Assembly (NCBI GenBank): GCA_037190765.1
Contig: JBBCJW010000097.1
Span: forward strand, 1-24,000
Direction: 5' to 3'
From: Alphaproteobacteria bacterium
GTDB lineage: Bacteria > Pseudomonadota > Alphaproteobacteria > Reyranellales > JAQSWP01
Length of the DNA stretch: 24,000 bases
In this document: one piece after another, positions 1 through 24,000 of the stretch
How positions within the stretch are numbered: position 1 is the stretch's first letter
Layout: the number at the start of each line of letters is the position of its first letter
The notes under the pieces: generated by a model
Database searches by the model: none
What the model saw: the letters and a program-made list of their open reading frames with translations, nothing else
What the model was told of the DNA's origin: nothing
Program-made: the position numbers and the translations under genes

Positions 1-2
1 CG

Positions 3-566
3 CCGATCCAGGTTGCGCAGCAGGTCGCCAGCGCACCGCCAGCCCAGACCGCGCCGCCACCTGGACCGACACTGGTCGCGGCGCCGCCGCCGCCAGCGGC
101 TCCCGTGCAGGTGACACCGGCCATTGCCGAAGCGCCGCCGCCGCCCACCATGCTGGCTGCCGCACCGACTCCAGCCATGCCGGCCGCCTCGCCAACACCG
201 CCTGCCCCCCAGACCGCCGCCCTGCCGCCGGCCGCCTCGGCCGCCGGCGCCGGCCGCGCCAGCCTGTCCTTCGAGGGCGGCTCGGCCGCGCTGTCCGAGG
301 GCGCCCGGCAGGAGCTTGACCGGCTGGCCGGCACGCTGGCCGGCGACGAGGCGCAGCGGCTGCAGGTCGTCGCCTATGCCGCCAGCCAGGGCAACAACAC
401 CTCCGCCGCGCGCCGCCTGTCGCTGTCGCGCGCGCTGGCCGTCCGTTCCTACCTGATCGACAAGGGCATTCGCTCGACCCGCATCGACGTGCGCGCCATG
501 GGCACACCCGAAGGCGCCAGCGCGGGCCCGGCGGATCGGGTCGATCTTGTCCTCGTCAGTCAGTAA
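3..566 (+). CDS. OmpA/MotB-like peptidoglycan-binding domain protein with a Pro/Ala-rich N-part; 5' end lies outside the window
   Basis: The reading frame is open from the window edge (no stop between 3 and 105). The C-terminal ~100 aa match the OmpA-like domain pattern (LSFEGGSAALS...LQVVAYA...NTSAARRLSLSRALAVRSYLIDKGI...RIDVRAMG...DRVDLVL). The upstream part is low-complexity P/A-rich. Confidence 0.75.
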   Translation, partial: PIQVAQQVASAPPAQTAPPPGPTLVAAPPPPAAPVQVTPAIAEAPPPPTMLAAAPTPAMPAASPTPPAPQTAALPPAASAAGAGRASLSFEGGSAALSEGARQELDRLAGTLAGDEAQRLQVVAYAASQGNNTSAARRLSLSRALAVRSYLIDKGIRSTRIDVRAMGTPEGASAGPADRVDLVLVSQ

Positions 567-638
567 TTCCCCGCGGCCGGCCGGATCGCTTCCGGCCGCA
601 ACCGCAATTCCGTCACTATTCGCGGGAAGATCGCGCGC

Positions 639-1778
639 ATGACCAGTCCGCGCCGCTACCTGTTGCGCATGGCGCTGTTCCTGATCGCGGTCGGCCTTCT
701 CGTCGTACCGCTGATCCCCCTCATCCAGCGCGCCTTCGTCCACAACATGGCGCTGAACGGCGTCATCGTCGCCATCCTGCTGCTGGGCATCCTCTACATC
801 CTGCGCCAGGTCTGGCTGCTGGAAACCGACGTGCGCTGGGTCGAGACCTTCGAGCGCGACCGCCCCGCCGAGATCCTGCCCGAGCCGCGGCTGCTGACGC
901 CGATGGCGTCGATGATCGGCGACCGGCGCGACCGGCTGACCCTGTCGCCGCCGGTGATGCGCACGCTGCTGGACGGCATCTCCTCGCGGCTGGACGAGGC
1001 GCGCGACCTGTCGCGCTACGCCATCGGGCTGCTGATCTTCCTCGGCCTGCTGGGCACGTTCTGGGGCCTGCTGGAGACCATCAACACGGTCGGCGACGCC
1101 ATCTCCAACCTGAGCCTGGGCGGCGACGCGGCGGCCAATTTCGTCCAGCTCAAGGGCAGCCTGGAAGGCCCGCTGCGCGGCATGGGCACCGCCTTCTCGT
1201 CCTCGCTGTTCGGGCTGGCCGGCTCGCTGATCCTGGGCTTCCTCGACCTGCAGGCCGGCCAGGCGCAGAACCGCTTCTACAACGACGTCGAGGAATGGCT
1301 GTCGGAGAAGACGCGCCTGCCGTCGGGCGTGCTGACCGGGCTCGACATGGGCGAGCAGTCGGTGCCGGCCTATGTGCAGGCGCTGCTGGAGCAGACGGCG
1401 GAGAGCCTGGAGAACCTGCAGCGCACCATGGCGCGGGCCGAGGAAAGCCGCTCCACCGCCAACGCCAATGTCGGGCTGCTGGCCGACCGGCTCTCGACCC
1501 TGTCCGACTTCATGCGCCACGAGCAGCAGATCCTGACGCGGCTGGCCGACAACAGCAGCGAGCTGCGGTCGGTGCTGCAGCGGCTGTCCGACACGCGCGG
1601 CGGCGGCGGCGAGGGCATGGACGAGAACACGCGCACCCATATCCGCAACATCGAGCTTTATCTCGCCCGCATGCTGGAGGAGATGGTGACCGGCCGCACC
1701 GCGCTGGCCGACGAACTGCGCGGCGAGATCAAGCTGCTGGCCCGCACCGTGGCGGCGGCCCAGCGCGGCCAGGGCTGA
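639..1778 (+). CDS. MotA/TolQ/ExbB-family ion-channel (stator A-type) protein with a ~170-aa helical C-terminal tail
   Basis: 379-aa ORF with four predicted TM helices arranged 2+2. The last pair (AIGLLIFLGLLGTFWGLLETI and GMGTAFSSSLFGLAGSLILGFL) resembles the MotA/TolQ/ExbB channel signature. A long loop separates TM2 and TM3, as in MotA. Confidence 0.75.
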   Translation: MTSPRRYLLRMALFLIAVGLLVVPLIPLIQRAFVHNMALNGVIVAILLLGILYILRQVWLLETDVRWVETFERDRPAEILPEPRLLTPMASMIGDRRDRLTLSPPVMRTLLDGISSRLDEARDLSRYAIGLLIFLGLLGTFWGLLETINTVGDAISNLSLGGDAAANFVQLKGSLEGPLRGMGTAFSSSLFGLAGSLILGFLDLQAGQAQNRFYNDVEEWLSEKTRLPSGVLTGLDMGEQSVPAYVQALLEQTAESLENLQRTMARAEESRSTANANVGLLADRLSTLSDFMRHEQQILTRLADNSSELRSVLQRLSDTRGGGGEGMDENTRTHIRNIELYLARMLEEMVTGRTALADELRGEIKLLARTVAAAQRGQG

Positions 1779-1785
1779 GACGGCG

Positions 1786-3174
1786 ATGGCCGGCTCCAGC
1801 GGCAACCGCCGCGGCGGCAGCACCGACTTCATCTGGCCGGGCTACGTCGACGCGCTGTCCAGCCTGCTGATGGTCATCATCTTCGTGCTGGCGATGTTCG
1901 TGGTGGCGCAGTTCTACCTGTCCGACGCGCTGGGCACGCGCGACCAGGCGCTGGACCGGCTGAACCGGCAGGTGGCGGAGCTGGCCAATCTGCTGCAGCT
2001 CGAACAGCGCTCCGGCGTCGACCTGCGCGCCAGCATCGCCGCCCTCTCCGCCGAGCTGCAGAAATCGACCGTCGAGCGCGACCGCCTGCAGGGCACGGTG
2101 TCGCAGCTCGGCGATGAACGCGACCGGTTGCAGGGCCAGCTTTCGCTGCTGGGCGACGAGCGTGACCAACTGCAGGGACGGCTGTCGCAGATGGGCGACG
2201 AGCGCGACCGCCTGCGCGACCAGCTCTCGCAGGCGGGTGATGAGCGCGACCGGCTGCGGGACCAGCTGTCGCAAACGGGTGACGAACGCGACCGCCTGCG
2301 GGGCCAGGTCACGCAGCTCGGCGACGAACGCGATCGGCTGCAGGGCCAAGTGACGCAGTTGGGCGACGAGCGCGACCGGCTGCGGGACCAGCTGTCGCAA
2401 ACGGGTGACGAGCGCGACCGCCTGCGGGGCCAGGTCACGCAGCTCGGCGACGAACGCGACCGGCTGCAGGCGCGGGTGACGCAGCTTGGCTCCGAGCACG
2501 GCAAGACGCTGGCCGAGCTGACCGAGCAGCAGCGGCTGTCGGCCGAGGCCAAGGCCACCATCGACCGGCTGTCGGCCAATATCGCCGCCCTGCAGGCGGA
2601 ACTGGCGCGGCTGAACGAGGCGCTGGACGCCTCCGAAGCGAAGGCCCGCGAGCAGAACGCGCAGATCGTCGATCTTTCCAGCCGGCTGAACCGGGCGCTG
2701 GTCAGCAGGGTCGAGGAGCTGGCGCGCTACCGCTCGGAGTTCTTCGGCCGGCTGCGCGAAATCCTGGGCAACCGCACCGACGTGGTGATCGTCGGCGACC
2801 GCTTCGTCTTCCAGTCGGAGGTGCTGTTCCCCTCGGGCTCGGCCGACCTGGAACCCCGGGGACTGATCCAGATCGCCGACGTGGCCGACGCGCTGAAGGA
2901 GATCGGCGAGAAGATCCCGCCGGAGATCGACTGGATCCTGCAGGTCGACGGCCATACCGACACCCGCCCGATCCGCACGCCGCAGTTCCGCTCCAACTGG
3001 GAACTGTCATCGGCCCGCGCCATCGCCGTGGTCGAGTTCCTGCACAGCCGCGGCATTCCCTACGAACGGCTGGCGGCGCGCGGCTTCGCCGAATTCCAGC
3101 CGCTGGAACCCGGCGCCGACGCCGTGTCGCTGGCCAGGAACCGGCGCATCGAGCTGAAGATCACCACGCGCTAA
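1786..3174 (+). CDS. MotB-like protein: N-terminal TM with conserved Asp, long coiled coil, C-terminal OmpA-like PG-binding domain
   Basis: It starts 7 nt after the upstream stop. The N-terminus FIWPGYVDALSSLLMVIIFVLAMF resembles the MotB/TolR/ExbD TM helix with its essential Asp. Residues ~45-300 are heptad-like and include 14-aa GDERDRLxxQxxQx repeats. The C-terminus has OmpA-like motifs (FPSGSADL, VDGHTD, SNWELSSARA, NRRIEL). Confidence 0.8.
   Translation: MAGSSGNRRGGSTDFIWPGYVDALSSLLMVIIFVLAMFVVAQFYLSDALGTRDQALDRLNRQVAELANLLQLEQRSGVDLRASIAALSAELQKSTVERDRLQGTVSQLGDERDRLQGQLSLLGDERDQLQGRLSQMGDERDRLRDQLSQAGDERDRLRDQLSQTGDERDRLRGQVTQLGDERDRLQGQVTQLGDERDRLRDQLSQTGDERDRLRGQVTQLGDERDRLQARVTQLGSEHGKTLAELTEQQRLSAEAKATIDRLSANIAALQAELARLNEALDASEAKAREQNAQIVDLSSRLNRALVSRVEELARYRSEFFGRLREILGNRTDVVIVGDRFVFQSEVLFPSGSADLEPRGLIQIADVADALKEIGEKIPPEIDWILQVDGHTDTRPIRTPQFRSNWELSSARAIAVVEFLHSRGIPYERLAARGFAEFQPLEPGADAVSLARNRRIELKITTR
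2071..2487 (+). repeat. In-frame tandem array of about ten 42-bp (14-aa) units inside the MotB-like gene, including a 126-bp higher-order duplication
   Basis: The translation reads ERDRLQGTVSQL then GDERDRLQGQLSLL, GDERDQLQGRLSQM, GDERDRLRDQLSQA and so on. Nucleotides 2236-2361 and 2362-2487 are near-identical (about ten mismatches by eye). Confidence 0.9.
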
Positions 3175-3191
3175 AGCCAATCACGTTATGT

Positions 3192-3211
3192 CGGAATCGC
3201 GAGCGATTCCG
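3192..3211. terminator. Possible hairpin between the convergent MotB-like and ABC genes; no clear T-tract
   Basis: cggaatcg-cgag-cgattccg is a perfect 8-bp stem located between two convergent stop codons. Confidence 0.3.
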
Positions 3212-3238
3212 TCAGAAGGTGTGAATCCGCTCCAACGT

Positions 3239-5080
3239 CTACTCGCCGATCGCCGCCACCGGCCGCACCGAAGCCGCCTCGTGCGCGCGGTCGAACTGCA
3301 GCGCCGCCAGCCGGGCGTAGAGGCCGCCGCGGGCGATCAGTTCGGCGTGGCTGCCGATGGCGTCGATGCGGCCCTGGTCCAGCACCACGATGCGGTCCGC
3401 CTTCAGCACCGTCGCCAGGCGATGGGCGATGACCAGGGTGGTGCGACCCACCATCAACCGGTCCAGCGCCTGCTGCACCAACAGCTCGCTCTCGGCGTCG
3501 AGGGCGGAGGTGGCCTCGTCCAGCAGCAGCACGGCGGGATTGCGCAGGATGGCGCGGGCGATGGCCAGCCGCTGGCGCTGGCCGCCCGACAGCCGCACGC
3601 CGCGCTCACCCAGGAAGGTGGCGAAGCCCTGCGGCAGGCGGTCGAGGAACTCGCTGGCCGCCGCCGCCTCGGCCGCCGCCCGCACCTCGGCGTCGGAGGC
3701 GTCGGGCCGGCCGTAGCGGATGTTCTCCCAGGCGTCGGAGGAGAACAGCACCGGCTCCTGCGGCACGATGGCGATGCGGGCGCGCAGCTCCGCCAGCGCG
3801 GCGCGGCTTATGTCGACGCCGTCGAGGCGGATGGCGCCGCTGTCGGGATCGTAGTAGCGCAGCAGGAGCTGGAACACGGTGGTCTTGCCCGCACCGGAGG
3901 GGCCGACGATGGCCACCGTCTCGCCCGGCCGCACCGTCAGGGAGAAATTCTCCAGCGCCGACTGGTCCGGCCGCGCCGGATAGCGAAACGAGACATTGTC
4001 GAAGCCGATCTCGCCGCGCGCCGGCGACGGCAGGGCGACCGGGTTCGGCGGATCGACGATCGGCGAGCGCTCGGCGATGAGCTGCATCAGCCGCTCGGTG
4101 GCGCCGGCGGCACGCTGCAGGTCGCCGATCACCTCGGAGATGGCGCCGACCGAGCCGGCCACCACCACGGCGTAGAAGACGAAGGCCGACAGCTCGCCCG
4201 CCGTCAGCCGCCCGTCGAGCACGTCGTGGCCGCCGATCCACAGGATGACGCCGACGGCGCCGAACACCAGCATGATGACGATGGCGGTCAGCACGGCGCG
4301 CGCGGCGATGCGCTTGCGGGCGGTGGCGAAGGCGCTCTCGGCGATGGCGCCGAAGCGGGAACGGTCGATCTTCTCGTGCGCGAAGGCCTGCACGGTGCGC
4401 ACCGCCTGGATCGATTCGCCGGCATAGGCGGAGATGTCGGCGATCCGGTCCTGGCTGGCGCGCGAGAGCTTGCGCACGCGCCGGCCGATGACGATGATCG
4501 GCACGATCACCAGCGGCACCACCAGGAACACCAGCGCGGTCAGCTTGGGGCTGGTGATGGCCAGCATCACGGTGCCGCCGGCGAACATCAGGAAATTGCG
4601 CAGCGCCACCGAGGCGGAGGAGCCGATCACCGTCTCGATCAGGGTCGTGTCGGTGGTCAGCCGCGACATGATCTCGCCGGCGCGGTTGGTCTCGAAGAAG
4701 CCGGGGCTGAGCCCGATGACGTGGCCGAACACCGCCTTGCGGATGTCGTTGACCACCCGCTCGCCCAGCCACGAAACGAGATAGAAGCGGCCGAACGAGG
4801 CCAGCGCCAGCATCGCCACCACCGCCAGCAGCCCGACCAGCGCCTGGTCGAGCAGTTCGGGCCGGCCGCCGGCGAAGCCCTGGTCGATCAGCAGGCGCAA
4901 CCCGGTGCCGATCACCAGCACCGTGGCGGCCGCCATCACCAGCGCCAGCGCCGCCAGCGCCACCCGGGCGCGATAGGGCCGCACGAAGGGCCACAGCCGG
5001 CGCAGCATCAGCACGTCGCGCCGTGCGGTGCCGGCGTCGGCGGCTTCCATCTCGGCGGTGGTGAGGGAAGCGCGCGCCAT
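3239..5080 (-). CDS. ABCB-type half-transporter (fused permease and ATPase; MsbA/Mdl1/ABCB10-like exporter)
   Basis: Walker A GPSGAGKTT, signature LSGGQRQR, Walker B LLLDEATSALD and H-loop IAHRL are present. The N-terminal 6-TM domain carries FFETNRAGEIMSRLTTDTTLIE. I chose the ATG at 5080 (MARASL...), 2 nt after the cyaY stop. The ORF-track start at 5173 would overlap cyaY. Confidence 0.9.
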   Translation of the reverse strand: MARASLTTAEMEAADAGTARRDVLMLRRLWPFVRPYRARVALAALALVMAAATVLVIGTGLRLLIDQGFAGGRPELLDQALVGLLAVVAMLALASFGRFYLVSWLGERVVNDIRKAVFGHVIGLSPGFFETNRAGEIMSRLTTDTTLIETVIGSSASVALRNFLMFAGGTVMLAITSPKLTALVFLVVPLVIVPIIVIGRRVRKLSRASQDRIADISAYAGESIQAVRTVQAFAHEKIDRSRFGAIAESAFATARKRIAARAVLTAIVIMLVFGAVGVILWIGGHDVLDGRLTAGELSAFVFYAVVVAGSVGAISEVIGDLQRAAGATERLMQLIAERSPIVDPPNPVALPSPARGEIGFDNVSFRYPARPDQSALENFSLTVRPGETVAIVGPSGAGKTTVFQLLLRYYDPDSGAIRLDGVDISRAALAELRARIAIVPQEPVLFSSDAWENIRYGRPDASDAEVRAAAEAAAASEFLDRLPQGFATFLGERGVRLSGGQRQRLAIARAILRNPAVLLLDEATSALDAESELLVQQALDRLMVGRTTLVIAHRLATVLKADRIVVLDQGRIDAIGSHAELIARGGLYARLAALQFDRAHEAASVRPVAAIGE

Positions 5081-5082
5081 GG

Positions 5083-5400
5083 TCAGCCCAGCTCGACCGT
5101 CTCGCCCAGCGCCTGCGACAGCTCCGCCGCCAGCAGCGCCCGCAAGGTCTGCGGCCCGCGCGTGGAGCGCCACGATCCGCCGTCGAGCTCGAAATGATGC
5201 GCGCCGGAGCGCGGCGAGGACAGCCAGATCTGGCGGTGGATATAGTGCTTGTTCAGCAGGTACTGGCCGCCATCGGGCAGTTCGACGGTCAGGTTGCCGG
5301 CGTCGAAATCGACCTCCAGCGCGGCCGAGGCCGCTTCCAGCCGGTCGGCCAGGTCGCTCAGCTCGGCTTCGGCCCTGGTATCGAACGCAGGATCTGACAA
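5083..5400 (-). CDS. cyaY: Frataxin homologue CyaY (iron donor/regulator of Fe-S cluster assembly)
   Basis: The 105-aa product aligns by eye along its length with E. coli CyaY (...NLTVELPDGGQYLLNKHYIHRQIWLSSPRSGAHHFEL...GETVELG). I propose a TTG start at 5400, preceded by GGGAG 7 nt upstream. The longer ORF in the track has an unrelated N-terminal extension. Confidence 0.85.
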   Translation of the reverse strand: MSDPAFDTRAEAELSDLADRLEAASAALEVDFDAGNLTVELPDGGQYLLNKHYIHRQIWLSSPRSGAHHFELDGGSWRSTRGPQTLRALLAAELSQALGETVELG

Positions 5401-5534
5401 CGCGGGACTCCCGGTTTTTGCCCTAAAAACAAGGCGCTTGAGGGGGATATAGCAGGCCGCGGCGGCAGGCGCTAACCGCCAGTTAGCCGCTTCCGGCCGG
5501 GCTGGCAAGAGGCTGGCGGCCACCGGATTTTCAC

Positions 5535-5563
5535 TTGTACCGCTTCGTCTGCTTCGCTATAAA
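5535..5563 (+). promoter_or_regulatory. Candidate sigma70-type promoter for rpmE (TTGTAC-N17-TATAAA)
   Basis: Hexamers lie at 5535-5540 and 5558-5563 with a 17-nt spacer, about 25 nt upstream of the rpmE ATG. Confidence 0.4.
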
Positions 5564-5588
5564 CCCCGCCTCGTTCGCGGAGTCCGCC

Positions 5589-5828
5589 ATGAAGAAAGAT
5601 ATCCATCCCGACTATCACGAGATCACCGTGGTGATGACCGACGGCAGCTCGTTCAAGACGCGCTCGACCTATGGCAGCGCCGGCGACACGCTGCGTCTGG
5701 ATATCGACCCCAAAACCCATCAGGCCTGGACCGGCGTATCGCGCATTTCCGAGCGCGGCGGCCGCATGGCGCGCTTCAAAGAACGCTTTGGCGCCAATGT
5801 CGGCCAAAGCACCGGGCAGAAGAAGTAA
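5589..5828 (+). CDS. rpmE: 50S ribosomal protein L31
   Basis: [29 protein letters not shown]...[15 protein letters not shown] is the typical L31 N-terminus and core. The ATG at 5589 is internal to the track ORF 5535..5828. Confidence 0.95.
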
Positions 5829-5867
5829 CCCGGGTCCGACCAGAACACAGGATCCAAGACTTCTCTC

Positions 5868-5901
5868 AAACGCCCGGCCAGATCGCCGGGCGTTTCGTTT
5901 C
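5868..5901 (+). terminator. Rho-independent terminator after rpmE
   Basis: aaacgcccggc-cagatc-gccgggcgttt forms an 11-bp stem followed by cgtttc. Confidence 0.7.
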
Positions 5902-5943
5902 AGGAACCAGCGCCCGCACTGGCCGGTTAGATGGACAACCGCC

Positions 5944-6801
5944 ATGCTGAACACGCGCCTTCTCAACGCTACCGATCGTCCCGCCCTGGAACGCCATCTC
6001 GCCAGCACCGCCGACACCGCGCTGCTGATGATGAGCAACCTCGCGCTGGCCGGCCTCGACGACGACGGATTGCCGCACCAGGGCACCTATGTCGGCGCCT
6101 TCGACGGTGGCGAACTGGTCGGCTGCCTGGGGCATTTCTGGAACGGCAACGTGCTGGTGCAGTCGGAAGTCGGCATCAGCCATATGCTGGGCCATGTCGT
6201 CAGCCTGGGGCGGCGCAAGGTCGCGGGCGTGCTGGGGCCGCTGTCGCAGGTCGAGGAGAGCCTCGCCATATTGCGGCCGCGCCTGGGCCTGCCGCGCATC
6301 GCCGAATTCGAGCTGCTGTTCGCGGTCGATGTCGACGGGCTGGTGCTGCCGGCGCAGATCGCCGACGGCAGCACCGTGTGCCTGCGCGCCACGTCCGCCG
6401 ACCGCCTGCTGCTGCGCCAGTGGCGGCGCGATGCGCTGCGCGACGACGGGCGGCTGCGCGAGGGCGATTTCGAGGCCGCCGCCAGCGCCGACGCCGAGAT
6501 CGACGAACTGCTCGACACCGGCCGGGTATGGATCGCCGAACATGGCGGGCGGCCGGTCTGCATGTGCACCATCATCGGCCTGGCCGGCGACCGTGCCATG
6601 ATCGGCGGGGTGTGGACGCCGCAGGAGTACCGCAACCGCGGCTTTGCCCGCTCGGTGGTGGCCGGGGCCCTGGCCGCCCTGGCGCGCGAGGGCGTGCGGC
6701 GCAGCGTGCTGTTCACCGGCCGCGCCAACCAGGCGGCGCAGGCGGCCTACAAGGCGGTCGGCTTCACCCAGATCGGCCGCTACGGCCGGGCGCATTTCTA
6801 A
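5944..6801 (+). CDS. GNAT-family N-acetyltransferase (two-domain, 285 aa)
   Basis: The C-terminal region carries an acetyl-CoA-binding-type motif (TPQEYRNRGFARSVVAGALAALAREG ... AAQAAYKAVGF). I chose the ATG at 5944 (MLNTRLLNATD), downstream of the rpmE terminator. Confidence 0.7.
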   Translation: MLNTRLLNATDRPALERHLASTADTALLMMSNLALAGLDDDGLPHQGTYVGAFDGGELVGCLGHFWNGNVLVQSEVGISHMLGHVVSLGRRKVAGVLGPLSQVEESLAILRPRLGLPRIAEFELLFAVDVDGLVLPAQIADGSTVCLRATSADRLLLRQWRRDALRDDGRLREGDFEAAASADAEIDELLDTGRVWIAEHGGRPVCMCTIIGLAGDRAMIGGVWTPQEYRNRGFARSVVAGALAALAREGVRRSVLFTGRANQAAQAAYKAVGFTQIGRYGRAHF

Positions 6802-6807
6802 CAATGC

Positions 6808-6842
6808 AAAACGGGCGGCCCACAGGCCGCCCGTTTCTCTTT
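6808..6842. terminator. Bidirectional Rho-independent terminator between the GNAT gene and bioY
   Basis: aaacgggcggcc-caca-ggccgcccgttt is a perfect 12-bp stem with T-rich runs on both strands. Confidence 0.75.
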
Positions 6843-6858
6843 GACCGGTTTGTGCGGG

Positions 6859-7434
6859 TCAGCGCGTGAAGCGGCGGATCGCCGGCACCAGCGCCAGGGC
6901 CAGCGCGATCTTCAGCGCCTCGCCCGGCAGGAACGGGATCAGACCGAAGGCGATGGCCTTCTCCGCGCCGAACAGCACGGCAAGCCACGCCAGGCCCGGC
7001 ACGAAGATCGCGGCGGTGGCGGCGAGGATGGCGAGGAAGGCGGTGGACAGGCGCTCGAGCGCGCCGCGCTCGACGCACCAGCCGGCCAGGCCCGCGGCCA
7101 GCACGAAGCCCGCCAGGTAGCCGCCGGTCGGACCGGCCATGTAGGCGATGCCGGCACCGCTCTGGAACACCGGCATGCCGACGGCGCCCTGCGCCAGATA
7201 GGCCAGCACGGTGGCCACGCCCAGGGTGCGGCCATAGGCCATGCCCAGCACGACCACGACGAAACTCTGCATCGAAAGCTTCACCGGCCAGAACGGCACC
7301 TGGATATGCGCCGAGGCGGCCAGCAGGGCGGTGCCCAGCAGCACCAGCACCACGGCACGCAATGCCGCGTTGCCGGCGGTCTGCGGCCACAGGCGGGCCA
7401 TCAATGTCGGGGAGGATGCGGAAGCTGTACTCAC
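6859..7434 (-). CDS. bioY: Biotin transporter S-component BioY
   Basis: The 191-aa multi-TM protein has BioY-like motifs (HIQVPFWPVKLSMQSFVVVVLGMAYG, GMPVFQSGAG, GPTGGYLAGF, IPFLPGEALK). The GTG start at 7434 is preceded by AAGGAG. Confidence 0.85.
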   Translation of the reverse strand: MSTASASSPTLMARLWPQTAGNAALRAVVLVLLGTALLAASAHIQVPFWPVKLSMQSFVVVVLGMAYGRTLGVATVLAYLAQGAVGMPVFQSGAGIAYMAGPTGGYLAGFVLAAGLAGWCVERGALERLSTAFLAILAATAAIFVPGLAWLAVLFGAEKAIAFGLIPFLPGEALKIALALALVPAIRRFTR

Positions 7435-7616
7435 GCGGGGTTACTCCTTGCTCAAAGCGTTGTGCAAACGCGGCTTGTGCGCCGCAGCGAAAACCCAGCA
7501 CAGCGCAGCCGCGCCGGCAAGGAATAGCCCCTCGCTTTGCTGCATGGCTTGATTCCACATCCCGCAGCCCGCGCATGTGGCTGAATTACCGCGAAATTTT
7601 CCCCAGCCGGCCGGGC

Positions 7617-7644
7617 CTTGACCGCAGCCCGCCGCCTCCTAAAT
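7617..7644 (+). promoter_or_regulatory. RpoH (sigma32)-type heat-shock promoter candidate: CTTG-N17-CCTAAAT
   Basis: CTTG lies at 7617-7620, followed by a 17-nt spacer and CCTAAAT at 7638-7644. This matches the alphaproteobacterial sigma32 pattern CTTG-N17-CYTATNT at 6 of 7 positions. It sits about 100 nt upstream of an IbpA-type sHSP gene. Confidence 0.5.
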
Positions 7645-7649
7645 CACAG

Positions 7650-7747
7650 TCACGCCGGATGCCCATGACGGGGCCGGCGGTTTCGACAGGGTCCGGCCCC
7701 CGGGCGGACCCGCCCACAGTCAGCTTGCTTCCAAGGAGAAGATGACC
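7650..7747 (+). promoter_or_regulatory. Structured 5' leader of ibpA; candidate ROSE-like RNA thermometer
   Basis: There are two hairpins: gccgg...ccggc, and gggtccg(7689-7695)/cggaccc(7705-7711). The ROSE hallmark UUGCU (7725-7729) lies 4 nt from the SD AGGAG (7734-7738) and can pair with it through a G-G mismatch. Confidence 0.35.
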
Positions 7748-8206
7748 ATGCGTAGCTTCGATTTTGCGCCGCTGTTCCGTTCCACCGTCGGCTTCGACCG
7801 CGTCACCCAGTTGCTCGACGCCGTCACCCGCGAGGAGAACGGGACCGGCTATCCGCCCTACAACATCGAGAAGACCTCCGACGACACCTATCGCGTCGTC
7901 ATGGCCGTCGCCGGTTTCGGCGAGAACGACCTCAACGTGACGCAGCACGAGAATACGCTGATCGTCTCCGGCCGCCAGGCCGACCAGAACGAGCCGGCGC
8001 AGTATCTCTATCGCGGCATCGCCGGCCGCGCCTTCGAGCGCCGCTTCGAGCTGGCCGACTTCATCCGCGTCGATGGCGCCAGGCTGTCGAACGGCCTGCT
8101 CAGCATCGAGCTGAAGCGCGAAGTGCCGGAGGAGAAGAAGCCGCGCGCCGTCAAGGTCGTGAACCAGCCGCAGGTCACGCAGCCGCAGCTCCAGGCCGCC
8201 GAGTAA
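7748..8206 (+). CDS. ibpA: Small heat-shock protein, IbpA type (Hsp20/alpha-crystallin family)
   Basis: MRSFDFAPLFRSTVGFDR...GYPPYNIEK...YRVVMAVAGF...YLYRGIAGRAFERRFELAD...NGLLSIEL aligns by eye with E. coli IbpA. The ATG at 7748 is 9 nt after AAGGAG. The track start at 7742 is only 3 nt after the SD. Confidence 0.9.
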   Translation: MRSFDFAPLFRSTVGFDRVTQLLDAVTREENGTGYPPYNIEKTSDDTYRVVMAVAGFGENDLNVTQHENTLIVSGRQADQNEPAQYLYRGIAGRAFERRFELADFIRVDGARLSNGLLSIELKREVPEEKKPRAVKVVNQPQVTQPQLQAAE

Positions 8207-8228
8207 GGCGAGCCAGCGGTCGATAATC

Positions 8229-8257
8229 GGGACGGCGGCAAACCGCCGTCCCTTCCT
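8229..8257 (+). terminator. Rho-independent terminator after ibpA
   Basis: gggacggcgg-caaa-ccgccgtccc is a perfect 10-bp stem followed by ttcct. Confidence 0.6.
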
Positions 8258-8414
8258 GAACCCCAACCGGAGCGGCAGCGGCGCAATGCCCCTGTCGCTT
8301 CCACCGTCATCGTTTCGGGCCTGCAGCCAATCTCCCCCTTTGGCGCTTGCCCGTTGGGCGGCCGGCCGGTGGCGATCCGCGATGGCGGAGGCCCCGGCCG
8401 GCCGTTCATTGATT

Positions 8415-9104
8415 TCAGGCGGCGCCGGAAGGCAAGCCGATGCGCAAATTGATGCGCACCCGCTTCACACCCGGAATCGCCTCCGCCAGCGCCGTCAGGG
8501 CGCGGACATGCTCTTCGGAGTGGGCGAAGCCGAACAACTCCACCACCCCGTCCCGCACCAACGTCTGCAGATAAAGGCCGCCGGCCCAGGACTCGCGGTT
8601 GATCCGCTTGTCGAGCTCGGCACGCAGCAGGTCGTCACTGGCGACACCCTCCGGCTCCGCCGGCGTCTTTGCCATGAAGGCGCGGACCAGGTCGCGACGG
8701 CTGACGATGCCGACCAGGCGGCCCTCGCGCGTCACCGGCACGCGCTTGATGTGCCGGCTTTCGAAAATATCGGCGATCTTGCTGAGGTCGGTATCCTCGT
8801 CGACGCAGATCACCTGCCGCGACATGAGGGAATGCGCCTTCACCGCATGCGAGCGCCGGTAATCGCGCGCCAGGGTGTCGTTGTCGGCGATCAGCATGCG
8901 CCAGCGCGAGCGCTTGCGGTCAGTATCGGTTTCGCACCGGCGCATCAGATCGCCCTCGCTGACCAGCCCCACGATGTGACGGTCGTCGTCGACCACCACC
9001 ACGGCGGAAATGTTGCGTTCGATCAGCAGCTTGGCGATCTGCTCCACGCCCGCCTGCGGTCCTACCGTGCACACGTCGGTGGTCATGATGTCGCGTGCGA
9101 GCAT
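8415..9104 (-). CDS. CBS-pair plus BON domain protein
   Basis: Two CBS-like modules are present (MTTDVCTV...ISAVVVVDDDRHIVGLVSEGDL and MSRQVICV...IKRVPVTREGRLVGIVSRRDL). The C-terminal segment is BON-like (LQTLVRDGVVELFGFAHSEEHVRALTALAEAIPGVKRV). The ATG at 9104 is preceded by AAAGGAGGA. Confidence 0.8.
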   Translation of the reverse strand: MLARDIMTTDVCTVGPQAGVEQIAKLLIERNISAVVVVDDDRHIVGLVSEGDLMRRCETDTDRKRSRWRMLIADNDTLARDYRRSHAVKAHSLMSRQVICVDEDTDLSKIADIFESRHIKRVPVTREGRLVGIVSRRDLVRAFMAKTPAEPEGVASDDLLRAELDKRINRESWAGGLYLQTLVRDGVVELFGFAHSEEHVRALTALAEAIPGVKRVRINLRIGLPSGAA

Positions 9105-9163
9105 TTTCTTTCCTCCTTTTTCCATGCGTTTGGACAAACTATCCGGATGGCGAAGATGGCGAA

Positions 9164-9177
9164 TTGATCGCAATCAA
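9164..9177. promoter_or_regulatory. Perfect FNR/FixK (CRP-family) box TTGATCGCAATCAA
   Basis: The sequence matches TTGAT-N4-ATCAA exactly. It is centred at 9170.5. TAGTTT on the minus strand (9141-9136) and TAAATT on the plus strand (9201-9206) are both placed as -10 elements of class II (-41.5) promoters. Confidence 0.65.
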
Positions 9178-9222
9178 AGCGGCAAGGCTCGTTCGGACGT
9201 TAAATTGTCGCTAATTGGAACT

Positions 9223-9493
9223 ATGGCCGTAAGACCAGATTTTCAACCCGAGCGAGGTTTCTCACCAACCAGCCAAAGAGAAGAAGTCGGAGCGCGAGGA
9301 GAAGGACGAGAAGAAGAACTACCACCTGCTGGAGCGCAGCTTCGGCTCGTTCCGCCGGTCGATCGCGCTCGATGCCGAGGTCGATGCCCGGAACGTCAAG
9401 GCGACGTTCGACAAAGGCGTGCTGAAAGTGGTGCTGCCCAAGAGCCAGCAGCAGCCGGCGCGCTCGACCCGCATCGAAATCTCTCGCGCCTGA
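9223..9493 (+). pseudogene. Hsp20-family gene remnant (internal deletion/frameshift; only the C-terminal half of the alpha-crystallin domain survives)
   Basis: The frame 9233-9493 reads ...KEKKSEREEKDEKKNYHLLERSFGSFRRSIALDAEVDARNVKATFDKGVLKVVLPKSQQQPARSTRIEISRA*, a typical Hsp20 C-terminal half. It has no start codon and a TAA at 9230-9232 in frame just upstream. An ATG at 9223 sits in a different frame. The CBS gene leaves no room for the missing N-terminal half. Confidence 0.6.
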
Positions 9494-9547
9494 TCTCTCT
9501 CAGGCGTCGCAGCAGCAGGCGTACTGGCAATCGCGCCTGATGCTGCC

Positions 9548-9583
9548 GGCCGGCGGCTCCTCCCAAGGCCGCCGGCCTTTTTT
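9548..9583 (+). terminator. Strong Rho-independent terminator downstream of the hsp20 remnant
   Basis: ggccggcggc-(10-nt loop)-gccgccggcc is a perfect 10-bp GC stem followed by TTTTTT. Confidence 0.8.
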
Positions 9584-9724
9584 CCGCCCGTCCGCTTCCG
9601 TCCGTCCCGCGCCTCGTTCCGTCAGCCGGAAGAGGCGCAAATGTCGTTGGCCCGGCCCTCGCCGCGCGCCTAAACTTGCCGGCATCGAGGCCCGCGCGAA
9701 GCGGCAAGGACAGACGAGGAAACG

Positions 9725-10771
9725 ATGAAAAGCTACAAGGTGATCGAGTTCGGCCAGCCGCTGCAGCGGGTGGAGGCGCCCAATCCGGTGCCGCAGGGCA
9801 GCGAAGTGCTGGTAAAGATCACCGCCTCGGGCGTGTGCCATTCCGACGTGCATCTGTGGGAGGGCTATTTCGATCTCGGCGGCGGGCGCAAGGCGCCGAC
9901 CAAGGGCGTCGCCCCGCCCAAGGCGCTGGGCCACGAGATCGTCGGCGAGGTGATCGCCGTCGGCCCCGACGCCAAAGACGTCAAGACCGGCGACAGGCGC
10001 ATCGTCTATCCCTGGATCGGCTGCGGCACCTGCTGGCTGTGCCAGGCGGGCGACGAGCATCTGTGCGCAGCACCGCAGACCATCGGCATCCAGAAGGACG
10101 GCGGCTTCGCCGACCACGTGCTGGTGCCCCATCCGCGCTACCTCTTCGCCTACGACAACGTGCCGACGGAACTGGCCTGCACCTATGCCTGCTCCGGCAT
10201 CACCGCCTTCTCGGCGGTGAAGAAGGTGCAGGGCCAGGACGGCGGCAAGCCGGTGCTGGTGATGGGTGCGGGCGGCGTCGGCTTGATGGGCGTGAAATTC
10301 GCCCAGGCGCTGCTGGGCCGGGCGCCGATCGTGGCCGACATCGACGAGCGCAAGCTGGAGCTGGCCAAGCAGGCCGGCGCCTCGGCGGTGATCAATCCCA
10401 AGAACCCGGATGCGCGCAAGGAGCTGATGGGCCTGACCGGCGGCGGCGTGGCGGCCTGCCTCGACTTCGTCGGCGCGGAGGCGTCGGCGGCGTTCGGCTT
10501 CAACGCCCTGCGCACCGGCGGCAAGCTGGTGATCGTCGGCCTGTTCGGCGGCACCTTCAGTCAGCCGGTGGCGATGTTCCCGCTGACCTCGCGCACCGTG
10601 CAGGGCTCGATGGTCGGCAGCCCGGCCGAGATGGCGGAGATGATGCAGATCGTCAGCGCCGGCAAGGTCGAGCCGGTGCCGCTGGTCAAGCGCCCGCTCG
10701 ACGAGGCCGACGCCGCCCTGCAGGACCTGCGCAAGGGCCTGATCCTGGGCCGGGCAATTCTGATCCCGTAA
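9725..10771 (+). CDS. Zinc-dependent alcohol dehydrogenase (MDR superfamily)
   Basis: Catalytic-Zn motif GVCHSDVH...GHEIVGEV, structural-Zn cysteines CGTCWLCQAGDEHLC and Rossmann motif VLVMGAGGVG are present. The RBS is GAGGAA. Confidence 0.9.
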   Translation: MKSYKVIEFGQPLQRVEAPNPVPQGSEVLVKITASGVCHSDVHLWEGYFDLGGGRKAPTKGVAPPKALGHEIVGEVIAVGPDAKDVKTGDRRIVYPWIGCGTCWLCQAGDEHLCAAPQTIGIQKDGGFADHVLVPHPRYLFAYDNVPTELACTYACSGITAFSAVKKVQGQDGGKPVLVMGAGGVGLMGVKFAQALLGRAPIVADIDERKLELAKQAGASAVINPKNPDARKELMGLTGGGVAACLDFVGAEASAAFGFNALRTGGKLVIVGLFGGTFSQPVAMFPLTSRTVQGSMVGSPAEMAEMMQIVSAGKVEPVPLVKRPLDEADAALQDLRKGLILGRAILIP

Positions 10772-10782
10772 CCGCCGCCGGT

Positions 10783-10922
10783 GTCACCTCCGCCCCCCGC
10801 TCGGAGGCGGGGGCGAGCTTAGCGACGCCCATGCGGTACCTGTTGCCATAGGTACCAAGCAAGACCAACCACAGAGGCACAGAGGCACAGAGCCTGATTC
10901 GTCTCTCTGTGCCTCTGTGGTT
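10783..10922 (+). repeat. MITE/REP-like element, copy 1: GC hairpin module plus a terminal hairpin with arms of tandem CACAGAGR octamers
   Basis: aaccacagaggcacagaggcacagag (10867-10892) is inverted against ctctctgtgcctctgtggtt (10903-10922). The left module gtcacctccgcc...gcggggg and the junction caagaccaaccacagag are shared with the inverted copy at 17818-17935. Confidence 0.8.
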
Positions 10923-11017
10923 ATCCTCTCGGCTACGCTCCGCAGGCGCGGCGTCTTGCATTCGCCGCCGCCCTCCCCATATCCCCCGTAGCAACAGGGA
11001 CTTTGGAGGACAGGGTC

Positions 11018-11332
11018 TTGAGCCAGATCGACTACAACGCCGATGCCGGCGTCCCACCCAACGACAGCGCCGGCAAGCGCATCGTGAAGCATCCCTTCGT
11101 GCTGCGCCTGCTCTACACGATAGGCTTCGCCTTCATGGCGTGGCTGCTGCTGTGGTTCGTCTTCGCTGTCACGCTGCTGCAGCTCGTCGTCAGCCTGATC
11201 TCCGGCCGGCGCAACGAGCAGATCGCCGAGTTCGGCACCAGGCTGTCGTGGTGGATGCGCGATCTGGTGCGCTTCCTGACCGGCGCCACCAGCGACCTGC
11301 CTTTCCCGCTCGGCGAGTTCCCCACGCAGTAA
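11018..11332 (+). CDS. Small two-TM membrane protein, DUF4389-like
   Basis: The pattern RLLYTIGFAFMAWLLLWFVFAVTLLQLVVSLISGRRNEQIAEFGTRLSWWMRDLVRFLTG...LPFPLGEFP resembles DUF4389 as I recall it. The TTG at 11018 is preceded by GGAGGA 7 nt upstream. Confidence 0.55.
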   Translation: MSQIDYNADAGVPPNDSAGKRIVKHPFVLRLLYTIGFAFMAWLLLWFVFAVTLLQLVVSLISGRRNEQIAEFGTRLSWWMRDLVRFLTGATSDLPFPLGEFPTQ

Positions 11333-11361
11333 AAGCCGGGTTTCTCACGGCGCAAAACGAC

Positions 11362-11395
11362 AAGGCCCGCAGGCGATTCCGGCGGGCCTTTTTCG
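11362..11395. terminator. Bidirectional Rho-independent terminator between the DUF4389-like and marR genes
   Basis: aaggcccgc-aggcgattccg-gcgggcctt is followed by ttttcg on the plus strand and a T-rich run on the minus strand. Confidence 0.7.
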
Positions 11396-11411
11396 TTGCG
11401 CGGGAAAGCGA

Positions 11412-11939
11412 CTATTCGGCGGCCGCGACCACCGGCGGCGCAAAGCTGCGGTCCTGCAGCGTCTCGGGCAGGCGCACATAGGCGCGGTCGAGCGTGTCGT
11501 TCAGCGCCAGCGTGCCGGCCTCGCCCAGCATGGCCGCCACCGACGCCTGCGCCCGCTTCCACGACGGGGCGGCGGTGCGCAGCGCCACGCGGCCGGCCTC
11601 GGTGATGGCGATGCGGCGCTGGCGGCGGTCGGCCTCCGGCGTGTTGGACAGGTGCCCCATCGCTTCCAGCGGCCGCAGGGTGCGGGTCAGGGTGGTGCGG
11701 TCCATGCCCATGCGGTGCGACAGCTCCGACATCGACATCGGCCCGACATGGCGCAGCATGGAGAGGATGGTGTACTGCGTCACCGACAGGCCGGTCGGCG
11801 CCAGCGCCTCCTCGTAGATCTTGGTGACCCGGCGCGCCAGGCGGCGGACGCGGAAGCAGGTGCAGCCCTCGGCGGGGTTGAGAACCTCCTTGTCGAGGAT
11901 GGCGCTCTCCTCCCGGCTGCGATGTGCGGTCTGCGGCAT
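11412..11939 (-). CDS. MarR-family transcriptional regulator
   Basis: The 175-aa product has a winged-HTH core (LSVTQYTILSMLRHVGPMSMSELSHRMGMDRTTLTRTLRPLEAMGHL...DRRQRRIAITEAGR). The ATG is at 11939. The 410-aa track ORF is an artefactual upstream extension. Confidence 0.85.
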   Translation of the reverse strand: MPQTAHRSREESAILDKEVLNPAEGCTCFRVRRLARRVTKIYEEALAPTGLSVTQYTILSMLRHVGPMSMSELSHRMGMDRTTLTRTLRPLEAMGHLSNTPEADRRQRRIAITEAGRVALRTAAPSWKRAQASVAAMLGEAGTLALNDTLDRAYVRLPETLQDRSFAPPVVAAAE

Positions 11940-11940
11940 T

Positions 11941-11991
11941 GGCTCCGTCCTCGCGGGTTCGGTCCCCGGTTCGGTCCTGGGGATTCGGTCC
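11941..11991. repeat. Array of 3-4 direct repeats GG(T/A)TTCGGTCC directly upstream of the marR start codon
   Basis: ggttcggtcc occurs at 11956-11965 and 11968-11977, ggattcggtcc at 11981-11991, and a degenerate ggctccgtcc at 11941-11950. Confidence 0.7.
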
Positions 11992-12098
11992 TGAAACGCT
12001 GTTTCCGGCGGTCGACGGCGCCGAAAATACGTGCGCCGGATGGATTCGCAGTTTATATGCAGCTTGTGGGAGCCGCAACATGACATCGGAGTCAGATT

Positions 12099-12587
12099 AT
12101 GAGTGGCAAAGAACCGGCAGGCCGGGCGGCCCCGGGCGTGGTTCCCCTTGAAAAACTGAAGCAGCTCAGCGGATTGGAACTGCTGCAGGGCATGCGCGAC
12201 GGCATCAATCCGCAGGCCCCGATCGGCCATGAGATGGATTTTGGCGCCGAGCTGGTGGAGCTGGGGCGGGTGATCTTCGTCGGCAATCCCTCGCGCCGCT
12301 TCTACAACCCGATCGGCTCGGTGCATGGCGGCTACGCCCTGACCCTGCTCGACAGCTGCATGTCCTGCGCGGTGCAGACGCATCTGCCGGCCGGCAAGGG
12401 CTACACCACGGTCGAGGTGAAGACCAATTTCGTGCGCGGCATGACCGACCGGACCGGCAAGGTGCGGGCCGAGGGCAAGTCGATCCAGGTCGGCCAGCGC
12501 ATCGGCACCGCCGAAGGCCGCATCACCGACGAGAAGGGCAACCTGATCGCCTTCGGCACCACCACCTGCCTGATCTTCGACCTCTGA
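12099..12587 (+). CDS. PaaI-family (hotdog-fold) thioesterase
   Basis: NPIGSVHGGYALTLLDSCMSCAV...TVEVKTNFVRGM...GKVRAEGKSIQVGQRIGTAEGRITDEKGNLIAFGTTTCLIF fits the family. The RBS GGAG lies 7 nt upstream. The gene is divergent from marR. Confidence 0.8.
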   Translation: MSGKEPAGRAAPGVVPLEKLKQLSGLELLQGMRDGINPQAPIGHEMDFGAELVELGRVIFVGNPSRRFYNPIGSVHGGYALTLLDSCMSCAVQTHLPAGKGYTTVEVKTNFVRGMTDRTGKVRAEGKSIQVGQRIGTAEGRITDEKGNLIAFGTTTCLIFDL

Positions 12588-12600
12588 CCCGAAACCGGCC

Positions 12601-13080
12601 ATGAGCGAAGGCGCACCGGCGGGCAGCGGCCCCGACACCATCACTATCTATGTCGATGCCGATGCCTGTCCGGTGAAGCAGGAAATCTACAAGGTCGCGG
12701 AGCGGCACCGCCTGCCGGTGGTGGTGGTGTCGAACGCGTTCATCAACGTGCCGCGCGTGCCGACGATCCGCCTGCAGATCGTCGGCGAAGGCCTGAACGT
12801 GGCCGACGACTGGATCGCCGAGCACGCCGCCGCACAAGATATCGTCATCACCAACGACATCCCGCTGGCCGACCGCGTGGTGAAGAAAGGCGCGCTGGCC
12901 ATCGCCCCCAACGGCAAGCTCTACGACGCCAATTCCATCGGCATGGCGCTGGCTACCCGCAACCTGATGCACGACCTGCGCGAACAGGGCGCGGTCACCG
13001 GCGGGCCGAGGCCGTTCTCGGCGCAGGACCGGTCAAGGTTCTTGCAGGCGTTGCATGAGGCGATCATCAAGAAACAATAG
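12601..13080 (+). CDS. yaiI: YaiI/YqxD-family protein (UPF0178/DUF188)
   Basis: IYVDADACPVK...VVVVSN...VGEGLNVADDWIAEH...DIVITNDIPLADRVVKKGA.AIAPNG fits the family. It starts 13 nt after the thioesterase stop. Confidence 0.8.
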   Translation: MSEGAPAGSGPDTITIYVDADACPVKQEIYKVAERHRLPVVVVSNAFINVPRVPTIRLQIVGEGLNVADDWIAEHAAAQDIVITNDIPLADRVVKKGALAIAPNGKLYDANSIGMALATRNLMHDLREQGAVTGGPRPFSAQDRSRFLQALHEAIIKKQ

Positions 13081-13085
13081 CAGCC

Positions 13086-13886
13086 TCATATTTTATTCAA
13101 TCCCATTACGACGACGTAAGCCGAAGCACATTTGGAGCAGTTGACGATATTCCCAACCTTAATATCCGATTTCCAAATCGCTATTTTCCCGTCGCAATTT
13201 TCAACAGTGCATTCGACTTTCTCCTGCTCGAGATACCACCTTGTATCGCCTTTTGATCCAACAAGCTCATAGCCAGCCCCACAAACGTGGCAAGAAACCA
13301 TTCGCCGCCCTTCGCCGCCCAATGGAAGTCTTCTCAGTAGTCTGGCCCCGCAGCGATCACAGTCGATCTCGGAGGATGACCCCATTGAAATATTGAATAG
13401 GCGTGAGGAAAGAACTCTTTCAAGAATGTCGACGATCCTGCCACATCGCATCCGAACTGCGTCTGGACTTGGCTTAGCATCATCAATCAACTGTCGTAGA
13501 GAAGGCATATGAAGAAAGCTGCCTAAAGCATCGTAATGTTCTTTGATATTTTTTAAGGATAGGGACACCTCCGTCCCGACAGGAATCATCTTTGGCGCAG
13601 ATGCGCCAGTTTCCTCACCAATGCTTAAAGTCCCACTTTGATCTGCGTATGGATTGATCTCCAGTAGAGTAAGCATCAGCTTTTTTGGTTGCCACTTTTC
13701 GTAATCTGATCTGGTTAAATCTTGCTCGTATAGCCGAGCTTTATCGTAAATAACTGCCTCGATTGCTAAGCGCAGCTCAAGTGCAGCGTACTTGAGTCGT
13801 TCTATTTCGCCTGAGGCAAGCTCGTGCTTTGCGCGGCTTAGAGATTCTCTCGCGAGGTGGCGAAGTTCAATATTCCGAAGTGACAT
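13086..13886 (-). CDS. Orphan hypothetical protein encoded by the AT-rich island: helical N-domain plus two C-terminal zinc-ribbon-like Cys clusters
   Basis: An uninterrupted 266-codon ORF in roughly 40% GC DNA is unlikely by chance. The Cys motifs are CDRC-N20-CHVC and CTVENC-N17-CSKC. I prefer the ATG at 13886 (MSLRNIEL...), which sits 1 nt after the upstream gene's TAA. The track start at 13940 would overlap that gene. Confidence 0.65.
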   Translation of the reverse strand: MSLRNIELRHLARESLSRAKHELASGEIERLKYAALELRLAIEAVIYDKARLYEQDLTRSDYEKWQPKKLMLTLLEINPYADQSGTLSIGEETGASAPKMIPVGTEVSLSLKNIKEHYDALGSFLHMPSLRQLIDDAKPSPDAVRMRCGRIVDILERVLSSRLFNISMGSSSEIDCDRCGARLLRRLPLGGEGRRMVSCHVCGAGYELVGSKGDTRWYLEQEKVECTVENCDGKIAIWKSDIKVGNIVNCSKCASAYVVVMGLNKI

Positions 13887-13887
13887 C

Positions 13888-14481
13888 TTATCCCAACCCA
13901 AACTCCCCCAACTCTCTGATCCGCCCCAATCCAACATCAATCAACGTCAGCGTCTCGATCCTCCCCTTCATCGCAATCTCCTGGCGCTGCAAGCCCTGCA
14001 GCACGGCGCGCATCTCGGGCGCGGAGGCGGAGCGGCCGATGGTGATGTGGGGGGCGTAGGGCGGGTGTTTCGCGTCAGCGGGTTTGGCGGCGTCGGCCTT
14101 GGTGGCGGCGAGTGGGGCGTGCTCGTTTTCCGACAGGATGTCGGCGTTCAGCGACAGATGCAGGTCCATGATCTCCTGCCTGCCCTCCTGCGGTTCGAGG
14201 AAGGCATAGGCGACGCCGGGATCGACGTGCAGGGTCGTACGGCGCAGCACGAAGTCGATGGGCGCGGTCTCGTTGGCCACCGCCTCGACATGCCTGACCA
14301 GCAGGTCGTGGCTGTCGACCGGGCGGGCGAACACCAGCGTGATGTGCGGGCCGATGATGCCGGCCTCGGCCGGATGGTGCCGGGCGCGCAGGGAACGCAG
14401 CAGTTCCTCGTCCGCCGCCGCCAGCGCCGGGAAGGCGACGATGTAGAGGCCGGGAGCGGCGGCGGGCGGGCGGGTGCTCAT
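13888..14481 (-). CDS. 2H-phosphoesterase superfamily protein (LigT / 2'-5' RNA ligase-like)
   Basis: Two H-x-T-x motifs are present at the expected spacing (GPHITLVF and APHITIGR). At 197 aa the size is typical for the family. Confidence 0.7.
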   Translation of the reverse strand: MSTRPPAAAPGLYIVAFPALAAADEELLRSLRARHHPAEAGIIGPHITLVFARPVDSHDLLVRHVEAVANETAPIDFVLRRTTLHVDPGVAYAFLEPQEGRQEIMDLHLSLNADILSENEHAPLAATKADAAKPADAKHPPYAPHITIGRSASAPEMRAVLQGLQRQEIAMKGRIETLTLIDVGLGRIRELGEFGLG

Positions 14482-14549
14482 GCTTCTGTTTCCATCACTC
14501 CGAAACGTGCCTCCGATCCTCGGCTTGCAAATCCGCTACGTGGCTATAC

Positions 14550-14625
14550 GGGCATCGATGCCCCTCACCTTCCCGTCGCTGACGCGACGGGCCCCTTCCT
14601 CTCCCCGTTGGCACGGGGAGAGGAA
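14550..14625. repeat. Cluster of three GC-rich perfect palindromes (REP-like)
   Basis: gggcatcgatgccc lies at 14550-14563. cccgtcgc-tgac-gcgacggg lies at 14572-14591. ttcctctccccgt-tggc-acggggagaggaa lies at 14596-14625 and forms a 13-bp stem. Confidence 0.8.
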
Positions 14626-14633
14626 AACAATCC

Positions 14634-15443
14634 TCAACTGTAGCTCTTCGCCAGGCCCTCGGCCGGGTCCATGGTGGCGCCGTAGGGCGGGATCGGGTAG
14701 CGCAGGCCGTTCTTCGACAGCCAGGCCAGGCCGGTGACGCCCATGACGAATTCGTCCGGCGGACAGGCCATCAGCAGCTCGTCGTCGGCAACGCCGCCAT
14801 AGCGGCGCTCGGCGAAGCACGGCAGCGACAGCGAGGTCTGCTTGGTCGCCAGCGCCCGGCCCCAGGAATCGGCGCACGCGCTCTCGCCGGTGATGGAGAA
14901 TTCGTAGCGCCTGTAGCGTTTGTGCTGCAGGCCGTTGACGAACAGGATCATCTGCGCCGGGTTGGCGTAGAACAGGCAGATGTCGGGCGGATCGAGCCGG
15001 GCGGTGCGCAAGGGGGCGGCGGCCAGGCCCTTGTGGCCGGCGGGCTTCACCCGCGGCATCTGCTCCTGGTGCAGGCGGGCGGCCTCCTGGTTGGCGAACC
15101 AGACGCCGTTCATGCGCTTGCCGTTCATGTAGTCCTCGTCCGGCGTGTCGAAACCGATCACCGCGCTGCAGTTGGAGCCGGATCGCACGTTGTCGATGGT
15201 GATGCCCAAGGTGAAGCCGTGGATGCGCGCCTGGGTGACGAGCTGGCAGGTGGAGAACTGCTTGCCCTTGGTCGGCGTGCGGATCGAGGGGATCTGCATC
15301 ATCTCCTCGACCGAGGCGAAGTGCTTCATGCCGATCGGCAGCGTCCGCAGCTTCAGCAGGTCGACGAGCTGGTCGGCCGCCTGCTTGATGCTGGCTGCCG
15401 TGATCGGGGTTTCCGCTGCCGTTGCCGCCGCCTGTGCGCTCAT
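14634..15443 (-). CDS. DUF169-like protein (COG2043-type), function unknown
   Basis: The N-terminal LKLRTLPIGMKHF, followed by ...FSTCQLVTQARIHG...SNCSAVIGF, resembles the DUF169 pattern (PVAVKF...CQ...AR..G...C). AGGAGG precedes the ATG at 15443. Confidence 0.5.
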   Translation of the reverse strand: MSAQAAATAAETPITAASIKQAADQLVDLLKLRTLPIGMKHFASVEEMMQIPSIRTPTKGKQFSTCQLVTQARIHGFTLGITIDNVRSGSNCSAVIGFDTPDEDYMNGKRMNGVWFANQEAARLHQEQMPRVKPAGHKGLAAAPLRTARLDPPDICLFYANPAQMILFVNGLQHKRYRRYEFSITGESACADSWGRALATKQTSLSLPCFAERRYGGVADDELLMACPPDEFVMGVTGLAWLSKNGLRYPIPPYGATMDPAEGLAKSYS

Positions 15444-15478
15444 GGGTTCCTCCTACTTTCGTGTAATTGGATTCTTTG

Positions 15479-15650
15479 GTCTCGCTTGCCGCACACCCTC
15501 ATCCGGGCTTCGCCCACCTTTTCCCGCAAGCGGGAGAAGGGTGTGAAACGAGCGAGACCTCTCTCATTGCGCCCTTCTCCCGCTTGCAGGAGAAGAGCCT
15601 GCCCTGAGCGAAGTCGAAGGGTGCCCGAAGGGCGGATGAGGGTGCCCTCC
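15479..15650. repeat. Composite GC-rich REP: two inverted copies of a modular element (CCCTTCTCCCGCTTGC.GGA.AAG ... CGAAG..CGGATGAGGGTG)
   Basis: cacaccctcatccgggcttcgcccacc (15492-15518) is inverted against ggtgcccgaagggcggatgagggtg (15620-15644). Inner hairpins lie around ttttcccgc-aa-gcgggagaa and cttctcccgcttgcaggagaag. ggtctcgct (15479) pairs with agcgagacc (15551). Confidence 0.8.
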
Positions 15651-16439
15651 TCAGATCACCTGCTTCAGCGCCGCCAGCGTCTCGTCCGGCCGTTCCGTCA
15701 TCATCATGTGGCCGCAGCCCTTGATCACCACCGTCTTCGAGCCGGCGATCCTGTCGGCCAGCGCCTTTGCCTTGGGCGCCGGCGTCATCTGGTCGCCGTC
15801 GCCCAGCACGAAGATGGTGGGGCAGCGCACCTGCTCGGCCGCCGCCAGCGCGCCCTGGTAGTCGTTGCAGGCCGCCATGTCGACGCCGATCGAGCCGGGA
15901 GTGGAGCGCTCGGTCACGCGCAGCACCTCGCCGGTCAGCCACAGGCCCGGCGACTTCATGCCGCCAAGCTGCATCGGCCGGCCGATGCCCCAGTTGGCGA
16001 TCAGCTCCATCGACTTGTGCTGGTGCTTGTGGGCGGCGTCCAGCAGTTCGGGATGCACCGGCATGGTGGTGGCCACGCCCAGCAGCGCCAGCGCCCAGAC
16101 GCGGTCGGGATGCGAGGCCGCCGCCTGAAGTGCTGTCAGCGCGCCCATCGAGTGGCCGACCAGCGCCGCCTTCTCCACCTTGGCCGCATCGAGCAGCCTG
16201 GGCACGAAATCGGCCAGCGCCTGAATCGAGGTCAGCGGCGTGCCGCCCGATCTTCCATGGCCCGGCAGATCGACCGCCAGCACCGAGCGGCCGTGATAGG
16301 CGAAATAGCGCGTCTGCAGGCGCCAGGCGGTGCGGTCGTTGCCGGCGCCGTGGATGAAGACGATGGCCGGCAGGTTGGGATCGAAGTCCCGGCCGCCGGT
16401 GGCGGCGAAAATGGTGTGGCCGTCGACGGTGAGTTCCAT
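15651..16439 (-). CDS. Alpha/beta-fold hydrolase
   Basis: IVFIHGAGND, LPGHGRS, the nucleophile elbow GHSMG and a C-terminal GCGHMMM (His) are present. The gene lies 6 nt downstream of the metY stop. Confidence 0.8.
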   Translation of the reverse strand: MELTVDGHTIFAATGGRDFDPNLPAIVFIHGAGNDRTAWRLQTRYFAYHGRSVLAVDLPGHGRSGGTPLTSIQALADFVPRLLDAAKVEKAALVGHSMGALTALQAAASHPDRVWALALLGVATTMPVHPELLDAAHKHQHKSMELIANWGIGRPMQLGGMKSPGLWLTGEVLRVTERSTPGSIGVDMAACNDYQGALAAAEQVRCPTIFVLGDGDQMTPAPKAKALADRIAGSKTVVIKGCGHMMMTERPDETLAALKQVI

Positions 16440-16445
16440 GGCGGC

Positions 16446-17741
16446 TCAACCCTTCTGCGACGCCTTGAGCGCCTGGCCCAGGTCGTCGATGAGATCGTCG
16501 GCGTCCTCCAGCCCGACCGAGAGGCGGATCATCGCCTCGCCGATGCCGGCCTGCGCCAGGGCCGCCGCATCCATCTGCTGGTGCGTGGTCGAGGCGGGAT
16601 GGATCACCAGCGACTTGGCGTCGCCGACATTGGCCAGGTGCGAGAACAGCCGCAGCTTCTCGATGAAGCGGCGGCCCGCATCGCGCCCGCCCTTGATGTC
16701 GAAGCTGAACACCGCGCCGCAACCCTTGGGCAGCAGCCTGCCCGCCAGCGCATGGTCGGGATGGTCGGGCAGTTCGGGATAGGACACTTTCTCGACCTGC
16801 GGTGCGGCCTTGAGGAAGGCCACGATCTTGCGCGTGTTCTCCATGTGGCGCGCCATGCGCACCGGCAGGGTCTCCAGCCCCTGCAGCAGGTAGAAGGCGT
16901 TCTGCGGCGACAGGCAGGCGCCGAAATCGCGCACGCCCTCGGCCCGGGCGCGCATGACGAAGGCGTGCGGGCCGAACTCCTCGGCGAAATCCAGCCCGTG
17001 ATAGCCGGCATAGGGTTCGGTCAGGGTCGGGAACTTGCCCGACCGCTCCCAGTCGAACGTGCCGCCATCGACCAGCACGCCGCCGATGGCGATGCCATGG
17101 CCGCCGATGAATTTGGTGGCGGAGTGGAACACCAAGTCGGCGCCATGCGCGATCGGCCGGCACAGGAACGGGGTCGCGAAGGTGTTGTCGATCAGCAGCG
17201 GCAAGCCGTGCTCATGGGCGATCTGCGACACGGTCGGGATGTCGAGGATCTCCAGGCCGGGATTGCCCAGGGTCTCGCCGAACACCAGCCGCGTTTCGGG
17301 CCGGATGGCCTGGCGGAAGGCCTCCGGGTCGCGCGGGTTGACGAAGGTGGTGGTGATGCCGAAGCGCGGCATTGTATGGGTCAGCATATTGTGGCTGCCG
17401 CCATAGATCGAGGCCGAGGCCACGATGTGGCCGCCCGCCCCCATCAGGGTGGCGATGGCCAGATGCAGGGCGGCCTGGCCCGAGGCGGTCGCCACCGCGC
17501 CGGACGCACCTTCGAGGGCGGCGATCCGCTCCTCGAACACCGCCACGGTCGGGTTGGAGATGCGGCTGTAGATATGGCCGCCCACCTCCAGGTTGAACAG
17601 GCTGGCGGCATGCTCGGTGTCGCGAAAGACGTAGGACGTCGTCTGGTAGATCGGCACGGCGCGCGAGCCGTGCTCGGCGTCGGGCTGCTGGCCGGCATGC
17701 AGCGCCAGCGTGTCGAATTTTATGAATTTGGCGTCGACCAT
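16446..17741 (-). CDS. metY: O-acetylhomoserine sulfhydrylase (PLP-dependent, Cys/Met metabolism family)
   Basis: FDTLALHAGQ..., PIYQTTSYVF, RISNPT and the PLP-lysine motif HSATKFIGGHG are present. The 431-aa size is typical for MetY. Confidence 0.9.
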   Translation of the reverse strand: MVDAKFIKFDTLALHAGQQPDAEHGSRAVPIYQTTSYVFRDTEHAASLFNLEVGGHIYSRISNPTVAVFEERIAALEGASGAVATASGQAALHLAIATLMGAGGHIVASASIYGGSHNMLTHTMPRFGITTTFVNPRDPEAFRQAIRPETRLVFGETLGNPGLEILDIPTVSQIAHEHGLPLLIDNTFATPFLCRPIAHGADLVFHSATKFIGGHGIAIGGVLVDGGTFDWERSGKFPTLTEPYAGYHGLDFAEEFGPHAFVMRARAEGVRDFGACLSPQNAFYLLQGLETLPVRMARHMENTRKIVAFLKAAPQVEKVSYPELPDHPDHALAGRLLPKGCGAVFSFDIKGGRDAGRRFIEKLRLFSHLANVGDAKSLVIHPASTTHQQMDAAALAQAGIGEAMIRLSVGLEDADDLIDDLGQALKASQKG

Positions 17742-17743
17742 CG

Positions 17744-17782
17744 TTTCTCCCTCTGGGAGAAAGACTAGCGCGCCCCTTCTCC
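17744..17782 (-). promoter_or_regulatory. metY leader: SD-sequestering hairpin plus an upstream competing segment
   Basis: The mRNA reads ...GGAGAAG GGGCGCGCUAGUC UUUCUCCC AGA GGGAGAAA CG AUG. An 8-bp hairpin buries the SD. The upstream GGAGAAG (17782-17776) can pair with UUUCUCC instead. Confidence 0.4.
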
Positions 17783-17817
17783 AGCGTCACCCCCGAGGGC
17801 GATGCGTAAGAGAAGAA

Positions 17818-17935
17818 AACCACAGAGGCACAGAGACACGGAGTTCAGGCCTGCCGTCTCTGTGCCTCTGTGTCTCTGTGGTTGATCTTGTTGGCCCGAT
17901 AGACCCCCGCTCGCGCTCCGCTTGGCGGGGGTGAC
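17818..17935 (-). repeat. MITE/REP-like element, copy 2 (inverted relative to copy 1)
   Basis: aaccacagaggcacagagacacggag (17818-17843) is inverted against ccgtctctgtgcctctgtgtctctgtggtt (17853-17882). The reverse complement of 17883-17935 (gtcacccccgcc...gcggggg...caagatcaaccacagag) matches the left module of copy 1. Confidence 0.8.
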
Positions 17936-17937
17936 GG

Positions 17938-17970
17938 CAAAAGGAAAAACGCCGCCCGAAGAGCGGCGCT
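17938..17970 (-). terminator. Rho-independent terminator of the peroxiredoxin gene
   Basis: On the minus strand, CGCCGC-tcttcgg-GCGGCG is followed by TTTTTCCTTTT. Confidence 0.8.
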
Positions 17971-17993
17971 TTATTCGTTCTAAAGGAGCGCCG

Positions 17994-18650
17994 TCACTTC
18001 GGTTGCGGCACGATGCGGATATAGGGGCGCGGGGCTTTCCAGCCGTTGGGGTAGATTTTCTTGGCTTCCTCGTCGTTGACCGAGCCGGCGATGATGACGT
18101 CCTCGCCCTGCTTCCAGTTCACCGGCGTCGCCACCCGGTGCTTGGCGGTGAGCTGCAGGCTGTCGATCACCCGCAGCACCTCGTCGAAGTTGCGGCCCGT
18201 GGTCATGGGATAGACGATCAGCAGCTTGATCTTCTTGTCGGGGCCGATGACGAAGACGTTGCGCACCGTCTGATTGTCGGCCGCCGTGCGCACGCCGTCG
18301 GGCGAGGCGGCGGCGGGCAGCATGCCGTACATCTTCGACACTTTCAGGTCGGCGTCGCCGATCATCGGATAGTTGGGCTCGTGGCCCTGCGTCTCCTTGA
18401 TGTCCAGGGCCCACTTTGAGTGCGCGTCGACCGGATCGACGCTGAGCCCGATCAGCTTGACGTTGCGCCTGTCGAACTCCGGCTTCAGGCGGGCCATGTA
18501 GCCCAGCTCGGTGGTGCAGACCGGGGTGAAGTCCTTGGGATGGGAGAACAGGACGCACCAGGAATCGCCGATCCAGTCATGGAACTTGATCGTGCCGTGG
18601 GTGGTCTCGGCCGTGAAATCGGGCGCCGTATCGCCAATCGCGAATGCCAT
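17994..18650 (-). CDS. 1-Cys peroxiredoxin (Prx6-like)
   Basis: MAFAIGDTAPDFTAETTHG...WCVLFSHPKDFTPVCTTELG fits the family and the 218-aa size is typical. The ATG at 18650 is preceded by AAGGAGG. The track ORF carries a spurious 61-aa extension. Confidence 0.9.
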   Translation of the reverse strand: MAFAIGDTAPDFTAETTHGTIKFHDWIGDSWCVLFSHPKDFTPVCTTELGYMARLKPEFDRRNVKLIGLSVDPVDAHSKWALDIKETQGHEPNYPMIGDADLKVSKMYGMLPAAASPDGVRTAADNQTVRNVFVIGPDKKIKLLIVYPMTTGRNFDEVLRVIDSLQLTAKHRVATPVNWKQGEDVIIAGSVNDEEAKKIYPNGWKAPRPYIRIVPQPK

Positions 18651-18774
18651 TGCGGTCCTCCTTGTCTGTGAGGCGTCAATCCAAGCAGTATTCCCGTGCC
18701 GGATCAACGGCGGCCGCGTGACGGAACCCCTACGGTTTTCGGGGGTTAGGCTTGTGCGGCCGCCCCTAGCTTGC

Positions 18775-19692
18775 ATGCCCCGACCCATGTTCAGACTGAC
18801 CGATTCCCAACGCCGTCTCGCCAGCCGCCTCAACCGCTACGCCAATCCCTGGCTCAAGGCGGTGGGGGAGATGATCCGCAACGGCGGCTTCGAGCTGTCG
18901 GGCCACCTGGCCTTCACCGCCTTCCTGGCGCTGTTCCCGTTCCTGATCTTCCTCGCCGCCCTGTTCGGCCTGCTGGGCGACGAGGCCTCGGCGCAGACCC
19001 TGGTCGACTTCATGTTCCGCTTCGCGCCGGAGGACGTGGCGCAGACCCTATCCGGCCCGATCTTCTCGGTCATGCTGGCGCGCCACGGCGATCTGCTGAC
19101 CTTGGGCATCCTGGGCACGCTGTGGACCGCGTCGAGCTGGTTCGAGGCCATGCGGCTGGCGCTGAACCGGGCCTACGAGATCGAGGAGACGCGGCCGGTG
19201 TGGCAGCGGCGGCTGCAGAGCGTGCTGCTGGTGGTGGGATCGGCCGTGGTGCTGCTGCTGGCCTCCAGCCTGATCGTGCTGGGACCGATCGCGTGGAAAC
19301 TGGTCGAGCGCATCGTGCCGCTCGGGCCGGGCGTCGGCGTGGCCTGGGACGTCACGCGCTACGTGATCGGCGCGCTGCTGTTCGGCGGCTTCCTGATGGC
19401 GCTGCACCAGTACCTGCCGCCGCTGCGCCAGCGCTGGCGCGACCTGCTGCCGGGGGTGGCCGTGACGCTGGTGTTCTGGCTCGCCGTTTCGACCGGGCTG
19501 TCGATCTACCTGTCCTTCGCCGGCCACTACGATTCGACCTATGGCGCGCTGGGCGGCGTGGTCATCACCCTGCTGTTCTTCTACAGCGCCGCCGCCGTCT
19601 TCATCTTCGGCGCCGAACTGAACGACGCCTACCGCAAGCGCCGCCAGACGCAGCCGGCGGCGGTAGCCGAATCCACCTCATCATCCTCGTAG
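18775..19692 (+). CDS. YihY/BrkB-family inner-membrane protein
   Basis: It is a multi-TM protein with GHLAFTAFLALFPFLIFL, and the C-terminal GALGGVVITLLFFYSAAAVFIFGAELN is typical of YihY/virulence factor BrkB. The start is ATG 18775 or 18787. Confidence 0.75.
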   Translation: MPRPMFRLTDSQRRLASRLNRYANPWLKAVGEMIRNGGFELSGHLAFTAFLALFPFLIFLAALFGLLGDEASAQTLVDFMFRFAPEDVAQTLSGPIFSVMLARHGDLLTLGILGTLWTASSWFEAMRLALNRAYEIEETRPVWQRRLQSVLLVVGSAVVLLLASSLIVLGPIAWKLVERIVPLGPGVGVAWDVTRYVIGALLFGGFLMALHQYLPPLRQRWRDLLPGVAVTLVFWLAVSTGLSIYLSFAGHYDSTYGALGGVVITLLFFYSAAAVFIFGAELNDAYRKRRQTQPAAVAESTSSSS

Positions 19693-19700
19693 GACGCACA

Positions 19701-19791
19701 CCATCCTCCTCATCCTGAGCCCGTCGAAGGATGAGTTACAAACGCGGTGCGTGAAGCTCATGCTTCGACGAGCTCAGCCTGAGGAGGGTGG
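19701..19791. repeat. Inverted pair of 35-nt REP modules (CCAYCCTCCTCA..CTGAGC.CGTCGAAG.ATGAG) between convergent genes
   Basis: Positions 19701-19735 match the reverse complement of 19757-19791 at 30 of 35 positions by hand alignment. The left arm contains its own small hairpin (ctcatcct...aggatgag). The CTGAGC..GTCGAAGG module also occurs at 15603-15620. Confidence 0.8.
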
Positions 19792-19813
19792 TTTGTTGCG
19801 GCGGCGTTAAGAA

Positions 19814-20599
19814 CTACTGCGCCGTCCAGCCGCCGTCGATGGAATAGGCCGCGCCGGTCATGTTGTCGGCCGCCTTGGAGCACAGGAACAGCGCCAGGCC
19901 GGCGATCTGCTCGGGGGTGGTGAATTTGTGGCTGGCCTGCTTCTCCGCCACCAGCGCCTTGCTTTCCTGCTCCACGCTGGTCTTGTTGGCGGCCGCCCGC
20001 GCCTCGATCTGTTTCTGCACCAGCGGCGTCAGCACCCAGCCGGGGCAGATGGCATTGCAGGTGACGCCGGTATTGGCCGTCTCCAGCCCCACCACCTTGG
20101 TCAGGCCGACCACGCCGTGCTTGGCGGCGACATAGGCGACCTTGTTGGGCGAGGCCACCAGCCCATGGGCGGAGGCGACGTTGATGATGCGGCCCCAGCC
20201 CTTCTTCTTCATCGCCGGCAGGGCGGCGCGGACGGTGTGGAAGGAGGAACACAGGTTGATGGCGATCACCGCGTCCCAGCGGTCGAGGGGGAACTCCTCG
20301 ATCGGGGCGGTGTGCTGGATGCCGGCATTGTTGACCAGCACGTCGACCGCGCCGAAGCGCCGCTCGGCCTTGGCGATCATGGCGGCGATCTCGTCCGGCT
20401 TGCTCATGTCGGCGCCGTCGTAGGTCACCGCCACCTTGCACTTTTCCTCCAGCCCGGCGCGCAGCTTCTCGATCTCGGCCGCATCGCCGAACCCGTTCAG
20501 CACCAGATTGGCGCCCTCGGCGGCGAAGGCCTCGGCGATGCCCAGGCCGATGCCGCTGGTCGAGCCGGTGACCAGAACCGTCTTGCCCTTCATGCTCAT
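19814..20599 (-). CDS. bdhA: D-beta-hydroxybutyrate dehydrogenase (classical SDR)
   Basis: TGSTSGIGLGIA, NNAG and the catalytic YVAAKHG are present. The BdhA-like stretches IINVASAHGLVASPNKVAYVAAKHGVVGLTK and CPGWVLTPLVQKQI support the call. AAGGAG precedes the ATG. Confidence 0.85.
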   Translation of the reverse strand: MSMKGKTVLVTGSTSGIGLGIAEAFAAEGANLVLNGFGDAAEIEKLRAGLEEKCKVAVTYDGADMSKPDEIAAMIAKAERRFGAVDVLVNNAGIQHTAPIEEFPLDRWDAVIAINLCSSFHTVRAALPAMKKKGWGRIINVASAHGLVASPNKVAYVAAKHGVVGLTKVVGLETANTGVTCNAICPGWVLTPLVQKQIEARAAANKTSVEQESKALVAEKQASHKFTTPEQIAGLALFLCSKAADNMTGAAYSIDGGWTAQ

Positions 20600-20629
20600 G
20601 TAACGCTCCTTGGCGGCGGCGCGGTGCGC

Positions 20630-20818
20630 CTACTTTTTGAACAATGCGGCGGCGGCGGAACCATGCGCCTGCTTGGCCGCGATCTTCTCGCGCACGCGCT
20701 TTATCTCCGCTTCCATGTTGGCGACGTACTCGTTCAGTTCCTCGATCGAGAGCGAATCGAGTTCGCGCGGCTTGGGCTTCTTGCGCAGCGGTTCCAGATC
20801 GTCGGTGTCGATCGGCAT
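20630..20818 (-). CDS. DUF1192-family small protein
   Basis: The 62-aa product MPIDTDDLEPLRKKPKPRELDSLSIEELNEYVANMEAEIKRVREKIAAKQ is typical of alphaproteobacterial DUF1192. The remainder of the 290-aa track ORF is antisense to the qor-like gene. Confidence 0.75.
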   Translation of the reverse strand: MPIDTDDLEPLRKKPKPRELDSLSIEELNEYVANMEAEIKRVREKIAAKQAHGSAAAALFKK

Positions 20819-20911
20819 GCGGCCCTCCTGCTTTTCGCGGTTGCGAGTGTGTCCCTGCGGCGCTAGACGATCAAGGCGAGGTTTGCCGCACGTTCCGGGA
20901 GAGAAACAATC

Positions 20912-21922
20912 ATGACAGCCGAGACACTGCCCGCCACCATGCTGGCCATGGAAATCAGCACGCCGGGCGGGCCGGAAGTGCTGAAAGCCAATCCCGACCG
21001 GCCCCTGCCGGCGCTGAAACCCTACGACGTGCTGATCGAGGTGGCGGCCGCCGGCGTCAACCGGCCCGACCTGATGCAGCGCGCCGGCCGCTACAACCCG
21101 CCACCGGGCGCCTCCGACCTGCCCGGCTTGGAAGTCGCCGGCCGCATCGTGGCGCTGGGCGGCGACGTCACCCAGTGGCAGATCGGCGACGAGGTCTGCG
21201 CGCTGACGCCCGGCGGCGGCTATGCGCAGTACTGCGCCGCGCCGGGCTCGCACTGCCTGCCGATCCCCAAGGGCCTGAGCCTGCTGCAGGCGGCGATGCT
21301 GCCGGAGACCTACTTCACCGTCTGGACCAACGTCTTCGACCGGGCGCGGCTGCGCAAGGGCGAGAGCATCCTGGTGCATGGCGGCGCCTCCGGCATCGGC
21401 ACGGCGGCGATCCAGCTCGCCCATGCCTGGGGCTGCACCGTCCATGCCACGGTCGGCGACGACGCCAAGAAGGATGCCTGCCTCAAGCTGGGCGCCAGCC
21501 ACGTCATCAACTACAAGACCGAGGATTTCGTCGCCGCCATCGCCGAGCAGACCGGCGGCAGGGGCGTCGACGTGGTGCTGGACATGGTGGCCGGTCCCTA
21601 TATCGAGAAGAACATCGACTGCCTGGCACCCGAAGGCCGGCTATCGGTGATCGCCGTGCAGGGCGGTGCCCAGGCCACGTTCAACGTCGCCAAGCTGATG
21701 GCCGGCCGCAAATGGATCACCGGCTCGATGCTGCGGCCGCAGACGGTCGAAGCCAAGGCGGCGATGGCGGCGGCGCTGAAGGAGCATATCTGGCCGCTGC
21801 TGGAGGCCGGCACGGTCAAGCCGGTGCTGTTCAAGACCTTCCCCCTGCACCAGGCCGATGCCGCCCATGCCGAGCTGGAAGCGGGCAAGCATATCGGCAA
21901 GATCATGCTGTCGGTGCGATAG
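20912..21922 (+). CDS. qor: NAD(P)H:quinone oxidoreductase (zeta-crystallin/PIG3-type MDR)
   Basis: VLIEVAAAGVNRPDLMQRAGRYNPPPGASDLPGLEVAGRIVALG and ILVHGGASGIGTAAIQLA are present, with no Zn-binding Cys/His motif. The RBS is GGGAGAG. Confidence 0.85.
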   Translation: MTAETLPATMLAMEISTPGGPEVLKANPDRPLPALKPYDVLIEVAAAGVNRPDLMQRAGRYNPPPGASDLPGLEVAGRIVALGGDVTQWQIGDEVCALTPGGGYAQYCAAPGSHCLPIPKGLSLLQAAMLPETYFTVWTNVFDRARLRKGESILVHGGASGIGTAAIQLAHAWGCTVHATVGDDAKKDACLKLGASHVINYKTEDFVAAIAEQTGGRGVDVVLDMVAGPYIEKNIDCLAPEGRLSVIAVQGGAQATFNVAKLMAGRKWITGSMLRPQTVEAKAAMAAALKEHIWPLLEAGTVKPVLFKTFPLHQADAAHAELEAGKHIGKIMLSVR

Positions 21923-22000
21923 CGCCGGGTCGGGCGACGGAAACCGCAGGATTGCGACCGGAAATTGAAATTTAATTTCCACAATTTCGGCTTTGCCGCT

Positions 22001-22029
22001 TTGACCCCGGTCGGCCGGTCCCCTATATA
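22001..22029 (+). promoter_or_regulatory. Near-consensus sigma70 promoter TTGACC-N17-TATATA for the TrcR-like gene
   Basis: Hexamers lie at 22001-22006 and 22024-22029 with a 17-nt spacer counted by hand. They are preceded by a conspicuously AT-rich block. Confidence 0.55.
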
Positions 22030-22114
22030 AACCTCGGAATTCCTTAACATTCCGGGGTGGCTGTTCCCCGCGCTTTACGCGCGGTGCGAAGCCATACCCG
22101 CAAGGGAGCAGACC

Positions 22115-22876
22115 ATGAACGTACCCCTGATGCCGAAGGCAACCGCCGTCTGGCTGGTGGACAACACGACGCTGAGCTTTCGCCAGATCGCCGAGTTCTG
22201 CGGCATGCACGAACTGGAAGTGCAGGCGATCGCCGACGGCGAGGTGGCGGCCGGCATCGTCGGCGCCGACCCGATCGCCAGCGGCCAGCTGAGCCGCGAG
22301 GAGATCCAGCGCGGCGAGGCCGATCCCTCGGTCAGCCTGCGCCTGGCGCGCAACGACCGGCCGCAGCCGGTGTCGCGGCCCAAGGGCCCGCGCTACACGC
22401 CGGTGGCCAAGCGGCAGGACCGGCCCGACGCCATCGCCTGGCTGCTGAAGAACCATCCCGAGCTGTCGGACGCGCAGATCGCCAAGCTGATCGGCACCAC
22501 CAAGGCGACCATCAACGCCATCCGCGACCGCACCCACTGGAACGCGCCCAATCTCAAGCCGCGCGACCCGGTGCTGCTGGGCCTGTGCTCGATGGCCGAC
22601 CTGCACGCCGCCATCGACCGCGCCCGCCGCAAGGCGGCGCGCAACGGCCAGTCGATCGCCGGCGTCGCCCTGCCCAGCGCCGATCCGGCCGAAGCCGAGC
22701 AGCCCGAGGTCGATCCGGACGTGGACGAGACCGATCCGGTCGAGGCGCTGGACGAGGCCGGTGAGGGCGACGCCATGGACGAGGCGGAGAATCCCGACGA
22801 CGGCATGAGCGAGGTCGATCCGGCCGAAGCCGACCAGCCCGACGTCGATATGCCGGTCGAGCACGACAAGGAATAA
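22115..22876 (+). CDS. trcR: DUF1013-domain protein (TrcR-like cell-cycle regulator family) with a long acidic C-terminal tail
   Basis: PLMPKATAVWLVDNTTLSFRQIAEFCGMHELEVQAIADGEVA... and ...GPRYTPVAKRQDRPDAIAWLLKNHPELSDAQIAKLIGTTKATINAIRDRTHWN match my recollection of DUF1013. The tail from about aa 188 is D/E/P-rich. Confidence 0.7.
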   Translation: MNVPLMPKATAVWLVDNTTLSFRQIAEFCGMHELEVQAIADGEVAAGIVGADPIASGQLSREEIQRGEADPSVSLRLARNDRPQPVSRPKGPRYTPVAKRQDRPDAIAWLLKNHPELSDAQIAKLIGTTKATINAIRDRTHWNAPNLKPRDPVLLGLCSMADLHAAIDRARRKAARNGQSIAGVALPSADPAEAEQPEVDPDVDETDPVEALDEAGEGDAMDEAENPDDGMSEVDPAEADQPDVDMPVEHDKE

Positions 22877-22938
22877 GGGACAGGGCAGCCGCAGAGCCGC
22901 CCTTCTCCTTTCAGGCCGAACAGCTCACGCCGAACGGG

Positions 22939-23832
22939 TCAGGCGGAAGGGACCGGCGGGCGCGGCGTTGCCGCCGTGGCCTGGCGCAGCCAGTCGATGG
23001 CGTGCTGCCATTCGGCCACCGGGAAGTTCTTGCGGAAATAGCCGAAATGGCCGATCTGCTGCTGACCGATCTCGGCCGGTGCTATGGCGCGATACTCGAT
23101 GCGCGCCTTAGGGTAATAGGCGAACAGCGCCTGGATGCAGCCCGGCCGGGCGATGGGATCGTCGGCGAAGCCGGTAAAGTGCATGGGAATGTCGAGAAGG
23201 TGGTTGAACGGGCGCAGCGGCTCGCCGCGCTCGTCGCTGATGTAGTGCGGATTGCGGCAGAAGCGGCGCCACTGGTCGGCGATGCCGGCCGGCAGGCGCG
23301 CCGAGCCGACCCAGTCGCCGGGATAGAAGCCCAGCAGCCGCGTCGCAAGCGGCTGGAACAGATACCAGTTCACCATCAGCCGCCGCCGCTCCCGCTGCGG
23401 CCATAGCCGCCAGTAGCCGCTCTGGGCGGCGACGTGCCACGCCGCGGCGATGCGGTGGGCATTGTCGGCCAGGCCCAGGATCTGGCCGCCGGCGGAATGG
23501 CCGACCACCGCCAGCGCCGCCTCGGGAAAGGACTGCGCCAGAAGATCGAGTGCGGCCGGCATGTCCTTCTCGCCCCAGTCGGTGAAGCGGCCCCGGAAGG
23601 CGCGGATCGGACCGTGCAGCGACTGGCCGGTGCCGCGATAGTCGTAGCTCAGCACCCCCAGCCCCTGCCCCGTGAGGTAGCGGGCGAAGGCGTCGTAGAA
23701 GCGGCGCGGCACGCCGGTGGCCGGGTTGATCAGCACCGCCGGACCGCGCAGGGCGGAGGGCCGGTAGAGCGTGGCGGCCAGCGCATAGCCGTCGCGCGCG
23801 GCGAGCGAAAGATCGGTGACGGACTCGGTCAT
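22939..23832 (-). CDS. Alpha/beta-fold hydrolase, function unknown
   Basis: VLINPATGVPRRFY...YDYRGTGQS and the nucleophile elbow GHSAGG are present. I chose the ATG at 23832 (MTESVTD). The alternative upstream ATG at 23889 cannot be excluded. Confidence 0.7.
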   Translation of the reverse strand: MTESVTDLSLAARDGYALAATLYRPSALRGPAVLINPATGVPRRFYDAFARYLTGQGLGVLSYDYRGTGQSLHGPIRAFRGRFTDWGEKDMPAALDLLAQSFPEAALAVVGHSAGGQILGLADNAHRIAAAWHVAAQSGYWRLWPQRERRRLMVNWYLFQPLATRLLGFYPGDWVGSARLPAGIADQWRRFCRNPHYISDERGEPLRPFNHLLDIPMHFTGFADDPIARPGCIQALFAYYPKARIEYRAIAPAEIGQQQIGHFGYFRKNFPVAEWQHAIDWLRQATAATPRPPVPSA

Positions 23833-23965
23833 GCTGGGAGACTGGGCATCCGCCGCCGCGATCGCAAGTGAGGGAAACCGGCTTCGCATGAACCGGATTC
23901 ATCCGAGAACAGCAGCGACATCCTGTCGATTGAAGCCGGTTCAGGTGAAATGCGCCGGAGCGCGT

Positions 23966-24000
23966 CAATTGCCCTTGGCGTACCCCGCCGGCTTCAGCGC
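23966..24000 (-). CDS. 3' end of an unidentified gene running off the window
   Basis: The minus strand reads ...ALKPAGYAKGN followed by a stop at 23966-23968. Only 11 codons are visible, so this is weak. Confidence 0.2.

Follow-up and report, generated by a model that had tools for sequence, protein, structure and literature searches.

The window, by which we mean the whole 24,000-nucleotide stretch of DNA analysed here, carries at positions 13078-13893 a single-gene insertion in a hotspot where the 3′ ends of two core genes face each other. A confident structural model, fold matches dominated by HEPN proteins and the mapping of sequence motifs indicate that its product begins with a divergent HEPN domain and continues with two Cys4 zinc ribbons. 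We propose that the gene arrived recently and without a promoter, and that it encodes a HEPN-like zinc-ribbon protein acting as a stand-alone defence or conflict effector, a composite reading whose chances of being right and of being wrong we judge to be about equal.

A foreign single gene between two convergent core genes

The locus comprises the following features.

12601..13080, plus strand: yaiI (DUF188), a core gene converging on the insert (Pfam E 1e-47, NCBIfam E 1e-56)
13078..13893, no strand assigned: insert gained by horizontal transfer, about 816 bp at 47% G+C, with edges placed where homology to empty-site relatives ends
13086..13886, minus strand: 266-codon open reading frame (ORF) for a HEPN-like and double zinc-ribbon protein, ATG at 13884-13886 and TGA at 13086-13088
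13888..14481, minus strand: 2H phosphoesterase gene, a core gene that immediately precedes the insert on the same strand (Pfam 2_5_RNA_ligase2 E 1e-17)

The composition of the insert sets it apart from its surroundings, with 47.1% G+C compared with 68.0% for the remaining window, and no other 800-bp stretch of the 24 kb is as poor in G+C. The drop, from about 0.66-0.70 to 0.44-0.52, extends across about 13050-13900, and GC3 is 0.45 in the ORF compared with 0.88-0.94 in four neighbouring genes. An earlier interpretation made from the letters alone (the sequence-only reading) had described an AT-rich island on the basis of hand counts; the counts of 27/60, 23/60 and 43/60 G+C were exact, and the island corresponds to the 816-bp insert. 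The same reading had noted an extremely tight arrangement, which we confirmed as a 5-nt spacer (CAGCC) between the ORF stop and the TAG of yaiI, and a 1-nt spacer between the TAA of the 2H gene and the ORF ATG. The insert holds essentially the ORF alone, with 7-8 nt on each side. The genes around the ORF encode DUF169, 2H, YaiI and 4HBT proteins, and the two immediate neighbours had been correctly named from the start.

No tRNA and no Rfam match was found in the window, no integrase or transposase was present among the genes flanking the insert, and the search for flanking repeats returned only short, imperfect repeats at chance level, none of them at the insert junctions, in agreement with what had been read from the letters. 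The insert does not fit a classical genomic island or integrative element, given the lack of an integrase, a transposase, a tRNA/att target and direct repeats at the junctions.

The comparison with related genomes that the sequence-only reading had suggested, in which sites were located by searching with the 2H protein, uncovered yaiI/2H junctions that are empty. Three such loci (L180, L182 and L183) have flanking genes 78-90% identical to those of the window, and their flanks are 83-92% identical to the window DNA. In L180, the 2H protein is 90% identical and the 2H and yaiI stops are 12 nt apart; in L182 and L183, the 2H protein is 78% identical and the two stops overlap by 4 nt. Global alignment with L180 showed homology across window positions 14066-13894 (87%) and 13077/13067-12900 (90-92%), and the alignments with L182 and L183 put the insert edges at 13895 and 13062. 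A scan for YaiI in species-representative genomes reached 65% identity at best, with synteny not conserved, and yielded no usable empty site.

These alignments also bear on the suggestion that the insertion had replaced the 3′ ends of both neighbours, which is essentially wrong. The tail of the 2H protein, ...LIDVGLGRIRELGEFGL, is kept in 13 of 13 relatives, those with empty sites included, and homology extends to 13894 on this side and to 13077 on the yaiI side; any difference is confined to, at most, the final one to three codons and the stops. YaiI homologues run 1-21 residues longer in 79 of 80 cases; the Lys/Arg-rich, lower-G+C tail of yaiI is also present at L180, the closest empty site, and at the more distant L182 the tail is G+C-rich. 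The yaiI tail is native apart from about its last codon and the stop.

The alternative that the gene is an old resident of odd composition, or a chance or decaying ORF, draws on nothing but the absence of mobility genes, and its probability is negligible. The junctions of relatives with such similar flanking DNA are empty, the GC3 is unlike that of the neighbours, and the closest homologue, found elsewhere, shares only about 50% identity. Moreover, every family-invariant residue and all eight ribbon cysteines are retained, and the chance of 266 stop-free codons at the composition of the ORF is about 3e-6, which bears out the earlier argument that an intact minus-strand frame of this length is improbable by chance. 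Its conservation in hundreds of homologues establishes the ORF as coding; the empty sites and this conservation already refute the alternative.

The yaiI/2H junction is an insertion hotspot

In three further relatives (L181, L191 and L192), the same junction is occupied by other AT-rich cargos. The cargo of L181 is a DUF4238 gene (Pfam E 1.5e-15), from a family with a validated anti-T7 member that confers strong T7 resistance (Rousset et al., bioRxiv 10.1101/2021.01.21.427644). L192 carries a gene of about 42% G+C for a 604-aa membrane protein, and the L191 gene has HEPN-like RNx3H and Ex3K motifs, as read by eye, and showed no relationship to the N-domain profile of the window protein's family (hhalign probability 0.9%). 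Neither the L191 nor the L192 cargo matched PADLOC or the PDB. L181 is the closest relative. Because the junction is empty in some relatives and holds different cargos in others, it is an insertion hotspot, and the earlier description of a foreign single-gene island in a variable spot stands.

Another idea is that of a free-standing homing-type nuclease gene, whose product, a zinc-ribbon DNA binder, would cleave the unoccupied yaiI/2H junction in relatives, repair then copying the gene into it; this would account for so extremely tight an insertion between conserved genes, with neither repeats nor an integrase. The small amount of sequence beyond the ORF, the lack of repeats, integrase and tRNA, and the occupation of the junction by different single genes in relatives are all compatible with such a process. 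However, the protein has no likeness to any known homing-endonuclease fold, and across 76 loci neither the insertion sites nor the neighbours of its family are related to one another. Since the other cargos, the DUF4238 protein and the membrane protein, are not nucleases, the hotspot is a property of the site and not of the window gene, and we consider homing very improbable.

With respect to expression, no promoter-like site was detected in the window or between the 2H gene and the ORF; terminator-like sites in the window did not exceed chance, and none lay between the two genes. The 2H gene is thus the likely source of transcription for the insert gene, which would be expressed through read-through and translational coupling. 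Because no promoter was found, expression in the source genome is an assumption of this proposal.

The insert encodes a divergent HEPN-like domain followed by two zinc ribbons

The protein, all of it encoded on the minus strand, was divided into the following parts.

13383..13886, minus strand: N-terminal divergent HEPN-like domain, residues 1-168 (AF2 models, Foldseek and the layout in PMC3710099)
13746..13772, minus strand: helix-2 motif R39-x3-E43-x3-Y47, invariant in the alignments of the long and short subfamilies
13509..13532, minus strand: D119-A-L-G-S-F-L-H126 at the end of helix 3, where HEPN proteins have Rx4-6H, with Asp for Arg and an invariant His
13281..13361, minus strand: zinc ribbon 1, C176-x2-C179 ... 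C199-x2-C202, with Cys columns at least 90% conserved and beta-strands in the model
13128..13211, minus strand: zinc ribbon 2, C226-x4-C231 ... C250-x2-C253 (alignment and AF2 model)

The AF2 model of the 266-aa protein has a pLDDT of 93 and a pTM of 0.84, and, together with the alignment, it confirmed the helical N-domain and the two C-terminal Cys4 motifs that had been recognised by eye. AF2 models with pLDDT 93 and 88 place the four N-domain helices at residues 8-24, 28-53, 111-125 and 141-159, with an insert at 54-110, between the second and third, that includes a beta-hairpin and the invariant motif WQP. HEPN domains are four-helix bundles built from two alpha-hairpins, in which helices 2 and 3 may be separated by a large insert, and canonical members carry an Rx4-6H motif together with a conserved acidic residue in helix 2, typically within Ex3[KR] (PMC3710099). 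The models reproduce this fold layout, as defined there, in their helices, insert and motif position.

When the N-domain alone was compared with the PDB by Foldseek, the top seven matches were all HEPN proteins, with probabilities of 0.75-0.97 and a TMt that reached 0.61. The HEPN proteins that dominate the N-domain matches include TM0613, 4nqf, the sacsin HEPN, HepT, AF_0298, ST0689 and PaREP1 2q00. Statistically, every fold match is weak (E 0.2-2), designed bundles are listed as well, and four-helix bundles match promiscuously. Sequence comparisons gave no corresponding signal: no HEPN-clan Pfam model matched any of 48 family members at E<=1, the N-domain profile retrieved nothing from PDB sequences at E<=10, and the full-length profile retrieved zinc-ribbon ribosomal proteins only. 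The faint DUF4145/HEPN impression given by the letters is accordingly supported in its HEPN half, by Foldseek and the residue layout, and not in its DUF4145 half, as 0 of the 48 members match PF13643 at E<=1.

The residues of the putative active site deviate from the canonical pattern. At the position of Rx4-6H, the window protein has D119-x6-H126, in which the His is kept and the Arg is missing; among 184 family sequences, position 119 is D in 133, N in 18, H in 13, R in 9 and S in 5. E43 is invariant and is probably the counterpart of the acidic residue that HEPN proteins conserve in helix 2, although it stands in R39-x3-E43-x3-Y47 with [KR]49 and not in Ex3[KR]. Because the catalytic Arg of Rx4-6H is missing, RNase activity of the window protein is uncertain. 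HEPN families that lack R and keep H are on record and are thought to be still active through substitute basic residues, and non-catalytic HEPN domains are on record as well (PMC3710099).

A large family in recurrent defence and mobile-element contexts

The family comprises at least 800 clusters at 50% identity: one search returned 48 clusters, another returned 801 representatives (E<=1e-3), and the N-domain profile returned 577. A Pfam domain is present in none of them. The 48 full-length homologues are 36-50% identical to the window protein, and R39, E43, Y47, Q66 and H126 are invariant among sequences 30-50% identical; N165 is invariant in the long form and is G in some Bub-linked members (see below). 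For the window protein and the 48 members, scans of Pfam, NCBIfam, PADLOC and PHROG gave no model for the family, with generic zinc-ribbon matches below threshold, and PADLOC-DB v2 contributed 0 families at E<=1. Sub-threshold matches to PF01485 (RBR/IBR) occurred in 20 of the 48 members (best E 3.3e-5) and not in the window protein. There were no domain fusions among the 120 best matches to the N-domain profile, and our literature search found no paper on the family.

We surveyed the context of 76 dereplicated family loci and found no fixed operon partner. In 4 of the 76, the family gene lies directly 3′ of a Type IIG restriction-methyltransferase gene, and further neighbours are DruE-like, DrmD-like, PifA-like, AbiJ-like, QatD, HamC, PDC-S06/S11, HipA and integrase genes. 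The upstream genes are heterogeneous (Type IIG, BubE, AbiJ-like and others) and coupled at -4 to +14 nt, with one member 11 nt downstream of an AbiJ-like gene. In Chromobacterium and relatives, the gene sits inside chromosomal defence operons. By a rough count, about ten of 89 immediate neighbours matched defence models, and many neighbours are ordinary housekeeping genes. Family genes are often poorer in G+C than their flanks, by more than 5 points in 25 of 77 loci. Members are also found on plasmids (7 records), where their neighbours include toxin-antitoxin pairs, integrases and a NACHT gene. The family thus recurs in defence and mobile-element contexts, and such settings, near established defence genes or at a variable hotspot, are generally taken to mark defence genes. 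The defence-type role put forward in the sequence-only reading is favoured by context and unproven.

The same contexts could suit a selfish cargo of mobile elements, namely an addiction toxin or an anti-defence protein of phages or plasmids that reached the chromosome by chance. Carriage on plasmids, on 7 IMG/VR viral contigs and in 1 unverified phage record, proximity to integrases and toxin-antitoxin modules, and the strongly foreign composition would all be expected of such a gene. Nevertheless, neither an antitoxin-like partner nor an MNT gene lies next to it, the gene resides in chromosomal defence operons and not in phage early regions in Chromobacterium and relatives, a PHROG family is absent, and the viral-contig matches are few compared with more than 200 metagenome loci. 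We therefore regard a selfish cargo as improbable.

A short subfamily resides in Bub loci

A short subfamily of 234-238 aa has a single ribbon, zinc ribbon 2 being absent, and carries the motif R-S-[LM]-G-S-F-L-H, that is, Rx6H; all nine family sequences with R at this position belong to it. In 5 of 5 clusters examined, it lies within rhizobial Bub loci. The short-form gene directly follows BubE in four of these clusters, and in the fifth it follows a pair of HTH and Peptidase_M78 genes and is divergent from the Bub genes. Co-location with Bub genes (BubA/B, Multi_ubiq and Prok-E2_E; BubC/D, JAB and ThiF; BubE, DUF6527) was confined to the short subfamily, and none of the genes flanking the window ORF is a Bub gene. 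The published Bub literature that we searched does not mention the short-subfamily gene. The possibility that the N-domain is the Bub Ser-His protease was rejected, as DUF6527/BubE is that protease, and it is a beta-sandwich protein with a gene of its own.

The confinement of Rx6H to the Bub-linked clade, 175 of the 184 members having D, N, H or S in place of R, is also what would be seen if the HEPN-like domain were catalytically dead and the protein were a non-enzymatic adaptor, sensor or regulator. Such a protein might normally assist other defence systems such as Type IIG enzymes, DruE-like helicases or Bub conjugation; at the window locus, it would be an accessory that has lost its partner, or would serve systems encoded elsewhere in the genome. 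The tight operonic coupling to heterogeneous upstream genes fits this picture, as do the zinc ribbons, which are typical interaction modules with weak IBR-type matches in the family, and the HEPN survey lists non-catalytic domains (PMC3710099). However, about 70 of the 76 loci have no recurrent partner; the invariant R39, E43, Y47, Q66 and H126, with N165 in the long form, resemble an active or ligand-binding site; and R-less, H-keeping HEPN families are the very ones thought to be active. We consider this adaptor function, taken as a whole, unlikely, though the most serious competitor.

Proposed function and significance

In our preferred reading, that of a stand-alone effector, the window protein would act in defence or conflict in the manner of abortive infection. 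The zinc ribbons may bind or sense nucleic acid or a foreign protein, whereupon the HEPN domain would act on RNA through the invariant His126. As Asp119 takes the place of the canonical Arg, we propose reliance on the invariant helix-2 cluster R39/E43/Y47.

A bolder extension, which we offer as speculation with a rather low chance of being correct, is that the family forms a new class of single-protein immune effectors that combine a divergent HEPN domain with zinc ribbons. In this view, Bub ubiquitin-like pathways would have in the short Rx6H form their missing effector or the target of their conjugation, the long D-x6-H form would be autonomous with a substitute active site, and the yaiI/2H junction would be an integrase-independent hotspot for promoter-less, ORF-sized defence cargos expressed from the upstream host gene.

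If confirmed, a sizeable family that has no database model would become a new HEPN-type candidate immune effector, its Rx6H subfamily would offer a testable lead on the effector of the Bub ubiquitin-like systems, and the long form would offer a lead on how HEPN domains work without the catalytic Arg. The locus itself documents a very compact hotspot, in which ORF-sized foreign genes lie between convergent stop codons with no recognisable recombinase, and which can shed light on the mobility of small defence genes.

Comparison with known systems

The HEPN superfamily (Pfam clan CL0291) shares with the window protein a fold in which two alpha-hairpins form a four-helix bundle and a large insert separates helix 2 from helix 3, and its members are the best structural matches. 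Fusion to zinc ribbons is likewise common to both; HEPN-zinc-ribbon fusions in restriction-modification operons include DUF4145+ZnR, Abi2/Swt1+ZnR and EC042_2821 (Anantharaman et al. 2013, PMC3710099). One subfamily has Rx6H, and family members are embedded among restriction-modification and Abi genes or adjoin them. The differences are that neither HEPN Pfam models nor PDB chains give a significant sequence or profile match, that the window protein has Asp at the catalytic Arg and R-x3-E-x3-Y instead of Ex3[KR], and that it carries an insert with a beta-hairpin and WQP together with tandem C-terminal ribbons. His-keeping, Arg-less HEPN families include PaREP1/8, to which PDB 2q00 belongs, and c2405 (PMC3710099).

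HepT of the HepT/MntA system (HEPN-MNT; PDB 7bxo, 6m6w and 6m6u), a small mobile HEPN toxin, is among the best fold matches. In contrast, the window gene has 2H and YaiI neighbours and no adjacent nucleotidyltransferase antitoxin, and its product lacks the canonical Rx4-6H and has added zinc ribbons.

The Bub (6E/DUF6527) operons (Ye et al., PMC11601596) are connected to the family through the short, single-ribbon Rx6H subfamily in rhizobial loci, whereas the window gene is flanked by other genes and encodes two ribbons and no motif Arg.

Integron cassettes, among which HEPN cassettes are known (PMC3710099), resemble the insert as tightly packed, promoter-less, single-ORF elements that are expressed from upstream, as proposed here for the window gene. 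Unlike a cassette, the insert has just 5 nt after the ORF stop and hence lacks an attC-like structure; its boundary shows no inverted repeat, and neither an array nor an integron integrase or attI accompanies it.

Single-gene hotspot defence, represented by the DUF4238 protein and the AbiJ-type HEPN proteins, differs in that the window protein has no sequence relation to either and no PADLOC model match, yet it has in common with the window gene the form of a stand-alone, AT-rich, sporadically distributed single gene. An AbiJ-like gene immediately precedes one family member, and the DUF4238 gene of L181 occupies the very site at which the window gene is inserted.

An ORF-sized gene inserted at a variable 2H/yaiI junction

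The AT-rich island reported by the sequence-only reading was recovered, with G+C falling from approximately 0.66-0.70 to 0.44-0.52 across ~13050-13900 and the hand counts of 27/60, 23/60 and 43/60 proving exact on recount; the insert region was the lowest-G+C 800-bp stretch within the 24-kb window. The sole other stretch below 55% G+C (8976-9400), which is intergenic and upstream of a CBS/BON-domain gene (8415-9173, minus strand), looks like an ordinary promoter region. Within the island lies the single intact ORF that had been described, with a GC3 of 0.45 versus 0.88-0.94 in the four surrounding genes.

The insert gene and its two flanks
12601-13080, plus strand: YaiI/DUF188 gene
13086-13886, minus strand: intact ORF of 266 codons, ATG to TGA
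13888-14481, minus strand: 2H/2',5'-RNA-ligase-superfamily phosphoesterase gene

Both flanking genes had been named correctly, and beyond them lie a 4HBT thioesterase gene and a DUF169 gene. The spacing was as tight as claimed, the convergent stops lying 5 nt apart and a single nucleotide separating the 2H TAA from the ORF ATG, which is preceded by GGGTTGGGATAAG. The public gene call for the protein (P0001, 283 aa) uses a TTG start at 13940, 54 nt into the 2H gene (13887-13940); since homologues begin where the ATG at 13886 stands, this longer call is probably an over-extension. Neither an Rfam match nor a promoter-like site was found in the window, and its terminator-like sites were no more numerous than expected by chance. 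Because the insert has no promoter and its ATG directly follows the 2H stop, transcription of the gene would come from the DUF169-2H unit by read-through.

Genomes of species representatives proved too remote for an empty-site comparison, the best YaiI match being 65% identical and lacking synteny. Switching the query to the 2H protein yielded relatives at 92-76% identity, among which the proposed check for empty sites succeeded: in L180 (2H 90% identical) the convergent 2H and yaiI genes are 12 nt apart, and in L182 and L183 (both 78%) they overlap by 4 nt. Aligning the window to these sites placed the insert junctions at ~13077/13078 and 13893/13894, and the insert therefore spans ~816 bp, made up of the 801-bp ORF and 7-8 nt flanking it on either side.

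Three further relatives carry different cargo at the same junction. The closest relative of the locus, L181 (92%), holds a DUF4238 gene on the opposite strand (1010-1861, minus), split into 34-aa and 247-aa ORFs, possibly through a frameshift, a stop codon or an error of assembly; its stop and the 2H stop share 2 nt. Strong resistance to phage T7 was conferred by a DUF4238 protein encoded in a P2 prophage hotspot (bioRxiv 10.1101/2021.01.21.427644). L192 (77%) encodes a 604-aa multi-pass membrane protein (5584-7398, minus; ~42% G+C versus 67% in its flanks) that overlaps the 2H 3' end by 14 nt and had no match in Pfam or PADLOC. The L191 (84%) cargo gene (2431-2835, plus) starts with a 4-nt overlap of the 2H stop and continues for 135 codons to the contig end; its WRNEATH (RNx3H) and EGSIK (Ex3K) motifs look by eye like a canonical HEPN, and PADLOC, PDB and hhalign searches gave no significant match. 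The empty sites and alternative cargos bear out a single-gene foreign insert in a variable spot: the insert was almost certainly acquired and the 2H/yaiI junction is a hotspot, and a resident gene or a chance ORF is refuted. The absence of tRNA genes from the window and of repeats from the insert junctions, also noted earlier, held up; a homing-type nuclease is very improbable.

The suggestion that the 3' ends of both neighbours had been replaced was not borne out, as their tails occur in relatives. All 13 relatives, empty-site ones included, retain the 2H C-terminus ...LIDVGLGRIRELGEFGL. The lower G+C of this end is native. The Lys/Arg-rich yaiI tail with its lower-G+C codons is shared with the closest relatives, L180 and L181; in the more distant L182 the tail is G+C-rich, and 79 of 80 distant homologues run a few residues longer than the window YaiI. 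Change at the neighbours' ends reaches no further than the stop codons and the one to three codons before them.

A conserved protein with a HEPN-like domain and two zinc ribbons

The window protein belongs to no family in Pfam, NCBIfam, PADLOC or PHROG. Full-length homologues form 48 clusters (36-50% identity), 801 representatives were retrieved at E<=1e-3 from a 50%-identity library, and an N-domain profile gave 577 matches; none of the family matches carries a Pfam domain. Hosts are scattered, including Alcaligenaceae, Chromobacterium, Pseudomonas, Janthinobacterium, Azospirillaceae, Rhizobiaceae, Phaeobacter and Gemmatimonadota. Conserved features comprise AALELR39-x3-E43-x3-Y47, W65-Q-P and G104, followed by Y-D119-A-L-G-S-x-L-H126-x-P, N165 and four CxxC-type cysteine pairs; these pairs and a confident AF2 model (pLDDT 93, pTM 0.84) uphold the described helical N-domain and double Cys4 ribbon. 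The IBR Pfam model, which represents the half-RING of RBR ubiquitin ligases, gave sub-threshold matches to the zinc-ribbon region in 20/48 members (best E 3.3e-5) and none in that of the window protein itself (13128-13361); cysteine spacing alone may account for them.

HEPN proteins were matched repeatedly by the N-domain in Foldseek searches of the PDB with the whole model, although no E-value was significant. When the N-domain was modelled alone, the top seven matches were all HEPN (TM0613, 4nqf, sacsin HEPN and HepT toxins), followed by AF_0298, ST0689 and PaREP1, with probabilities of 0.75-0.97 and TMt up to 0.61. The model also agrees with the HEPN layout.

HEPN layout of the modelled N-domain
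Residues 8-24: helix 1
Residues 28-53: helix 2, with invariant R39, E43 and Y47
Residues 54-110: insert, with a beta-hairpin and the WQP motif
Residues 111-125: helix 3, with invariant H126 directly after
Residues 141-159: helix 4

These structural matches give substance to the faint HEPN-like impression, and the N-domain is probably a divergent HEPN domain; the DUF4145 likeness was rejected because none of the 48 members matched that model. The motif of the window protein reads D-x6-H, and across 184 family sequences its first position is D in 133, N in 18, H in 13, R in 9 and S in 5. All nine Arg-bearing sequences belong to a short subfamily (234-238 aa) whose R-S-[LM]-G-S-F-L-H is a canonical Rx6H with a polar residue following the Arg. 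HEPN families with the His and without the Arg, namely PaREP1/8 and c2405, have been recorded (PMC3710099). The Arg-less motif would suit the main rival reading, a catalytically inactive adaptor or sensor assisting other systems, and the invariant H126 would suit an active enzyme; we consider the rival rather unlikely.

Window 12601-14481 sets a putative HEPN-type protein between a 2H phosphoesterase and YaiI/DUF188, the latter with a weak PIN-like match (PIN_9, E 0.008). HEPN RNases leave 2',3'-cyclic phosphate ends, on which the 2H family acts. The arrangement is probably a coincidence, since the 2H and yaiI genes are each core genes at the empty sites.

Family members among defence and mobile-element genes

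Across 92 family loci, reduced to 76 by dereplication, no conserved partner gene was found; the commonest neighbour family, with tyrosine recombinases among its members, occurred at six. Directly adjacent genes comprise both housekeeping and defence genes, the latter including MmeI-type and giant Type IIG enzymes, PifA-like KAP NTPase, AbiJ-like, QatD, HamC, PDC-S06/S11 and HipA, and by a rough count ~10 of 89 matched defence models. The family gene lies directly 3' of a Type IIG restriction-methyltransferase in 4/76 loci. In Chromobacterium phragmitis (L003:1-16837, CP029554) it sits, with an 8-nt overlap, between a 1712-aa Type IIG enzyme (E 4e-246) and a 2134-aa DruE-like helicase with DUF1998 (E 2e-101), flanked by a DrmD-like SNF2 helicase upstream and UvrD downstream; together these genes make up a composite defence operon. 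In L105 and L165, too, this giant Type IIG gene stands before the family gene, which in L165 is followed by a PifA-like KAP NTPase. Family genes were often lower in G+C than their flanks, with a mean difference of -3.7 points and a dip of more than 5 points in 25/77 loci.

The family also occurs on seven IMG/VR contigs and in one unverified phage record, and its plasmid copies have toxin-antitoxin pairs, integrases, a NACHT gene and an AbiJ-like gene as neighbours. The reading as a selfish addiction or anti-defence gene, which might keep such company, is improbable. On an Allorhizobium plasmid (L087:2249-7798, NZ_CP049245), a full-length member ends a co-directional run of a class I SAM methyltransferase, a 'sensor histidine kinase' (a GHKL-type ATPase?) and a 409-aa unknown protein, followed by a PemK/Phd toxin-antitoxin pair and an integrase. 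Possibly this run represents a further, uncharacterised defence module.

In each of the five clusters examined, the short, single-ribbon Rx6H subfamily lay in a rhizobial Type I Bub ubiquitination-like locus, a link beside which the IBR matches are curious. In four, the gene directly follows UvrD/nuclease-BubAB-BubCD-BubE; in the fifth, it follows an HTH and Peptidase_M78 pair, divergent from the Bub genes.

Short-subfamily genes, by locus
L176:4959-5675
L177:4974-5690
L184-L188:7001-7717
L189/L190:7001-7705

The Bub literature searched neither mentions this gene nor reports a Bub effector or phage phenotype.

A candidate single-gene defence effector

Collectively, the window gene is genuine and intact, was acquired recently and belongs to an unmodelled family; it is an ORF-sized foreign gene at a multi-state hotspot. 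Its product is a conserved two-module protein with a HEPN-like fold and motif geometry, in the company of defence and mobile-element genes. We favour, on balance, a defence or conflict role, in which the protein would be a stand-alone effector whose zinc ribbons may bind nucleic acid or a foreign protein. The HEPN domain might act on RNA through H126, with R39, E43 and Y47 replacing the missing motif Arg, but RNase chemistry specifically is a tentative, putative assignment. Candidate defence families are numerous; this one is large and comes with a clear structural hypothesis, its empty and alternate-cargo hotspot is unusually clean, and its short-subfamily relative may bear on the output of Bub systems. 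HEPN-zinc-ribbon fusions have been recorded in R-M operons (PMC3710099), and the window protein, not categorically new, is most aptly seen as a fusion of a HEPN-type domain with zinc ribbons and as a defence candidate of the single-gene hotspot type.
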